Positions 1 through 64,000 of a stretch of DNA of 64,000 nucleotides are shown here, one piece after another. The notes under the pieces are model-generated. The model was not told the DNA's origin and made no database searches. It was given only the letters and a program-made list of their open reading frames with translations. The stretch is from the sequence record MW822008.1. One strand, 5' to 3'. Positions within the stretch are counted from its first letter, which is position 1. Every line of letters starts with the position of its first letter. The translations under genes and the position numbers were made by a program.

Positions 1-2227
1 GGAAATCTATGTTACTTGTCAACCCAGCATTACTATTGCTTGTGGTATTTGATGATAAAATTTCAATTTTGTCACTTTGAACACTACCAGTACTAATATC
101 AGTTATCTTTTTAGAAGAAACGAAGTAAAAACGAACTTTATCACCACCAACGAACACATATTCAACGCCATTCGCATCAAATTCCCAGGTTTCAGCAGTA
201 TATTTGATGTTAATCATAACAAGAACTTCATTTCCATTATAAGAAATAGTATCTTCATCAGTACTGATTTCTAATGGAATCCAAGAAGTTGTTTCTTTAT
301 CATGAATAATAACAAAATCTGTCTTTTTATCAAGCATTGCAGCGATTGCTTGCACTTCGACACTATTAAAACGTGTTCTGTATTGTAAAATGTACTCTTG
401 TGCTTGCATATTTGATGAAACTGAAGTACTTAGAACGTAATATCCATTATCAAGAACACTAACAATACTAGCCCACACAGTAGTTCCGGCATTTGAAAAC
501 TTAATCAACGTACCAACTTGATAATTTCCGAATACGTTACCTGTTGCCCCCATAATACGACCATACGTATTAGTTGCGTAATTAGAATTGTATTCAGGTG
601 TCCATTTTTGTTGAATTTCAATACCAATTGTATTCGGTGGATATGCTTGATAACGTTGGATTACAGCATTCTCACCAATCAATGGCTGAATATTATCAAT
701 TACAATACTAGCATTTGTTTTGGTAGTTGGTAATTGTAAAGATTTATTAAATTGTGTGTTTTCTTGATACATTGAACCATCATCACTAAACACATCAGTG
801 TTTTGATACTTACCAGTTGGATCATTAATATCAATGAATCGTGACTGTCCACTATATAAACGGTTAATTGCTTTAGATTTAAGAACTGTGTTACCCAAAC
901 TCAACGGAGCAATGTTATAGTCTTCGCCGTTAACAAAACGGTTTTGAGTGTAATACATTTGTGGAGCACGAGCCTTAATTTGTTCAATTGTTTCTGCACT
1001 TTGTGCACGATCTGATTCATATTGCAATGTGAAACGAATATCCAAAGTACTGGATTCATAGCTTGATTGTGTTTTGGTTCTATAGGTGTATTTTACACTT
1101 TTGTTCTGGATTTCAGACGTTTTAATGTTGTATGTTTCACCATTACTAACACGATACCATACACGATACGTCCCACGAGGAACAACACCACTACGAGAAT
1201 CAGGATACTTAATAGTAATCTGGTCTTTATCACGAGTTGTGACAGCAAAGATTGTTTTTAGTTGACGGTTAACAGTATTGTATGCGATACTTTCCATAGA
1301 TGGAACTTTGGTCCATTTAGTACGTACAATACCATCTTCGTTGATTTCCTGAACCCAAACATCAGTTTCGTTGATATTATCTACGTTGATGTCTTGGATA
1401 CGGTTTTCTTCACGAATATTATATTGGTAATCTTGGTATGTCAATGTCCCTTGAACAAAATAAACGAAGAAACCAGTATTTGGTGAACTAAATCCGTTAC
1501 CATCATTCTGATAAACGATATATTTTTGCTCTTGTGGTTCAGGGTGACGCTCTTCAACACCAACTGCTGTAATATCAGGGTTGACAACTTCAAATGTCAT
1601 CGATTCACCATTAACTGTAGCTGTGAATGGAAGACTTGGTGCTGACATTGGAATTGTATTCATACGATATAGCTGACGAGAAACACCATTGATATCGATA
1701 CGTTTAACCGGATTACCAAACTGGTTAGTACTGACAAATGAACTGTTCATAACTAGAATGAAGTTCTCATACCAGTTTGTGTCCATTGGGTCATTCCAAC
1801 GAATGATTTTATCCTTAAGTGATTCGTTAAAACTATTACGAACGTCTTGGTTGGTTTTTATTTCTGTTAATTTAGCAACTGCACGACCTGGATATGAACG
1901 GCGTGGAGAGTAAGAAATCATTTTTGCGAGTTTCAGTACTGATGCACGACGAGTAGCAGTATCTAGGAAGTTCTCACGAGTGTTTAAATCCATACGGAAT
2001 GCTAAGTTCTGTCCTAGCATAGAAATGGTATCTAGAATAAAGATGAACTGGTCGTTTTCGATCCAGTCGTTGAAAGAATCTGGGTACGTAGCACGTAGAT
2101 AGTCAATCATACTTTGACGGATTGTATCAAAGTCATAAGCTGTTAGATTGATCTTATAAAAGCTTTCATATACTTGAGTCCAATCTTCACCAGCGTATAA
2201 ATTTGATTGCCTTTTTTGTTGTGACAT
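1..2227 (-). CDS. Baseplate wedge subunit, T4 gp6-like (partial, runs off window start)
   Basis: ATG at 2227 read by hand: MSQQKRQSNLYAGEDW...AYDFDTIRQSMIDYLR...ENFLDTATRRASVLKLAKMISYSP, typical gp6-family N-terminus; ATAAATA late motif upstream (2286-2292, minus); absent from ORF track, consistent with no stop inside the window. Confidence 0.85.
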   Translation of the reverse strand, partial: MSQQKRQSNLYAGEDWTQVYESFYKINLTAYDFDTIRQSMIDYLRATYPDSFNDWIENDQFIFILDTISMLGQNLAFRMDLNTRENFLDTATRRASVLKLAKMISYSPRRSYPGRAVAKLTEIKTNQDVRNSFNESLKDKIIRWNDPMDTNWYENFILVMNSSFVSTNQFGNPVKRIDINGVSRQLYRMNTIPMSAPSLPFTATVNGESMTFEVVNPDITAVGVEERHPEPQEQKYIVYQNDGNGFSSPNTGFFVYFVQGTLTYQDYQYNIREENRIQDINVDNINETDVWVQEINEDGIVRTKWTKVPSMESIAYNTVNRQLKTIFAVTTRDKDQITIKYPDSRSGVVPRGTYRVWYRVSNGETYNIKTSEIQNKSVKYTYRTKTQSSYESSTLDIRFTLQYESDRAQSAETIEQIKARAPQMYYTQNRFVNGEDYNIAPLSLGNTVLKSKAINRLYSGQSRFIDINDPTGKYQNTDVFSDDGSMYQENTQFNKSLQLPTTKTNASIVIDNIQPLIGENAVIQRYQAYPPNTIGIEIQQKWTPEYNSNYATNTYGRIMGATGNVFGNYQVGTLIKFSNAGTTVWASIVSVLDNGYYVLSTSVSSNMQAQEYILQYRTRFNSVEVQAIAAMLDKKTDFVIIHDKETTSWIPLEISTDEDTISYNGNEVLVMINIKYTAETWEFDANGVEYVFVGGDKVRFYFVSSKKITDISTGSVQSDKIEILSSNTTSNSNAGLTSNIDF

Positions 2228-2295
2228 AATTTATTCCTTTAAATCAGTAAAGTACTAGTTCAGTACTGGGAATTATATATAGAAATATTTATCCA

Positions 2296-2324
2296 AAAAG
2301 AAAAGCACCCCGAAGAGTGCTTTT
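2296..2324 (-). terminator. Rho-independent terminator (UUCG loop)
   Basis: Minus strand GCACTC-TTCG-GGGTGC followed by TTTTCTTTTT. Confidence 0.85.
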
Positions 2325-2329
2325 ATAAT

Positions 2330-2725
2330 TTACAAAGATGATACAGAATAGGTAGCCATTCTGTTGTTACTTCTTGCATCAAAAACTATAGTTAATTCTT
2401 CAAGAGTATTGAGAACAACATATTCAAGTACTATATCCATCTGATAACCGTACTCAATTCTTGATATTTGAAGTTTCTTTAAGCTTAAACGTGGGTCCAA
2501 GCTAATAATTCTACGGGCATCTGCTTCCAAAAGGTTGATTGTATTATAACCATCCAATTCAAATAGCAAATCCCACGCAATGAACCCATAATCAGCATCA
2601 AATGCACGTTCACCTTTTTTTGTATTGAAATGATTCATTAAATCCTGACGAACCAATTCACTGTCATACAATGTTTCAGTTCTTCCAACTACTGGAGTTG
2701 AAAAACCTTTAAAAACAATTGCCAT
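2330..2725 (-). CDS. Baseplate wedge protein, gp25/GPW-like
   Basis: LMNHFNTKKGER..D.DYG...WDLLFE...I...DPRL pattern of gp25 family; baseplate context. Confidence 0.85.
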   Translation of the reverse strand: MAIVFKGFSTPVVGRTETLYDSELVRQDLMNHFNTKKGERAFDADYGFIAWDLLFELDGYNTINLLEADARRIISLDPRLSLKKLQISRIEYGYQMDIVLEYVVLNTLEELTIVFDARSNNRMATYSVSSL

Positions 2726-2740
2726 TATGTGTTTCCTTTA

Positions 2741-3229
2741 TTATACGGATTCGACGATGCGAGCCATCTTCTCCGCTCTGGATGTGGTTTGTTTGTACCA
2801 CGAACTATCACGCATTTCTTTACCAGCAGTTTTATAATCCCCACGACCGAGAGCAGCCATCGCTTTTTTGAAATTTAAAACTTTTGATTTACCCATTTGG
2901 AACACCATAAACCACAATACACGCTGAACCTGTACTGGAGCAGTCATTCCAAATTGATCATAGATTGATTTTGCGTCATTGTAAGCGGTCTGAGCATCTT
3001 TTATAAGGAGAGCATCAGCTTCTGCTTCAGTGAGTCCATTTTTGAAACTTTCACCCTTAAGTACAAGGTGACCGTAACCAATGGTATCAAGACCTAGACT
3101 GTCTTTATATACCCAAAACTTATCATTTTTAAAATAACCAAGTTTTTTCTGATACGCAATAGTACCTTCAAATTCTTTAATTTCTTTAAAAAATTGTTCG
3201 TCGGTATTTTTGATTTCCCATTTACTCAT
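2741..3229 (-). CDS. Stand-alone T4-type (GH24) lysozyme, probable endolysin
   Basis: EFEG...YKDSLGLDTIGYGHL, MVFQMG, WYKQT..RA motifs; TATAAATA late promoter at 3247-3254 (minus). Confidence 0.9.
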   Translation of the reverse strand: MSKWEIKNTDEQFFKEIKEFEGTIAYQKKLGYFKNDKFWVYKDSLGLDTIGYGHLVLKGESFKNGLTEAEADALLIKDAQTAYNDAKSIYDQFGMTAPVQVQRVLWFMVFQMGKSKVLNFKKAMAALGRGDYKTAGKEMRDSSWYKQTTSRAEKMARIVESV

Positions 3230-3266
3230 AAAGATTTCCTCATTATTATTTATAGTACTGAAATAT

Positions 3267-5930
3267 TTATTGACATGCCTCTAATCTACGTGCCATTAAT
3301 TCAGCACGGCGTGTAGTTTGACGATACCAAGCTGAATTTCGAATTTGAGCAGCAGCTTGCTTGTAGTTACCTTTAGCCATTTCAGATAGCATTGACTTAA
3401 ATTTCATTACACCACCTTTACCCATCTGGAATACCATTTGACATAGAACTTGTTGTGCCATGTAAGGTGTTTTCATCTTATAAGAAGCGTAAATGGATTT
3501 TGCGTCATATATAGCCTTACTACTATCACGCACCAACATATCATTGGCTTCCTGTTCGGTAATCCCACCAGAGAAGTTTTCACCACCAACAATCAAGTGA
3601 CCGTAACCAATAGTTGGGAATCCACGACTATCCAAATATCTCCAAAATTTACCATTGCGGTAATATCCTTTAGCTTGTTGATACGCCATTGTTCCTTCAT
3701 ATTCTTTCAATTCAGAAATAAATTGTGAATCACCCGGAACAACTTTCCAATCAATTGCAGTCTTATCAACATTACCCACATTGTATGATTCTTGTGCAGT
3801 AGGTGCTGGAGTACCCCCTGAACGTTGTGTTCTTCTACGACGAGGGACATGACGAGAACCACGTTGAGAATACCCAGTACCGATAGTTTTAATTTTAGTT
3901 GTTACAACTAATTCATCACTATCAACAGAAGGTTGAACAACAGCTTTCGGTGCTGCTTGGTTCGTTGCTTGTCCTGCAATTAATGTTTTATTTCCCGCTT
4001 CAGAACCTGTACCAGTCTGGGATGCATAGAATAATCCAGGGTCAACTGAACCACTAAATCCTAGTACGTTGGCAGAGGTAACTCTTATTTCAAATTGAAT
4101 AACACCATTAGCTTTACCGATAACTTGACCTTTTTGAACAACGTCTTTATTGAGCAAATCTGATTGAATATTATAAAATACAGATTTATATCCAGACTTA
4201 TGTTGAACCAATAAAGCACCATTAGTGATAACAACTACACCGCCATCTGGAGCTACAACATCACCCTTGCACTGTATTTCCCAGCCACTTCTATCAGCTT
4301 TACCACCACCACTTGTCGGGACACCTTTCCCCCAATAACCGTATTGGCGAATGGTTCCACTACACGGCATGAACATATGAAGACCTTCATACGTAATGCT
4401 ATAACCAGTCATACCAGGATCAGAAGTCATTAAATCTTGTGTTTGAACTTGTTCTGTTTCTGTTGTATAATTTACATATTGAATTGCTTCAGTGTCCTGT
4501 ACTGGAGCTAAAGTTGGAGCTACATCATTAGCAGGTTCAGGTTGAACTGGGGATTCACTATTCCCACTACCACCACCTTGACGTGGAGGTTCAACAGTAC
4601 TGCCGTGATTCTCAGCATCAACCCAAGCCGATATATCATGTATATGATCATTCAAGCCAGCAGATGGGGTGCGGAAGTTTGGTGCATTAAATTCAGCAGT
4701 ACCACTATTACCACCACTGTTAACAGTAAGAGTTTGACCACCACCACTAATAATAGCTGATGAAGAACCAATAAGATTAGCACTGGTAGCAGCAGAGATT
4801 GACGCATTAGAACCAGCAGTTATATCAGTACTGCTACCACTTTGCATACGTAATGAAGCTGCTGTTACTAAACGTAAATCTGCTCCAGCGTTAATAACAA
4901 CCTGACCACCAACTTTAGCATCCAATGCACCAACCAAATCTAGTTTAGTGTTTGCACCAACACGAGCATTGAAGTCTGCTCCACTTTCAATATTATATGA
5001 GCGTCCAGCAACCATGTTAATATCTTGACCTGCACGAATGTTAATATTCTTATCACAGTGCATTTCAATATCACCTTCACCAGTGAATTTAATACGTGCA
5101 GTACCATCACGGTTAATTAAAAGAACATCACCAGAGGCTTCAGATAACAACAACTGTGCACCACTACGTGTTTTAATTACAACGCCTTCATTTTTACGAG
5201 AACCAACACGAGTATCGTTCACTGGGTTATTGAATTGGGTATCCTGATAACCATCTGGATCTTGATCCCATGTAGGTGCTGTTAATTCTTCTTCTGTGTA
5301 ACCATCATCAATAATAAAACTGTTACCACGAGGTGAGGAAAGACCATAAACAGTACTGGTGGTCTGGCGAGTACTGCTACGGTTAGCAACACCCGCTTCC
5401 TCATCATAAAGTAAGTTTTGTTTTTTCAGACCTGCAATAATTGGAACGTTTGCATATTTGTCTTGAGTACTGGTAGAAATTGTATTACGGTCATAATCAG
5501 TTACGGGTAATGGCATATCAGTACCAGCATAGTTGCTTATTTCAGTAGCCATCCCAGGAACCATCGTATTCATACGTTGGTCATAAACACAACCAATCCA
5601 ATACGCTTGGAATGTTCTTGCTTGTGCAAATATAACAACAACAGTACATCCGACATCAGGTGGAACCGCCCAAAAACCATATCCCTTTGGATATTGACCA
5701 TAAGCATCAGCACTTGGTATCCCTGGAGTTTTGCCAGCGAATGGAGACATGTATGATGCTTCAATCCATGACTCTTTTGAATTTTTATCACTTTGTGAAC
5801 CTTGAATCCACACTTTTAGCTTACCGGATTTAGTTGGGTCACGGTTATCCATCACGGTTGCTAGTTGTGGGTACGAAGGGTCAAAACGACCCAACTGTTG
5901 TTGGGCATATTTCTTACTTGTATCTGCCAT
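3267..5930 (-). CDS. gp5/VgrG-like baseplate central spike with C-terminal M23-like and lysozyme domains
   Basis: N-terminal OB-fold motifs (DPTKSGKLKVWI, SPFAG, YGFWAVPPDVG), beta-helix repeats, LNDHIH tip motif, C-terminal YLDSRGFPTIGYGHL lysozyme. Confidence 0.85.
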   Translation of the reverse strand: MADTSKKYAQQQLGRFDPSYPQLATVMDNRDPTKSGKLKVWIQGSQSDKNSKESWIEASYMSPFAGKTPGIPSADAYGQYPKGYGFWAVPPDVGCTVVVIFAQARTFQAYWIGCVYDQRMNTMVPGMATEISNYAGTDMPLPVTDYDRNTISTSTQDKYANVPIIAGLKKQNLLYDEEAGVANRSSTRQTTSTVYGLSSPRGNSFIIDDGYTEEELTAPTWDQDPDGYQDTQFNNPVNDTRVGSRKNEGVVIKTRSGAQLLLSEASGDVLLINRDGTARIKFTGEGDIEMHCDKNINIRAGQDINMVAGRSYNIESGADFNARVGANTKLDLVGALDAKVGGQVVINAGADLRLVTAASLRMQSGSSTDITAGSNASISAATSANLIGSSSAIISGGGQTLTVNSGGNSGTAEFNAPNFRTPSAGLNDHIHDISAWVDAENHGSTVEPPRQGGGSGNSESPVQPEPANDVAPTLAPVQDTEAIQYVNYTTETEQVQTQDLMTSDPGMTGYSITYEGLHMFMPCSGTIRQYGYWGKGVPTSGGGKADRSGWEIQCKGDVVAPDGGVVVITNGALLVQHKSGYKSVFYNIQSDLLNKDVVQKGQVIGKANGVIQFEIRVTSANVLGFSGSVDPGLFYASQTGTGSEAGNKTLIAGQATNQAAPKAVVQPSVDSDELVVTTKIKTIGTGYSQRGSRHVPRRRRTQRSGGTPAPTAQESYNVGNVDKTAIDWKVVPGDSQFISELKEYEGTMAYQQAKGYYRNGKFWRYLDSRGFPTIGYGHLIVGGENFSGGITEQEANDMLVRDSSKAIYDAKSIYASYKMKTPYMAQQVLCQMVFQMGKGGVMKFKSMLSEMAKGNYKQAAAQIRNSAWYRQTTRRAELMARRLEACQ

Positions 5931-5943
5931 CTTAAATTATTCC

Positions 5944-8199
5944 TTATTCAATTATACTATCGTGACGTTTGAGTGCACGAATTACAATTGCAGCCTGAAT
6001 TTGTTGTGTAAATGAACCACCTGCACCAAAATCATGAACAATTTTGTTTACACGATAAACAGTTTGGTTAAATGTAGTTGGGGTATTAATATCAAGAACA
6101 CCAGTGTTATCATTTATAGAAACTACAGGTTGTAATTTCAATAAAAGATATGCTTCAGATGTAATGTAGTTTGCTACATGGTAATCTTCTGGATTAATTT
6201 CCATATCTTCTCCATTAATTACCTGTTCAAGATATTGGATATATGAATAATCACTCCAACCTAACCAATATGGGTCACCAACTACACGCATATCCAATTT
6301 ACACAAGAATGGACGATTGTAATAGTTGTCACGAATTTTACGGCGGTCCATTTCATATGTACTACTGTTATCGTTCAATGATGCAGATAATGTTGTTTCA
6401 TTATTGGTTGCTTCAGTTGGCATTGTGAATACTTCACCATATCGATGACCAATTCCATCGGTTCCACCGTCATTTTCTTCATATGTGGTTACATAATCTT
6501 CAATATACTGTGGTAGAACGTTTACTTGATAGTTATTATAACGATCCTGTTCTTCAGCATTACCAACCTGCATTTGTTCTCTTGCTAAAGTTTCTACTCG
6601 ATTTAAAAGTTGCTCTTGTGCCTGTGTTAATATACCACCAAGATCACGTGTGACGCGTAAATCACTTGTTTTTGCCCACGCATCTGGTATACTGTTGTAC
6701 TGAACACCTTGGATATTCAATTCTTGTGATGTGTGTGTACCAGCATGGTTCGCAACGTCCTGTATTGGACCAGGGTTACGAGTTGTAGCTACAAAGAATT
6801 GCTGATCAAACTTCAAATCAAGGTCTAGAATCTCACTATTGAGTCCACTAAACTGATAATTGTAAGTTTTCATGTTAATCTTTGGTTTTTGGTCATTTGG
6901 GTCTACATATTTCTCGGCATTTTCAAAGAAATACTCAAATGTAAAGTTTTCTGGCTGTAAATCGGATTCATGAACAATATCACCAATTTTAAAACGAACT
7001 ATATAGAAAACAACTTTATAAACTGACGTGTTTCGGTAATTATCAAATCCAACATACTGTTTAAGTGGGATTATATTAACAAATTGACGAACACTAGTAC
7101 TATCATCAGCCTGTACAGTACAGGTATCTATTACGTCATCGATAATTCGAGAAATTGGAGTACTTGGATTCCATGAAAAGTTTTTAGAACCCTGTGCACC
7201 ACTTTTTGTAGCTCCAGCTTCTGCCATCTGTTTAGAATCATAGTTTATAAACAAATCCTGTAAATCTGGTGCAACTTTAAATTCAAAGAACTTCCCTTCT
7301 GCTAACTCACCAAATTTATAACGCAAATAACCATATTGCTGGTCTGCCATTTGATTCAATTTATCTTCCAAATCAAAACAAAAATCACCAAAGTTTTCTG
7401 CTGTGCAGTTAAATGGTTCTTTAAGAGTCCATTCCACATTATCCACTAGAGCCGCACGGTTATGAACAAGACTCATAGAATACATCATAGTACTACCACT
7501 TTGTGATGCACTAGCGGTAACACTGTTAATCTTCACGGACCATCTACGAGTTGTTTCTGGTATAGTTTCAGGTACACCATTAGTATTGAATCCAATAAAT
7601 TTCAATTCTAATATCAAAGGTAAGTCCATGAACTTATGATACCTTAGTTTATTACTTAAAGAAATTAGTTCATCATATAAACTCATACTATTGTTTTCTG
7701 AAAGGTTCAGTACTGCTGTGTTGAAGCAATAGTTGGTTGTCATCCCTGGAGTTGAAGGACCAGCTTGCGTCATCTGAACACTTGTGATATTATACTTTCC
7801 AGTTACACCACTTTCAGAGATGACATGACGTTGAACTTCAGCATCTGGGTAAAGCCAGAAGTTTTTGAAATCATCCTTGTCTAATGCGAAAAGGGAAAAG
7901 TGCCAAGTTGGATTGTCATACTTTAACAATTTATTGTCATAAGGAATAACAAACTCACTTAGATCCAAGTCTTCATACACTTGGTCAACGCTTGCACTTT
8001 GCTTTGGTAAAGACTGTACGTTACTAACCTTAGCTTTAAAATTGTTTTTTACTTTTTCAAGATCATTTTGCAAAGTATTAGCAGTGGCTTTTAAGCTTTC
8101 AATAGTACTTGTTGCAGTTTCTTTTGCTGCCTTTGCAGAACTTGTGATGTTTGAAATATCATTTTTAAAATTATCAACAGAACTTTGTAAATCTGCCAT
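5944..8199 (-). CDS. Virion structural protein, probable baseplate hub component
   Basis: 751 aa ORF between gp53-like and gp5-like genes; C-terminal LDMRVVGDPYWLG and YRVNKIVHDF..GSFTQ resemble hub proteins; family assignment is inference. Confidence 0.55.
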   Translation of the reverse strand: MADLQSSVDNFKNDISNITSSAKAAKETATSTIESLKATANTLQNDLEKVKNNFKAKVSNVQSLPKQSASVDQVYEDLDLSEFVIPYDNKLLKYDNPTWHFSLFALDKDDFKNFWLYPDAEVQRHVISESGVTGKYNITSVQMTQAGPSTPGMTTNYCFNTAVLNLSENNSMSLYDELISLSNKLRYHKFMDLPLILELKFIGFNTNGVPETIPETTRRWSVKINSVTASASQSGSTMMYSMSLVHNRAALVDNVEWTLKEPFNCTAENFGDFCFDLEDKLNQMADQQYGYLRYKFGELAEGKFFEFKVAPDLQDLFINYDSKQMAEAGATKSGAQGSKNFSWNPSTPISRIIDDVIDTCTVQADDSTSVRQFVNIIPLKQYVGFDNYRNTSVYKVVFYIVRFKIGDIVHESDLQPENFTFEYFFENAEKYVDPNDQKPKINMKTYNYQFSGLNSEILDLDLKFDQQFFVATTRNPGPIQDVANHAGTHTSQELNIQGVQYNSIPDAWAKTSDLRVTRDLGGILTQAQEQLLNRVETLAREQMQVGNAEEQDRYNNYQVNVLPQYIEDYVTTYEENDGGTDGIGHRYGEVFTMPTEATNNETTLSASLNDNSSTYEMDRRKIRDNYYNRPFLCKLDMRVVGDPYWLGWSDYSYIQYLEQVINGEDMEINPEDYHVANYITSEAYLLLKLQPVVSINDNTGVLDINTPTTFNQTVYRVNKIVHDFGAGGSFTQQIQAAIVIRALKRHDSIIE

Positions 8200-8210
8200 A
8201 CTTTACTCCA

Positions 8211-8525
8211 TTAACCTATGTTACGAGTACCGTTCAAATAGTTTTGCACTCGTTGATTTGAGGGAACACGAATTGTGATACCACTATTAAAATTGTATAT
8301 TGGGTCTTCTCCTAATATATCAGGATTCAATAGGGCAAATACATAATACAGACGTTCATTACCATACATTTCGTATGCTAAACGCCAAGGTTGATGCTCA
8401 TACTTCAATGGAATTACATAGAAGTCGTCAGTATCAGCAGGAACCATATCACGTGGTAAATTGTAACCAAGATACCACGTTTGTTTAACCTTTGCATAAG
8501 GAGAGTATTGACTATAATTGGACAT
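8211..8525 (-). CDS. gp53-like / LysM-type baseplate wedge protein
   Basis: YEHQPWRLAYEMYGNERLYYVFALLNPD...G..IRVP pattern. Confidence 0.75.
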   Translation of the reverse strand: MSNYSQYSPYAKVKQTWYLGYNLPRDMVPADTDDFYVIPLKYEHQPWRLAYEMYGNERLYYVFALLNPDILGEDPIYNFNSGITIRVPSNQRVQNYLNGTRNIG

Positions 8526-9256
8526 TAGATAAATCCTCCATTACGTAATAGTTCACCACGCTTAAATGCATTTAGGTTGAACTTTTTAGTCATGTAATCA
8601 GATGTTGGTTGTTCTTCAAGTTGAAGCATTACAGATATTTTCTGTGGAACCCATACCTCATCTTGTGGATTCATATATCCAGTACTTCTAAGCTGTTCGA
8701 AGAATTGACGACTATCCATATCAGATAAATTAAAAGTACTATCACTACTATTCAATGGAACCTGAATATAAGAAACATCATTTGGATATGTAAAATTATA
8801 TGCTTTCAAAATAACAGGAATATCATTATATGTATAACGACCATACCCACTTAATAGTAAAATTGGCGGTGGTGCACCTGCAATTGCTAGTTCGGGATTA
8901 TTAGCAGATGCTGCTTGACGACCAAAGTCCATTAAGGACACGGAACGAATAAAATGAACACAAGCCAATGCATACATTGCTTCAGCAGCAGTGTTTGCAT
9001 AAAACTCACCTTGGATAGTGAAAATTGTGTTTGTTGTATTCTTGTAGTTGTTGTAGTTACTGTTAGTATGTATAGGGGACTGTGTTTCATATTGAACCGA
9101 CCTTTGTTCAGTTACAGTTGGGGTTACAGTCCAAACCAAACCATTTGTTGGACGCAGAAACGATAGCAATGTTGGCTCTGAACTGTTGCCAAAATCACCA
9201 TACACATAGTTAGCACCTGCGGTTTTAGGTCTTAATCGGATTCTACGATCAATCAT
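8525..9256 (-). CDS. Baseplate tail-tube cap/initiator (gp48/gp54-like)
   Basis: GAPPPILLLSGYG...DIPVILKAYNFTYPNDVSY motif; start moved to 9256; TATAAATA at 9292-9299 (minus). Confidence 0.6.
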   Translation of the reverse strand: MIDRRIRLRPKTAGANYVYGDFGNSSEPTLLSFLRPTNGLVWTVTPTVTEQRSVQYETQSPIHTNSNYNNYKNTTNTIFTIQGEFYANTAAEAMYALACVHFIRSVSLMDFGRQAASANNPELAIAGAPPPILLLSGYGRYTYNDIPVILKAYNFTYPNDVSYIQVPLNSSDSTFNLSDMDSRQFFEQLRSTGYMNPQDEVWVPQKISVMLQLEEQPTSDYMTKKFNLNAFKRGELLRNGGFI

Positions 9257-9301
9257 CTTTTTGATTCTCCATAAGAAGGGAACATTTGATGTATTTATAC
9301 G

Positions 9302-9330
9302 TGGGACAAAGACGTTTTTGGTGCTATAAT
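9302..9330 (+). promoter_or_regulatory. Phage-specific promoter TGGGACA-N16-TATAAT
   Basis: One of ten same-spacing copies; upstream of gp55/47/46. Confidence 0.8.
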
Positions 9331-9387
9331 AACATTGATGGTACAAGGAATGTACCTATTGGATTTAAAACATGGAGAGTTGAAATA

Positions 9388-10227
9388 ATGACAAATAGGC
9401 CGAAGCGTAAAAAGTATCTTAACAATGCTGATTTACTTCGTGAGATACAAAAAAGTAAAATCTCATATTGCTGGTTACTAGATAAGTGCTACAGTATGTA
9501 CGATTATATCGTTTTTGATGAATCCGAAATTACAGCAGAACTTTTAGATAAAGCTAAAGCAGCACGTATTAAACGTCTCAACAATGAAATGCTTGATGCA
9601 ATTCGTGAAAAAGAAGGTATGAGTGCGAAGAAAGCGAAGGAATACGCAGATGAGCACAATTTAGTACTAACTGATGTACCTATCGATGAGGTGGTTATTC
9701 GTGTAATTACCGATGAACATATCCCAGCAGATACAAGAGTAAATTTTGAACCATTCAAACATTACATTGTAGATGAAGAAGGTATTCTGTACGAAGTTGT
9801 TCGTTCTCACTGGAAAGGTGATCTTGAAGACGGAGAATTCAGTACTGTTCATGGTAAAATCACTAATGAACTAGGTAAAATGTTCATTAAACTGGCAGAG
9901 GAAATCTCACACAAATCCAACTATAGAAACTATACATATTTGGATGAAATGATGGGTGATGCCAGAATACAATTAGTTAAAAACGCACTTCTCTTTAAAG
10001 AGAGTATTCTTTACAAAAAAGATAAACCAGCAGTACAGTTGAATCCTTTCTCTTACTATACTTCGTTCGTTAACAATAGTTTCCGTTCGATTCTTAATAG
10101 TGAGAAAAATGTTCGTAACATCCGAGACGATTTACTTGAGATGCATGGTTTTACACCATCACACACTCGTCAAATCGAAATTGAAATGAACATGATTGAA
10201 AGGAAAAACGAAGATGGCTCTATTTGA
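9388..10227 (+). CDS. gp55: Late-transcription sigma factor, T4 gp55-like
   Basis: KYLNNADLL, ITNELGKMFIKLAEEISHKSNYRNYTYLDEM, NPFSYYTSFVNNSFRSILNSEK match gp55 family; start at 9388 after GGAG. Confidence 0.8.
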   Translation: MTNRPKRKKYLNNADLLREIQKSKISYCWLLDKCYSMYDYIVFDESEITAELLDKAKAARIKRLNNEMLDAIREKEGMSAKKAKEYADEHNLVLTDVPIDEVVIRVITDEHIPADTRVNFEPFKHYIVDEEGILYEVVRSHWKGDLEDGEFSTVHGKITNELGKMFIKLAEEISHKSNYRNYTYLDEMMGDARIQLVKNALLFKESILYKKDKPAVQLNPFSYYTSFVNNSFRSILNSEKNVRNIRDDLLEMHGFTPSHTRQIEIEMNMIERKNEDGSI

Positions 10228-11245
10228 TAAAGCAATTACATTTACTGATATTCATTTAGGATTAAAGAATAACAGCAAGCAGCACAACGAAGATTGTTTG
10301 AACTTCATCAAGTTTATGATTGAACTTGCTAAGAAAAATGGTATTACTGTATGCGTGTTTATGGGAGATTACTTCCATAACCGCAGTAATATTAACATTC
10401 AAACATTAAACTATGGTTTACAAATTCTACAATTACTAAATGACAACTTTGATAAGGTTTACTTCTTAGTTGGGAACCATGACATGTATCATAAAAATAA
10501 ACGTGACATTACTAGTATTAATATGGCACAAGTTTATGAGAACATCGAGTTCATTAATGAAATCACAACATTTGATGATTGTACTTTCATTCCATTTATG
10601 ATTGAAGATGAATACAAAGTTCTACCTCAACTTAAAAGTAAGTATGTTTTTGGTCACTTAGAGTTACCTGGATACTTGCTCAATAAAATGGTTGAGATGC
10701 CAGATCATGGTAAAGAGACTGAAGGTTCTTTTGGTGGTTGTGAGTATGTTTTTAGTGGACATTTCCATAAGAGACAAGCAAAAACAACATCAAAAGGAAC
10801 TCGTGTAATTTACACAGGTAACTGTTTCCCACATAACTTTTCTGATACTTGGGATGATGCAAGAGGTGTGATGATTTTAGAACATGGCAAAGAACCAACT
10901 TTCCATTCTTGGTCAGAAGCACCAAAATATAGAACATTTACACTTTCAGAACTATTAACAGATCCAAGTTATTATCTTCAAGACAATACTATTTCAAAGG
11001 TTCAAGTTGATATTGCTATCACTACTGATGAGATTAGTTTTATTCGTGATACTTTTACTAAACTTTATAACATTCGTGAGTTTAACGTTGTTACTAGCAA
11101 GCAAAGTATCAAAGAACTTATTGAAGATGGTGAAAGCTTTGAAAGTACTGAGTCAGTTGATGAGATTGTGTTACAACAAATCATGGAAATTGATTCACCT
11201 ATGTTCGATAAAAATCTTCTAATCCAAATTTACAGATCACTATAA
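10214..11245 (+). CDS. gp47: Recombination nuclease subunit, gp47/SbcD/Mre11-like
   Basis: FTDIH, GDYFH, VGNHD, GHLE, SGHFH metallophosphoesterase motifs. Confidence 0.92.
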   Translation: MALFDKAITFTDIHLGLKNNSKQHNEDCLNFIKFMIELAKKNGITVCVFMGDYFHNRSNINIQTLNYGLQILQLLNDNFDKVYFLVGNHDMYHKNKRDITSINMAQVYENIEFINEITTFDDCTFIPFMIEDEYKVLPQLKSKYVFGHLELPGYLLNKMVEMPDHGKETEGSFGGCEYVFSGHFHKRQAKTTSKGTRVIYTGNCFPHNFSDTWDDARGVMILEHGKEPTFHSWSEAPKYRTFTLSELLTDPSYYLQDNTISKVQVDIAITTDEISFIRDTFTKLYNIREFNVVTSKQSIKELIEDGESFESTESVDEIVLQQIMEIDSPMFDKNLLIQIYRSL

Positions 11246-11257
11246 GGGAAATTTATT

Positions 11258-13405
11258 GTGCTAAACATTACACGTATATCAATGAGGAACTTCTTTTCAT
11301 TTGGCAATGCACCACAAGTAATTGATTTGTCTGGTGCTGATATATCGTTAGTTCTTGGTCAAAACAATGATGCAGTTATTGAAGGTGGTGATAGTTCCGG
11401 TCGCCGTAATGGTGTTGGTAAAAGTGCCATAATTCAAGGTTTAGTTTTTGGTTTGTTTGGAAAAAGTATTGGTAACGATATCAAAATTCCAAACTTAGTT
11501 AATAAAACTAATGCTAAAAACTGTGAAGTATCTGTTGAGTTCGAGAAAGATGGTGTACAATATCTCGTCGAGCGTGGGAGAAGTCCCACGTATTTCAACT
11601 TTATTACATTAGGTAAAGATAATAAGGTCGAAGATGAGTCAAGAGGGGAGAAGAAAGATACACAAGAAGATCTAAACGAGATTCTTGGGATTTCTCAACT
11701 ACTATTTGAACATATTGTAGTACTTAATGCTAACGTAGAGCCGTTTCTTGCATTATCATCACAGAAACAACGTGATATGATTGAGGAACTTCTGGGTATC
11801 ACACAATTAACAGAGAAAGCTGAACTATTAAAGGATATGTATAAAGATTCTAAACGTTTAGCTGAACAAGAAAAGTTCAAAATTGAAACTGTGGCTGCAA
11901 GTAATGAACGTATTCAAAAAAGTATTGAATCATTACAAGAACAAGCTAACCAATTTGAGATTGATAAAAATAATAGAGTATCTAAGTTGACTGAAGAATT
12001 GAATATCTACAAAACTTTAGACTTCAACGATCTCTATGATTTGGCAGAAGTGAAAGAGAAAGCTCTTATTCATAATGCTGCTCGTGATCAAATAGAAAGA
12101 CGTGTACAAGAGTTAGCTTTGAAGTATGATGCATATGACCGTGAACTGGCAACAGCAAAATTAGCATTAAATGTAAGTATTGATAAGCTAAAAACTATTG
12201 ATATCAGTACTGAATTAGAAAATCACAATGAGTTGGAGATATGGAAACAGTTGGAGGGTATTCTAAAAGAGAATAATAACCAAAAACGTTTCAAAGAACA
12301 AAAACTTAACGCATTAAAGGTGGCGTTAAATGGACATGATAGTTCTTTACGTGCTGAGGTGGACAAATTAGCAACAGTGGAGAGTAGTAAATGTCCACTT
12401 TGTATGTCCGAATTAGAACATAATGAACATACTTCGTCTATTAAAGATAAAATTCAAAATACTATTAATGAACTTCAATCTAAAATTGATAGTTCCACTT
12501 CTGAAATTGAAACATTACTTCAGGAAATTGATAGTATTGAGATTTTTGATATGCCACCTAAGCCTGTGACATTCTATTCTACACTAACTGAAGCACAAAT
12601 GCATGAGCATAAGCTTCAAGAACTTATTAAAAAGAGTGAAGAAGAGCAAATTAACATCTATGCTAATGAACTTATGTCATCATATGAAGAACTGAACGCA
12701 CATGTTCTTCAAGAAGTACCAGATACATTGAATAAATCTGAAGTAAAAGAGTTAGAAATGACTGTAACTTCATTATCACAGCAATTAGATCGTGAATTGA
12801 AAACTACTAACACATTTATTGGACAAATTAATACACTTACGACCGATTCATTAGTACCAATCGACTATAGTGACTATAATAACCTTGATAAGATGGCAAA
12901 TCACCAAGATTTCTTGGTTAAATTGTTGTTAAACAAGGATTCTTATGTCCGTAAGCGTATTATTGAACAAAACATTTCGTATCTGAATACACGTCTTCAA
13001 TATTACATTGATATGTGTGGTTCTGAACATAATGTTGTGTTCTTGAATGATTTGAGTGTAGAAATTGAGAAAAGTGGTCAGTACTTTGACTATAAACAGC
13101 TTAGTCGTGGTGAGCGTACAAGGGTAAACATTGCTTTATCTTGTGCTTTCCGTGATACATATGAGTCATTGTATCAAAGTATCAATATTCTTATCATTGA
13201 TGAGATGATTGACCAAGGTCTTGATTCAAGTGGTGTTCTTCGCGTGTGGTCTATCTTCCAAGATATGGCTGCTGTGCGTGGTAAGAATGTATATGCCATT
13301 TCTCACAGAGAAGAATTGCTTTCTAAGACTGAGAAAATCCTAAAAGTAGTTAAAGAGGATGGTTTCAGTACTGTTGAGTATACAACTCTTGATGATGTAT
13401 TCTAA
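11258..13405 (+). CDS. gp46: Recombination ATPase, gp46/SbcC/Rad50-like
   Basis: Walker A NGVGKS, zinc hook CPLC, signature LSRGE, Walker B IIDE, H-loop ISH. Confidence 0.93.
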   Translation: MLNITRISMRNFFSFGNAPQVIDLSGADISLVLGQNNDAVIEGGDSSGRRNGVGKSAIIQGLVFGLFGKSIGNDIKIPNLVNKTNAKNCEVSVEFEKDGVQYLVERGRSPTYFNFITLGKDNKVEDESRGEKKDTQEDLNEILGISQLLFEHIVVLNANVEPFLALSSQKQRDMIEELLGITQLTEKAELLKDMYKDSKRLAEQEKFKIETVAASNERIQKSIESLQEQANQFEIDKNNRVSKLTEELNIYKTLDFNDLYDLAEVKEKALIHNAARDQIERRVQELALKYDAYDRELATAKLALNVSIDKLKTIDISTELENHNELEIWKQLEGILKENNNQKRFKEQKLNALKVALNGHDSSLRAEVDKLATVESSKCPLCMSELEHNEHTSSIKDKIQNTINELQSKIDSSTSEIETLLQEIDSIEIFDMPPKPVTFYSTLTEAQMHEHKLQELIKKSEEEQINIYANELMSSYEELNAHVLQEVPDTLNKSEVKELEMTVTSLSQQLDRELKTTNTFIGQINTLTTDSLVPIDYSDYNNLDKMANHQDFLVKLLLNKDSYVRKRIIEQNISYLNTRLQYYIDMCGSEHNVVFLNDLSVEIEKSGQYFDYKQLSRGERTRVNIALSCAFRDTYESLYQSINILIIDEMIDQGLDSSGVLRVWSIFQDMAAVRGKNVYAISHREELLSKTEKILKVVKEDGFSTVEYTTLDDVF

Positions 13406-13413
13406 TTAAAAGG

Positions 13414-13439
13414 AAAGGGAGCCTTAGCTCCCTTTTTTT
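13414..13439. terminator. Bidirectional terminator between convergent gp46 and EndoVII-like genes
   Basis: AAAGGGAGC-CTTA-GCTCCCTTTTTTT. Confidence 0.85.
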
Positions 13440-13915
13440 ATATCTACCATATTTAATTTGCCTTCCTTGATAAGCTTTCTGGCTTGCTTAACACGAGCAG
13501 CATTGTTTGCACCAGGGATAACACCTAACTCTTCCAGTATTGCATTCTGTTGTCCTGCTGGGAGCCTTTTAAACTTATTCGTATCGATTGTTAGTGCAGT
13601 GTGATGTATAACTTGCTCATCTTCAGGAATGCTGTTATTACGCTCCAGATAATCCGCAAGATTTCGTAGTACCTCGTATAAGGGTTTATCGGTTAAGTGC
13701 TTCATATAGCGATTAAAGCTGTTCTGTACTTTACCTTCCCATGCGTTCACTTCGTTCTGGAGAACTTCACGACAGTGTTGATTCTCGAAGTGATAGTGAT
13801 CAAGTACTGGCTTAGTTATTGGTTCCTTAATTATAGGATCAATTCCTTTTTGCTTCTTTAGTAATTCATTTCGATAGTTTGCAGCTTCTTTACTATCTTT
13901 TAATCTTTTCTTCAT
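13424..13915 (-). CDS. Endonuclease VII (gp49)-like Holliday junction resolvase
   Basis: VLDHYH...CREVL...NAWEGKV matches EndoVII LDHDH..RGLL..N..EG core; ATAAATA at 13946-13952 (minus). Confidence 0.75.
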   Translation of the reverse strand: MKKRLKDSKEAANYRNELLKKQKGIDPIIKEPITKPVLDHYHFENQHCREVLQNEVNAWEGKVQNSFNRYMKHLTDKPLYEVLRNLADYLERNNSIPEDEQVIHHTALTIDTNKFKRLPAGQQNAILEELGVIPGANNAARVKQARKLIKEGKLNMVDIKKGS

Positions 13916-14008
13916 AAATCCCCACTAAACTAATTCTTATCAAAATATTTATGCGTTACTTCAATGTTCAAGAATTATGTACTTTTTATAAATTTTTTAT
14001 CATAATAG

Positions 14009-14037
14009 TGAGACACTTTTGAATTTGGTGCTATAAT
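14009..14037 (+). promoter_or_regulatory. Phage-specific promoter TGAGACA-N16-TATAAT driving an ORF-less transcript
   Basis: Match to the repeated motif, with extended -10 TG. Confidence 0.8.
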
Positions 14038-14043
14038 GTTAAT

Positions 14044-14499
14044 TGTAGTGATGACAATCCTGTTGAATGCAGAAATGCATATAAATTAGAACCTGATCCT
14101 ATCGAAAATGTAGATGGCAGATGAGCAGTTCAACAGTGCGATGAGCAGAAGAAACCCGTTAGATGTGGGCATAGTTTGAACCCCTCACGGCGACACGGCT
14201 CAATAAAGAACTCCGATAAGCATACAGAGAGTTCCTCGATAGATGTATAAGGATCGCACCTTACCAGATTTGCTAAGGGAGTTTATTAAGTGATTTAATA
14301 AACAGCCTGAAGTTTGATTGTATAGACTTTCAGGTGAGTGTCAGGATGATTAAGACTGACGACCGTTGCACATGACTGCGATAGAGAGAAACAGAGCAAC
14401 CCGCTTTCGTTCTTAATGAATTTTAAGAAATTCGCAATACAATAAATGCTGAAACCATCAGCGTCAAGAATTAAGAGACTTAATTGTCTCTTTTTTATT
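14044..14499 (+). ncRNA. Candidate large structured ncRNA (~450 nt), unclassified
   Basis: Bounded by promoter and terminator, no plus-strand ORF in the track, many helices, GAAA tetraloop, crossing long-range pairings. Confidence 0.65.
14473..14499 (+). terminator. Rho-independent terminator ending the candidate ncRNA
   Basis: AAGAGAC-TTAATT-GTCTCTT followed by TTTTATT. Confidence 0.75.
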
Positions 14500-14502
14500 G
14501 TC

Positions 14503-14701
14503 TTCATTCCCCTGCGGGGGGATGAAAATGTCTTCAACAAATCCCGTCAAGTATTAAATCTTTTAAAGTTCTTTATAATTAATTATAAGAAATGAATATG
14601 AGTTACGTAGTAACGAATATTCTTCAGCTAACGAATGAAATGAGTTAGATGAGTTCACTATAAAATAATTAATTCCTTTCATAATTCAATTCAATCAATT
14701 C
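14503..14701. repeat. AT-rich cluster of inverted repeats between convergent terminators
   Basis: Hairpin 14503-14526, perfect 16-bp palindrome TTATAATTAATTATAA 14573-14588, GTTAC-GTA-GTAAC 14602-14614, TAACGAAT twice. Confidence 0.7.
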
Positions 14702-14715
14702 TGTAGTTTAAAACC

Positions 14716-14741
14716 AAAAAAAACCAGCAACAATGTGCTGG
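14716..14741 (-). terminator. Rho-independent terminator
   Basis: Minus strand CCAGCA-CATTGT-TGCTGG then T8. Confidence 0.85.
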
Positions 14742-14752
14742 CTCCTTGTGAG

Positions 14753-14962
14753 TTAGTGCTTCTCGTTTTGTTTTTTAATTTTCTTATTAAAAGACTTAAC
14801 TAATAAGTCTCTATCAATTAGTGGCATATTAAGTAGTGTTCCGTAATCAACACTTTCCATATAAACAGAACACTCCATTAATGCAGTTTTAATATCTGAC
14901 TTATTCAACTCAAATTCCTTAAGTACTTCTTGTATTTCTTCAGGAGATGAGTGGAGAAGCAT
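14753..14962 (-). CDS. Small hypothetical protein, probable baseplate hub assembly partner
   Basis: Coupled to gp26-like gene (stop/start overlap); MPLIDRDLLVK motif. Confidence 0.6.
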   Translation of the reverse strand: MLLHSSPEEIQEVLKEFELNKSDIKTALMECSVYMESVDYGTLLNMPLIDRDLLVKSFNKKIKKQNEKH

Positions 14963-15798
14963 TATGCGAAAAAATGACTTGGGTCATATTTCAGTCCATT
15001 AATTTCCCATTGATGATTACAGTCACTGCATTCAACTTCCATAGTATGGGAAACACCAATTTCAAGTACTTCATCCATTTTTTCACGAATTATTTTAAGT
15101 GTTCCTTTGGACTGCTGACCTAGCCATTCAGAAATGAATTCATTTTCAGTTACTTCATCACCTTCAGGTGTAATTACCTTAGCAATAACTCCTGCGATCA
15201 TATCAAAGTTGAGTTGTGCCATACTTTCAAATACTTCACCAAACACTTTAACTTTTTCTTCCTGCTCCATTTCGGCAGTTTCAAGGAATTTAGTTTTTTG
15301 TTGTTCTGTAAACATTCTTTCTGCGAAGTTAGAATATTCCTTCCAAGTAAGTGGTCTAAACTCTAAACTTAGTCCATTATCCAATTGTACAGTAGGAACT
15401 TCACTGAAAGTTTGTGCTGTTTCTAGTAGATATGATAAGCTACGCTCAAAACGACCTTCTTTGTTACATTCAGGGCATGTCACATTAATATCATATGATT
15501 CTTCTTTAGAAGCTACTTTAATAGCGATAAGTAGTTGCTCTACGTCATTTACATAAAGTTCATCTGCATCAAGTACGTTAGGTACGCAGTTTTCAATAAC
15601 ACGAGCAATTGCATCACCATTTAGAAGCATATCTGGTGTATTGAGTGTCATTTCATCACGTGCACTACGAGCACAAATGCCACATTTGATACCTTTAGAG
15701 CCAAGAACTCCTTCTTTATAAGGAATCACGCCATTTGTGACCAATTTTGTACCAAGTTCTTCAATTTTAGTATACTTAGCTAGTGGGTTCATTGCCAT
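14962..15798 (-). CDS. Baseplate hub assembly protein, T4 gp26-like
   Basis: SARDEMTLNTPDMLLNGDAI..VIENC, DVEQLLIAIKVAS, CPEC and CSDC; start at 15798 after GGAG; late motif 15834-15840. Confidence 0.75.
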   Translation of the reverse strand: MAMNPLAKYTKIEELGTKLVTNGVIPYKEGVLGSKGIKCGICARSARDEMTLNTPDMLLNGDAIARVIENCVPNVLDADELYVNDVEQLLIAIKVASKEESYDINVTCPECNKEGRFERSLSYLLETAQTFSEVPTVQLDNGLSLEFRPLTWKEYSNFAERMFTEQQKTKFLETAEMEQEEKVKVFGEVFESMAQLNFDMIAGVIAKVITPEGDEVTENEFISEWLGQQSKGTLKIIREKMDEVLEIGVSHTMEVECSDCNHQWEINGLKYDPSHFFA

Positions 15799-15943
15799 TT
15801 TATTAAATCTCCATGTAATAAATGTCTTTGTAGTATTTATTACCAAAAAATGGGACAAATTGGACAAATGTTATAGATGGGTCTTTTTTATTCGTTATAG
15901 ATTCATAAATATTTCTATAATACATCTATTAAAAGGGAATGTT

Positions 15944-18142
15944 ATGGCTGTCAATACAAGTGATTACCTACTACAGCAGTTGGTTAATCAAACTAAAGAT
16001 AACAATGATAGTTTGACTGCTATCCGTGAGTTATTAGCTGAAAATATAAAGAATGATAAGAAAAAATCAGGTTCAAATAGTAAAAAGAATGGTTCCAGTT
16101 CCAGTTCTTCCAGTAATCGTGGAAATCGTGGAAGTGCACAAGCCGATGACGGGAAAGCATTTGGTAAATTGTTCAAATCACTATCTTCTGAAGTTTCTAA
16201 TGTAAGCAAAACAATGATGAACTCCAGTACCAACGTAAGTACTGTAGTAAACTCATTAGGCGTTAGTGCATCATCATTTGCTGGTTCATTAGCAATGATG
16301 CCAGGTCCAATTGGTGCAGCGGCAGCAGCATTTAAACTCGTTACTGGTGCTGGTCTTGCTGTATATAACGCACTTAATGCACAATTGGAAGTATATACCA
16401 GAATTAACAGTGCTGGTGTTGCATTGGCTGAAGGTTATGGTTCAGTACTGAAAGGTGCAGGTGCATCTATGTTGAGTATGGATGCATTCAGTGAAGCTCT
16501 ACAAACACATAGTTCTGTGGTAGCTCAATTGGATGGGGCATATGGTGATGGTGTTGCTACCTTTGGTAAATTATTAGGAACTGTTCAACAAGCTCAAAAT
16601 GAACTTGGCCTTTATGGTATTTCTCAAAAAACATTAACTGATTTAACTGCAAGAAACATTAAGTTCCAAAAACAATATGGTGGTCGTGAAGCTCTTCGTA
16701 GTATGGACCAAGCTAAAAGTACTGAACAATTCATCATGAGCATGACTAAATTCAGTAAAAGCATGGGTGAGTCCGTTGATGCATTACTAAACAAAACACA
16801 AAACCTAGATAAATCACTCGATACGCGTTCTATGCAAATTGCATTGCAGAACTACTCTGGACTATCCAGTAAAGCTGCTGTAGCAACATCTAAGGCGTTC
16901 AACGAAGCTGCGGGTGCAATGGGTGATGCAGGTGCAGATTTCCTCCGTTTGATATCACACAGATTGTCTATTGGTGGCGTACCGGATGACCTACTCACTC
17001 CAGTACTGAACCAGTTCGCTGATTTAGGTGAAAATCTTGTGCGTAGTGGTGTAACTGATTCACAAGAAATTCGTCGCCAACAATTAGAATTCGTTAAAAA
17101 GAATAAAGAATTAATTAAGCAAGATTTGCTTAACCAGATTCAATTAGGAAACACAACTGCTGCAACCTTCTACCAACAACTATTGGATATGGAAGCAACC
17201 GTAAATGAACCTAAAAATAATCCCGCTGATAAATTAACTCAATTTACTAACCGCTTCAATATGTGGATTAGTAAAGAATTCACTGAACCATTTAATACAA
17301 TGTATGCTAATACACAAAATTCAATTGTGGATTATCTTTCAGACATTGCAGACAGAACTGATGGTGCATGGGAGTTTATTGGGGAATTGGCTCTTGATGG
17401 ATTTGGGTTAGTACCTATTGCTAAAGATGCAATTGCTTACCTTGATCGTATTGGTGCTGAATTTACAGCTTGGTTGGATGGATTGGGTGCAGATATATTC
17501 GGTTCAGGTTACTCTAAAGTGTCAGAAGCATTTGATACCTTTATGAATAACTTAATGGATTTACCTGGTAACCTATGGAATTCTGTTAAAAGTTGGTTCG
17601 GTGGTGGTTCTGATAATGATATAAAACTCAATAACAGTACTGAAACCCCAGCAGAAAGCGTAAACAACATCATTGACAACGGTGTAAATAGTGTTAGTGA
17701 TTATTTTGCAGGGATGTGGGATAAGTTCAACAAATGGAACACCGCACGTAACTACAAAGAACCAAAACCACTACCATCTGATTATGCTGACAGTTTATTC
17801 AACCGTCCAGGAGTAGAACGTATTCGTCCTGTTATTGAAAAAACCAATAACGTTGCTCCAGAAATAACTGTATCTCGTAAAGATTTTGATAAAACTGCAT
17901 GGGCACCAGGTGAACCACCAGTTCCACCAAAACCTGACGATACAGAGGCAATTAAGAAGATGATAAATAATGGTAGTGCAGTGACATCGAGAACTGGACC
18001 ACCAGCACCGATTTCTGATGAAATGAAAGAAATACTCAAAAAGCTTGCCGATGTTAATGAACAATCACTATCTGCTGTACAACAGACAAATAATTATCTA
18101 AGAACTATCTCTGAAAACACCCAAGGTGAGAGAAACAGTTAA
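15944..18142 (+). CDS. Tape-measure-like tail protein
   Basis: Long Ala/Gly/Ser-rich helical ORF upstream of portal; ATAAATA at 15905-15911; start moved to 15944. Confidence 0.55.
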   Translation: MAVNTSDYLLQQLVNQTKDNNDSLTAIRELLAENIKNDKKKSGSNSKKNGSSSSSSSNRGNRGSAQADDGKAFGKLFKSLSSEVSNVSKTMMNSSTNVSTVVNSLGVSASSFAGSLAMMPGPIGAAAAAFKLVTGAGLAVYNALNAQLEVYTRINSAGVALAEGYGSVLKGAGASMLSMDAFSEALQTHSSVVAQLDGAYGDGVATFGKLLGTVQQAQNELGLYGISQKTLTDLTARNIKFQKQYGGREALRSMDQAKSTEQFIMSMTKFSKSMGESVDALLNKTQNLDKSLDTRSMQIALQNYSGLSSKAAVATSKAFNEAAGAMGDAGADFLRLISHRLSIGGVPDDLLTPVLNQFADLGENLVRSGVTDSQEIRRQQLEFVKKNKELIKQDLLNQIQLGNTTAATFYQQLLDMEATVNEPKNNPADKLTQFTNRFNMWISKEFTEPFNTMYANTQNSIVDYLSDIADRTDGAWEFIGELALDGFGLVPIAKDAIAYLDRIGAEFTAWLDGLGADIFGSGYSKVSEAFDTFMNNLMDLPGNLWNSVKSWFGGGSDNDIKLNNSTETPAESVNNIIDNGVNSVSDYFAGMWDKFNKWNTARNYKEPKPLPSDYADSLFNRPGVERIRPVIEKTNNVAPEITVSRKDFDKTAWAPGEPPVPPKPDDTEAIKKMINNGSAVTSRTGPPAPISDEMKEILKKLADVNEQSLSAVQQTNNYLRTISENTQGERNS

Positions 18143-18154
18143 GGACGAACAATA

Positions 18155-19891
18155 ATGAGTTGGAAACGACATATGACAATGGGGAGATCGAAGTTATCGG
18201 TTGTCCCTAATCAGTCCAGTAATAGCAACAAATCAACAGGAACGAAAACAAATTTCGCTTCCTATCTTCCAGTAGTATACAATGGTTTAGCTAACCGTAC
18301 TGAACGTTATAGTCAGTATGAACAGATGGACCAAGATCCTGAAATTAGAACAGCACTTAATATCATTGCTGACTTCTGTACACAAAGTACTGAAGATTTT
18401 GGTCTTCCATATAAAATCAAATATAAAGATGATATTGGTGATACAGAAGTAACTACTATTGAAGACCGCTTGGATGCATGGACTGAACAAAATGATTTTA
18501 AAACCAGAATGTATGAAATTGTACGTGGCCTATTAAAATACGGTGACCAATTCTTCATTCGTGACCCAGAAACATTTGACTGGTACTGGGTAAGCCCAAA
18601 AAACGTTGAACAAGTATTCGTTAACGAAGCAACCGGAAAAACCCCTGTAATTTATTATATCCGTGACGTATCTTTGAATCTTAAAGATAAAGTGTTTAGT
18701 AACTTGCAAGTTGGTTTTGACAAAACTGCATATCCTGGTGCAATCCCTACCACATTAGGTGGCGGTGGTTCAGTAGCAGCAGGTGGTGCATCTGGTTTTA
18801 CTAACCAAGGAAACTCTGCTGACCCATTCAGTACTAACGGTCGTCTTGATGTTATTCCAGTTGGTGCAGAACACGTAATTCATCTAACCCTAAATACAGG
18901 ACAAGATGGAGTTTGGCCTTTTGGTACTAGTATACTTGAAGATGTTTTCAAAGTCTATAAACAAAAAGAATTACTTGAAGATAGTATTATTATCTATCGT
19001 GTTCAACGTGCTCCAGAGCGTCGTGTATTTAAAATCGACGTTGGTGATATGCAAACTCACCAAGCAATGGCATACGTAGAACGATTCAAAAATGAAATTC
19101 ACCAAAGACGTATCCCTTCAAATAAAGGTGGCAGTACTTCTCTAATGGATGCAGCATATAATCCATTAAGTATTCTAGAAGATTACTTCTTCCCACAAAC
19201 TTCTGAAGGTCGTGGTTCAGATGTACAAACACTTCCTGGTGGTGATAACTTAGGTCAGATTGATGACTTGCGTTACTTCAACAATAAATTGATTCGTGGA
19301 TTGCAAATTCCAGCTTCATATCTACCGCAAGGTCCAGATGATGGTGGTGTATCACTATTTGGTGATGGTGCAACACAAGCAATGGCAAGTGAATTACGTT
19401 TTAATAACCAATGTATGCGTTATCAACGTTTGGTTGCAAAACTATTTGATGCAGAATTTAAACGTTTTATGGTTAAAAATGGATATAACATTAGTACTTC
19501 ATCTTTTGAAGTAATTATGAATCCACCTATTAACTTGGCTTCTTATCGTAAAGCGGAACTAGATGCTAAACTAATTAACACCTATCTCCCACTTAACGAT
19601 CTGCCATATATGGCAAAACAAACTATTCTTGAAAAAATGGGCTTCTCTAAAGCTGATATTGTTAAGAATGAGCAAATGTGGCTCCAAGAAAATCCACAAG
19701 ATGGTTCTGCTCCGTCAAGTGGTGAAGAAGATGCTGCTGGGTTGCAATCTGTTGGTATAGATGCTCCTAACGATCCTGGTATGGATTTGGGTGTTGATGG
19801 TGACGGTAACTTAGAAAGTGCCGATGCTGAATACCAAGAACAACAAGGAAGTGCAGGTTTTAACCCGAATAATTTAGGCGATTCTTTTTAA
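18155..19891 (+). CDS. gp20: Portal protein, T4 gp20-like
   Basis: LLEDSIIIYRVQRAPERRVFKIDVG, EDYFFP, TLPGGDNLGQIDDLRYF. Confidence 0.95.
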   Translation: MSWKRHMTMGRSKLSVVPNQSSNSNKSTGTKTNFASYLPVVYNGLANRTERYSQYEQMDQDPEIRTALNIIADFCTQSTEDFGLPYKIKYKDDIGDTEVTTIEDRLDAWTEQNDFKTRMYEIVRGLLKYGDQFFIRDPETFDWYWVSPKNVEQVFVNEATGKTPVIYYIRDVSLNLKDKVFSNLQVGFDKTAYPGAIPTTLGGGGSVAAGGASGFTNQGNSADPFSTNGRLDVIPVGAEHVIHLTLNTGQDGVWPFGTSILEDVFKVYKQKELLEDSIIIYRVQRAPERRVFKIDVGDMQTHQAMAYVERFKNEIHQRRIPSNKGGSTSLMDAAYNPLSILEDYFFPQTSEGRGSDVQTLPGGDNLGQIDDLRYFNNKLIRGLQIPASYLPQGPDDGGVSLFGDGATQAMASELRFNNQCMRYQRLVAKLFDAEFKRFMVKNGYNISTSSFEVIMNPPINLASYRKAELDAKLINTYLPLNDLPYMAKQTILEKMGFSKADIVKNEQMWLQENPQDGSAPSSGEEDAAGLQSVGIDAPNDPGMDLGVDGDGNLESADAEYQEQQGSAGFNPNNLGDSF

Positions 19892-19964
19892 TCATAAATA
19901 ACAATGTATAAGAATGAGGGTACATTAGTTTCCCTCATTATAATGCATATTCAAAGGAGATGAA

Positions 19965-20192
19965 ATGTTAAAGGACATCTTTGAATCTAGCAGTGATTCT
20001 TTATACGACCCTGAAGATGATCAGAACGTATATAAAATTACTGATTCCAGAAAACCAAAACTAACATTACAAGTACTTAATAATTTAAGAAAGTACCGTG
20101 AATTTAAAGCTAATGAAGAACAACGACGCAAAAATGTTGTCGCTGTTGTTTATGCAGCAGCACCATCCGGTGATGGTTCAGGATTAATGTAA
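19965..20192 (+). CDS. Small head-operon protein
   Basis: RBS AAGGAG; RKPKLTL..LNNLRK; late motif 19894-19900. Confidence 0.7.
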   Translation: MLKDIFESSSDSLYDPEDDQNVYKITDSRKPKLTLQVLNNLRKYREFKANEEQRRKNVVAVVYAAAPSGDGSGLM

Positions 20193-20292
20193 ACAAAAAT
20201 CGCACTTTTTAAAGCTTTTAAAAATGGCGAAATTTTTCAGTACTAAATAATATCATACTTTATATGAATGTAATATATCTATGGAGGATATA

Positions 20293-21123
20293 ATGGCGAA
20301 TTTAAAACTACTACAAGAAGCAATTGAAGCGTTTGCAAACGGCGAACAAGATGTTGCTGATAAAAAAATGCGTAAGTACTTTGTTGAGCAAGCTCAAGAA
20401 ATCAATAAAGAACTAGAAGAAAGCATGGACGAAGAAGAATGTGAAGTTGAAGTCAAAGACGAAGAAAAACTTGACGAAGACTTTGATGTTCAACCAGACG
20501 CTGGTCTAAATGCTGAAATCGAATACACCCTAGGTGAAGAAGATGAAAGTGCAGAAGAAGAAGTTGAATTCTCTGCTGATGCTGATGGCGAAGAAGTTGA
20601 CGCTGAAGCAGAAGTTGGTGCAGAAGTTCCTTCCGAAGACCAATGGGAATCTATTCAAGATGCTTTCCGTGGCCTACAACAAATGTTTGACGAAATCGGC
20701 GGTGATGAAGTTGACCTAGGTTCTGAAGACGAAGTTGAAGTTGGTGCGGAAGAAGAATTCGGTGCTGATGGTGAAGAATCTGAAGACGAATTTGCTGATG
20801 TACAATTCGGTGATGAGAAAGTTGGTGAGTCTTTCAAACTTAAGCAAGTTGCTGCGGTTGATAAGAAAGAAAAAGCTGGCGTTAATACCAAGTCTCCAGT
20901 TGCTCCAGAAGCTAAATCTCCAGTTCAAGGTGTTGCTCCAGTGAAATTCGCAAAAGCTTCCGAAAAACAAGTAGATTATGATTTTGAAAACGAAGATGCT
21001 ATGTCTCACACTGATGAAGACCTAGGTAAAAATGCTCGTGGCGAAATGAAAGATGTTGCGAAGCCAAAAAATACCGCTTCTAAATCTCGTTCTCCACTAC
21101 CAAAATCACAACCAAAAATCTAA
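20293..21123 (+). CDS. Highly acidic prohead core protein
   Basis: Glu/Asp-rich, between portal and protease; GGAGG RBS. Confidence 0.65.
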   Translation: MANLKLLQEAIEAFANGEQDVADKKMRKYFVEQAQEINKELEESMDEEECEVEVKDEEKLDEDFDVQPDAGLNAEIEYTLGEEDESAEEEVEFSADADGEEVDAEAEVGAEVPSEDQWESIQDAFRGLQQMFDEIGGDEVDLGSEDEVEVGAEEEFGADGEESEDEFADVQFGDEKVGESFKLKQVAAVDKKEKAGVNTKSPVAPEAKSPVQGVAPVKFAKASEKQVDYDFENEDAMSHTDEDLGKNARGEMKDVAKPKNTASKSRSPLPKSQPKI

Positions 21124-21154
21124 CACTAAATAAAGAAAAGGAAAGGAGATCATT

Positions 21155-21775
21155 ATGAGTATGATTCGTGAATGGTCTTCATTCAATGATTCTAAAGTTG
21201 TTTTGGAACATCGTGATAATGGACTTGGTGGGCGTGATTGCTATCTTCGTGGTATTGCTATTCAAGCCGATCAAAGAAATTTAAATGAGAGAATTTACCC
21301 TTTAGCCGAAATTACTAAAGCTGTTAATAATATGGCTCAACGTTTGGCTAAAGGTGAAAGTATTCTAGTTGAATGTGACCACCCTGAAACACTAACAATT
21401 AACCTTGACCGTGTAGCAGCAATGATTACTAAGGTCTGGATGGAAGGTGCTAACGGCATGGCAGAAATCAAACTACTTGATACTGCTCATGGTACTAATA
21501 TTCGTAAAATGCTAGAAGCTGGTGTGAAACTTGGTGTAAGTTCTCGTGGTTCCGGTAACGTGGATTACAATGGAATAGTTTCTGATTTTGAAATTATCAC
21601 AATTGATATTGTTGCTCAACCTAGTGCTCCAGAGGCATACCCTACTGCGGTTTTTGAATCTCTGATGAGTAAGTACGGATCACCTTGTAATAGTCCTAAA
21701 AAAATCACAGAATCTAAAACAGTAAATAATGTAGATTCTGAAATTTACGATTTTTTCAAGAAATTAAAAGGTTAA
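21155..21775 (+). CDS. gp21: Prohead protease, T4 gp21-like
   Basis: NLNERIYP, ECDHP, LGVSSRGSG, DIVAQPSAPEAYP. Confidence 0.93.
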   Translation: MSMIREWSSFNDSKVVLEHRDNGLGGRDCYLRGIAIQADQRNLNERIYPLAEITKAVNNMAQRLAKGESILVECDHPETLTINLDRVAAMITKVWMEGANGMAEIKLLDTAHGTNIRKMLEAGVKLGVSSRGSGNVDYNGIVSDFEIITIDIVAQPSAPEAYPTAVFESLMSKYGSPCNSPKKITESKTVNNVDSEIYDFFKKLKG

Positions 21776-21841
21776 CATTTTAAAAATATAAATATTTGTA
21801 TGTTGAAGTACAGATATTTCAGTACTTAAAGGAGAGAACGA

Positions 21842-22957
21842 ATGTCTAAATTAGAAAAGCTTCTAAAAGAATCATCTCTTTCTGATGAGGCAAAACAGCT
21901 AATTCAGGAAGCATGGAATGAAGAAAAAAACACACTTGCCGCAGAAATGCGTGAAGAAATGAAAGGCCGCTACAAACAAGATTTGTCCGAGCTAACCGAA
22001 GGTCTAAATACTATGGTTACTCAAGTTATCGCTGAAGAAATGGGTGCAGTATATGAAGAGAAAAAACGTCTTGTAGAAGATCGTGTAACTCTCCGTAAAA
22101 CCCTAAGTAATTTCTCTGCGTTTTCTAACTCTGTTTTGGCTGAAGAAGTTAAACAAATGCGTAAAGAACGTAAGCATCTTCAAGAATGCATGGGTAAATT
22201 CGTTAATTTCTCTAACGGTATCCTAGCAGAAGAGCTAAAAGAATTCCACATCGAGAAACGTCAACTAGTTGAAACTCGCGTTAAACTACTAGCTGAAGGC
22301 TCCCGTCAAATTGCTGAAGCACGTAACAACTTCATCAAACGTACCTCTGAAAGTGCTGCTAAATACATTGCAGAAACTACTCAGAAAAACCTATACGCTT
22401 TGAAAGAAGATCTTGTTGAAGCAAAACAAAATATGTTTGGTCGTAAAATCTTTGAAGCGTTTGCTCAAGAGTTTAATGTCAAACAATTTAATGAGAATTC
22501 ACTACTACGTTCCCTAACTGAATCAATTAAGTCTAAAGAAGACGAAATTGCACAAGTTAAACAAGAACTAAATGAAACTGTAAGTGAAGTTAAAGCTGCT
22601 AAAACCAAACTACGTATTATGGAAGATTCACAAGCTCGTAATGCGATTATGTCTGAACTAGTTAAGCCACTAACTACACAACAGAAACAAATTATGGAAT
22701 CCCTTCTAGCTACTTCTCCTACAGAAAAGCTTAAAGACGATTTCAGTAAGTACCATAAGTCAGTACTTAACGGTACTAAAGTAAATGAATCTGCTACCAC
22801 TCGTCAAGCAGTTCAGTCTTCCGCTAAGAGAACTCTTGCAGAAGGTAAAGTAATCACTGGCAACCGTCAGGCTATTGTTGAAAGCGAAGAAATGACCGCT
22901 GACGATATGGCATTCCTAAAAGAACTCGATGTTCTTTCTGGTATCAATAAAAAATAA
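21842..22957 (+). CDS. Prohead scaffolding protein, gp22-like
   Basis: Coiled-coil, Glu-rich, between protease and MCP; TATAAATA 21787-21794. Confidence 0.8.
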   Translation: MSKLEKLLKESSLSDEAKQLIQEAWNEEKNTLAAEMREEMKGRYKQDLSELTEGLNTMVTQVIAEEMGAVYEEKKRLVEDRVTLRKTLSNFSAFSNSVLAEEVKQMRKERKHLQECMGKFVNFSNGILAEELKEFHIEKRQLVETRVKLLAEGSRQIAEARNNFIKRTSESAAKYIAETTQKNLYALKEDLVEAKQNMFGRKIFEAFAQEFNVKQFNENSLLRSLTESIKSKEDEIAQVKQELNETVSEVKAAKTKLRIMEDSQARNAIMSELVKPLTTQQKQIMESLLATSPTEKLKDDFSKYHKSVLNGTKVNESATTRQAVQSSAKRTLAEGKVITGNRQAIVESEEMTADDMAFLKELDVLSGINKK

Positions 22958-23047
22958 ACATTTTAAAGCATTTTAATAATCAAATTTTTCAGTTCTATAA
23001 ATAATATCATACTGAAAAACGAATATAACATCTTTAAGGAGATAATA

Positions 23048-24223
23048 ATGTCACAACTACTAAATGAATCCAAATGGGTAGCAGTTAAAGAGAAACTAGT
23101 TGAAGGTCTACAAGGTACTCGTAAGTCCGTAATGGAAACCGTACTTGATAACCATCGTAAACTAATGCTAAACGAATCTGCTACTTCTGGTGCAACCACC
23201 GCTGGTAACATCGCTACTCTAAACAAAGTGATTCTACCAATTATGCGTCGTGTTATGCCAACCGTAATCGCTAACGAAATCATCGGTGTTCAGCCAATGA
23301 CTGGCCCAGTTGGTCAGATCCACACCCTACGTGTTCAATATGCTGACAACGCTCCTGGTGTTATCGCTGGTGAAGAAATGCTTTCTCCATACAAAATCGC
23401 TAAGTCTTATACTGGTGACCTAAACGCAGACAACAGCAACCCACAAGCTGCTCCTACTAGCCAACTAGAAGGTACTATGGGTCGTCGCGTTAACATCCGT
23501 ATTCTACGTGAAACTGTTGAAGCGAAATCTCGTCGTCTATCTGCACGTTGGACTGTTGAATCTGCACAAGATGCACAATCCCAACATGGTATCGACGTTG
23601 AAGCTGAACTAATGGCTGCAATCGCTCAAGAAGTTACCGTTGAAATCGACCAAGAGCTACTAAGCCGTCTACGTGCACTACCTGGTGCTGCTGCTGTAAC
23701 TTATGACCAATCTAAAGTTACTGGTGTTGCGACCTTCGTTGGTGACGAGCACGCTGCTCTAGCTACCCTAATCAACCGTCAAGCGAACGAAGTTGCTCGT
23801 CGTACCAAACGTGGTGCTGCGAACTGGGCTGTTGTTTCTCCAACCGCTCTAACCATTCTACAGTCTGCAACTACTTCTAGTTTTGCACGTACTACTGAAG
23901 GTACTTTCGAAGCTCCAACTAACGTTAAATTTGTTGGTACTCTAAACAGCACCATGCGTATCTTCGTTGATACCTATGCAAGTGATGTTGAAGATATCCT
24001 AATTGGTTACAAAGGTAACGCTGAAACTGATGCTGGTGTGTTCTATTGCCCATACATCCCACTAATGGCTTCCGGTACTGTAATGGACCCTAACACTGGA
24101 GAACTCGTTACAACTTTCTTAACCAGATACGGGTATGTTCAGTTGACCGATAGCACCAGTTCACTAGGTAACGCTGCTGACTACTACAGTAAAATCGCTA
24201 TCAAAAACGTTACTTTCATGTAA
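23048..24223 (+). CDS. gp23: Major capsid protein, T4 gp23-like
   Basis: IGVQPMTGPVGQI, VEAKSRRLSARWT, EIDQE, FYCPYIPL, TRYG; TATAAATA 22996-23003. Confidence 0.97.
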   Translation: MSQLLNESKWVAVKEKLVEGLQGTRKSVMETVLDNHRKLMLNESATSGATTAGNIATLNKVILPIMRRVMPTVIANEIIGVQPMTGPVGQIHTLRVQYADNAPGVIAGEEMLSPYKIAKSYTGDLNADNSNPQAAPTSQLEGTMGRRVNIRILRETVEAKSRRLSARWTVESAQDAQSQHGIDVEAELMAAIAQEVTVEIDQELLSRLRALPGAAAVTYDQSKVTGVATFVGDEHAALATLINRQANEVARRTKRGAANWAVVSPTALTILQSATTSSFARTTEGTFEAPTNVKFVGTLNSTMRIFVDTYASDVEDILIGYKGNAETDAGVFYCPYIPLMASGTVMDPNTGELVTTFLTRYGYVQLTDSTSSLGNAADYYSKIAIKNVTFM

Positions 24224-24246
24224 TAATAAAGAATTTAAATATACTA

Positions 24247-24275
24247 GGGACTCTTCGGAGTCCCTTTTCTTTTTT
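24247..24275 (+). terminator. Terminator of the capsid operon
   Basis: GGGACTC-TTCG-GAGTCCC-TTTTCTTTTTT. Confidence 0.92.
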
Positions 24276-24287
24276 CAGAAAAAAAGC

Positions 24288-24316
24288 TTGACAAGTAGAT
24301 TTTAATTATATATAAT
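24288..24316 (+). promoter_or_regulatory. Consensus sigma70 promoter
   Basis: TTGACA-N17-TATAAT, perfect. Confidence 0.85.
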
Positions 24317-24351
24317 TACCACATACCAAAAATCACAAAGAGACAAATAAA

Positions 24352-25458
24352 ATGCCAAAAGTAAGTATCGACAAAGAAAAATTCATTGAAGAGATGAACA
24401 ACAAGTATGGAGCATATGGTGAATTTGATTTCAGCACTTTAGTATTCAAAGCCAGTAAGACAACAGTTAAATGTAATAAATGCGGAAAAGAAAATACTAA
24501 ACCTGCACTACGTCACATTTCATGTACATGTTCTTCATGTTATTCAAACATGTCACAGCGTTCGAACAACGAAAAATTTATCAGCACGGTAGAAACTAAA
24601 TTTGGAAAAGATAAATTCAAATTTGATAAACTAAATTACATTAACGCTATAACAAAAGTAACCATACTCTGTACAGACGAAGAACATAACGATTACTTTG
24701 AAATTACACCAAACAAATTTCTTACTGGTAAGGGATGTCCTATATGTAATAAAAATGAAGCATACAGTACTGAAGAATTCGTAGAAAAAGTAAAAGAAAA
24801 TTATGGTGATTCATTAGATTTAACTAACACAGTATATGTAAATCAAAAAACTAAAGTAACTGTGTATTGTAAAGCGGGTAACCATGAATGGACAGTTGAT
24901 CCGAAAACTTTACTTGTTGGTAAAACTGGCTGCGGTACATGTTCTGGTAAAGGTGGAAGAAGCACTGAACGTTTCATTGAACTTGTGTCGCCTATCCATA
25001 ACCATAAGTATGATTATAGTTTGGTTGAATATACTATAAGCGAGAATTATGTTGATATTGTATGTCCAACTCATGGTGTTTTCTCCCAACAACCAAAAGC
25101 ACATATGGCTGGTAAAGGATGCCCATCATGTGGTGAATATGGATATCAGCCATCAAAACCTGGATATTTCTATGTTCAAAAACTAACTAATAAAGATAAG
25201 ACAGTGTACAAGTATGGAATCACTGGTGATATGAAACGCCGTGTAAATGAGCAAAGTCGTCATTCTGGTTTTGAACACACAGTACTGATAGAACGTTACT
25301 TTGAAGATGGAAATCAACCATTACTGTTGGAAAAGTTCATAAAGAAATACATTGAAAGTGGTGTTGTAAGTACTGAAGAGTTGCCATCAGGATTTACTGA
25401 AACTTTTGATGCTAAGTATCTTGAAAGTGTTTTAGAAATTGTAAATACTTTTAAGTAA
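24352..25458 (+). mobile_element. Free-standing homing-endonuclease-like gene: repeated Zn-ribbon modules plus C-terminal GIY-YIG/T5orf172-like domain
   Basis: CNKC, CSSC, GCPIC, GCGTC, GCPSC repeats with KFDYS/TKVTI..C..H units; GYFYV...YKYGIT..MKRR. Confidence 0.7.
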
Positions 25459-25481
25459 ACAACCATAAGGAGTTGACACGG

Positions 25482-25832
25482 ATGTTAACTGTATACATTT
25501 TTAAGAAAGAAGAGTACTTAAAGAGTCAGTACTCAAAAATTGAGATTAACGTTCCATACGGGACTTTAGTTGGTTATGATGAAGCTAGTGAAACTTTGTA
25601 TTATAATGATGATAGACTGGACTATAGTATTGATTCATTTATTGAAGACATACTTAATAGTAACACTGAAGATATGTTGTATGAAGAATACTTAGATAAG
25701 TACAAAGAACGTATGTCAAAGTTACATGCTGATGCTCCAGTACTGAACATTTCAAAAACTCCTTCTGAATTCGAGCCACAAAACCCATTCCAACGCCTAA
25801 TTGATGCTGGGGTAAATTTCCGAATTACTTGA
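25482..25832 (+). CDS. Hypothetical protein
   Basis: ORF with AAGGAG RBS. Confidence 0.6.
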   Translation: MLTVYIFKKEEYLKSQYSKIEINVPYGTLVGYDEASETLYYNDDRLDYSIDSFIEDILNSNTEDMLYEEYLDKYKERMSKLHADAPVLNISKTPSEFEPQNPFQRLIDAGVNFRIT

Positions 25833-25871
25833 TTAATAAATATCTTCATATTACTGATGGAGATATTTTCT

Positions 25872-26180
25872 ATGTCACAGATATGTTATGTTATAGTAAA
25901 TGATGCATGGCCTGATTATGTTAAGATAGGATTTACCAGTAAATCTGAAATGACAGAACGTTTAAGGACATATCAAACTGCTACACCTTTTAGAGATTTT
26001 GTGGTATACCATGAAGTACACTTTGAAGATGCACGTTTAGCAGAGAAAGAAATTCACAAAAGACTAAAACAAATGAACGCAGTAAGGCAACCTAACACCG
26101 AGTGGTTCAAGATGCCTAAGAAGATAGCAGCGAACATCGTTGATTCTGTTCTTGACGATATGGAAAACGACTTGCTATAG
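25872..26180 (+). CDS. T5orf172/MUG113-like (GIY-YIG superfamily) protein
   Basis: CYVI...YVKIGFT...ERL...Q...AEKEIH..L...TEWF. Confidence 0.8.
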   Translation: MSQICYVIVNDAWPDYVKIGFTSKSEMTERLRTYQTATPFRDFVVYHEVHFEDARLAEKEIHKRLKQMNAVRQPNTEWFKMPKKIAANIVDSVLDDMENDLL

Positions 26181-26221
26181 TAATAAATATAGTATATATT
26201 AATCATTAAAGGGATTTATAC

Positions 26222-27847
26222 ATGAGCATAAGTTTTAATAACCCACTGGATACTATGACTAGTACTGGTGCTAATGGATCTTTAGAACTAATAGTGCTTG
26301 GTGGTACACCAACTAATCCAAGACCTATTCGTTTTAATTCATCTTCTGTCATTTTACCAGTACAGGCATTGCCAGCAGGTGAGCAAGGTGCTATGGTATT
26401 TGATAGAAATGAGTTGGTGTTAAAATACCACAACGGGACAAGTTGGATTGCAGTATACGATACTGATACAATTCTTGAACCAATCCGTATTTCACTCGAT
26501 GAAGTGAACCGTAAACTGAATTTAAAAGTTGAAACAGTAACATATAGTAGTAGTGCTGTTCCAAGTGCGAGCATTAGTGGTACGAATTTAAATATCGTAT
26601 TCCCTACTCCATCAAGTAGCGGTAGTGGCCCAACAGGTCTTTACACTTCAATGAAGCCTGGTGCAATTACCCAGTACTCATTGACTTCTGGACAAACTGT
26701 TGCTAGTATTCGTGAACAGATGTCTGGAGTAACTAATGGTCAAAGTGGTCGTAATGGTACACAAGGTTCTCCGTGGAAAACTTCTGATGGTTGGTGTTTT
26801 GCTGATGGAATGTGGTGGCAATGGGTTGGTGAAAATGGTACAATCACTAAACAAGTTCCAAATCTTAACCAAGAAGCATACTTGAAAGGCATTACCACAT
26901 CAGGCGTAACTAAAACTGATAGTGTGATTGCAAGTAGTGCATCAATTAGTGGTACTGCGATATCAATTGCTCAACTTCCACCGCACTCATTTAGTTTCAG
27001 TGGAACTACTGGTGCTGCTGGTCGTCATGGTCATAGCCAAGCACTAAAAGGTATGGACAGAAGTGGTCTTAATGCGTTAACATCCAGTAACGACAACGGA
27101 ATCCCAACTGTAATTAATAACATTAACGAAGCACCTGATCACGTGCATAGTTTCAGTGGTTCTACGAATACTGTTGGTAGTGGTCAAGCACACAGCCACG
27201 GAATTAGCAATATTGACGTACCACACTTTAATGTGGCATACTTATATAACATTGCTGAGTCTAACGTTGCATTGAGTGAAAAAGTTGCAAACACCCGTTA
27301 TGTACTGAAAACTGGTGATACAATGTCTGGTTCATTGACTATTGCTAACAGTGCAACAATTCGTTCGAATGATACTTCATTAGTACTTTACTTCCGTAAC
27401 GCTACTAATGGTGAACGTGCAGCAATTTATCATAATTCATCTAACAATACATTACGTTTGAGAAGTAATGGTGGTTCTGAAGTTACAATTAACTCTTCTG
27501 GTGTACTTTATGCTCCATCAGTAACTGGTGCATCATTGTCTATTTCTGGAAACACAGCAACTGTTGCAAGTAAAAACATCGTCAGATCTATTAACGGTAA
27601 CAACGCTGATGCAAACGGTAACGTAACTTTAACACTGGGTGCTGTACAAGATGTTCGTTTAAGTAAAAGAACATCTACGCGAAGTGTTCCTGATTCTTCT
27701 TGGATCTATGCACCAGAAGGTGCTACGCTTGATGGGTTGTTTATTTCCGTAAATGGGAGTTCTGGTACACACGTTGAAGGTTATAGTTGGAGATATACAC
27801 AAAAATTAGTCAATGGTGTATGGACTAACGTAGTAGTGGAGTCTTAA
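26222..27847 (+). CDS. Tail fibre protein
   Basis: Collar-like segment, H-x-H repeats, KTGDTMSGSL, VRSINGNNADANGNV, VQDVRL...NGVW C-terminus; late motif 26183-26189. Confidence 0.8.
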   Translation: MSISFNNPLDTMTSTGANGSLELIVLGGTPTNPRPIRFNSSSVILPVQALPAGEQGAMVFDRNELVLKYHNGTSWIAVYDTDTILEPIRISLDEVNRKLNLKVETVTYSSSAVPSASISGTNLNIVFPTPSSSGSGPTGLYTSMKPGAITQYSLTSGQTVASIREQMSGVTNGQSGRNGTQGSPWKTSDGWCFADGMWWQWVGENGTITKQVPNLNQEAYLKGITTSGVTKTDSVIASSASISGTAISIAQLPPHSFSFSGTTGAAGRHGHSQALKGMDRSGLNALTSSNDNGIPTVINNINEAPDHVHSFSGSTNTVGSGQAHSHGISNIDVPHFNVAYLYNIAESNVALSEKVANTRYVLKTGDTMSGSLTIANSATIRSNDTSLVLYFRNATNGERAAIYHNSSNNTLRLRSNGGSEVTINSSGVLYAPSVTGASLSISGNTATVASKNIVRSINGNNADANGNVTLTLGAVQDVRLSKRTSTRSVPDSSWIYAPEGATLDGLFISVNGSSGTHVEGYSWRYTQKLVNGVWTNVVVES

Positions 27848-27848
27848 T

Positions 27849-28367
27849 ATGAAAACATATACACATTTCAAAAAATATATCCCAGTAGAAAAGAAACATG
27901 GAGATAATGTTCTTTATCTATTGTCAGATGAGGGTGCTGACTGGTATGATTGTCAAAACGAATTCAGACAAGATACTTTGAAAGTTCAGTACTCTGATGA
28001 TGGTTATATTGCACAAGCATCATATGATGTAACATTGTTAGTACCGTATGGATACAGTGTTTCTGAGTTGGAGCATGATGGTGATGAAGATGAAGTAGTT
28101 GGTAAAATCTATGATGGAAGTAAAATTTCTGATTATGTTGAATCTACTGATGAAAAGATCAAACGTCTATCATCTGAGCACCAAGAATTAAGAACCGTAG
28201 CAATTAATGAGTTGAATAACATTAAGATGGCGATAGATCTTGAGGTAGCAACTGATTATGAAATAGAACTGTTTCCTAAGTTGAAAGCATATGTTCTTGA
28301 GCTATCATCTCTAACAACATCTGAATTTAGTAAGAAGAAGTTTTCGTTCCCTGTTAAACCTGTTTAA
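27849..28367 (+). CDS. Tail fibre assembly chaperone
   Basis: YLLSDEGADWYDCQ, TLKVQY..DG.I, LEVATDYE, FPVKP; directly after fibre. Confidence 0.8.
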   Translation: MKTYTHFKKYIPVEKKHGDNVLYLLSDEGADWYDCQNEFRQDTLKVQYSDDGYIAQASYDVTLLVPYGYSVSELEHDGDEDEVVGKIYDGSKISDYVESTDEKIKRLSSEHQELRTVAINELNNIKMAIDLEVATDYEIELFPKLKAYVLELSSLTTSEFSKKKFSFPVKPV

Positions 28368-28376
28368 AAGTTTTTT

Positions 28377-28405
28377 TGGAACAAAATCGTAAGTAGTGAT
28401 ACAAT
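28377..28405 (+). promoter_or_regulatory. Phage-specific promoter TGGAACA-N16-TACAAT
   Basis: Copy of repeated motif upstream of dsbA-like/polB. Confidence 0.7.
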
Positions 28406-28467
28406 GTAGTCATCTTACAGAGGTTGTGAGATGACATTTTTTTCAAAACACATGGAGAAGCAAACAA

Positions 28468-28773
28468 ATGGCAAAAGCTAAAAAAGAAGTTAAAGTTGAA
28501 ATTCGTGACCTAAATGATGAACAACGTAAACGTCTAGGTGATGCACTAAACAACGCAGTAGTACAACTTACTTTTATTGACGACACCAAAGCATCCTATG
28601 CAGATTTCATTAGTTCCATCTCTGATGAACTAGGTATTGATGCATCCGATATCAAACAAGCCGCTCAACGTATCTACAAAGGCGATTACTTTGATAAACA
28701 AAACAAACTCGATAATATCGAAACTATCCTAAGTGTTACTAACAATTTGCCACAAGCAGATGACGATTACTAA
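28468..28773 (+). CDS. dsDNA-binding protein, T4 DsbA-like
   Basis: MAKAKKE...DELGID...IYKGD pattern recalls T4 DsbA. Confidence 0.6.
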   Translation: MAKAKKEVKVEIRDLNDEQRKRLGDALNNAVVQLTFIDDTKASYADFISSISDELGIDASDIKQAAQRIYKGDYFDKQNKLDNIETILSVTNNLPQADDDY

Positions 28774-28798
28774 TAAGTACTAAAAACTAAACTTTATA

Positions 28799-28827
28799 GC
28801 CTCCAATGAATGGGGGCTTTATTTTTA
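28799..28827 (+). terminator. Terminator
   Basis: AGCCTCCA-ATGAA-TGGGGGCT-TTATTTTT. Confidence 0.7.
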
Positions 28828-28855
28828 ACTTAATAAACGTAAAGGAATACAAACG

Positions 28856-31800
28856 ATGTATATCGATGCTTATATGGAACGTAAACGTACTGGTGATATT
28901 TTGCACGTAGCAGAACGTAAAAACGGTAAACGTATTCTACGTCAGTTGGACCCAGTATATGAATATTATGTTGAATCTCCTACTGGTGAACACAAAACAA
29001 TTTATGGAACCAACGCAAAGCATTTGGAGTTTGAAACTCAATCACAGATGAATAAAAGCGTTGAGCAACATAAAAATGAAGGTCTACGTATTTTTGAAAG
29101 TGATTGCAACATTACCTTCAAAACGTTGGCTAGAGAATACATGGGTAAAGGTTCGCCGGATTTGAACGTGGCATTTTTCGATATCGAAACCGACTTCCAT
29201 AAGAAGTTTGGTTATGCTCCACCATCAGATCCATTCAACCGTGTAACTGCAATTTCTCTATATCAATCATGGACTGGTAAGGATTATGTACTGACTTTGC
29301 CACCAACTGATATGGAAATGTACGAAGCACAAGATATTGTTCGTCAGTTAAACGAAGAAACTAACGACCCTAACAGTACTGTCATCCTTTATACGGATGA
29401 GAAAGAAATGTTTATGGAGTTCTTTAGTCTAATCGATGACTCTGATGTAATTTCAGGTTGGAACAGTGAATTCTTTGATATTCCATATATGGTCAACCGT
29501 ACCAAGAAAATCTTCAACGAAGCAACTACTGCTCGTTGGTGCTTGTGGAATAAAAAACCAAATGCTCGTGAAGCTGATAACTTTGGTAAAACTGTAGTAA
29601 CGTATGATCTTATTGGTCGCGTACACTTAGACTATCTTGCTCTTTATAAGAAACATGCTGGTCAAGTTGAACAGTCGTACAAACTAGATTATATTGCTGA
29701 AAAAGTAACTAAAGAAAACAAAGTATCCTATGAAGGTTCATTGGATAAACTATACCGTGAAGATTATATTACATTCTTGCGTTATTCTAAGCAGGATAGT
29801 ATTCTTCTAAAGAAAATTGATGCTAAATGTGACTTTATCAACCTGCATAACCGTCTTGCTCATAAAGAATGTGTACTAATTAGTACTACAATGGGTTCGG
29901 TTGCACTAATCGACACTGCTATCATCAACCTTGCTCACAGTCGCGGTGAAGTTGTTTTTAACAAAGCACCGAAAGATGATATTGAGTTAGATCCAGAGAT
30001 GGAGTACTATGGTGAAGAAGGTGATGAAGAAGATGAGAAAATCAGTGCAAAAGCTGCTGGTGCATGGGTTCAAGATCCAGTTCTTGGCCTTGTTAGCGAT
30101 TTGGGATGTACAGACTTTAACTCATTGTATCCAACTGTACTACGTACACTTGGCATGAGTACTGAATGTATTCTTGGACAACTTCGTCAAGACTACACTG
30201 ATGCATATCTTGCTGCTAAAGTACAAGAGCAAAAAGCTAAATCCAAATCTAAAGCGTTTGAACCTGATTGGACCGCTGCATGGCATGGTTTATTTGCTGC
30301 TGTAGAATTTACAATGGTTCATGAAAAATCTGACAAAACTTTGATTGTTGATTTAGAAGATGGTAGTTCGTTCAATGCAACTGGTAAAGAATTGTATGAT
30401 ATTATCTTTGCTGAAGACAGTACTATTGTACTAAGTGCTAACGGAACACTTTTTGATAAGTCTAAGTATGGTGTAATTCCAGATATTCTTACTCAATGGT
30501 ATTCTGAGCGTAAAGCACAACAAAAAATGGTAATCGACTACAAACACATGTACAGTGATGGGTGGGAATTCAATGGTTCTGAGAAGGTTGAACCTTTGCT
30601 ATCTAACTACACAAGTGGTACAATGTTCCGTACAAACTTACATGACAATGATCCTGTTTACCTATTACGTATTGCTATTGGTAAAGGTCAATGGGAAGAA
30701 GTTGCAAAACTCATTGTGGAAAATGGTTTAGTACTGAAAGATGGTCGTATTTTCTGTGCAACGGAAGATAAGAATTACTTCAAACAGCAAAGTGCATTCT
30801 GGAAACAGAACCAGCAAATTCGTAAGATTCTTCTAAACAGTCTATATGGTGCACTATTGAACAAAGGTTCACGTTTCTTTGATAAACGTTTAGGTCAGTC
30901 CGTTACCTTAACTGGTCGTTCTATGACTAAACATATGGCAAGCCGTATCAATGAAATCACTACTGGCGTTTATAATCACCAAGGTGGCTCTGTGATTTAC
31001 GGTGATACTGACTCCGTTTACTTCAGTGTAACTCATTACCTGAAAGAACAAGGTATTCCATATAATCTTTCGAAAGAAGAAATCGTTGACATGTATATCA
31101 AAATTGGTGATGAAGTTGGTGAATCATTCCCTTCATTCATGAACGAAATGTTCAATACTGGTATTGAGAAAGGTAAGATTGTTGGTGCAGACCTAGAGAT
31201 GGTCGGTTCCCGTGGTCTATTCCTGAAGAAAAAGCGTTATGCAATTCTCAAGTACTGGGAAGATGGTTTCCGTAAAGATGTTGATGGAAAGCCTGGTGAA
31301 ATTAAAGCGATGGGTCTTGAAATTAAACGTTCAGATACGCCAAAATACATCCAGAACTTCCTAGAAGAGACTCTAATTGCATTGCTGGTGGGTGAGTCTG
31401 AAGCTCAACTTAAACAGCGTGTACGTGACTTTAAAGAGGTATTTAAAGACATGCCTGTACACGAAAAGGGTTCACCGAAAACTGTTAAGAACTATACCAA
31501 CTTAGAAGCAGAATATGAAGTTTCTGGTAAATGTAAAGTTGGTCACGTATTAGCAGGTATTCAATGGAACCGTCTACGTGAAGTATATGATGACAAAACT
31601 GTACCTGAAGTAACTGACGGTACAAAAGTAATTGTATGTAACTTAAAAGATAACCCGATGGGTATCAAAGCAGTAGGTTACCCAATTGACTGTGTGGAAT
31701 ATCTACCTGAATGGTTCTTAGAACTACCATTTGATACAGAGAAAATGGAAGAAATAGTTCTAACTAAAAAATTAGAAAACATTTTTGGTATTCTGGATAT

Positions 31801-31861
31801 GGATATTGGTATTCATGAGAAAAGCACAGCAGCCGTTAATAACGGATTCTTCACCTGGTAA
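28856..31861 (+). CDS. gp43: Family B DNA polymerase (gp43-like)
   Basis: ExoI FDIET, ExoII GWNSEFFDIPY, DFNSLYP, KILLNSLYG, YGDTDS. Confidence 0.97.
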   Translation: MYIDAYMERKRTGDILHVAERKNGKRILRQLDPVYEYYVESPTGEHKTIYGTNAKHLEFETQSQMNKSVEQHKNEGLRIFESDCNITFKTLAREYMGKGSPDLNVAFFDIETDFHKKFGYAPPSDPFNRVTAISLYQSWTGKDYVLTLPPTDMEMYEAQDIVRQLNEETNDPNSTVILYTDEKEMFMEFFSLIDDSDVISGWNSEFFDIPYMVNRTKKIFNEATTARWCLWNKKPNAREADNFGKTVVTYDLIGRVHLDYLALYKKHAGQVEQSYKLDYIAEKVTKENKVSYEGSLDKLYREDYITFLRYSKQDSILLKKIDAKCDFINLHNRLAHKECVLISTTMGSVALIDTAIINLAHSRGEVVFNKAPKDDIELDPEMEYYGEEGDEEDEKISAKAAGAWVQDPVLGLVSDLGCTDFNSLYPTVLRTLGMSTECILGQLRQDYTDAYLAAKVQEQKAKSKSKAFEPDWTAAWHGLFAAVEFTMVHEKSDKTLIVDLEDGSSFNATGKELYDIIFAEDSTIVLSANGTLFDKSKYGVIPDILTQWYSERKAQQKMVIDYKHMYSDGWEFNGSEKVEPLLSNYTSGTMFRTNLHDNDPVYLLRIAIGKGQWEEVAKLIVENGLVLKDGRIFCATEDKNYFKQQSAFWKQNQQIRKILLNSLYGALLNKGSRFFDKRLGQSVTLTGRSMTKHMASRINEITTGVYNHQGGSVIYGDTDSVYFSVTHYLKEQGIPYNLSKEEIVDMYIKIGDEVGESFPSFMNEMFNTGIEKGKIVGADLEMVGSRGLFLKKKRYAILKYWEDGFRKDVDGKPGEIKAMGLEIKRSDTPKYIQNFLEETLIALLVGESEAQLKQRVRDFKEVFKDMPVHEKGSPKTVKNYTNLEAEYEVSGKCKVGHVLAGIQWNRLREVYDDKTVPEVTDGTKVIVCNLKDNPMGIKAVGYPIDCVEYLPEWFLELPFDTEKMEEIVLTKKLENIFGILDMDIGIHEKSTAAVNNGFFTW

Positions 31862-31871
31862 GGAAAATATT

Positions 31872-32012
31872 ATGATTATTGCAGACGAAACTAAACTAAA
31901 ATATGACGAAGTAAATGACGTATTCTCTGATGAATCACTAGCACTGTCTGAGGACAGTGTTAACGAGGCGTGGGAACAGTACGTTTTATGGAGTGCATCC
32001 CAAGGAGAGTAA
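31872..32012 (+). CDS. Small acidic hypothetical protein
   Basis: AAGGA RBS, 46 aa. Confidence 0.5.
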   Translation: MIIADETKLKYDEVNDVFSDESLALSEDSVNEAWEQYVLWSASQGE

Positions 32013-32013
32013 T

Positions 32014-32316
32014 ATGGAAAATATCTATAAGCGTGTTGGTGCAGTACTGGAAGATAGTACTATCGTAAATTCAGTACTTGCATACAATAATGATGATGAA
32101 GTTGTTCTAATGTCTGCTGGTTTCACCAGATCTGGCTCTGTTGAAATTGACGGTGAGATTGTTGACGTCTATTCTATTGAAAAGAAACGCAAAGTTGTCA
32201 TTGTTGAAGATGTTAACACGTTAAAAGACTTAGAACATCTACGTTACAAATTCAACATTGGTGCAGGTGCAAACGCTGATAAGCCGTACCTTAAACGTTG
32301 GAACACAAAATACTGA
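32014..32316 (+). CDS. Hypothetical protein
   Basis: AAGGAG RBS; start moved to 32014. Confidence 0.65.
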   Translation: MENIYKRVGAVLEDSTIVNSVLAYNNDDEVVLMSAGFTRSGSVEIDGEIVDVYSIEKKRKVVIVEDVNTLKDLEHLRYKFNIGAGANADKPYLKRWNTKY

Positions 32317-32324
32317 TAAAAAAT

Positions 32325-32353
32325 TGAGACAAGCATCATTCACGAGATATAAT
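32325..32353 (+). promoter_or_regulatory. Phage-specific promoter TGAGACA-N16-TATAAT
   Basis: Copy of repeated motif. Confidence 0.8.
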
Positions 32354-32420
32354 GGTGCTTGTAGTAATCTGAAGCATACAAAAACATTTTTGATTAACAA
32401 ATAAAACGGAGAATTATATA

Positions 32421-33152
32421 ATGGATCTACGCAACGTACTACGTGACCTAGTTAACACTACCAACGGCATCGACTTTTCTTGTATCGCAGTTAGCAGTGA
32501 AGACCGTGGTGATGGACAGCGTGTTTACATGGAAGCATACACCGATGACCGCACCCTAGTTATGCGTGCTCACACTAAAGAAGACGTACCAGAAGTTCAA
32601 GGTCGTTTTGGTCTTGGTAACCTAGGTCTTCTACAGGGTCTAATGTCTCTAAAAACTTATAGTACTGAAGGAACTACTATCACTTCTAACTTGAAAGATG
32701 GTGCAGTTAAGAGCCTAGCATTCAAAGCAGAAGATGCAAGTACTACTTTCATGGTTCAACCAGAAAAACTAATTCCAGCCCAGCCTCGTTTCCACGAACA
32801 ACCATATGACGTACAGGTTACACCTAGTGCAGCTAAAGTTCAGGAACTAAAAAGCTTCTCTGGTGTGTTTAAATCTTTCAGTTCTCTAGTAACTCCATAC
32901 ACTGAAGGTGATACTCTTTACTTCCACGTTGGTGAGAAGAACAAAAGTAACCACGTTGGTGCACTAGCATTCTCTAAAACTGAAGGTGAACTAGGTCTTG
33001 GTTTTGGTTATAACATTGATCGTGTTCTACAAGCTCTATCCCGCGTTTCTAACGCAGAATCTGTTACCCTTGGTATTACAAAAACTGGTATGCTAAACGT
33101 AACTCTAGACACTGGTATTGCGGTATACAAGATTTACGTAACTGGTTGCTAA
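32421..33152 (+). CDS. Probable DNA sliding clamp (gp45-like)
   Basis: 243 aa beta-rich protein near polB; DDRTLVM..., GRFGLGNL pattern; strong CTA codon bias. Confidence 0.55.
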   Translation: MDLRNVLRDLVNTTNGIDFSCIAVSSEDRGDGQRVYMEAYTDDRTLVMRAHTKEDVPEVQGRFGLGNLGLLQGLMSLKTYSTEGTTITSNLKDGAVKSLAFKAEDASTTFMVQPEKLIPAQPRFHEQPYDVQVTPSAAKVQELKSFSGVFKSFSSLVTPYTEGDTLYFHVGEKNKSNHVGALAFSKTEGELGLGFGYNIDRVLQALSRVSNAESVTLGITKTGMLNVTLDTGIAVYKIYVTGC

Positions 33153-33162
33153 TATAAATAAT

Positions 33163-33189
33163 GGGGAACATGGAGTTCCCCAAATTTTT
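33163..33189 (+). terminator. Terminator
   Basis: GGGGAAC-ATGGA-GTTCCCC then AAATTTTTG. Confidence 0.6.
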
Positions 33190-33218
33190 GATTTAAAAAT
33201 AAGTAAAGGAAGACAAAA

Positions 33219-33425
33219 ATGCCATTATATACATATCGTTGTGAAAAAGAAGAATGTAAACACAGTTTAGAAAAGATTGTAAAAATTGCCAATCGTGAAG
33301 AACCTCATGATTGTCCTCAATGTAATGGTGAAAAGACTATGAAGTTGGAAGTTTTTACCCCTGGTGATAAAGGTGCTAATCTTTATTTCCGTGGTAAATG
33401 GTTTGCAAACACTGGAGGTTACTGA
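33219..33425 (+). CDS. FmdB-family zinc-ribbon protein
   Basis: MPLYTYRC...C...CPQC...F.GKWF. Confidence 0.85.
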   Translation: MPLYTYRCEKEECKHSLEKIVKIANREEPHDCPQCNGEKTMKLEVFTPGDKGANLYFRGKWFANTGGY

Positions 33426-33426
33426 T

Positions 33427-33729
33427 ATGAAAATTAAAATGATTAACGATTATGTACTGGTTCGTCAAATTGAAGCACAGAATAAAAGTACTGGTGGTAT
33501 TATCCTAGGAAACGTGGAACCACCATGTGTTGGTATGGTGATTTCAGTTGGTGAAGGTAAAGTACTACCTAATGGGCAAATTGCAGAACATAATATTTGT
33601 GTTGGTGATATGGTTGTATTCGGTCGTTCATCACTAAACACTCCTATCACTGAAGATCTTGGTGGTGGTGAAGACACATATTATGTGATGAAAATTGAAG
33701 AAATTTTTGGTAAGAAATCAAATGGCTAA
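33427..33729 (+). CDS. groES: Co-chaperonin GroES
   Basis: INDYVLVR, STGGIILG, VISVGEG, VGDMVVFG; start at 33427. Confidence 0.9.
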   Translation: MKIKMINDYVLVRQIEAQNKSTGGIILGNVEPPCVGMVISVGEGKVLPNGQIAEHNICVGDMVVFGRSSLNTPITEDLGGGEDTYYVMKIEEIFGKKSNG

Positions 33730-34447
33730 AAAAAGGTTTATTCCTTTCTGGATGGTCCCCGCTCATTGGGGACTTTCTGGTAAAGCGAAAGAGATTGCGA
33801 AAGCATACTACTATAACGATGATTATGAAGCTGATATGTTAGTTGCAGAACTTACATATCTAACACCATATGAAGTTGATGTAGCACAGTTGGATATCAA
33901 AAAGAAATACAATGTATTAGAAACTCTTGATTATCTAATAGCACAGGCAGATGTACAATTGAAGTATTCCAAGATTACCCGTGATGAGTATAATGTAAAA
34001 TTACTTGATGCTAAATTAAGTACTGGTGCAATTACTCAAAAAGAGTATGATATGGAAGTAATCGAACTAATGCCTGATGGTGATGACAAACGTCTTAAAG
34101 CTATCGAGTTTGCATATCGTTATGAAGAGATTACACAACAAGAGTATTCAAAGGAAATCTTTACTTTACGTAAAGAACCTTGGATTGATTTGGATGTAGT
34201 ACTTAATCCAGAAACAAATGAAGTTGAATTTGTTTTTGATTATAATGAATACTTTTGGAAAAAGTTAAAAGCGGAAGGTCATCCAGGTAATGACGAAGAA
34301 GAAATTATTGACAACTTCGTTAGAGACATGGGGCGTAAACTAGCTACGGATGATTTCAGTGATGATTATGACGTAAAGCTAGTGAATGCGAACGAAGGGT
34401 TAGAGAATCTACCTGGTTTACCTGAAGGGTTCCGTTCATACAAATAA
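33722..34447 (+). CDS. Hypothetical protein
   Basis: ORF overlapping groES stop; WNEYF-like YNEYFWKKL..GH.G..EEEIID. Confidence 0.7.
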   Translation: MAKKRFIPFWMVPAHWGLSGKAKEIAKAYYYNDDYEADMLVAELTYLTPYEVDVAQLDIKKKYNVLETLDYLIAQADVQLKYSKITRDEYNVKLLDAKLSTGAITQKEYDMEVIELMPDGDDKRLKAIEFAYRYEEITQQEYSKEIFTLRKEPWIDLDVVLNPETNEVEFVFDYNEYFWKKLKAEGHPGNDEEEIIDNFVRDMGRKLATDDFSDDYDVKLVNANEGLENLPGLPEGFRSYK

Positions 34448-34479
34448 AAAAAGGAGAGCAAAAGCTCTCCTTTTCTTTT
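34446..34479. terminator. Bidirectional terminator
   Basis: AAAAAAAGGAGAGC-AAAA-GCTCTCCTTTTCTTTT. Confidence 0.9.
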
Positions 34480-34491
34480 ATCTTTAATTTA

Positions 34492-35181
34492 TTAAACCAT
34501 CGCTGGGATGAATTTGAATAGTTTGATACCGAAGTCACCAGCAGCATCAGCAGCTTGGGAACGTAGAACAACTTCAGTAACACCATCTTTAGCGAGTAGT
34601 GGAACTGCGGTTAGGTCATCAATTAGTAGACGGCCTTCTTCGATCTCAGTACTTGGAACGCCTTGGAAAGATTGAATATCTTTATCAAATACGTTAGCAC
34701 GTTCAACGAGGAAAGTAACTACTGAAGCACTAGCGATATCAACAGACCCAACACTTAGGATACCGTCAGCAGCGTTGGTAAAACCAGTAACTGCAAATGG
34801 CTCAACGTCGTTGCCAGCGATTTCGGAAGTAGCGATGATAACTGCACGTTGTTGAACAACATCAACGATACGTTTAACGTTAGTTTGTGCAGCGTAAGCA
34901 GCGTTATAATCAGCTTCTAGAGTTGCTGCTTCAAATGGAGTACCATCGATACGGATGATACCTTTTTCGTTTAGATATGCAACGATTTCATCAGCTACGT
35001 CAGTGTTTAGGAAACGTTGTAGACCAGCGAAAGAACCAACTGCACCAGTAACACGCACGTTAACATTACCAATTTTACTAATTGCGATAGATGCTAGGGC
35101 GTTTTTGCCACAGAAGTAACCTAGAATTTTATCAAAGGAATAACCATTGATACGTTCAAAAGAAGTATTAGTATTAGACAT
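34492..35181 (-). CDS. Probable virion structural protein (paralogue of next gene)
   Basis: Ala/Val/Thr-rich, strong high-expression codon bias; shares QQRAV and F..ER..VFDK motifs with 35197-35796. Confidence 0.6.
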   Translation of the reverse strand: MSNTNTSFERINGYSFDKILGYFCGKNALASIAISKIGNVNVRVTGAVGSFAGLQRFLNTDVADEIVAYLNEKGIIRIDGTPFEAATLEADYNAAYAAQTNVKRIVDVVQQRAVIIATSEIAGNDVEPFAVTGFTNAADGILSVGSVDIASASVVTFLVERANVFDKDIQSFQGVPSTEIEEGRLLIDDLTAVPLLAKDGVTEVVLRSQAADAAGDFGIKLFKFIPAMV

Positions 35182-35196
35182 ATTGTAGTCCCCCTA

Positions 35197-35796
35197 TTAT
35201 AGTTGTACTGGTAGAGCAGCACGAACTTTAATTGCAACAGCGTCAGCGGCAGCAGCATCACCAACACCATCAGTACCTAGAGCAACATAAGATTTGGTAC
35301 GGAAGAATTTAGCTTGTGCAATAGCTTTAGCTAGTTCAACAGTTGGATCAACTGGAACAGAGTAAGCAGCACCTGGGCGAACTTCTTGTTTGTCAAATAC
35401 GTCTTGACGTTCACAGATGAAGGTTAGAGCAACAGAACCAGCACCACCTGTAACATCAGCACCACTAGTACCAAACGCGATTACGTTACCACCAACGGTT
35501 TTAAAGTCAGCAGGGATAACAACAGCGGTGTCTAGAGCTAGTACGGAAGTAGTAACTAGTACTGCACGTTGTTGTAGTAGTTGGGTAATCATGAATTGGT
35601 TGTATTGAGCATTGCTGATTGCAGTTTGTAGTGCTTCATCTTGAATTTCGGAACCGTCAGAAGTAACAGCGGTAGTACCAACTTCAACATCTGCTGGTAG
35701 ATCAACAACGATGGTTACGAAACCATTGTTACCACCCCAGTATTCACGAGCAGTAGCAGACATACCATAGTTACGGTTAAAAGAATTAAGACTCAT
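35197..35796 (-). CDS. Probable virion structural protein
   Basis: Late motif ATAAATA at 35843-35849 (minus); GGAG RBS; paralogue of 34492-35181. Confidence 0.6.
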   Translation of the reverse strand: MSLNSFNRNYGMSATAREYWGGNNGFVTIVVDLPADVEVGTTAVTSDGSEIQDEALQTAISNAQYNQFMITQLLQQRAVLVTTSVLALDTAVVIPADFKTVGGNVIAFGTSGADVTGGAGSVALTFICERQDVFDKQEVRPGAAYSVPVDPTVELAKAIAQAKFFRTKSYVALGTDGVGDAAAADAVAIKVRAALPVQL

Positions 35797-35918
35797 AAAA
35801 ATCTCCTTGTCAAATTTTGTGCAGGAACACCCTGCTTAATATTATTTATCAAAAAATATAAACCACATTTAAATTTAAGGCAATATTCCCTGATCTCTAT
35901 GATATTATTTATCAAATC

Positions 35919-41250
<5,332 letters not shown>

Positions 41251-41336
41251 GTAAATTGTTGATGAGTCAATGAAGACAAATCAACGTTAATAGCCCGTTA
41301 AACTTAACAAACAAACTAATGACAAGGAAGCCCAAT

Positions 41337-42386
41337 ATGCAAACTCTAGCTGAAATTCGTGCAAAACTAAAAGCTGAACAAGAAAAAGCAGAAGCACAGA
41401 AGAATGGTACATTTACAGGTGAACGTAAAGCCGATTCTTTCCTAGCTTTCTGGAATGTCCCTTACAATGAACCACTAAACCTACGTTTTCTACCAGATGC
41501 TGATGAGTCTAACCCATTCTTCTGGCGTGAACGTGATATGATCAACCTAACGTTCCAAGGTATTGTTGGTATGCACACCGATAAAGTTACCGTTCAAGTA
41601 CCATGTAACGAAATGTGGGTTCCTAAATCATGTCCAATTCTTAAAGAAGTACGTCAATGGTTCCAAAGTGCGAATGAAACTGGAAATGAAGAACTGAAAG
41701 CAATGGCTGGTCGTTACTGGAAAAAGAAAACCTATCTAATGCAATGTTTCGTTGCTCCTGATAGCGTAGCAGTAAAAGACGATATTGCTCCAGAAAACCC
41801 AATCCGTCGTATCCTAGCTAACAAAGATATCTTTGATAAAGTTAAATCTATCCTGCTAAACCCAGGCATCAAAGAACTACCAACTCACTACATTCACGGT
41901 CGTGACTTTGGTATTGTTAAAACTAAGAATGGTGGTGGTTACAATAGCTATGACATGTCTCAATTCTCCATGTCCGAGCGTCCACTCAATGAAGAAGAAC
42001 TGGCAGCGATTGAAAAGTTTGGTCTATATAATCTAAATGATTTTATGCCAAAACAACCAACTCCAGAAGAACTAAAAGCTATCGAAGAAATGTTCGAAGC
42101 ATCTGTTGATGGTAAACCTTATGACCCTGCACGTTGGGCTTTCGCTTACCGTCCAGCAGGTGTACAAAAACCAACAACTGGTACTATTAGTGAAAACAAA
42201 CCTGCTCCACAAGCTCCAGTACAACAACCTGCTCCTGCACAAACTCCTGCACCGCAAGCACCAGTAGCTACTCCTACTCCTGCTGCTGAACCAGTAGCTG
42301 CTGCACCAGCACCAGTAGCTGAAGCTCCAAAAGAACAACTTTCTGCATCTGCACTAGTTGCTCGTTTGAAACAACAAGGTAAGTAA
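41337..42386 (+). CDS. gp32: Single-stranded DNA-binding protein, T4 gp32-like
   Basis: LRFLPD, CPIL, YWKK, GRDF, YD.S.F; Pro/Ala linker; AAGGA RBS favours start 41337. Confidence 0.85.
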   Translation: MQTLAEIRAKLKAEQEKAEAQKNGTFTGERKADSFLAFWNVPYNEPLNLRFLPDADESNPFFWRERDMINLTFQGIVGMHTDKVTVQVPCNEMWVPKSCPILKEVRQWFQSANETGNEELKAMAGRYWKKKTYLMQCFVAPDSVAVKDDIAPENPIRRILANKDIFDKVKSILLNPGIKELPTHYIHGRDFGIVKTKNGGGYNSYDMSQFSMSERPLNEEELAAIEKFGLYNLNDFMPKQPTPEELKAIEEMFEASVDGKPYDPARWAFAYRPAGVQKPTTGTISENKPAPQAPVQQPAPAQTPAPQAPVATPTPAAEPVAAAPAPVAEAPKEQLSASALVARLKQQGK

Positions 42387-42404
42387 TAGTATTTGAAAAG
42401 TTAA

Positions 42405-42433
42405 GGGGCAACGGAGTTTGCCCCGTTTTATTT
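42405..42433 (+). terminator. Terminator
   Basis: GGGGCAA-CGGAGT-TTGCCCC then GTTTTATTT. Confidence 0.75.
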
Positions 42434-42455
42434 CATAAAATTCAAGGAGCGAATT

Positions 42456-43574
42456 ATGAAAATGACAAGTGGTTTTGCAAACATTCTAAAAAATAGTACT
42501 GGTAGCGTTAAAAAGAATACTGGTGTTAGCGTAGGCTTTCATGATCCTGATACATGGATTAGTACTGGTAACTTTGCTTTGAACTATCGTATTAGTGGTT
42601 ATTTTGACCGTGGTATTCCACTGGGTAAAGTAACAATGTTTGCTGGTGAATCTGGTTCTGGTAAATCATTTATCGTTTCTGGAAACATCGCCCGTGAAGC
42701 ACAACAACAAGGTATCTTTGTTGTTATGATTGATTCCGAGAACGCATTGGATTCAGATTGGCTACAAGCACTAGGTGTAGACACTTCAGAAGAAAAACTA
42801 CTAAAAGTAAACATGGGTATGATTGGTGATGTTGCTAAATTTACCTATGAGTTCATCGAAGGGTATCGTAAAGAATACGAAAATACTCCTAAAGAAGAAC
42901 GTCAAAAAGTATTATTCATTATCGACTCAATTGGTATGTTGAATACTGAAGTTGCTAATGACCAGATGAAAGCTGGTAACTTGAAAGGTGATATGGGTCA
43001 CAAACCTAAACAGCTTAAAGCTTACATCACCAACTGCGTAAACTCGATTGGTTCACTTAACATTGGTATGGTTTGTGTAAACCATAGTTATGAATCCCAA
43101 GATATGTTCAACCCTGATCCAAAAGTATCTGGTGGTAGTGGTTTGATTTATGCATCTTCTATGGTTATCGCAATGGGTAAACTAAAACTTAAAGAAGATG
43201 AAGAAGGCAACAAGACTTCAGATGTAAGTGGTATTCGTTCTAAATGTAAAGTCATGAAGACTCGTTACAACAAACCATTTGAAGATGTTGAGATTAAAAT
43301 TCCTTGGGATAAAGGTATGGACCCACGCAGTGGTCTACTAGATATGTTCGAGAAATATGAACTTATCGTTAAATCTGGTAACCGTCTAATGTACGTTGAT
43401 ATTGACACTGGTGAACAGATTCTAAAATATCGTAAAGAATGGATGCGTAATGAAGATTCTTGCCTTGATTTAGTTATGAATCAATTCAAACGTCACCCTT
43501 TGATTGAAGAAGTCAAAGAAGAAGAAAAAGGTGATGAATCATTTGGTACTGATATTGGAAGTAGTGAGGAATAA
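42456..43574 (+). CDS. uvsX: RecA-like recombinase UvsX
   Basis: ISTGN, GESGSGKS, DSEN, IIDSIG, NHSY, SGGSG..YASS. Confidence 0.93.
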   Translation: MKMTSGFANILKNSTGSVKKNTGVSVGFHDPDTWISTGNFALNYRISGYFDRGIPLGKVTMFAGESGSGKSFIVSGNIAREAQQQGIFVVMIDSENALDSDWLQALGVDTSEEKLLKVNMGMIGDVAKFTYEFIEGYRKEYENTPKEERQKVLFIIDSIGMLNTEVANDQMKAGNLKGDMGHKPKQLKAYITNCVNSIGSLNIGMVCVNHSYESQDMFNPDPKVSGGSGLIYASSMVIAMGKLKLKEDEEGNKTSDVSGIRSKCKVMKTRYNKPFEDVEIKIPWDKGMDPRSGLLDMFEKYELIVKSGNRLMYVDIDTGEQILKYRKEWMRNEDSCLDLVMNQFKRHPLIEEVKEEEKGDESFGTDIGSSEE

Positions 43575-44035
43575 TGAAACCTTGGCATTGGATCATCAAA
43601 GATGATAAATCTAAAATAATCGACATGATTGAACACTTCGAAAAAGAAACTGAAGAAGCTCGTCGTGAAGTTAAAAAGATTGGCATCATTGAAAAGATTG
43701 CTCAGGAGATTCCAGGCTGGCATGAGACTCGTCTCAGTCAGCTTCAAGAACTAGAAGCGGTACTTGAAATGCTAGAAATTGAAATGCGTCAACTACAAGC
43801 TGAAAAGTTTAAATATTTCCTTGAAGCATATCGTCGAGCACTATCATCTTCTGACTGTAAAAAGTATGTTGAAGGTGATAAAGAAGTTTGTGAATTATCC
43901 GAACTAATAAATGAAGTATCATATATCCGTAATACGTTTTCCAGTATTGTTAAATCCTTAGAGATGAAAGCTTTTCAGTTAAACAATATTGTGAGACTAC
44001 GTGCTGCTGGTATTGAAGATGCACGTTTAGAATAA
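43574..44035 (+). CDS. uvsY: Recombination mediator UvsY-like
   Basis: Follows uvsX; LSSSDCKKYVEGD, VKSLEMKAFQLNNIVRLRAAG. Confidence 0.75.
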   Translation: MKPWHWIIKDDKSKIIDMIEHFEKETEEARREVKKIGIIEKIAQEIPGWHETRLSQLQELEAVLEMLEIEMRQLQAEKFKYFLEAYRRALSSSDCKKYVEGDKEVCELSELINEVSYIRNTFSSIVKSLEMKAFQLNNIVRLRAAGIEDARLE

Positions 44036-44043
44036 CTATCCAT

Positions 44044-44068
44044 AAGGACGCATTACGCGTCCTTTTTC
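44044..44068 (+). terminator. Terminator
   Basis: AAGGACGC-ATTAC-GCGTCCTT-TTTT. Confidence 0.8.
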
Positions 44069-44082
44069 TATGCGAGAATAAA

Positions 44083-44901
44083 ATGACAAAATTAGATGAG
44101 TTCCTATCAAACGTATCAGTACTAGACACCGAAACAACTGGTGTCGAAAGTGAAGATGATATTATTGAATTTAGTATTTCATATCCTCACGATGCACATG
44201 AGAATATTGATACTATTGATAACTACACTTTGCGTTATAAACCACTAAAAGATATACCACCAGAAGCAAGTGCTGTGCATTTTATCAGTACTGAAGATGT
44301 AGCAAACTGCATTGGTTATAAAGATGACTTAGAAAACATTGACGCACTAATGGGGTGTCGTAATTATTTTATTGGACACAACGTTCAATTTGACCGCCGA
44401 ATGATGGTAGATAACGAATATAAATATCGTAACTCAGTTTCGCAGTACTTGCTCGATGAAGATAAATGGATTTGTACCCTTCGTTTAGCTAAGAAGATGT
44501 TTGCAGAAGACACTGAATTCAAAAACTTAACTCTAAGTTATTTGTGGTATAAATTTGGTTGCTATCGTGATGTACATCGTGCAGTCAATGCTCACGCAGC
44601 AAAAGATGACGTGTTTATGTGTTATCAAGTTCTAATCAAATTGTTTGAAGTTGCGATTGAACGTGGACATATTGACCCTAATGGTGACATTGGTGAACAA
44701 ATCGTAACATTCTGTAATACACCAATGCGTTATAAATTCATGCCATTTGGTAAACACAAAGGTGAACCAATGGAAACTGTTCCATTGAACTATATTGAAT
44801 GGATGATTACTAACAGTGATATCCTTGATGCAAGTAACCCAAACTGTGATAAAGATTTAGTATATACATTTGAGTACGAATATAATACTCGAACTAATTA
44901 A
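44083..44901 (+). CDS. DEDDh 3'-5' exonuclease (ExoX-like) with C-terminal MPFGKHKG module
   Basis: LDTETTG, GHNVQFD, HAAKDD, MPFGKHKG. Confidence 0.88.
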   Translation: MTKLDEFLSNVSVLDTETTGVESEDDIIEFSISYPHDAHENIDTIDNYTLRYKPLKDIPPEASAVHFISTEDVANCIGYKDDLENIDALMGCRNYFIGHNVQFDRRMMVDNEYKYRNSVSQYLLDEDKWICTLRLAKKMFAEDTEFKNLTLSYLWYKFGCYRDVHRAVNAHAAKDDVFMCYQVLIKLFEVAIERGHIDPNGDIGEQIVTFCNTPMRYKFMPFGKHKGEPMETVPLNYIEWMITNSDILDASNPNCDKDLVYTFEYEYNTRTN

Positions 44902-44916
44902 TAAAGGTATTCATGG

Positions 44917-46401
44917 ATGAAAACTTGTAAGCTAACCTTACTGGACGAGGTTAATTGTAAATTTGAGGGACTAGATCCCTCAATTCGTCAGAAGATGATT
45001 CGTGCAACAGAATATGTACTTCCATACGCTAAGTTCACCCCTGCTGGTCGTATTGGTCGTTGGGATGGTAAGGTACAGTTTATGAACTTAGGTGGCAGTA
45101 CTTACTACCACATGTTGGATAAGTTGTTGCCAATCTTAGATGAAGCAAAAATTGATATTGAACTTGAAGATCATCGTGTCAATTATGGATTCAAATTTGA
45201 ACCAATTGATGAAGATATTTTTAGTGATGTTGTGTTTGGTGCTGGACACCACATGGAAGGTAAGTCAATCAAGCTCAGAGAGCATCAGGTGAACGCAGTT
45301 AATGCTTGCCTTGCAAACCCACATGGTTTATTATTAGCAGCTACAGGGGCTGGTAAAACGCTCATCACAGCGGCATTATCCAAGAAGGTACAAGAGTATG
45401 GACGTTCTGTGATTATCGTACCTAGTACTGATTTGGTGCAGCAAACATATGATGACTATGTTATGTGTGGTCTTGACACTGGAGTGTTCTATGGTGCACA
45501 GAAAGACTTTGGTCACCAACACACAATAACTACCTGGCAGTCATTCAACTCTTTGTGGAAGAAAACAAAGAAAGGTGAAATTGAACTGACTGAACAAGAC
45601 GTTCATGACTTTATTGATGGTGTGGTTTGTGTGATTGTCGATGAGTGTCAAGGTGCTGGTGGTGATGCATTAGTTCAAGTACTCTCTAAAGTTATGAATA
45701 ACGTCCCACTTCGCTGGGGATTAACTGGTACAATCCCTAAAGACCAAGTTGTCGCTGCGAAGATTAAATGTAACGTTGGTGATGTGATATTTAAAATCAC
45801 AGCTAAAGAATTACAAGATAAAAAAATACTAAGCACATGTAATGTGAACTGTATTAAACTTAAAAGTAATTTAAAGTTCGCGTCATATGCAGAAGAATTG
45901 AAGTACTTAGTTACTGACCGTGATAGAATGGCATATGTAGCATCACTGATAGGTGCGTTGGCAGAATCTGGAAACACTTTAGTACTGGTTGATAGACTTG
46001 AAGCTGGTGAATTGCTTTGTGAATTTTTGGGTATTCCTAAGTCAGAATTTGTTCGTGGGGAAACCAAAAAGAAAGACCGTGAATCTTCATATGGTGAAAT
46101 TCGCTGGGCTGATAACAAAATACTCATTGCAACCTATGGGGTAGCAAGTACTGGTATCAGTATTTCTCGTTTGTATAATGTCGTTCTAATCGAACCAGGA
46201 AAAAGCTTCGTTCGTACAATACAGTCCATTGGTCGTGGGTTGCGTCGTGCAGAAGACAAAGACCACGTGGAAATCTTTGATATCAGTGGTACAAACAAAT
46301 ATAGTGCAAAACACTTACGTGAACGTTTACAATACTATAAGGAAGCACAATATCCTCATAGTATCATAGATGTTAAGGATTGGGAAAATACAGCGGGATA
46401 A
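44917..46401 (+). CDS. uvsW: SF2 DNA helicase UvsW
   Basis: LREHQ, ATGAGKT, VDEC, GLTGT, STGISI, QSIGRGLR. Confidence 0.92.
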   Translation: MKTCKLTLLDEVNCKFEGLDPSIRQKMIRATEYVLPYAKFTPAGRIGRWDGKVQFMNLGGSTYYHMLDKLLPILDEAKIDIELEDHRVNYGFKFEPIDEDIFSDVVFGAGHHMEGKSIKLREHQVNAVNACLANPHGLLLAATGAGKTLITAALSKKVQEYGRSVIIVPSTDLVQQTYDDYVMCGLDTGVFYGAQKDFGHQHTITTWQSFNSLWKKTKKGEIELTEQDVHDFIDGVVCVIVDECQGAGGDALVQVLSKVMNNVPLRWGLTGTIPKDQVVAAKIKCNVGDVIFKITAKELQDKKILSTCNVNCIKLKSNLKFASYAEELKYLVTDRDRMAYVASLIGALAESGNTLVLVDRLEAGELLCEFLGIPKSEFVRGETKKKDRESSYGEIRWADNKILIATYGVASTGISISRLYNVVLIEPGKSFVRTIQSIGRGLRRAEDKDHVEIFDISGTNKYSAKHLRERLQYYKEAQYPHSIIDVKDWENTAG

Positions 46402-46422
46402 TCCCGCTGTACATGATATAAT
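46394..46422 (+). promoter_or_regulatory. Promoter variant CGGGATA-N16-TATAAT overlapping a perfect hairpin (46390-46410)
   Basis: Same spacing as other copies; ACAGCGGGA-TAA-TCCCGCTGT hairpin. Confidence 0.6.
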
Positions 46423-46457
46423 GTGTCGTATGACAACAACAAGGAAGTAAAATAAAA

Positions 46458-46886
46458 ATGGAATTAAGATCTAGTATTGCTTTTATCTGTGACCAAGAAA
46501 CGTTAGATGTAATTGATGTATTGTTGAATGATGATGGTATTATGGATGACATGGTATCTTCACTTGACTATATACCTGAACTAGAAACTGACGATACTAA
46601 TGTTTGGAGATGTAATATTGACACTAATTCATGGATTAATATCTATGAATTGCAAACCAGAATTGACTCGAAAGTTGAATCATTAAAATATGATATCATC
46701 TATGCAAGTACTGATACTACAACGTTTATTGATGTTGTTAGTCTTAGTGGTAATTTTGATTCTTACTTAGATACCGATGTTGATAAGATTCAAGAAATGT
46801 GTGAAACGTATGGTCTTGAATTCTATGGTACATCCGATGAAGATGAAGAAGATTACTACGATGAAGATGAAGATTCCCAGTACTAA
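46458..46886 (+). CDS. Acidic hypothetical protein
   Basis: ORF with AAGGA RBS. Confidence 0.65.
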   Translation: MELRSSIAFICDQETLDVIDVLLNDDGIMDDMVSSLDYIPELETDDTNVWRCNIDTNSWINIYELQTRIDSKVESLKYDIIYASTDTTTFIDVVSLSGNFDSYLDTDVDKIQEMCETYGLEFYGTSDEDEEDYYDEDEDSQY

Positions 46887-46895
46887 GGAGATGAG

Positions 46896-47393
46896 ATGAA
46901 CGTATTAACCCCAGAAAATAATTCATTTGATATGGATTTAGTAACTGAACACATTCCATCAGAAATGTATTGTGTTTTAGATTTGAGTCCAAACGGTGAC
47001 TCTGACTTTTATTTTCGCCACATTTTGAACACTGTATCATTTAATAGTATCAGTGCTGATTTGCAGATTGGTGAAAAGATTATCCAAGTGCCATTGGGTT
47101 GGCAAATCATGTTGGGTGATGAAGAGACAGGTATGGTTGAGATGTGTACCATTGAAAACATTCTTAATATGAAAGAACCTAAAGCTTTTGTTTACAATCC
47201 AATCCGTTCGATGTATCCTAAGTTCGAACCTGTAAAAGTACTGCGTGTATTCGCACTCACTACTAAGTGGCAGATCCCTATGCTGCCTAAGAAGAACTTA
47301 CTATGTGTTCCTCTGCACAGTGGTGATAATCCACCTTGTGTTTACTTTGCAGATGAGAACGAGAAAATTCAAGATTTGTATCTAGGAGTGTAA
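46896..47393 (+). CDS. Hypothetical protein
   Basis: ORF with AAGGAG RBS in replication operon. Confidence 0.7.
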   Translation: MNVLTPENNSFDMDLVTEHIPSEMYCVLDLSPNGDSDFYFRHILNTVSFNSISADLQIGEKIIQVPLGWQIMLGDEETGMVEMCTIENILNMKEPKAFVYNPIRSMYPKFEPVKVLRVFALTTKWQIPMLPKKNLLCVPLHSGDNPPCVYFADENEKIQDLYLGV

Positions 47394-47395
47394 TA

Positions 47396-48241
47396 GTGTT
47401 AGATTTCAGTAATATTAAAGCTAAGTCAGTAGACGAAAACGATAAACCAACCCAGCATACATTTTCTATTGCTGAATTTCTAAAACATATTGACCGTGCA
47501 GATTACAAATACTATAATGACATGACCGAAGATGAGCGTAAGGAATTTACGCCTTATACAGTACTTCGTTGGGTAAGTTCACTTGATGACTCACTTCAAG
47601 TAACTTTCCCTAGTAGTAAAGTGGAAAACGTATTTGGTAAGTGGAAAGCTGGTGGCAAAGAAGCACTCACTGAACTTGTCAAAGAACTCAATAGTACTGG
47701 TGTTAATGTAACATCAGTTACTAAGTACTGTCACAGTGACTATGATTGGCGTATCAAGTTTGCCGTACAAAGCAATGATGATGCTAACAAGTTGATTGCA
47801 GCAATGACTGAATTTAGTATTGCTGGTGGACAGATCATCTCATTGGTTGACAGTGACGTTGTACGTTATCAGTTGATTATGTTGAATGATATGGTTAATG
47901 ATGGGTTCTGGGATATGAAAGAACACCCTGAACTTGTATATCAACTACTATGTTCTGTTCATGATATGTTGGGTGGTAAGGAATTGCCACGAAACTGGTT
48001 AAACTTTTCCAAGAGTTTTAAGCGTGCTAATAATGAATTATTTGAACTCATTAAAAGTACACAGCCAGATTCAATCGCAACTCAAATGAACGAAGATGAA
48101 TATAAAATTGTTTTGTTGCAATATAACAAAAAAACATTCGAGTCTTTCCTTGAAGACATAGGTTTACAAGAGAAAGAAATGAAATCAATGATGAAATTAT
48201 TTAAAGAAGAATGTAAGAAATATGGCAAAGAAATCAAGTAG
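47396..48241 (+). CDS. Possible clamp-loader small subunit (gp62-like) with internal insertion
   Basis: YYNDMTEDERKEFTPYTVLRWVSS and NDGFWDMKEHPELVYQLL recall gp62-like proteins. Confidence 0.4.
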   Translation: MLDFSNIKAKSVDENDKPTQHTFSIAEFLKHIDRADYKYYNDMTEDERKEFTPYTVLRWVSSLDDSLQVTFPSSKVENVFGKWKAGGKEALTELVKELNSTGVNVTSVTKYCHSDYDWRIKFAVQSNDDANKLIAAMTEFSIAGGQIISLVDSDVVRYQLIMLNDMVNDGFWDMKEHPELVYQLLCSVHDMLGGKELPRNWLNFSKSFKRANNELFELIKSTQPDSIATQMNEDEYKIVLLQYNKKTFESFLEDIGLQEKEMKSMMKLFKEECKKYGKEIK

Positions 48242-48932
48242 TCCCGTATACAAATGTAAGTTCTGTGATAAAGAATTTAAACGCGAAGACACAGTTAACA
48301 CACATAAGTGTGTTAAACGTGACCGCTACGAAGATCGTGATAGCCGCCCCATGAGGGAGGCTTTTCGCATTTATATGCAATTCATGGAGTTAAACCATTT
48401 CCCTTTCAAGAAGGGTGTTGAACCATTAATGGCTTTTATAAAATCAAAGTACTTTAGTGATTTTTATGATTTTGCAATTTATTATTTGAACAACCGTGAT
48501 ATTTTAGATATTGATGGTTTTGTGAAAAGTCTAATTGTAAGAAACCGTCCTATTATGGAATGGAGTACTTATAAAGCAAAGGATGAATGGATATTAGATT
48601 GTATTCGTTCTGAATCTCCCAATGCTGCGGTTTCCCGTAGTGTTGTTGCGATGGTGGAATGGGGTCAGAATCTGAACTTGGAGTGGAATAAGTTTTTTTC
48701 CAATGTGAGTTCTGCCCGTGCAATTGCATGGATTGAGAGTGGTAAGATTTCACCTTGGATTATCTGGTTAGCACCAAAAGAAAGTACTAATAAGTTTTTC
48801 AAGAATCTCTCTAACTCTGAAATCGAGTATATACTTAAATACATTGATCCTAGTTACTTTGAGGTTAAAACTATAAAGTACAAAAAGGAATGTGATGAAA
48901 TAAAAAGTATGCTACGTGAGGCTGGATTATGA
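48222..48932 (+). CDS. Zinc-finger hypothetical protein
   Basis: YKCKFCDKEFKREDTVNTHKC; GKISPW. Confidence 0.7.
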   Translation: MAKKSSSPVYKCKFCDKEFKREDTVNTHKCVKRDRYEDRDSRPMREAFRIYMQFMELNHFPFKKGVEPLMAFIKSKYFSDFYDFAIYYLNNRDILDIDGFVKSLIVRNRPIMEWSTYKAKDEWILDCIRSESPNAAVSRSVVAMVEWGQNLNLEWNKFFSNVSSARAIAWIESGKISPWIIWLAPKESTNKFFKNLSNSEIEYILKYIDPSYFEVKTIKYKKECDEIKSMLREAGL

Positions 48933-49258
48933 ATGGAAAAAGTATATATAATAAAATACCAGAAGGGTATGTACCTGTGCCTAAAGCAGATAAATCTAAA
49001 TCTTTATCATTGCTTAGACAGGGTTCTATAACTGAAATTACACTTGATGGTAAAACCTTTCAGGTGCACGATCCTGTTCGTGTAGAAAAAATTATCAGTA
49101 TGGTTGAAAGACATGAGGAAAGATTCTTTGGTCTAAGTCAAGAGTTGTCAAAGACCAAACAAAAGTGTACAATGTTAGAAAATCAGGTAACCAAATTATC
49201 TAACACTGTAAACAAATTGCAGGAGCAAATCAAAAATGCAGGATTCGACAAATTCTAA
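48929..49258 (+). CDS. Coiled-coil hypothetical protein
   Basis: ATGA overlap with upstream stop. Confidence 0.65.
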   Translation: MNGKSIYNKIPEGYVPVPKADKSKSLSLLRQGSITEITLDGKTFQVHDPVRVEKIISMVERHEERFFGLSQELSKTKQKCTMLENQVTKLSNTVNKLQEQIKNAGFDKF

Positions 49259-49874
49259 TTCGTACCGTAAAGCACGAACAGATATCGACATTGACTTCAA
49301 AGATAGTAAGTCAGTGATTGCACAGCTTCCTTGTGTGCGAAGTACAGAAAAAATTACGGAGGATGGTTTAATCCCCCATAACAGTGGTGTTCATTTTGAT
49401 AATATACCAATTGACCCTATCACTGGTTTAGCCAGCATACAATATAAAGAAGCCGAACGCTTGGGATATCAAAAGGTAGATATCCTGTCACAATCGGCTT
49501 ACCAGTATGTTCGTGATAGAGCACATTTAAAAGAACTAATGAATCAGGAACCTAATTGGGATCTTCTGTTAGAACCAGAAATAGTTGAACATCTTTCACA
49601 GATTAAAAAACACGTTACATTATTAAATGTGTGGAAACCTAAATCCATTGATGAACTTGCAATGTTTATTGCAATGATTCGTCCTGGAAAAAGGCAGTGC
49701 CAAAGTATGAATACATGGAGTGAAGTTGAATCCACTATATGGGATTACAGTACTATTGGCACAGACCAAGCAGGAAATAAGTTACGATATTTCAAAAAGC
49801 CACATGCTTATGCATACAGCTTAATGATTGTAGTTCAACTTAACGCTTTAGTTGAACATCTTACTTCTTCTTAA
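49236..49874 (+). CDS. Minimal DNA polymerase III alpha (DnaE)-like protein
   Basis: TDIDID, HNSGV, QKVDIL, LAMFIAMIRPG, FKKPHAYAY match DnaE palm/finger motifs. Confidence 0.8.
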   Translation: MQDSTNSNSYRKARTDIDIDFKDSKSVIAQLPCVRSTEKITEDGLIPHNSGVHFDNIPIDPITGLASIQYKEAERLGYQKVDILSQSAYQYVRDRAHLKELMNQEPNWDLLLEPEIVEHLSQIKKHVTLLNVWKPKSIDELAMFIAMIRPGKRQCQSMNTWSEVESTIWDYSTIGTDQAGNKLRYFKKPHAYAYSLMIVVQLNALVEHLTSS

Positions 49875-50214
49875 GAGCCACATTACGACGCTTTATGCGT
49901 TTTTGTGGCAAATCACTTAAAGAAACTACTGGACCACAAACGAAATTCACCGCAGGGGTATCGAATCTCTGTGTGTAAGGTTCAAATTTCTCCATCTCTT
50001 CTTGGAAGAATAGACAGACTGGAATTGACCTGTTGCTTTGCCACCACCAATCATGTGCTATACCCAACAATTCATCTTGCATTGGTTCATCCATATCATC
50101 AAAGCAGTAAAGAGTAGTATACTGTTTACTTTTTATCTTGATAATACCAATGAAAGTTTTACCATCACACTGAACTACCGTGATAAATGGTGGAATAGTA
50201 TTATATTGATTCAT
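49861..50214 (-). CDS. Hypothetical protein
   Basis: ORF with late motif at 50252-50258 (minus); WWWQSNRSIP. Confidence 0.65.
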   Translation of the reverse strand: MNQYNTIPPFITVVQCDGKTFIGIIKIKSKQYTTLYCFDDMDEPMQDELLGIAHDWWWQSNRSIPVCLFFQEEMEKFEPYTQRFDTPAVNFVCGPVVSLSDLPQKRIKRRNVALKKK

Positions 50215-50271
50215 ATGAGTTCCATAAATATTAGTATAAATTTATACCTATTATTTATGGAAGGAAAAACT

Positions 50272-51249
50272 ATGGCTCATCACGGCGTGTTTATGTACCC
50301 TTATAACCAAGAAGTATCATTGGGCAATTTTAATATGCCATATAGCAATGAGAAACTTACAATATACAGAGGTGCAAATAACAATTTATCATTCACAGTG
50401 CATAACGCTGATGGAAAATATACATTACTAAAAGATAACGAATATCTAACATTCATGATTTTTGATGCTAGAAACAATACTAAATTATTCGATGTAGTTT
50501 TGGATAAACAAAAACCATCATGGCTATCAGAAAGTGGACAAGCAAGACAAACATTAGGTAATAGTAAAAAAGTATATTATGGATGTATTGTTCCTGCTGG
50601 TGTAATTCAGGATACTAGTCCTGGTTCAAAATATAGATGGAGTATTACTAAAGTAACAATGGATGGTTCCTTGATTGAACCTACACAGTACTTATACACT
50701 GGTCTTGATTATGAAGCCTCTGCTGAATTGATCATTTCCGACCAAGCTGCTCCTGTGTTTGTGCCAAGTATTGAAGTATCTGTTAATAAAAACCCAGCAT
50801 GGACTACCATCAAACGCTTGTATCATGAACCAATCGCTCGTGGCGTTATTGGTGAATTTGATATAATGGCAACATCTCCCCTTCCTGCACAAATGCAGTA
50901 CGGATTAGTTGATGGTCTTAGTACTATTGCAATGTACTTTGATAAATTCATTGGTAGAATTCAATTACAAGGATGTTTGTGTAATAACGTACCAACTGAT
51001 AACGAAAACTATAAATGGTTTATTGTTAAATTGGATGGTAAAGAATATATCGAAAATGATATTGATGAAAATGGATTCCCTAAAGCGTTAGATGGGATTC
51101 AAGCATTTAATTTTAAAGGTAATTACATGTGGTTGCGATTGGTTGTTTGTATTCATCCTAAGATCGTTCCAGTTCCTTATGACTATGCGGCAGTAAGAAA
51201 AGTCTATGACCCACTACTGTCAGTTCCTAAAATTTTGATTCGCAGGTGA
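50272..51249 (+). CDS. Hypothetical protein, probably virion-associated
   Basis: Late motif 50224-50230, AAGGA RBS; beta-rich. Confidence 0.6.
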   Translation: MAHHGVFMYPYNQEVSLGNFNMPYSNEKLTIYRGANNNLSFTVHNADGKYTLLKDNEYLTFMIFDARNNTKLFDVVLDKQKPSWLSESGQARQTLGNSKKVYYGCIVPAGVIQDTSPGSKYRWSITKVTMDGSLIEPTQYLYTGLDYEASAELIISDQAAPVFVPSIEVSVNKNPAWTTIKRLYHEPIARGVIGEFDIMATSPLPAQMQYGLVDGLSTIAMYFDKFIGRIQLQGCLCNNVPTDNENYKWFIVKLDGKEYIENDIDENGFPKALDGIQAFNFKGNYMWLRLVVCIHPKIVPVPYDYAAVRKVYDPLLSVPKILIRR

Positions 51250-51275
51250 GACAAAACAAGTGTTTGTGCTATAAT
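51247..51275 (+). promoter_or_regulatory. Phage-specific promoter TGAGACA-N16-TATAAT
   Basis: Copy upstream of primase/helicase. Confidence 0.8.
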
Positions 51276-51304
51276 CATTTGTGAGAAATAACAAGGATTA
51301 AATT

Positions 51305-52360
51305 ATGAACGCTGTACAAAACATCATGGCACAAATCATGAATGACCCAGTACCAGGAATTGGTATGTGGACACATCACAATTGTCCTGCTTGTGTGTTC
51401 CGTGGTCATTCACGCCCCGATACTAAAAATCGCGGCAATCATATGTTTAACGCAGATGGTTCTGTTTCTTATAACTGTTTTAACTGTAGTCTAAAAACTG
51501 GGTGGCAACCTGGAAAATATATGAGCAAAGATATGGAGTCTTTGCTCATTTCTTTTGGTGCACAGGATAAGGAAATAGAACTAGCTAAATTTTACATTAA
51601 AGAAATGGTTGATAGTGGAGACTTTGCCGAACAAGAAACTACTGCATCTAAACTATATCAACGTGTAACTGTTCGTGAATTACCACCGAACTCAAAAACA
51701 TTCTGGGAATGGGCATCGTTACCAGAAGAGCAAATACCACAAGAATTTATTAGTGTTCTGAATCATGTGAATGAGCGAAATCCATATCTATTAGATTTAG
51801 AATTGTATTGGAGTCCAGCTAAAGAACATAAAATGTATGACCGATTTATCATACCATACGTTATGAACGGTAAAATTATCGGATATACTGCTAGACACAA
51901 ACTTAAAGACCCAGGAAGTACCTATCGTTTTATTAATCAGGTCAGTACTAATATTCTATATAATTATGATCTGTTACAAGATGAACGAATTAAAACTATA
52001 TTAGTTTGTGAAGGTCCAATGGATGCAGCACTAATGGGTGGTGTTTCTGCAAATAACTTTAAATTGTCAGCAGTACAAATAGATGTACTTAAAGCTGCAC
52101 AAGAAAAAGGTAAAAAGATTGTTATCGTACCAGACCGTGATAAGGATGGGTTACAAACAATCGAACAAGCACTAGAATATGGATTTAGTGTTTCTTTCCC
52201 AGATTTTGGGGCAGTACGTGTTGGAAGTACTATACGTCACATTAAAGATTTTGACGAAGCATGTGCTAGATTTGGAAGATTATTTTGTTTACAACTGATA
52301 CATGATAGTATAGTTGACGAGCCTTTCTATATTAAAGCACAAACGGATAAGTGGATGTAA
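51305..52360 (+). CDS. gp61: DNA primase (gp61-like)
   Basis: Zn finger CPAC...CFNC; TOPRIM VCEGPMDA and VPDRDKDG. Confidence 0.9.
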   Translation: MNAVQNIMAQIMNDPVPGIGMWTHHNCPACVFRGHSRPDTKNRGNHMFNADGSVSYNCFNCSLKTGWQPGKYMSKDMESLLISFGAQDKEIELAKFYIKEMVDSGDFAEQETTASKLYQRVTVRELPPNSKTFWEWASLPEEQIPQEFISVLNHVNERNPYLLDLELYWSPAKEHKMYDRFIIPYVMNGKIIGYTARHKLKDPGSTYRFINQVSTNILYNYDLLQDERIKTILVCEGPMDAALMGGVSANNFKLSAVQIDVLKAAQEKGKKIVIVPDRDKDGLQTIEQALEYGFSVSFPDFGAVRVGSTIRHIKDFDEACARFGRLFCLQLIHDSIVDEPFYIKAQTDKWM

Positions 52361-52386
52361 CACAGGATATAAATGAGGGAACATAA

Positions 52387-53907
52387 ATGATTCAAAGCAC
52401 AGTGGACGTCAAACAGTATGGGATTAATGCACAACAATACTTACTATCCCAAGTTTTCAGTAATCCAGATTTATTTGTACGTTGTAAAAATATTCTAAAG
52501 CCAGAATATTTTGATAAAACATTTCATGAAAGTATTCAGTACGTTCATGATTATGCAGCAAAATATAGTTCATCCCCTACACTGAAAGATATCGAAGTGA
52601 AAGGTGGTTATCAGTATGATCATTATGAAGTACAAGAACTTCATAAACAGGCAGTACTGGATACCTGTAGTGAGTTTTGCCGTCACAAAGCTCTAGCTCT
52701 AGCAGTAGAGAAAGGTATGGAATTAGTACATCAGAAAAAATATGGTGGCATCGAAGAACTCATTCGTGAAGCTATGTTAGTATCTGTACAGAATGAGTTG
52801 GGTCTTGATATCTTTGAAAATCCAGAAGATACCATTCGTTCATTGAGCACTATGCAAGGTTCATTCAAGAGTGGATGGGAAACCCTTGACTATAAACTAT
52901 TCGGTGGTTTTGGTCGCCGTGAACTTGAAATCTTTGCAGCAGCGTCTGGTGGTGGTAAATCAGTAGTACTACAGAACTTAGCAGTTAACTTTGCTAAGGC
53001 TGGTATGAATGGTGCATACATTTCACTAGAACTAGCAGAAGAGTTGGTAGCCGTTCGTATCTATGGTATGATGACTGAATCTAAGCTAAGTAACGTTAAG
53101 AACGAAGCTGAAAAGATTGGTCTACGAGTTCAAATGGAAGGCAAGGATAGTGGTATATTGCGTATTAAACGTTTACCAGAATCCGTAACAACCACTGATG
53201 ATATTGAAAGTTATCTTCGTGAATTGCAAATTAAAATGGAAGTCAAATTAGATTATGTTTGTGTGGACTACCTTGACCTATTAACATCAAATCGTCTTGG
53301 TCCTAATGATAAATCTAATACATTTACAAAAGATAAATTTGTATCTGAAGAATTGCGTGCACTAGCAACCAAAATGGATTTGACAGTCTTCACTGCGTCA
53401 CAGTTTAACCGTAGTGGTATGGATGAAGATAAGAAAAGTCAAAGTCAGATTGCTGGTGGTATTTCTAAAATCTATACTGCGGATAACGTTATCTACATTG
53501 AAGCACGTAAAGAAACTGGCGAACTTTGGTTTGACTTCCAGAAAACACGTAACAGTAGTGCAGTTGGTTCACGTTTGCGTATGTCATATGATATCGATTC
53601 ACTTCGTGTACTAGACCACGCAACCACAATCCAACAATTCGAAACTGATGGGTCAGGATTCCGTCACAGTGGCATCTCTAAGGTCGGCGGTGGTAACATG
53701 GCAATGCCACCAAGTACAATGCAAACACTGCGTCATACGCTTTCTGGTGCTCCTAAACCAAGCACTACACCGAGTGTTGAAAGCGTAACACTAAATACAG
53801 ATAGTGATCCAATCACTTCTACACAAACTGAATCCCAGCCTCAACAGCCTCACATTGGTACTGATCGTGTAAATGCAATGAAGCAATGGTTAAATCAAAG
53901 GAAATAA
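52387..53907 (+). CDS. gp41: Replicative DnaB-like helicase (gp41-like)
   Basis: AAASGGGKS, ISLEL, VDYLDL, TASQFNR, KTRNS. Confidence 0.93.
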   Translation: MIQSTVDVKQYGINAQQYLLSQVFSNPDLFVRCKNILKPEYFDKTFHESIQYVHDYAAKYSSSPTLKDIEVKGGYQYDHYEVQELHKQAVLDTCSEFCRHKALALAVEKGMELVHQKKYGGIEELIREAMLVSVQNELGLDIFENPEDTIRSLSTMQGSFKSGWETLDYKLFGGFGRRELEIFAAASGGGKSVVLQNLAVNFAKAGMNGAYISLELAEELVAVRIYGMMTESKLSNVKNEAEKIGLRVQMEGKDSGILRIKRLPESVTTTDDIESYLRELQIKMEVKLDYVCVDYLDLLTSNRLGPNDKSNTFTKDKFVSEELRALATKMDLTVFTASQFNRSGMDEDKKSQSQIAGGISKIYTADNVIYIEARKETGELWFDFQKTRNSSAVGSRLRMSYDIDSLRVLDHATTIQQFETDGSGFRHSGISKVGGGNMAMPPSTMQTLRHTLSGAPKPSTTPSVESVTLNTDSDPITSTQTESQPQQPHIGTDRVNAMKQWLNQRK

Positions 53908-53910
53908 TGA

Positions 53911-54183
53911 ATGTCTAGTAAATCCAATAAAAAGAATCTACTTGATAGTATAGTTGACTATACACCAGAGAAAGATACATTACAGAGTTTTGGTAATCGT
54001 GCAGATCATGCAATCAACTCTGTTATTCATTTATTGGAGAGTATCGAAGATGAATTTAACCAAACTGATGCTGAAGATTTGAAGAAACGTTTATTTCTTA
54101 GTATTAAGAACCGAGATTATAAAAAGTTTCAGAAGGGCTTGGAGAACATAGCACTTGATGAAAAACGTAATAAAGGGAATTGA
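53911..54183 (+). CDS. Hypothetical protein
   Basis: 90 aa ORF; RLFLSIKNRDYKKF. Confidence 0.65.
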   Translation: MSSKSNKKNLLDSIVDYTPEKDTLQSFGNRADHAINSVIHLLESIEDEFNQTDAEDLKKRLFLSIKNRDYKKFQKGLENIALDEKRNKGN

Positions 54184-54184
54184 T

Positions 54185-54352
54185 ATGAAGAAGAAAACTA
54201 AACTAAAAGAAAATGCTTCTGCTGGTGCAACATCAGCAGGTGCAGTAGCATCAGTCAGTACTGGATTAAATTACCCATTACTTCGAAGAATGCCTCCTAC
54301 AAATTTCTTTGGATATAAAGTTGTTGAGACTAAAAATAAGGATAATGAATGA
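54185..54352 (+). CDS. Small protein with LKE-x-SAGATSAG motif, probable internal head protein
   Basis: Resembles MCP segment LNESATSGATTAG. Confidence 0.55.
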   Translation: MKKKTKLKENASAGATSAGAVASVSTGLNYPLLRRMPPTNFFGYKVVETKNKDNE

Positions 54353-54741
54353 AACCATATACTTTCTACACAATTAATACTGTTGTAGATATAGGTGATG
54401 GTACAACTCCAACAATCATCGATTCTAAGTTCACAGGTGCTATGAATTTGTCGAGATTGTTGGAGGCTATTATGGTACATGATTATCCCATGATGGTAAG
54501 TGTAGTAAAAACTGAAATAGATCTATATAAAGATAACAATGCATCTTTCTATAATCTTCCAGTTTCATGGGGTAAATGTACTCTTAGTACTTTCAAATTC
54601 GCAATACCAATGGATGTTGATTTGCGTTTGAATGGAATACCATTAGTTTTACCGACAGAATTAAATGGTAAAAGAATTACAAAATTTATCACAACAGGTA
54701 ATGATACAAATATTAGCATCAGCAAACAGACCTTTTCTTAA
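54349..54741 (+). CDS. Hypothetical protein
   Basis: ATGA overlap with upstream gene. Confidence 0.65.
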   Translation: MKPYTFYTINTVVDIGDGTTPTIIDSKFTGAMNLSRLLEAIMVHDYPMMVSVVKTEIDLYKDNNASFYNLPVSWGKCTLSTFKFAIPMDVDLRLNGIPLVLPTELNGKRITKFITTGNDTNISISKQTFS

Positions 54742-54798
54742 TTGTGATAAATATCATAAAGCAAGACAGAGGTCTTTTTTATTTTATATGGAGTAATT

Positions 54799-55761
54799 AT
54801 GGATATAAACCAAACAGCAGCGGAGCTACAGAAGTTTGCTGACGCACATAATTTGAATGTTGATGTTTCTGTTGTACTGGATAATATGGATGCAGGTGAT
54901 TTCATCACTTTAAATACAGCAATGGATAATTCAGATAATCGTGAAATTTTTCAAATTCTACAAAAGTACAAAGCACAAATGAGTGAAAGTTTCTCATACT
55001 TCAGTACTGACAATGTAACTAAACATATTGTTGAAAGTTCTGATTGGCATAAGACAGTTGATTCTATGACAATGAAAGACTTAGTTGAAGCATACAAAAG
55101 TAACTTCACATACTCTGATGTTTCTAAGTTGAGTATTCAAGAATTAAAAACTATTGTGTTTGAAGATTTATCCTCTAACTTGGAAAATCCTGAAAACCAA
55201 TTGAAATCTACACAGATTGCTAAGATGAATGTGTCCCAGCAACAACAGCAAGTTAATCCACAAACCCAAGCAAAACTTAAACAAGCAGAACTACAACGTA
55301 ATGCTAATAACATTAAAGTTAGCGTCCCTGGGAATCAAAGCGGTACTGATTCAATTGAACCTGTTGTTGGTATTGATGCTGGACAAAACCCACAGCAATC
55401 TTTGGTAGTAACTAAAAGTGGCACTAAGCCAAACGAATTGAATGTTTTTCCTTTGGATGATGTAACTCCAGTTGACAATCAAAATCAAAGTACTACAATT
55501 CGTGAAGAGAAATCACCACAAGAAATTAATAGTGAAGTGATGGGTGAGCCTGGTATGGAACCAGACGGTAATCCAAATTCACCATCTCCACTAACACAAC
55601 ACGCACCAGGTATGGGTGAAATGATTCATGCAATCGCTGATATCGAAAAAGAAGATGATATCTATGGTGATGAAAGTGTAATGGCAAACTCTGCACAACA
55701 AGAGAATGATGAGATGGTAGATCAAATCATTGATTTCTGTCACCGTATGCGAGGCCGATAA
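54799..55761 (+). CDS. Acidic/Gln-rich probable internal head protein
   Basis: Late motif 54747-54753; MSES, IVES, IREE motifs. Confidence 0.55.
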   Translation: MDINQTAAELQKFADAHNLNVDVSVVLDNMDAGDFITLNTAMDNSDNREIFQILQKYKAQMSESFSYFSTDNVTKHIVESSDWHKTVDSMTMKDLVEAYKSNFTYSDVSKLSIQELKTIVFEDLSSNLENPENQLKSTQIAKMNVSQQQQQVNPQTQAKLKQAELQRNANNIKVSVPGNQSGTDSIEPVVGIDAGQNPQQSLVVTKSGTKPNELNVFPLDDVTPVDNQNQSTTIREEKSPQEINSEVMGEPGMEPDGNPNSPSPLTQHAPGMGEMIHAIADIEKEDDIYGDESVMANSAQQENDEMVDQIIDFCHRMRGR

Positions 55762-55979
55762 TGAGAACTGTACCTAATGTTCATGGTCACAACACTATGG
55801 TTTCCAACGAAGAATACAGACTATTACAGAAAATAAAGGCACGAGGTTCCGTGCCAGTTGAAAAAGTAAACGAATACTATCAGGAACTAGCGGATAAAAT
55901 GGTATCTCGTGGAGTCCTAAATATTGTTGAGAAAGATGACGGTACTGAAGAGTATTCAACTGTTAGGAGTAATAAATGA
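55761..55979 (+). CDS. Small hypothetical protein
   Basis: Coupled ORF; VSNEEYRLL...MVSRGVL. Confidence 0.65.
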   Translation: MRTVPNVHGHNTMVSNEEYRLLQKIKARGSVPVEKVNEYYQELADKMVSRGVLNIVEKDDGTEEYSTVRSNK

Positions 55980-56653
55980 ATTACGAGTACGATCAACAAT
56001 CAGTTAATCAGATGGCTGATTTGTTAAGCGGTTTGAATGACATTGAAGCTGGTGCAACCCATAATGCGTCTGGTGTTCCTTACAAGTCAGGTGGTGATAT
56101 CGGTGCAATGACCGACATTTTGACATCATTAAATGAAGCTGGTATGAATTATGGTGTTGATCCAGAACAGACACATCCACATGTTGTTCCATTCCACGCC
56201 CCATACAATGAACACATGCTTGGTCACCAACCAGCACAACCTGTTGTACAACGTGCACCTGCTAAACCTAAAACTAACTGGAGTTTAGTAGAAGAAAAAA
56301 TTCAAGGTACTAAATCAACAAAAGTATACAGTGTTAAATGTAATCATAGTTCTCAAGTTATCATGAATAATATTATGATGTATGAAGCTGCACTAACACT
56401 AGTAAACCTTCTCAACGAAGGAAGAATGTTGACAGATGCAAAAGTTCTTGGTATCATCAGTTCCGGTTTACAATACACCAATGTAATTACCGAAGCATTG
56501 AAGGCTGCACAGAAACGTCAACGTGTTCTGAATGAGTCGAAGTACGATGAAGCAAAAGATTTAGATATCATCATCGCTGAAAAGAAAGCTGAAGCATACA
56601 AACTCAAAGAGCGTGTACTGAACTTTCTAAAGAGTGAAGGTTATATAAAGTAA
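55976..56653 (+). CDS. Probable head-associated protein
   Basis: LNEA, LNEG, LNES motifs. Confidence 0.55.
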   Translation: MNYEYDQQSVNQMADLLSGLNDIEAGATHNASGVPYKSGGDIGAMTDILTSLNEAGMNYGVDPEQTHPHVVPFHAPYNEHMLGHQPAQPVVQRAPAKPKTNWSLVEEKIQGTKSTKVYSVKCNHSSQVIMNNIMMYEAALTLVNLLNEGRMLTDAKVLGIISSGLQYTNVITEALKAAQKRQRVLNESKYDEAKDLDIIIAEKKAEAYKLKERVLNFLKSEGYIK

Positions 56654-56686
56654 ATAAATTTAGTGATATTTTATAAGGAAATTCAA

Positions 56687-57319
56687 ATGTCTAACTACAA
56701 AAAACTAATGGAATCTGCTTCACGTGTTGAAGCAATGAAGTTCATCAAATTGAACGAATCTAATATTGAGAAAGCTGAAATCGTTCTCTCTGTTAAAGGT
56801 GAAATCGTTGACAAACTACAACGTCAGTCTGAAGTAATCAATAACATGGGCGTTGACGTTCTAGGTCCACTACTTGACCGTATCAAAGCGGAACAAGGTC
56901 TTGATGCTGCACAGAACTTTAGTGATAGCGTTCGCCACCTACTTCAACATGCAGTTACTACTCTAATGGATGTTAAAGACAAAATCAGTACTGAAACTTT
57001 AAAACTAACTGGTGATATCACTGATGGTCCAGCAGTTTCTGATATTGGTAGTGAAGATGTTGATATCGACATTGCTGCTGACACCCCAACGTTCGACATG
57101 GGTGCTGATGCTGATTTCGAAGAAGATATTATTTCTGAGCCAGTACCAACTGAGCGTGAAATGAAAGAATCTGTAAAACCAACTCAAATTGGTATTAAGA
57201 TGGAAAGTGTTCGCGGTACTGTAGGTACTAAATTCTTCAAAAACAAAGAAGAAATGAAAACTTGGCTATCTGAGAACGAGAAGAAAGTTAAACGTGTACT
57301 AGGATACGTTAAAAAATAA
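56687..57319 (+). CDS. Probable internal head/core protein
   Basis: LMESA, LNESNIEKAEIVL, MKES, KMES; AAGGA RBS. Confidence 0.55.
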   Translation: MSNYKKLMESASRVEAMKFIKLNESNIEKAEIVLSVKGEIVDKLQRQSEVINNMGVDVLGPLLDRIKAEQGLDAAQNFSDSVRHLLQHAVTTLMDVKDKISTETLKLTGDITDGPAVSDIGSEDVDIDIAADTPTFDMGADADFEEDIISEPVPTEREMKESVKPTQIGIKMESVRGTVGTKFFKNKEEMKTWLSENEKKVKRVLGYVKK

Positions 57320-57335
57320 TTAAGGATGAATCTAA

Positions 57336-57665
57336 ATGAGATTTCAAGATCTTACAGAAGAGGCTCCTGGTAAAGACATACGCAATATGATTACTACTAT
57401 TGCGTTGTCTTTAGTATCATCGGGTCGCGAAGAAGTGAACCTACAATCTTTAATCGCTGAAATCAAAAAGCGAACCAACATTGATGTTCCTTATAATGTT
57501 ATGATGGATATTCTAAACTCTTTGCCATTTGTGCAAGATGCGAATTCGGATGTTGTAACATTTACTGGTAATGATTCAGAAAGTACTGGTGAAGTTGAAC
57601 AGAACTCTGAAGACCAAGTTGAAGATTGGGCAACAAAAGCTGCTGTTGCAGCAAATAAGCAATAA
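57336..57665 (+). CDS. Probable head-associated protein
   Basis: MRFQDLTEE N-terminus; AAGGA RBS. Confidence 0.55.
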   Translation: MRFQDLTEEAPGKDIRNMITTIALSLVSSGREEVNLQSLIAEIKKRTNIDVPYNVMMDILNSLPFVQDANSDVVTFTGNDSESTGEVEQNSEDQVEDWATKAAVAANKQ

Positions 57666-57669
57666 AAAC

Positions 57670-57698
57670 TGAGACAAACAAAAATACGATGCTATAAT
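57670..57698 (+). promoter_or_regulatory. Phage-specific promoter TGAGACA-N16-TATAAT
   Basis: Copy upstream of exonuclease. Confidence 0.8.
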
Positions 57699-57711
57699 TA
57701 GGAGTACACGG

Positions 57712-58431
57712 ATGTACACACCACCAATTGTTAGCAGATATACATACGTTGATTACAAAAGAATTGAAGGCGGCCCCGAAGGTCGCCTTTATTCAACTCC
57801 AACAGGGAATCTGCCGTCAGTAACAACAATTCTTAGTGCCACCTCTGACAATGAGGGGTTGAAAAAATGGAGAGAATTTGTTGGTGAAGAGAAAGCTAAT
57901 GAGATTACATTAGAAGCATGTACTGTTGGTACTTTTATGCACGAGAACTTAGAATATCGTCTGGATGGAAAGCCAGACCACCAAGGTGGTATGCCGATAC
58001 GAGTTCTGGCCCGTAGAATGGCTGACAAAATTCAAGAAGAAGCATGGCCTAGAATCAATGAAGTGTGGGGTCAGGAAGTTCCATTATTCTATGAAGGATT
58101 ATGGGCTGGAACAACTGACTTAGTTGGAGTTCATGATGGTATTCCTTCTATCATGGACTATAAGAATTCCCGTAAATTAAAGACATGGGAACATATCGAA
58201 AATTACCGTATGCAAATCGCTGCATATGCACTATCGCATAATCAAATGTTTGGAACAAATATTGAGCGTGGTGTAATTTTCATCTGTGTAAGAAAAGATC
58301 CTAACAATTTACAATATCAAGAATTCGTTATTGAAGGAAAAGACTTCAAAGATGCGGTTGATATGTGGATTGGTAGAGTTGAACAATACTATATTTTACG
58401 TGGAGAAATTGAATCAAATGGAACAGCATAA
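57712..58431 (+). CDS. PD-(D/E)XK exonuclease
   Basis: LPSVTTIL, GTFMH, EVPL, AGTTDLV, IMDYKN, QIAAYA. Confidence 0.88.
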   Translation: MYTPPIVSRYTYVDYKRIEGGPEGRLYSTPTGNLPSVTTILSATSDNEGLKKWREFVGEEKANEITLEACTVGTFMHENLEYRLDGKPDHQGGMPIRVLARRMADKIQEEAWPRINEVWGQEVPLFYEGLWAGTTDLVGVHDGIPSIMDYKNSRKLKTWEHIENYRMQIAAYALSHNQMFGTNIERGVIFICVRKDPNNLQYQEFVIEGKDFKDAVDMWIGRVEQYYILRGEIESNGTA

Positions 58432-58975
58432 ACAAATGAAACAAGACCTATATACAATTCGTGCACTAGAAAGTAAAGGTTACGCCTTAGATGAAGTAAT
58501 CAAACTAAGTGATGAAGAAATTGACAAACTACAACTTTCAAATAAACTTTTAGTTAATATTAAAGATTATAAATCTCGCGGTGCAAAACCAGTAGAAGTA
58601 ATCAAAGAGAAAATTGCTGAAGATATTAGTGTTGACGAAGTATCTCGTAATGTTGCACCAGAAGTAATCGAATCATATGTAGTAGATACTGAAGAACAAA
58701 TTAAAGTATCTGAAGAAGTACAAGTAATCGCTGAAGAACTAGCACCTGTTGTTGAAGAAGAAGACGTTGTTGTTATTGAACGTGTTGAAGCTTCAAAAGA
58801 AGATTTGGATATTATCAAAGAAGCACTAAAAACCAAAGAACTAAAAAGTGTTGCAAACTATGTAAAACACTTGAAATCCCTAGTTCCTGAATCAATTCTT
58901 TCTTCCGTTGATAGCTCTGTTGTATCTCAACTAATCAATGAGCGTATTGCTGAAGTTAAAGAAAACGCTAAATAA
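58418..58975 (+). CDS. Glu/Val-rich hypothetical protein
   Basis: Start moved to 58418, overlapping exonuclease stop. Confidence 0.6.
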   Translation: MEQHKQMKQDLYTIRALESKGYALDEVIKLSDEEIDKLQLSNKLLVNIKDYKSRGAKPVEVIKEKIAEDISVDEVSRNVAPEVIESYVVDTEEQIKVSEEVQVIAEELAPVVEEEDVVVIERVEASKEDLDIIKEALKTKELKSVANYVKHLKSLVPESILSSVDSSVVSQLINERIAEVKENAK

Positions 58976-59003
58976 TCCTATAATACTATAGGAGATAGTT
59001 TTT

Positions 59004-59585
59004 ATGGCACAACAACAAATTGCGTTACAGCAAGTAAGAACTGGTAAGCAACGTGACTTACCAGACGCGTTGGAAAAAGGCCAGATAGGATTCAGTACTG
59101 ATGTGGGTCGTGTATTCATCGGCCTACCTTCCTCATCAGACCCAGCAAGCTTAGTTGCTGGGCGTACATGGGAAACTGATCCAAACTCTGGTAAAGAGAA
59201 CGTGGAAATAATTACCGAATTCTCACCGTGGAGAACGGTATCCAAAATCATCAACCGTCCATTTGAAGTAGACATTCCACAAAACCAAGAGAGTGTTGAA
59301 GTTATTATTGAAAGTGAAAGTCGTGTATTCATCGACTACATCGCGTATAATAGCAATGAGACTATTTTAGAATCAGGCACAGTGCAAATTGTTGCTGCTG
59401 GTTCTTCAACTATGATTGCACAGTCAAATAACACAAGCCGTACTGATGCAATTTTATCTATTCTGTTTAGTAATCCAGTTTATGATTCAAGTACTGGAAA
59501 TATGCAATTTGACATAGTTAATGCGGATTATTTAAATTCAGGATACCACATAGAATTTGTATATCGTGGGTGGGACAAACCTTAA
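59004..59585 (+). CDS. Probable structural protein with Mtd N-terminal-like domain
   Basis: QVRTG...LP..LEKGQIGFSTDVGRVFIG pattern of fibre N-terminal adaptors. Confidence 0.55.
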   Translation: MAQQQIALQQVRTGKQRDLPDALEKGQIGFSTDVGRVFIGLPSSSDPASLVAGRTWETDPNSGKENVEIITEFSPWRTVSKIINRPFEVDIPQNQESVEVIIESESRVFIDYIAYNSNETILESGTVQIVAAGSSTMIAQSNNTSRTDAILSILFSNPVYDSSTGNMQFDIVNADYLNSGYHIEFVYRGWDKP

Positions 59586-59604
59586 AAGGCGTCCCGCCTT
59601 TTTC
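59584..59604. terminator. Short terminator
   Basis: AAAAGGCG-TCC-CGCCTTTT. Confidence 0.6.
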
Positions 59605-59651
59605 TTCCACAAAATTTAAGAACTGTATAAACAATATAACAAGGATGACAC

Positions 59652-61970
59652 ATGATTAACGTAACCAAGCGTAATGGAAAAAAAGAACCGTTATCTTTGG
59701 ATAAGATCCATCAAATTTTATTTTTTGCTGCCGAAGGGCTGAGTGGTGTATCTGTTTCCGAAATTGAAATTCGTGCACAACTTCAATTCTTTGAAGGTAT
59801 TGAAACAAATACTATTCATGATATTCTGATTAAATCAGCAGCAGAACTTATTTCTGAAGATACACCAAACTACCAATACGTTGCTGGTCGCTTACTAAAT
59901 TATAGTATCCGTAAGCAAGTGTATGGTGACTATGACCCTATCAAGTACACTGCACATCTACAAGAAATGGTAGATACAAAAATCTATGATCCAGAAATTC
60001 TTGAGAAATACACACTTCAAGAAATTGAAGAGCTTGGACGTTACATCAAACATAAACGTGATGATAAATTCACTTATGTTGCTATGCGTCAGTGGGAAGG
60101 AAAGTATCTATATAAGAATCGCGTAACTAAGAAAATCTACGAAACTCCACAAATGGCATATATGACCATTGCAGCAATCATCTTTATGGAGTATGATCGC
60201 TCTGTACGTATGTCTTATGTTAAGAAGTTTTATGATGCTGTTAGTAACTTTGATATCAGTCTCCCGACTCCTATCATGGCTGGTCTACGTACCAATACAC
60301 GTCAGTTTAGTTCTTGTGTAGTACTAAACGTTGGGGATAGTCTAGATAGTATTGGTTCTTCTAACCACGCTATCCTACGTTATATTTCCCGTAAAGCTGG
60401 ACTTGGTATCAATATGGGCCGCATTCGTGCTCTGGACTCCGAGATTCGTTCAGGTGATGCAGTACACACTGGTTTGATTCCTTTCATTGCATCAACTGCT
60501 AAGACCGTTAAAAGTTGCTCTCAAGGTGGTGTGCGTGGTGGTGCAGCAACAGTCCACTTCCCATTGTGGCATTTGGAATTTGACAATCTTGTAGTACTGA
60601 AAAATAACAAAGGTACTGAGTTCAACCGTGTTCGACAACTTGACTATTGTTTCCAAGTGAACAAAACACTATATCAACGTTTAGTGGATGGCAAGAATAT
60701 TACATTCTTTAGTCCTAATGAAGTTCCTGGGCTATATGAAGCATTCTGTTCTAACCAAAAAGAATTTGAAAAGCTGTACAAGAAGTATGAAGCTGATCCA
60801 AGCATTCGTAAAAAATCTGTATCTGCTGTTGAAGTATTCAGTACTCTAATGACTGAGCGTGCAGAAACTGGTCGTATCTATATTCAAAACATTGACCATG
60901 CAAACACACACTCAACCTTTATTGAATCAATTGCACCAATTGAACAATCCAACTTGTGTCAAGAAATCGCACTACCATCTGTGCCATTTGATGATATTAA
61001 TACTGGCGAAGGTTTGATTAGTCTATGTACTTTGAGTGCAATCAACTGGGGTAACTTTGACCGCCCAGAAGATATGGAAACTGCTTGTGATCTTTCTGTA
61101 CGTGCTCTTGATTCTCTATTGGATTATCAAGACTACCCAGTAGTTCATGCTGACCGTGCAACTAAAATGTATCGCCCATTAGGTGTTGGTATCATTAACT
61201 TTGCATACTTCCTTGCTAAACGTGGTTTACGTTATAATGAAGCAGCATTAGAAACAGTTAACGAGTGGGCTGAAGCATGGTCTTACTATCTAATTAAATC
61301 TTCTGTACAGCTTGCTAAAGAGAAAGGTAAGTGTGAAGGTTTTGACACACTAAAATATGCTAAAGGTATTCTACCAATTGATACCTATAAAGAAGATATT
61401 GATGCGTTGGTATCTCCTGAACTAAAACAAGATTGGGAAACATTGCGTCAGGATATCAAACAATATGGTATTCGTAACGCAACAACTATGGCACTGATGC
61501 CAGCAGAAACTAGTGCACAAATCAGTAACAGTACTAATGGTATTGAGAAACCTCGTTCACTTGTAACCAAGAAACTATCTAAAGATGGTATTCTTAAACA
61601 AGTCGTTCCTGAAATCAATAAGTTGAAAAACAAATATGATTTACTATGGGATCAGAAAGATAACATCGGTTATCTACAAATCTGTGGTGTTCTTCAGAAA
61701 TACATTGACCAAAGTATCAGTGTGAATACCAGTTACAATCCAGCACACTTCCCTGATGGTAAGTTGCCAATGTCAACACTACTAACTGAATTAATGTATG
61801 CATACAAAGTTGGTTTGAAAAATCTGTACTATCATAATACTAATGATGGTTCTGATGAAGTTGATGTTGAGAAAGTACTAAAAGAAGCTGCAAAACCAGA
61901 ATCAGGACAGTTTGTGTTACCTACACTACCTGACTTAGATGAAGGTGATTGTGATAGTTGTAAGATCTAA
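59652..61970 (+). CDS. nrdA: Ribonucleotide reductase class Ia alpha subunit with ATP-cone
   Basis: VTKRNG, PTPIMAG, QFSSCV, QGGVRGGA, SNLCQEI, MPAETSAQISNSTNGIE, C-terminal CDSCKI. Confidence 0.98.
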   Translation: MINVTKRNGKKEPLSLDKIHQILFFAAEGLSGVSVSEIEIRAQLQFFEGIETNTIHDILIKSAAELISEDTPNYQYVAGRLLNYSIRKQVYGDYDPIKYTAHLQEMVDTKIYDPEILEKYTLQEIEELGRYIKHKRDDKFTYVAMRQWEGKYLYKNRVTKKIYETPQMAYMTIAAIIFMEYDRSVRMSYVKKFYDAVSNFDISLPTPIMAGLRTNTRQFSSCVVLNVGDSLDSIGSSNHAILRYISRKAGLGINMGRIRALDSEIRSGDAVHTGLIPFIASTAKTVKSCSQGGVRGGAATVHFPLWHLEFDNLVVLKNNKGTEFNRVRQLDYCFQVNKTLYQRLVDGKNITFFSPNEVPGLYEAFCSNQKEFEKLYKKYEADPSIRKKSVSAVEVFSTLMTERAETGRIYIQNIDHANTHSTFIESIAPIEQSNLCQEIALPSVPFDDINTGEGLISLCTLSAINWGNFDRPEDMETACDLSVRALDSLLDYQDYPVVHADRATKMYRPLGVGIINFAYFLAKRGLRYNEAALETVNEWAEAWSYYLIKSSVQLAKEKGKCEGFDTLKYAKGILPIDTYKEDIDALVSPELKQDWETLRQDIKQYGIRNATTMALMPAETSAQISNSTNGIEKPRSLVTKKLSKDGILKQVVPEINKLKNKYDLLWDQKDNIGYLQICGVLQKYIDQSISVNTSYNPAHFPDGKLPMSTLLTELMYAYKVGLKNLYYHNTNDGSDEVDVEKVLKEAAKPESGQFVLPTLPDLDEGDCDSCKI

Positions 61971-61975
61971 TTAAA

Positions 61976-62000
61976 GATCCCGCTTCGGCGGGATTTATTT
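61976..62000 (+). terminator. Terminator
   Basis: ATCCCGC-TTCG-GCGGGAT-TTATTT. Confidence 0.85.
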
Positions 62001-62015
62001 CATAGGAGTGATATA

Positions 62016-62789
62016 ATGAAAGTTGACTATCGTAGTCCAATAGATATTGGATTCATAGAAGAATTTTGGGATGATCTTGATATGGATATGATTGTTCGCT
62101 ATCAAAAACTCCCACAAGACTTTATAAAAAAACATTTTGATAAAATGAACCCTAATATGTTAGCTCGATATCAAACAATGACAACTGATTTTCTTAAAGA
62201 AAAGTGGGAGTGGTTTGATAAAAATGTTATTGCACAATATGTAGTCATGCCAATGGAATTGATTATGGAAAAATGGAATGACTTCAAAGATAACTTTCTG
62301 GATACTGTTGCTAAGTATCAAAAACTAACACAAGATTTTATTCAAGACAAATGGAATGACCTTGTTGAATTTAGAGATGGTGTAATGTCGGAAATTTCCA
62401 GATACCAAAAACTAACACTTGATTTCATTAAAGATAAATGGGATTATATTGATAAGAACTATATTTCATATTATCAAACTTTAACGGTTGATTTTATCAA
62501 AGATAATATTACTGCATTAAATGTTGCAGCAGTATCCGCATTTCAAATACTATCGGATGATATACGCTCATTGATGGGGTTAGAAGCACCAGCAAAAACT
62601 ATTACGGGTAATCAAATACTCGCGTTGGACCCATGTGCCGATGGTATGGCTCGATACAATGCTCATACACCTGACAATAATACAGTTTTGACATGGAATG
62701 AACTACTTACACTACACTTGGGTTCACAAGAAGGAATTAGTGATATCCATTGGCTATCATATAAATTGGGTCATAAAATTAATACATAA
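62016..62789 (+). CDS. Tandem ~23-aa YQxL-x-DFI-x-W repeat protein
   Basis: About 7 visible repeats; AGGAG RBS. Confidence 0.75.
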   Translation: MKVDYRSPIDIGFIEEFWDDLDMDMIVRYQKLPQDFIKKHFDKMNPNMLARYQTMTTDFLKEKWEWFDKNVIAQYVVMPMELIMEKWNDFKDNFLDTVAKYQKLTQDFIQDKWNDLVEFRDGVMSEISRYQKLTLDFIKDKWDYIDKNYISYYQTLTVDFIKDNITALNVAAVSAFQILSDDIRSLMGLEAPAKTITGNQILALDPCADGMARYNAHTPDNNTVLTWNELLTLHLGSQEGISDIHWLSYKLGHKINT

Positions 62790-62801
62790 AGGAATATATA
62801 T

Positions 62802-63926
62802 ATGTCAGTTTTCAAAATTAATGAGAAGTCTCACCTAGAAAAGAATATGTTTTTTGATGAAAGTGTTGATATTCAACGATTTGAAAGTAACAAATACTCT
62901 ACACTTGAAAAACTAACTGAACAACAGAAAAGTTTCTTCTGGACACCAGGTGAAGTTGACGTATCTAAAGATAAAATTGATTTTGCTAACCTCAATGATT
63001 CTGAGAAGCATATCTTTACATCAAACTTAAAACGTCAAATCCTTCTTGATTCAGTTCAAGGTCGTGGTCCTAATCTAATGCTACTGCCATATGCATCTCT
63101 ACCTGAACTTGAAAACTTTATTGAAACATGGGCGTTCTTTGAAGGTGCTATTCATAGTAAATCATATACACATATTATTCGTAACATTTATCCTAATCCA
63201 TCTGAAGTTTTTGATACTATGTTGGACATTCCAGAAATCACTGATTGTGCTGCTGATGTTTCAAAATACTATGATGACCTTGATGAACTAGGAACATTGT
63301 ATCGTGCATTAGGTGAAGGTACTCATACTGTTAATGGTAAAACTATTGAAATTAATATGTATGATCTAAAGAAAAAACTATGGTTATGTTTGAATAGTAT
63401 TAACATTCTTGAAGGTGTTCGTTTCTATGCTAGTTTTGCTTGTTCATGGGCATTTGCAGAGAACAACCTCATGGAAGGTAATGCAAAGATTATTCGTCTA
63501 ATTTGTCGTGATGAAAACCTTCATCTCGCAGCAACACAAATGATTTTACGTCTTCTAAAGAAAGAAGATCCAGATATGGTAAAAATTGCCGAAGAGTGCT
63601 ATGATGAAGTGCTGGAAATGTTTATGTCTGCTATTCGCCAAGAAGAAGCATGGGCAGATTTCCTCTTTAAAGATGGTTCTATTATTGGATTGAACTCTGA
63701 AATTCTTAAACAGTATGTTCGCTGGATTGGTTCTAAGCGTATGACTGCACTTGGTATCAAATGTCCATATACTGTATCCAAGAGTAACCCACTACCGTGG
63801 ACTGAACACTGGGTAAGTGGTAGTTCTGTACAGGTAGCACCACAAGAAACTGAAATCAGTTCTTATATCATTGGTGGTATTGTGAATGATATCCAAGGAG
63901 ATACATTCTCGCCATTTAAACTATAA
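62802..63926 (+). CDS. nrdB: Ribonucleotide reductase class Ia beta subunit
   Basis: FFWTPGEV, QILLDSVQGRGP, EGAIHSKSY, LEGVRFY, RDENLH, APQETEISSY. Confidence 0.98.
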   Translation: MSVFKINEKSHLEKNMFFDESVDIQRFESNKYSTLEKLTEQQKSFFWTPGEVDVSKDKIDFANLNDSEKHIFTSNLKRQILLDSVQGRGPNLMLLPYASLPELENFIETWAFFEGAIHSKSYTHIIRNIYPNPSEVFDTMLDIPEITDCAADVSKYYDDLDELGTLYRALGEGTHTVNGKTIEINMYDLKKKLWLCLNSINILEGVRFYASFACSWAFAENNLMEGNAKIIRLICRDENLHLAATQMILRLLKKEDPDMVKIAEECYDEVLEMFMSAIRQEEAWADFLFKDGSIIGLNSEILKQYVRWIGSKRMTALGIKCPYTVSKSNPLPWTEHWVSGSSVQVAPQETEISSYIIGGIVNDIQGDTFSPFKL

Positions 63927-63940
63927 AATAAAACTAACAG

Positions 63941-63964
63941 GGATTCTATGAATCCCTTTTCTTA
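63941..63964 (+). terminator. Terminator
   Basis: GGGATTC-TAT-GAATCCC-TTTTCTT. Confidence 0.85.
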
Positions 63965-64000
63965 TGGAATTTATATGAGTGATATTTTTACAATTGAGCG

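Follow-up and report, generated by a model that had tools for sequence, protein, structure and literature searches.

A multi-copy family of structured RNA genes in RaK2-like jumbo phages and enterobacterial islands

The plus-strand region at approximately 14009-14650 of the analysed window, a 64,000-nucleotide stretch of the sequence record MW822008.1, is one of four paralogous ncRNA units of a 121Q/PBECO4-type (Asteriusvirus) jumbo phage, each composed of a phage-class promoter, a core of about 425 nt, an intrinsic terminator and additional conserved 3′ hairpins. The family appears to be previously undescribed and lies outside Rfam, and it is nearly certain that the unit represents a genuine structured-RNA gene family. 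The explanation favored here, to which a probability of roughly 0.5 is assigned, is that of a stand-alone ncRNA gene family which would work via its fold as a discrete trans-acting particle. The original prediction of an undescribed phage structured RNA, made from the letters of the window alone, has thereby held up, with covariation across 41 homologues, no match in Rfam and no published account of the family found in a literature search.

The known range of the family comprises the RaK2-like jumbo phages, which have Gram-negative hosts, and enterobacterial islands. The 352-kb TH47 genome contains four copies, at 49, 146, 262 and 345 kb, all on the same, main coding strand, and 4-5 copies are kept in all RaK2-like jumbo phages examined. 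A blastn search returned 71 phage records with 4-5 matching places per genome, and the hosts of these phages belong to the genera Escherichia, Klebsiella, Salmonella, Erwinia, Serratia, Cronobacter, Pectobacterium, Yersinia and Xanthomonas. The paralogue lineages are old, and their syntenic locations are retained across genera. Outside phages, a complete copy is found in an integrase-plus-defence island adjoining ffs in two E. coli genomes, and related copies adjoin serine recombinases in enterobacterial metagenome contigs. A scan of bacterial species-representative genomes for CGACCGTTGC-N18-32-GAGCAACCCGC yielded 25 matches, none of which belongs to the family by nhmmer; about a dozen of these fall in a single protein-coding stretch that is conserved, and the remainder appear to be random occurrences in GC-rich contigs. 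The multi-copy state, the homologues in bacterial chromosomal islands and the continuation of the unit beyond the terminator had all escaped the original prediction.

The evidence for structure is primarily comparative, as the single-sequence MFE z-score is a modest -2.4 on both strands. Across 41 non-redundant copies drawn from phage, metagenome and E. coli sequences, the 83 pairs of the core and the terminator are 94.7% paired, compared to 81.1% in shuffled alignments (none of 500 shuffles as high) and 38-44% when the structure is slid along the alignment, and 50 of the 83 have changed on both sides in a compensatory manner. The covariation score of these pairs is 0.385, versus 0.137 for shuffled and 0.04-0.08 for slid controls. 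A further 17 pairs tested separately, those of Px, T3, T5 and T8 along with a two-pair extension of P8, are 98% paired, 12 of them with compensatory changes, whereas the outer part of P8, P4b and P7 shift in register in the MAFFT alignment and were left out of the fixed-column scoring. Overall, the core has 14 local helices and at least five long-range Watson-Crick helices (P1/Px, T3, T5, T8 and PK) that form a compact body, together with dozens of invariant unpaired bases, and its peripheral hairpins are swapped for a tetraloop or enlarged among relatives, as in classical structured RNAs.

The 5′ domain of the core (14060-14139) consists of P1, P1a, P2 and Px. First, P1 pairs CTGTTGAA at 14060-67 with TTCAACAG at 14129-36, a helix that had been read by eye and that is now supported by compensatory changes in seven of its eight pairs, while the adjacent GAAA-looped hairpin, predicted at 14067-80 and here delimited as P1a at 14068-79, is variable but its columns covary. 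P2, a hairpin of 14093-95/14118-20 and 14098-103/14113-17 with the conserved loop GAAAAUGUA, is compensatory in seven of eight pairs. Px joins 14125-27 with 14137-39 and, with the 3′ strand of P1 serving as its loop, is a loop-strand pseudoknot; its pair 14126-14138 is A-U, U-A or C-G in all 41 copies. Next, P3 (14142-46/14198-202; 100% paired, four of five pairs compensatory) encloses P4 (14156-59/14187-90 and 14162-63/14185-86; 95.8% paired), which in the window copy has an apical pairing of 14167-69 with 14182-84, and in the alignments the arm is in some relatives replaced by a UUCG loop or lengthened. The tertiary helix T3 (14193-14246) links the J4/3 internal loop with the J5/6 strand via the pairs A14193-U14246, C14194-G14245 and A14195-U14244; it is 100% paired and shows changes from G-C to A-U in 13 of the 41 copies and from U-A to C-G in two.

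The GAACTC/GAGTTC hairpin (14208-13/14229-34), which likewise had been predicted, corresponds to P5 and is 98% paired with all six pairs compensatory. Its loop (14219-22) forms the tertiary helix T5 with 14271-74, located directly 5′ of an invariant UAAGGGA, and the T5 pair 14220-14273 appears as G-C, A-U or U-A, being canonical in 41 of 41 copies. P6 (14248-52/14259-63) displays compensatory A-U to G-C changes and takes up the CCUUA that had earlier been paired with a downstream TAAGG (14259-78); the actual partner of CCUUA is the upstream UAAGG at 14248-52, and the earlier pairing is not supported. P7, predicted as a hairpin at 14281-303, has a conserved base with covarying pairs but varies in length, and in some relatives it carries an insertion of about 40 nt bearing the conserved motif UACAAUAUAGAUCCGUC. 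The previously noted helices P8 (14306-15/14324-34) and P9 (14340-44/14356-60, GTCAG/CTGAC) are both supported by compensatory changes, in P8 at the inner pairs. The P8 loop AUUGU (14317-21) pairs with ACAAU at 14439-43, on the 3′ side of P10, to give the tertiary helix T8, which is 99% paired and compensatory in four of five pairs, for example from U-A to C-G in 17 of the 41 copies.

The 3′ domain of the core (14365-14465) contains PK, P10, P11, P12 and P13. In the pseudoknot PK, GUUGC at 14365-69 pairs with GCAAC at 14396-400 inside the P11 loop (100% paired, two pairs compensatory), and P10 (14377-81/14432-36) and P11 (14384-88/14404-08) are also 100% paired, with three and two compensatory pairs, respectively. 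The predicted hairpin at 14410-29 is P12 (14410-16/14423-29) and is supported on the 41 copies. For P13, the family consensus is 14451-54/14462-65, which is weakened in the window copy, where 14448-52/14458-62 could form instead; the earlier reading of GCTGA/TCAGC at 14448-62 is specific to the window copy, being 48.7% paired in the family. A 4-bp pairing between GGGA 14277-80 and UCYC 14542-45 was considered and dropped, as it displayed only G-C to G-U variation and five A·C mismatches.

The strings quoted in the original prediction are found in the window where it had placed them, and on the 41 copies eight of its local helices are upheld, two long-range helices and the CCTTA/TAAGG pairing are not, and the GCTGA/TCAGC one is copy-specific. 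The composite long-range helix of CTATCGA/TCGATAG and GATC/GGATC is 64.2% paired, compared to 63.3% in shuffled alignments, and shows no compensatory change in its 7-bp part. With two of its three long-range helices wrong, the argument originally made for a pseudoknot fails; the RNA is nevertheless pseudoknotted through five other long-range helices, whereas the pseudoknot proposed at first is not real. Most of the core elements, namely P2, Px, P3, P4, P6, P10, P11, PK, T3, T5 and T8, had not been recognized at that point.

Both the promoter and the terminator that had been proposed were located by scans and are conserved. The promoter (14009-14037, plus strand; 14008/14010-14037 depending on the placement) is of the sigma-70 type and combines a -35-like TGAGACA at 14009-15 with an extended -10 TGcTATAAT at 14029-37, from which transcription is expected to start near 14044. 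Promoters of the class TG[AG][AG]AC[AG]-N15-18-TATAAT occur at six sites in the window, each time on the plus strand, whereas about 0.06 would be expected by chance according to our own rough estimate; the other five are upstream of, or at the start of, plus-strand ORFs. The TG[AG][AG]AC[AG]-N-TGnTATAAT arrangement precedes nearly every copy of the family, and in phages CBB and GAP32 the same class has been described as a divergent RpoD-like promoter with a -35 element TGAAACG (PMC5259590). The intrinsic terminator (14473-14496, plus strand) has a stem of 14473-79/14486-92 followed by a U-run, and five of six stem pairs are compensatory. About three quarters of the copies have it, with the corresponding columns gapped in 10-11 of the 41, and two paralogue lineages are devoid of it; in these lineages a downstream gene physically has the ncRNA as its leader, an observation which does not sit easily with a stand-alone RNA. 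Further downstream, a bidirectional terminator at 14718-14759, identified by a scan on both strands, is shared with convergent minus-strand genes and likely marks the end of any read-through, long-form transcript. The arrangement recurs at syntenic copies in other genera, and since a convergent terminator and no gene lies downstream in this lineage, the window ncRNA appears to be a product in its own right.

The RNA is encoded on the plus strand, as G·U cells outnumber A·C cells in the alignment by 153 to 43, and individual wobble pairs carry the same signature, with the P11 pair 14386-14406 being G·U in 33 of 41 copies and the U14508·G14521 pair of the post-terminator hairpin P14 being U·G in 31 of 41. 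The GC content of 0.41-0.43 within the region exceeds the 0.26-0.31 of its flanks, as had been noted originally. Minus-strand promoter-like sites are present at 14467-14439 and 14344-14317, yet the five promoter-like sites of the region are at chance level (6.2 expected), and the minus-strand TTGACG reading is not kept in other genera, which have CGTCAG as the box.

While the unit had initially been thought to end at 14499, its conservation continues to about 14650, and a simple model in which the core RNA stops at the terminator does not account for the three hairpins and the linear box that are conserved past it. The post-terminator module (14503-14549, plus strand) consists of the hairpin P14, UUCAUUCCCC-UGCG-GGGGGAUGAA at 14503-26, which is 93% paired, and on its 3′ side the conserved box CAAAUCCCGUCA at 14538-49. 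The motif occurs exactly four times in the TH47 genome, each time adjoining an ncRNA copy. A tentative 3′ extension at 14593-14648 on the same strand comprises UGAAUAUGAG, a small hairpin at 14602-14, CGAAUAUUCUUCAG and a CUAAC...GUUAG hairpin at 14628-48, and, as judged by eye, it may be the counterpart of modules found in other genera, namely UGAAUUGAG, a variable hairpin and CGAAAAUUCUUUGA-hairpin-GGCAAAU. In 21 copies these 3′ modules are present and covary from UUUG/CAAA to UUAG/CUAA, and the TCTTTGAC..GGCAAAT motif is confined to the region downstream of the ncRNA at all loci.

None of the RNA families compared accounts for the unit. A search of the whole window with the Rfam 15 covariance models at gathering thresholds gave no matches, GOLLD, ROOL, OLE, HEARO, RNase P, introns, tmRNA and riboswitches included, and a permissive E-value search with three divergent members, the window, E. 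coli island and Serratia BF copies, returned only sub-threshold chance matches to unrelated sRNA, snoRNA and lncRNA models. ARAGORN found no tRNA or tmRNA in the window, and the four tRNAs of TH47 are not close to any ncRNA copy; the initial impression that the RNA matches neither tRNA, tmRNA, RNase P nor group I introns is thereby confirmed. Bacterial RNase P RNA is characterized by the conserved regions CR-I to CR-V and the long-range helix P4 and is normally encoded by a single-copy gene; here, a 951-nt search gave no model match at E<=10, and there are 4-5 copies per genome. Likenesses to the hammerhead core, to boxA/boxB and to Shine-Dalgarno sequences, and short ones to the M1 RNA of E. 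coli, are taken as leads only, and those to M1 RNA and the hammerhead are unsupported by the model searches. The family does share with RNase P RNA and group I introns a size of about 400 nt, many helices joined by long-range pairings, variable-length peripheral hairpins, GNRA loops and invariant joining regions, but it differs in helix order and topology, is not located within a gene and occurs in 4-5 copies.

The closest general parallel is provided by the ROOL, GOLLD and OLE “ornate” large ncRNAs, for which cryo-EM structures are available (PMC12286853) and which are likewise several hundred nucleotides long, highly structured and stand-alone. The family studied here differs from all three in having no match to their Rfam models, in being multi-copy and in its own architecture of promoter, terminator and 3′ hairpins. 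ROOL and GOLLD frequently reside in phages or prophages, are not known to be tied to a neighboring protein gene and have no known function. Searches with Pfam, PHROGs and PADLOC among the neighbors of all four TH47 copies and in the islands revealed no conserved partner protein, and since the E. coli and other enterobacterial islands with complete copies have no protein in common with the phage, the ncRNA does not require a dedicated protein encoded adjacently. In PA5oct, a jumbo-phage relative of the RaK2 group, two ORF-less RNAs of about 240 and 450 nt, ncRNA001 and ncRNA002, are abundant from early infection according to RNA-seq (PMC7318152); nhmmer --max detects no homology between them and the present family, for which they may offer expression support by analogy alone.

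Selection keeps an intricate three-dimensional fold and many invariant unpaired nucleotides, and the ncRNA therefore most likely works through its fold; that function resides there, and not in the DNA or in mere transcription, is considered probable, while a trans-acting folded particle as opposed to a cis-acting origin or leader is a more tentative proposal, at somewhat less than even odds. In such a model, the RNA would be made alongside the DNA-replication (middle) genes with the same promoter type, the intrinsic terminator at 14473-96 would end most transcripts and read-through would add the three further conserved hairpins. Candidates for such a particle, which would be recognized by phage or host factors, are a ribozyme, a self-assembling “ornate” RNA and an RNP scaffold or decoy; the island copies might take advantage of this recognition, or disturb it, in the course of an infection. 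The synteny of the old paralogue lineages fits a position-dependent role in cis at least equally well as one in trans.

The islands may be compared with known satellites of jumbo phages. The E. coli island has its integrase beside ffs and bears a candidate defence trio that is PDC-M45-like, with no replication or transfer genes seen among the ORFs searched, and contains a 13-nt ATTATCGATCGTT cluster that is absent from the metagenome islands. The I55-type satellite is integrase-bearing, has defence cargo and no transfer genes, and is packaged preferentially by its jumbo helper, and islands of that general kind are mobilized by a jumbo phage in Pseudomonas (PMC12595487). The island copies present a concrete candidate for a molecular link between the jumbo phages and islands that they may mobilize or be blocked by, and recent work on jumbo-phage satellites, as far as a term search shows, does not describe a link of this kind (PMC12595487, PMC12772148). 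An unlikely but far-reaching version would see a hitherto unknown kind of compact, ribozyme-like or self-assembling RNA machine of about 425 nt that the phage needs at several positions, for example in replication initiation, and that integrase-bearing defence islands of Enterobacteria have pirated as a handle to sense, hijack or block the phage. If true, it would be the first RNA-based helper-satellite, or phage-defence, interface.

A replication-origin module is a fairly unlikely alternative. Transcription from the middle-type promoter would then yield an RNA serving to prime DNA synthesis or to open the duplex, the targets of the G-rich P14, the AU-rich spacer and the downstream hairpins would be the RNA-DNA hybrid or the displaced strand, and an island would carry a single unit in order to be replicated by the phage machinery. 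T4-like phages use R-loop origins, and UvsW and RNase H-type enzymes act on RNA-DNA hybrids in T4. Like ColE1 RNA II and the T4 oriF and oriG transcripts, the ncRNA is promoter-driven, non-coding and a few hundred nucleotides long, the oriF/oriG ones stemming from middle promoters. Its copies are dispersed, 4-5 per genome of about 350 kb, and its promoter class is also that of replication genes. The class is reported upstream of the DNA-synthesis genes of CBB, and UvsW and RNase H are encoded by these phages (PMC5259590). Conserved elements running past the terminator into an AU-rich stretch, the syntenic retention of the lineages, the single copies in integrase-bearing islands that have no replication genes, and the mobilization of comparable Pseudomonas islands are all in line with such a role. 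On the other hand, the ColE1 and T4 RNAs do not have a deeply conserved tertiary fold, and no R-loop or primer RNA is known to require a fold of 425 nt in which five tertiary helices covary and dozens of unpaired bases are invariant; the terminator is also upstream of the supposed unwinding region. Unlike ColE1 RNA II, the ncRNA has no evident antisense regulator, the minus-strand promoter-like sites being at chance level, and no homologue among 72,556 plasmids. The copies have no common iterons, and a GC-skew switch is seen at the window copy and at none of the others; as this switch reflects gene orientation, GC skew was rejected as an origin indicator.

A cis-acting leader, that is, a giant promoter-proximal attenuator or processive antiterminator that would determine if RNA polymerase reads through the terminator and on into long arrays of co-directional genes, or into the cargo genes of an island, is distinctly unlikely. 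Its attraction lies in the placement of the ncRNA, which, like lambda nut and HK022 put, comes right after a promoter, with terminators and long gene arrays following downstream, and in the P14 and CAAAUCUCGUCAG box, which would be nut-site-like; the layout of hairpin and linear box after the terminator presumably resembles that of boxB/boxA, a likeness we take as a lead only. Most lineages, and every island, have co-directional ORFs within 20-250 nt downstream, the window copy heads a block of plus-strand genes longer than 48 kb, the TH47 copies follow the main coding strand, and in the two lineages in which the terminator is absent the ncRNA constitutes an mRNA 5′ leader. However, the downstream genes are unrelated among themselves, which also speaks against a riboswitch, and in all genera the lineage syntenic to the window copy keeps every module despite having no co-directional gene but a bidirectional terminator and two antisense genes downstream. 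Known antitermination RNAs are, moreover, several times smaller.

It is very unlikely that the units are remnants or RNA components of a mobile element that has spread to several sites, for example as an intron-like element or as the guide or scaffold RNA belonging to a nuclease or recombinase. There are several copies per genome, HNH-like and other homing-endonuclease-like ORFs lie near some of them, and island copies adjoin serine or tyrosine recombinase genes, but no recombinase is found beside the phage copies, their positions are syntenic across genera and not variable, terminal repeats are absent, and Rfam yields no group I/II intron or omega-RNA matches. A guide function, one of those originally suggested, finds no variable single-stranded segment to rely on. 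A group I intron was likewise rejected, as the unit is stand-alone and intergenic with its own promoter and terminator and not inserted in a host gene, and its P10-P11-PK helix order differs from the P3-P9 order of the P3-P7 pseudoknot core, which has no covariance-model match here.

The preferred reading of a stand-alone, folded RNA has several implications. Few large natural RNAs are known with such a density of covariation-supported tertiary pairing, and almost all earlier examples (ribozymes, RNase P, tmRNA and ROOL/GOLLD/OLE) either opened a field or remain a major puzzle. A multi-copy syntenic ncRNA in 350-kb genomes bears on the long-distance organization of replication or transcription in jumbo T4-like phages. 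The RNA is also experimentally tractable, since it is found in lytic coliphages, at least one of which, Sharanji, has E. coli K-12 MG1655 as the recorded host.

Finally, small protein genes with an incidental structure can practically be discounted. Although 2-4 “hypothetical proteins” have been annotated over the region in several GenBank records, and an 81-aa ORF is present on the minus strand of the window at 14295-14540, no ORF is conserved in position or strand (the longest stop-free runs in the copies are 52-130 codons, on varying strands), column variability has no 3-periodicity (0.172/0.201/0.189), gap runs are mostly not multiples of three and the substitutions are compensatory across helices, all in agreement with the ORF-less nature originally proposed. 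The “hypothetical protein” annotations over the ncRNA region in these records are probably spurious.

The window carries, at ~14009–14650, one copy of a conserved, promoter-driven and intricately folded plus-strand RNA, which is multi-copy in phages and single-copy in bacterial chromosomal islands. The surrounding intergenic region (13916–14752) is, by blastn against phage genomes, 100% identical to that of Escherichia phages BF17, EC.P1 and vB_Ec-M-J and 92–93% identical to that of 121Q and PBECO4, all of them Asteriusvirus, RaK2-like jumbo myoviruses of ~350 kb. On its upstream side lie a gp46/SbcC-like gene (11258–13405, plus strand) and an endonuclease VII-like gene with a weak Pfam match (13424–13915, minus strand), and on the other two minus-strand ORFs (14753–15867) and a nearly unbroken plus-strand gene array from 15.7 kb to the window end. 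The promoter and intrinsic terminator that the original prediction placed around the RNA were recovered by a consensus scan, the former (GTGAGA/GAGACA ... TG-n-TATAAT, plus strand) ending at 14037 and the latter at 14473–14492 on the same strand, followed by T-rich sequence; terminator-like sites in the region are enriched (6 versus 0.8 expected). The GC content is likewise higher than in the flanks, as predicted (0.41–0.43 versus 0.26–0.31), and the sequence strings quoted in the prediction are found where it placed them. The single window sequence folds mildly better than its shuffles (z = −2.4) and to the same degree on both strands; the window alone is no proof of structure. In TH47, a related 352-kb phage genome, an extra 340-aa ORF (18092–19114 of locus L006) is located between the endonuclease VII-like and gp46-like genes, corresponding to 13405–13424 of the window, and may be a mobile insertion of the homing-endonuclease type; the longest gp46-like ORF listed at that locus has 542 aa, compared with 715 aa in the window.

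The structure model is instead based on 41 copies with less than 97% mutual identity (alignment A3) and consists of 15 helices with 83 pairs. Paired cells amount to 94.7%, compared with 81.1% in shuffled alignments (0 of 500 as high) and 38–44% in a slid control in which the 3′ partners were moved by 1–3 columns. Both sides have changed in 50 of the 83 pairs (34 shuffled, 14–18 slid), and the covariation score is 0.385, against 0.137 and 0.04–0.08, respectively. Pairing is complete (100%) in P3, P10, P11 and the pseudoknot helix PK, and eight of the originally proposed helices, P1, P1a, P5, P7, P8, P9, P12 and the terminator, hold across the alignment. The proposed GCTGA/TCAGC helix turned out to be copy-specific, being 48.7% paired in the family, where the consensus is GAYG/CGUC (P13). 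In CCTTA/TAAGG (14259–14278), a change of U14261 to C leaves the downstream A unchanged and is matched by a change of the upstream A14250 to G, which contradicts that pairing. The long-range CTATCGA/TCGATAG helix with its GATC/GGATC extension is 64.2% paired (63.3% shuffled) and shows no compensatory change in its 7 bp, and its 5′ strand covaries with a partner inside P2 instead. The peripheral arms show the behaviour known from classical structured RNAs: in one lineage a UUCG loop takes the place of the P4 arm, which is longer in others, and P7 and P12 tolerate ~40-nt insertions with a common loop motif UACAAUAUAGAUCCGUC (alignments A2 and A3). This optional hairpin module of ~40 nt, with the loop UACAAnAnAG(A/U)U(C/G)CGUC, is found at the two sites in different paralogues (loci L008, L014 and L028 among the examples), and may be transposable, with a structural or protein-binding role.

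An all-against-all search of the alignment for covarying column pairs, followed by formal scoring, revealed runs of consecutive antiparallel pairs beyond the initial model. These tertiary helices are 98% paired and 12 of their 17 pairs are compensatory, compared with 26–44% paired when slid, values which come from the alignment used for discovery and hence constitute no independent test; the runs, with several pair types each, lie far above the slid controls. Px (14125–14127/14137–14139) encloses as its loop the 3′ strand of P1, which makes P1 a loop-strand pseudoknot. Next, T3 joins 14193–14195 to 14244–14246, T5 the P5 loop (14219–14222) to 14271–14274, and T8 the P8 loop (14317–14321) to 14439–14443. 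Finally, PK pairs 14365–14369 with 14396–14400, the latter inside the P11 loop. The core thus contains at least five pseudoknot-type interactions (all on the plus strand), and the RNA is heavily pseudoknotted, although the particular pseudoknot predicted is spurious, since the long-range helix on which it depended fails.

The sense of the folded molecule is evident from its wobble pairs. The helices overall contain 153 G·U cells versus 43 A·C cells, and two wobbles are almost fixed, 14386–14406 as G·U in 33 and 14508–14521 as U·G in 31 of the 41 copies, which identifies the plus strand of the window, in agreement with the orientation of the promoter and terminator. The terminator hairpin covaries in five of its six pairs, its columns being gapped in 10–11 of the 41 copies, and the unit continues beyond it on the plus strand with the nearly invariant hairpin P14 (14503–14526; C4-UGCG-G5 with a conserved U·G) and, 3′ of it, the box CAAAUCYCGUCA (14538–14549). 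TH47 contains this module at exactly four places, all of them beside an RNA copy. In other genera an AU-rich spacer comes next, then UGAAUUGAG, a variable hairpin whose loop is of the GAACGAAGUGA type and, last, CGAAAAUUCUUUGA-hairpin-GGCAAAU. The stems of this last hairpin covary, and within ~250 kb of loci the motif has no occurrence other than downstream of the RNA; diverged yet recognisable counterparts can be traced by eye in the window to ~14650. The 3′ elements suggest either substantial read-through, yielding a long form of ~700 nt that ends at the bidirectional terminator 14718–14759, or a role at the DNA level.

Almost every copy has TG[AG][AG]AC[AG], 15–17 nt and TGnTATAAT upstream, an extended −10 promoter that could function with host sigma-70 alone. 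Six sites of the class TG[AG][AG]AC[AG]-N15-18-TATAAT are present in the window, on the plus strand only; of the five others (9302, 32325, 41222, 51247 and 57670), four lie 40–100 nt upstream of plus-strand ORFs and one at an ORF start, so that this part of the phage now has a promoter map that can be used. The class is the counterpart of the "divergent RpoD-like promoter with -35 TGAAACG" reported for phages CBB and GAP32, there mostly 5′ of DNA-synthesis genes (PMC5259590). The 146-kb copy of TH47 has no obvious promoter, and copies of two lineages (L002 ~870–915, L023, L035 and L038) lack the 3′ terminator and have a terminator-like hairpin with a U-run at the 5′ end instead, between the promoter and P1.

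In blastn against phage genomes 71 records match, with 4–5 matching places each, all of them jumbo phages of ~310–386 kb whose hosts belong to nine genera of Gram-negative bacteria. TH47, searched whole, has four copies, at ~49.4, 146.0, 262.0 and 345.5 kb and all on one strand, the other three being 72–80% identical to the window copy. Pattern scanning of IMG/VR added copies from 121Q, GAP32, CBB, Serratia BF, Yersinia fHe-Yen9-04 and uncultivated 350–370-kb contigs, and a single scan of metagenomes 41 more, while among 185,579 species-representative genomes no pattern match was confirmed by nhmmer as belonging to the family. Matches L046, L047, L053–L056, L058, L059, L063, L065 and L066 are due to chance and represent a conserved coding stretch, roughly NPSATVAGLSEYLWKLEQPAH, which is common to many GC-rich bacteria and calls for caution in pattern scans of such genomes. 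In the copy tree the Asteriusvirus copies group together, and the ~174-kb, ~258-kb and ~335-kb lineages are common to BF, CBB, GAP32 and fHe-Yen9-04 and are therefore old duplications. The cumulative GC skew changes sign at the window copy only, which sits at the main strand switch of the genome. Neighbouring genes vary from copy to copy: besides weak HNH matches, Pfam identifies a sigma-70-like protein and a DUF7325 protein, the first residues of the ORFs 3′ of the RNA resemble, by eye, ADP-ribosylglycohydrolase, DNA methyltransferase and homing endonucleases, and some copies have no gene downstream. Upstream of the 146-kb copy, TH47 encodes a 236-aa phage sigma-like factor with Sigma70_r2 and Sigma70_r3 (L003 49281–49991).

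Outside phages, two E. coli genomes among 5,426 complete ones contain the whole unit, with 69.5% identity to the window copy and 80.6% to the one at ~174.5 kb in Serratia BF and Erwinia Eneladusvirus. It sits in a ~10.8-kb island between ffs, the SRP RNA gene, and ybaA (contig L120 7752–18646 of strain LR-29-1; also L121 of EEC_W5), together with a tyrosine integrase split by IS3, small unknown ORFs, a resolvase and an mSLOG-DUF4326/DUF488/DuOB trio, of which DUF488 and DuOB match the PADLOC candidate system PDC-M45. Divergent metagenome members are likewise chromosomal, and in two of them (L100 and L106) the RNA and small ORFs come immediately after the gene of a large serine recombinase, adjoining genes read from Pfam domains and order as enterobacterial housekeeping (secA, zapD, coaE, guaC and hofB/C; modABC, modE, galE and galT, respectively). 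The islands have the same promoter type as the phage copies, in tandem. Islands and phage have essentially no protein in common, BLASTP having given no credible match except short ORFs inside the RNA region itself. No homologue was found on plasmids. In Pseudomonas, a jumbo phage has recently been shown to transduce islands with an integrase and defence cargo and without transfer genes (PMC12595487, with a commentary in PMC12772148); the former, searched by terms, makes no reference to a non-coding element that is shared.

The function of the RNA we infer throughout. With a probability of about 0.4, it would be a folded particle acting in trans, such as an RNP scaffold or decoy, a ribozyme or an ornate assembly. 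Tertiary conservation of such kind is usually explained by a trans-acting fold, and the islands without an accompanying phage protein would also argue for a particle, as would the window's lineage without a downstream gene, in which every genus has a convergent terminator after the unit, so that the RNA there is a product in its own right. An origin or primer module seems somewhat unlikely; it is made attractive by the way the copies are distributed, by the class of promoter, by the elements further downstream and by the copies in islands, but is weakened by so complex a fold and by where the terminator lies. Most contexts, also the lineages without a terminator, are compatible with a cis-acting leader or antiterminator, a role into which the window's lineage does not fit and which is distinctly improbable overall. 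An RNA of a mobile element has a very slight chance. A protein-coding region can practically be dismissed: the 41-copy alignment has no conserved reading frame and no 3-periodicity in its variability, most of its gaps have a length not divisible by three, and ORFs overlapping the RNA in the window are short and non-conserved only. GenBank records, WPEC3, fEgEco12, E9.1, SHEFM2K and JP4 among them, have 2–4 "hypothetical proteins" annotated over 13916–14752, and such annotations over the unit are probably spurious.

The RNA probably represents a new class. No Rfam 15 family matches the RNA, and its fold topology differs from those of RNase P, group I or II introns and tmRNA, which bears out the predicted lack of a known consensus. 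ROOL and GOLLD are the closest analogues by phenomenology, being large, phage-associated and of unknown function. No description of the RNA was found in the literature; a 2023 catalogue (PMC10690425), which lists ~10,000 candidates for structured RNAs of viruses, may include fragments of the family.

The E. coli island has the same gene layout in its two strains, from Ecuador and Bangladesh. A protein of 118–131 aa (L100 377–772, L112 2311–2667 and L120 14042–14398), encoded 1.5–2.8 kb downstream of the RNA and ~69% identical from island to island, is the sole BLASTP-shared ORF of the E. coli and metagenome islands (L100 and L112, not L074 or L106), with no match in Pfam, PHROGs or PADLOC. Between the RNA unit of the E. 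coli island and the next gene (L120 12929–13022) lies a GATC-rich cluster of 13-nt sites, absent from the related metagenome islands, in which ATTATCGATCGTT is present twice in tandem together with inverted copies and which resembles an operator or iteron array.

Follow-up and report, generated by a model that had tools for sequence, protein, structure and literature searches.

A 212-residue jumbo phage protein as the probable C-terminal unit of a split, minimal DnaE-type DNA polymerase core

In the group 2.2 jumbo phages, a minimal, phage-specific form of Pol III alpha has been described alongside a family B polymerase. It consists of two proteins, an N-terminal one that binds NTPs and a C-terminal one that binds Mg2+ and DNA, and their genes lie far apart (Iyer, Anantharaman, Krishnan, Burroughs, & Aravind, 2021, Viruses 13:63; PMC7824862). 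The same authors see in this split enzyme a model for the ancestral state (PMC7824862). The protein pair of phage BF17 considered here corresponds to that entity, and the protein encoded in the window (the whole stretch of DNA analysed, 64,000 nucleotides of sequence record MW822008.1) corresponds to its C-terminal unit. BF17, a Rak2-like Escherichia jumbo phage with a 383 kb genome and a T4-like replisome plus family B DNA polymerase (PolB), matches the group 2.2 setting. The split mini-DnaE is already known, both from its publication in 2021 and from its standing annotation as "DNA polymerase" in RefSeq and PHROGs, and the original prediction for this locus erred in treating it as a new observation. 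What the present analysis adds to the work of Iyer et al. is modest: a residue-level mapping onto the Escherichia coli enzyme, two single-chain fusions of the halves, conserved zinc-finger and antisense-ORF neighbours, and counts over 160 metagenomic loci. A search of the experimental literature for biochemistry or structures of either unit found no paper.

On the evidence assembled below, the product of the gene is probably the C-terminal part of a minimal DnaE-type (family C) polymerase core that is made up of two polypeptides. This is the smallest form in which the core of the bacterial replicative polymerase is known, and its active site would be spread over both chains; the phages that carry it also encode a PolB of the archaeal/eukaryotic type. 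If active, the split mini-DnaE defines the minimal parts needed by a C-family polymerase, and it bears on the origin of these enzymes. The two-subunit model becomes easier to test through the natural fusions and through gene neighbours that are deeply conserved.

Conserved core of the C-terminal unit

The open reading frame at 49236-49874 on the plus strand starts with ATG, stops with TAA, and specifies a product of 212 aa (hereafter the C-unit). It matches phrog_11778 ('DNA polymerase') over its full length with E=2e-106, its homologues in 121Q, PBECO4, GAP32, CBB, and Atu_ph07 are the ones named "DNA polymerase" in RefSeq, and the family comprises 789 homologues, or 520 representatives at 50% identity. 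The five motifs read in this frame by the original prediction, namely, DIDID, HNSGV, KVDIL, IAMIRPG, and FKKPHAYAY, are all present and follow one another in the order of DnaE.

The first of these motifs contributes to the metal site. With the natural fusion P0182, described below, aligned onto E. coli DnaE (2hnh_A), D16-I-D18-I-D20 (residues 16-20; 49281-49295, plus strand) falls on D401, D403, and D405, of which the first two are catalytic and the third is specific to DnaE (for the roles of these residues, see PMC3919608). The aspartates proposed as a catalytic DxD motif are real, but their assignment had been shifted by one: D16 and D18 form the catalytic pair, and D20 is the counterpart of the DnaE-specific D405. 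This position is Asp in DnaE1-3 and Asn in PolC (PMC3919608), and the invariant D20 thus marks the phage enzyme as DnaE-like rather than PolC-like. The next motif, H48-N-S-G51-V (residues 48-52; 49377-49391, plus strand), aligns by hhalign against Aneurinibacillus DnaE with the palm motif that starts at E. coli H511. It is followed by K80-V-D82-I-L84 (residues 80-84; 49473-49487, plus strand), which an hhalign alignment to L. fermentum DnaE, chained to E. coli numbering, places on K553-F-D555 and hence on the third catalytic aspartate.

The two remaining motifs belong to the fingers. Several alignments to DnaE identify IAMIRPG (residues 145-151; 49668-49688, plus strand) with the RPG motif of the finger domain. 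In FKKPHAYAY (residues 186-194; 49791-49817, plus strand), H190 is equated with E. coli H760, which keeps out ribonucleotides as a steric gate (PMC8485763), through an alignment of the family profile to the corresponding motif of 5lew that is weak but collinear and is expressed in E. coli S759/H760 numbering. In sum, three Mg2+-binding aspartates, the fourth, DnaE-specific aspartate, and the counterpart of K553 all reside on the C-unit, together with two short finger helices (RPG; FKKxH).

These residues are kept throughout the family. Across about 110 relatives, D16, D18, D20, D82, and H190 are invariant. The DIDID residues are retained in 30/30 aligned sequences and in 80/80 loci fetched with a search pattern; the residues of KVDIL are invariant in the 30/30 alignment, as are R149, P150, and K152; and H48 and G51 are conserved in 80/80. 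H190, likewise conserved in 80/80, lay outside the search pattern, whereas D82 belonged to it, so that the 80/80 for D82 is biased. Catalytic and nucleotide-contacting residues are kept in sequences down to 37% identity. The compressed DnaE-type catalytic core of the original prediction is borne out by these counts, with equivalents of the aspartate triad (D16/D18 for D401/D403 and D82 for D555) invariant across the phage homologues in which their conservation was to be checked. Its further concern, that dN/dS might betray a decaying gene, is also answered. Because dN/dS relative to phage 121Q is 0.043, next to 0.037 for the primase, the gene is not decaying, and it is under strong purifying selection.

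The 212-aa protein is a DnaE homologue, with a likeness that rises beyond chance only when several lines of evidence are combined; by itself, the C-half is only weakly similar to DnaE in sequence. A single-sequence phmmer search of the PDB yields no match for the C-unit, nor does NCBIfam, and in Pfam it matches PF17657 (Pol III finger domain) alone, below threshold at 13.7 bits against a gathering cut-off of 22. PF07733, which is absent from the C-unit, passes in the N-terminal partner and in both fusions. The family profile retrieves from the PDB DnaE chains only, in four collinear pieces with E of about 0.9. When the C-unit profile is compared by hhalign with two full-length, plasmid-borne DnaE genes, shown to be such by tblastn, HxxGV, KxDxL, and RPG align collinearly with E=0.0036 and 0.014; the DnaE of Bacillus phage WH1, which is annotated in three pieces, was dropped as a comparator. 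The AlphaFold model of the C-unit (pLDDT 92.1, pTM 0.78) finds in the PDB by Foldseek 16 best matches that are all DnaE, the top 8 with a probability of 1.00, at a best E of 1.6e-3 and with query-normalised TM values of 0.38-0.52. Structural and profile comparison, the routes by which the original prediction had proposed to examine its assignment, both lead to DnaE.

The protein is also defined by what it lacks. It starts just before the DxD strand, with 15 residues ahead of that motif, and ends 18 residues past FKKPHAYAY; there is, as had been anticipated, no room for PHP, clamp-binding, or OB domains, and Pfam finds no match in the C-unit for a PHP domain, HhH, beta-clamp motif, or OB domain. 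The thumb is absent, with D20 and H48 separated by 27 residues versus about 105 in E. coli, and in the model this stretch forms one helix and a beta-hairpin only. The fingers are similarly reduced: the distance from RPG to FNKSH is about 117 residues in E. coli and 36 in the C-unit. Without the thumb and most of the fingers, the enzyme might be unable to carry out templated synthesis. The triphosphate-binding G-[GS] loop (E. coli R362-G363-S364) is absent from the C-unit as well, and is carried by a separate protein of 172 aa.

The N-terminal partner and natural fusions

The gene for this second protein, the N-unit, lies at 267051-267566 of the BF17 genome, 31.2 kb downstream of the C-unit gene and 17 kb past the end of the window. 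Its product of 172 aa includes a GRGS loop, of which R140-G141-S142 is conserved 80/80, and matches PF07733 positions 15-95 with E=5.8e-9. The N-unit aligns to residues 331-406 of Mycobacterium tuberculosis DnaE1, and the C-unit family begins at residue 413. Both halves are present in BF17, and in the phage collection the counts of the two halves are equal genus by genus: 34/34 in Escherichia, 11/11 in Pseudomonas, 8/8 in Salmonella, and 8/8 in Erwinia.

Two metagenomic proteins, P0182 and P0261, are natural fusions of both halves. In P0182, phrog_11127 (residues 8-180) is followed by phrog_11778 (residues 190-374); PF07733 spans the junction (E=4.8e-16), and a match to residues 319-417 of E. 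coli DnaE runs across it (E=3.5e-6). The AlphaFold model of P0182 folds as one unit (pLDDT 88.3, pTM 0.85), and its 19 best Foldseek matches in the PDB are all DnaE or PolC, with a best E of 6e-8; against DnaE, the E value of the fusion model is about four orders of magnitude better than that of the C-half alone. The gene for P0261 shows translational coupling to that of a Replicase-family (PF03090) protein.

At the 160 metagenomic loci, the other unit never occurs within the fetched flanks, which extended 10 kb around the C-unit gene and 3 kb around the N-unit gene. In Alishewanella phage Slickus01, the C-unit is intact and the N-unit was not located within the 6.5 kb of genome examined; a 131-aa ORF just upstream of the C-unit there was considered as the N-unit and rejected (hhalign E=0.51). 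The fusions, the co-occurrence of the halves, and the model of the fused homologue together suggest that the two units associate physically.

Replisome neighbourhood and readings of the pair

The usual upstream neighbour of the C-unit gene encodes a CCHC zinc-finger protein of 236 aa (48222-48932, plus strand), recognised by its conserved residues and a profile match: C12, C15, H28, and C30 do not vary among three phage clades, and the profile matches C2H2 fingers with E=2.8e-4. A homologue stands upstream of the C-unit gene in 71/73 loci. Between the two genes in BF17 lies a coiled-coil ORF of 109 aa (48929-49258, plus strand), which is present in 2/77 related loci and absent in Paride and Atu_ph07. 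The operon proposed for this region holds insofar as the C-unit gene and the zinc-finger gene form a co-oriented string; the gp62-like label given to the intervening ORF does not, as Pfam and NCBIfam yield coiled-coil noise only and PHROGs places it in phrog_14909, 'virion structural protein'. Sigma-70 promoter and terminator scans over 44000-52500 did not exceed shuffled expectation, and the T4-type late-promoter octamer showed no enrichment and has no occurrence near the C-unit gene. With the promoter and terminator scans null, the case for co-transcription therefore consists of the overlapping or abutting same-strand ORFs only. At its 3′ end, the C-unit gene is overlapped by 14 nt by a convergent ORF of 117 aa (49861-50214, minus strand; phrog_11637), which has the same arrangement in Paride and Atu_ph07, is present in 77/78 loci, and has a dN/dS of 0.045.

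A DnaG-type primase with a Toprim domain (51305-52360, plus strand; phrog_47, E=9e-29) starts 1.43 kb downstream of the C-unit gene, close to the ~1.4 kb originally predicted, and a primase homologue lies downstream in 57/61 loci, the median distance being 1254 nt. The DnaB/gp41-like replicative helicase follows (52387-53907, plus strand; by annotation, and in 46/47 loci), and UvsW is found near the C-unit gene in 52/52 loci. The same replication module includes a stand-alone DnaQ/epsilon-like 3′-5′ exonuclease (44083-44901, plus strand; PF00929 RNase_T, 1.2e-14), annotated in 121Q as 'DNA polymerase exonuclease subunit'. For the ORF at 47396-48241, the label 'clamp-loader small subunit' given in the GenBank record Turkey3 is unsupported by Pfam and by PDB sequence search. 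The full PolB predicted at position 28856 is indeed complete (28856-31861, plus strand; 1001 aa; PF03104, 1.3e-22; PF00136, 3.4e-21) and is presumed to be the main replicase. Within the window, PolB, a sliding clamp, a gp32-like SSB, UvsW, the primase, and the DnaB-like helicase are all encoded. The N-unit gene, for its part, is flanked by a conserved small ORF, a GroES-like gene, and the clamp loader. In three distant phage clades, as in the 160 metagenomic loci, the genes for the two units belong to replisome gene modules, and the zinc-finger neighbour and primase/helicase context are deeply conserved.

In the two-polypeptide reading, the N-unit and the C-unit would come together to form a single shared active site for the addition of dNTPs to a 3′ end. 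Because thumb, clamp-binding, HhH, and OB parts are missing, the enzyme should be distributive and would work over short stretches. The same missing parts could also suit a two-piece enzyme that is non-templated or non-replicative, for example a terminal transferase, a maker of a signalling nucleotide, a DNA/RNA end-modifying enzyme, or a counter-defence factor. Pol-beta-fold enzymes include many non-templated transferases, and Cid1, CdnE, and GLD-2 appear among the fusion model's noise-level fold matches; its significant matches, however, are C-family polymerases only. Moreover, the finger motifs specific to DnaE do not vary, nor does the histidine among them that senses the sugar of an incoming dNTP, both genes reside in replisome modules, and the defence-system models of PADLOC have no match in either half, the neighbours, or the fusion. 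We regard such a role as improbable, and for the anti-defence or DNA/RNA modification functions raised by the original prediction there is no indication, given the retained steric-gate histidine and finger motifs and the PADLOC result.

It is less probable still that the 212-aa protein acts alone, binding nucleotide and metal and transferring nucleotides with no other catalytic subunit. The metal-binding aspartates and the steric-gate histidine do all reside on its chain, which folds confidently by itself in the model, yet the Pol-beta-fold element with the triphosphate loop is missing from it. That loop, on the N-unit 31 kb away and outside the window, is what undoes the self-contained nucleotidyltransferase of the original prediction. 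The partner occurs in the same phage genera in equal record counts and is fused to the C-unit in two natural proteins, and the gain in Foldseek E value against DnaE upon fusion further argues against a stripped, single-chain enzyme. That full-length DnaE has left here an inactive remnant, decaying or of structural use only and retained as no more than a replisome scaffold, is scarcely credible: the size reduction is extreme and a complete PolB could do all synthesis, yet dN/dS is as low as that of the primase, the catalytic and nucleotide-contacting residues are all invariant, and hundreds of diverged family members keep a constant length, with the dN/dS and invariant residues ruling out a pseudogene.

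For the two-polypeptide DnaE-type core, the best guess from gene context is an accessory replisome polymerase that would work beside PolB, for example in the first extension of primase-made primers or in short gap filling; the location of the C-unit gene with the primase and helicase, and of the N-unit gene with the clamp loader, points to such a role. T4-type PolB enzymes extend RNA primers themselves, and thus the need for a dedicated primer-extension polymerase is not obvious. A more specific scheme is possible, if doubtful: a two-polymerase replisome in which the split mini-DnaE, as a dedicated short-patch or primer-extension polymerase, would hand over to PolB, may cooperate with the conserved CCHC zinc-finger protein and with the small proteins whose genes adjoin those of the halves, and would have its activity gated by the joining of subunits from the primase-helicase and clamp-loader modules. 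Such a hand-over to PolB is likened to those from DnaE to PolC in Firmicutes and from Pol alpha to Pol delta in eukaryotes.

Comparison with bacterial family C polymerases

PolC of Firmicutes (3f2b) has the C-family fold and is a significant match of the fusion model (E=1.6e-4). Bacterial DnaE, as represented by the E. coli (2hnh), T. aquaticus (2hpi), and M. tuberculosis DnaE1 (5lew) enzymes, has in common with the phage pair a Pol-beta-type palm and, in the same order, the equivalents of D401/D403/D555, D405, and K553, the HxxGV and RPG motifs, and the FNKSH steric-gate helix. The two differ in size and in domain content: the phage pair comprises about 380 residues in two chains, in contrast to about 1160 in one for DnaE, and is without PHP domain, thumb, most of the fingers, HhH, beta-clamp motif, OB domain, and C-terminal domain.

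Another divided enzyme is the intein-split DnaE of cyanobacteria, in which two distant genes encode the catalytic subunit and protein splicing then unites the halves as a full-length enzyme. For the phage pair, a split intein was considered but dismissed, as there is no surplus sequence in either unit and only about 10 residues link the halves in the natural fusion. In the phage pair, the N-unit stops and the C-unit starts at nearly adjacent positions of DnaE, only a few residues apart.

A DnaE relative of 212 residues

Escherichia phage BF17, a 383-kb Rak2/121Q-like jumbo myovirus, encodes at window positions 49236–49874 (+) a 212-residue protein, here the C-unit, which carries DIDID (residues 16–20), HNSGV (48–52), KVDIL (80–84), IAMIRPG (145–151), and FKKPHAYAY (186–194), the ORF and all five motifs appearing as originally predicted. 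Across the 6 kb compared, the window is 100% identical to BF17 (MW822008.1), with window positions equal to BF17 positions less 186000. Searched as a single sequence, the 212-residue protein has no PDB or NCBIfam match, and in Pfam it reaches only the finger domain of Pol III, below threshold. It belongs to phrog_11778 "DNA polymerase" (E=2e-106) and to a family of 789 homologues (520 representatives at 50% identity). In the PDB, a profile built from 30 family sequences matches DnaE chains and nothing else, the four matched pieces being collinear; HxxGV, KxDxL, and RPG line up collinearly when hhalign compares the family with two full-length DnaE proteins; and the 16 best PDB fold matches of the AlphaFold model (pLDDT 92.1) are all DnaE. 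Together with a natural fusion containing this family, which closes the argument, the profile, hhalign, and fold results establish homology to DnaE.

In the printed tool alignments, from which residue numbers are taken, D16, D18, and D20 correspond to E. coli DnaE D401, D403, and D405, H48 to H511, K80 and D82 to K553 and D555, RPG (149–151) to the RPG motif of the fingers, and F186...H190 to F756...H760. Every C-family polymerase binds its catalytic metals through D401, D403, and D555, and the D405 position is Asp in DnaE and Asn in PolC (PMC3919608); H760 of DnaE acts as the steric gate that keeps ribonucleotides out (PMC8485763). The catalytic pair is thus D16/D18, not D18/D20, and D20, by mapping onto D405, marks the protein as DnaE-like, not PolC-like. 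The 30-sequence alignment and 80 IMG/VR homologues (37–83% identity) show no variation at the mapped residues, with a bias at K80, D82, R149, P150, and K152, which were part of the pattern that fetched those 80 loci; D16, D18, D20, H48, G51, K187, H190, Y194, and N203 lie outside it.

The N-unit and natural fusions

The C-unit starts 15 residues ahead of the DxD strand. The DnaE segment just ahead of that strand bears the triphosphate-binding loop R362-G363-S364, and in BF17 this segment is a separate 172-residue protein, the N-unit, whose gene (BF17 267051–267566) lies 31.2 kb downstream of the C-unit gene and 17 kb past the window end. It scores above the PF07733 threshold (model positions 15–95), has an invariant GRGSS loop, and aligns with Mtb DnaE1 331–406, the C-unit profile starting at 413; its counterpart in fEgEco12, a nearly identical phage, is g421, a "DNA-pol3-alpha domain-containing protein." The same phage genera carry the two units, with equal record counts, and the genes are apart: a search to 10 kb from the C-unit gene found no N-unit (0/80 loci), and one to 3 kb from the N-unit gene found no C-unit (0/80). 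Judged from sequence, the C-unit is only half of a DnaE-type enzyme, of which the N-unit is the other half.

Two metagenomic single chains join the units; both are database sequences as found, and no artificial fusions were built. P0182 (375 aa) consists of phrog_11127 (residues 8–180) and phrog_11778 (190–374), with a PF07733 match crossing the junction and an alignment to E. coli DnaE 319–417 (E=3.5e-6). AlphaFold folds it into a single compact body (pLDDT 88.3, pTM 0.85) in which a linker of ~10 residues has low confidence, and the model's 19 best PDB matches, down to E=6e-8, are all DnaE or PolC. P0261 (336 aa) follows directly on a 552-residue protein with a Replicase-family (PF03090) domain and HTH, the two reading frames sharing 4 nt (the pair at L015 1516–4181, JGI 3300080032, Ga0669126_0033275), a second, independent tie of the mini-polymerase to a replication protein; the 8-kb contig has the look of a small mobile element, not of a jumbo phage.

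Compared with DnaE, the two-part enzyme has no PHP, HhH, or OB domain, clamp-binding motif, or C-terminal domain, in agreement with the predicted lack of room for PHP, clamp-binding, and OB domains. The thumb is absent (D20–H48 gap of 27 residues vs about 105 in E. coli), as are most of the fingers (RPG–FKKxH gap of 36 vs about 117).

Gene neighbourhoods

The order UvsW, ORF 46896, ORF 47396, Zn-finger, C-unit, a convergent small ORF, a ~300-residue protein annotated "virion structural protein," primase, and DnaB-like helicase is common to Pseudomonas phage Paride (PA5oct-like) and Agrobacterium phage Atu_ph07. A distance of 1.43 kb separates the C-unit gene from the start of the primase gene downstream, and a complete PolB occupies 28856–31861, both as anticipated. 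Among the 80 IMG/VR loci, scored only where flank sufficed, homologues were present for the upstream Zn-finger (71/73), the downstream antisense ORF (77/78), primase (57/61), helicase (46/47), UvsW (52/52), and the coiled-coil ORF 48929 (2/77).

The predicted Zn-finger neighbour (48222–48932, +) is confirmed by a conserved CCHC motif of C2H2 type. Its gene often abuts the C-unit gene, no recognisable similarity was found outside the finger, and the protein could be a further subunit or DNA-binding partner. The supposed "gp62-like" neighbour (48929–49258) has no clamp-loader similarity and is a virion structural protein according to PHROGs. The convergent 117-residue ORF (49861–50214, −; phrog_11637; dN/dS 0.045) overlaps the C-unit gene 3′ end by 14 nt, an arrangement shared with Paride and Atu_ph07. 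For the 281-residue product of 47396–48241 (+), which has shorter homologues in both phages, the label "sliding-clamp-loader small subunit" in the GenBank record of phage Turkey3 is unsupported by Pfam or PDB sequence search. A stand-alone DnaQ/epsilon-like 3′-5′ exonuclease with an RNase_T domain (44083–44901, +) sits in the same replication module, 4.3 kb upstream, and could, purely conjecturally, supply proofreading to the mini-polymerase, in which PHP and exonuclease parts are absent.

The N-unit gene heads its own conserved string: N-unit, a 114-residue ORF (phrog_14844; 75/77 loci), a GroES-like gene (74/76), then clamp loader. In fEgEco12 the string spans L003 31050–33612, ~81–84 kb on the window scale and outside the window. 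The two intervening products may belong to the same machine as the N-unit.

Several further observations deserve mention. The non-jumbo Alishewanella phage Slickus01 (141 kb) has an intact C-unit (L014 2884–3495) with clamp-loader and primase/helicase modules contiguous around its gene; the ORF just upstream was considered as an N-unit and rejected as a different protein. The RefSeq CDS of Atu_ph07 gp074, a C-unit (L007 5001–5561), begins 66 nt downstream of the tblastn match start, so that the annotated 164-residue protein has no DxDxD motif and its start codon is probably mis-set. In Bacillus phage vB_BceM_WH1, a full-length-type DnaE (L008 2960–7158) is annotated as three CDS (gp235–237), the gaps between which suggest intervening elements. 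The large terminase subunit of the window (37525–39827, +) is encoded by three ORFs in different frames, each overlapping the next, a form also annotated in fEgEco12.

Proposed activity and precedent

Across the two units, every residue that contacts metal, triphosphate, or sugar is retained, a pattern that describes a putative composite DnaE-type active site to which two conserved proteins each contribute a part. We infer that these associate as a heterodimer adding dNTPs, which should be distributive because thumb, clamp contact, and additional DNA-binding domains are all absent. The placement of the genes, one with primase-helicase and the other with clamp loader, suggests that the enzyme is an accessory polymerase of the replisome, alongside PolB; our best guess for its role, held with low confidence, is primer extension or the filling of short gaps. 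Given this placement, a non-templated transferase or counter-defence factor built from the two pieces seems unlikely. A stand-alone C-unit is very improbable: the original interpretation holds for the DnaE relation and conserved aspartates and fails for a self-contained enzyme, the N-terminal palm segment residing on a separate protein. That the C-unit is an inactive relic is scarcely credible; its aspartates are invariant and its dN/dS against phage 121Q (0.043) is near that of primase (0.037), and therefore neither of the outcomes named against the original prediction, unconserved aspartates or pseudogene decay, was found.

The split mini-polymerase is already known. Earlier genome papers (CBB; Atu_ph07) recognised the N-unit alone, as a "truncated" Pol III alpha, and no experimental characterisation of the split form was found in the literature. 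Exactly such a split mini Pol III alpha was described by Iyer et al. 2021 (PMC7824862), who proposed cooperation with PolB in one-strand synthesis or repair as possible; to this, the residue mapping, natural fusions, conserved neighbours, and counts presented here are modest additions.
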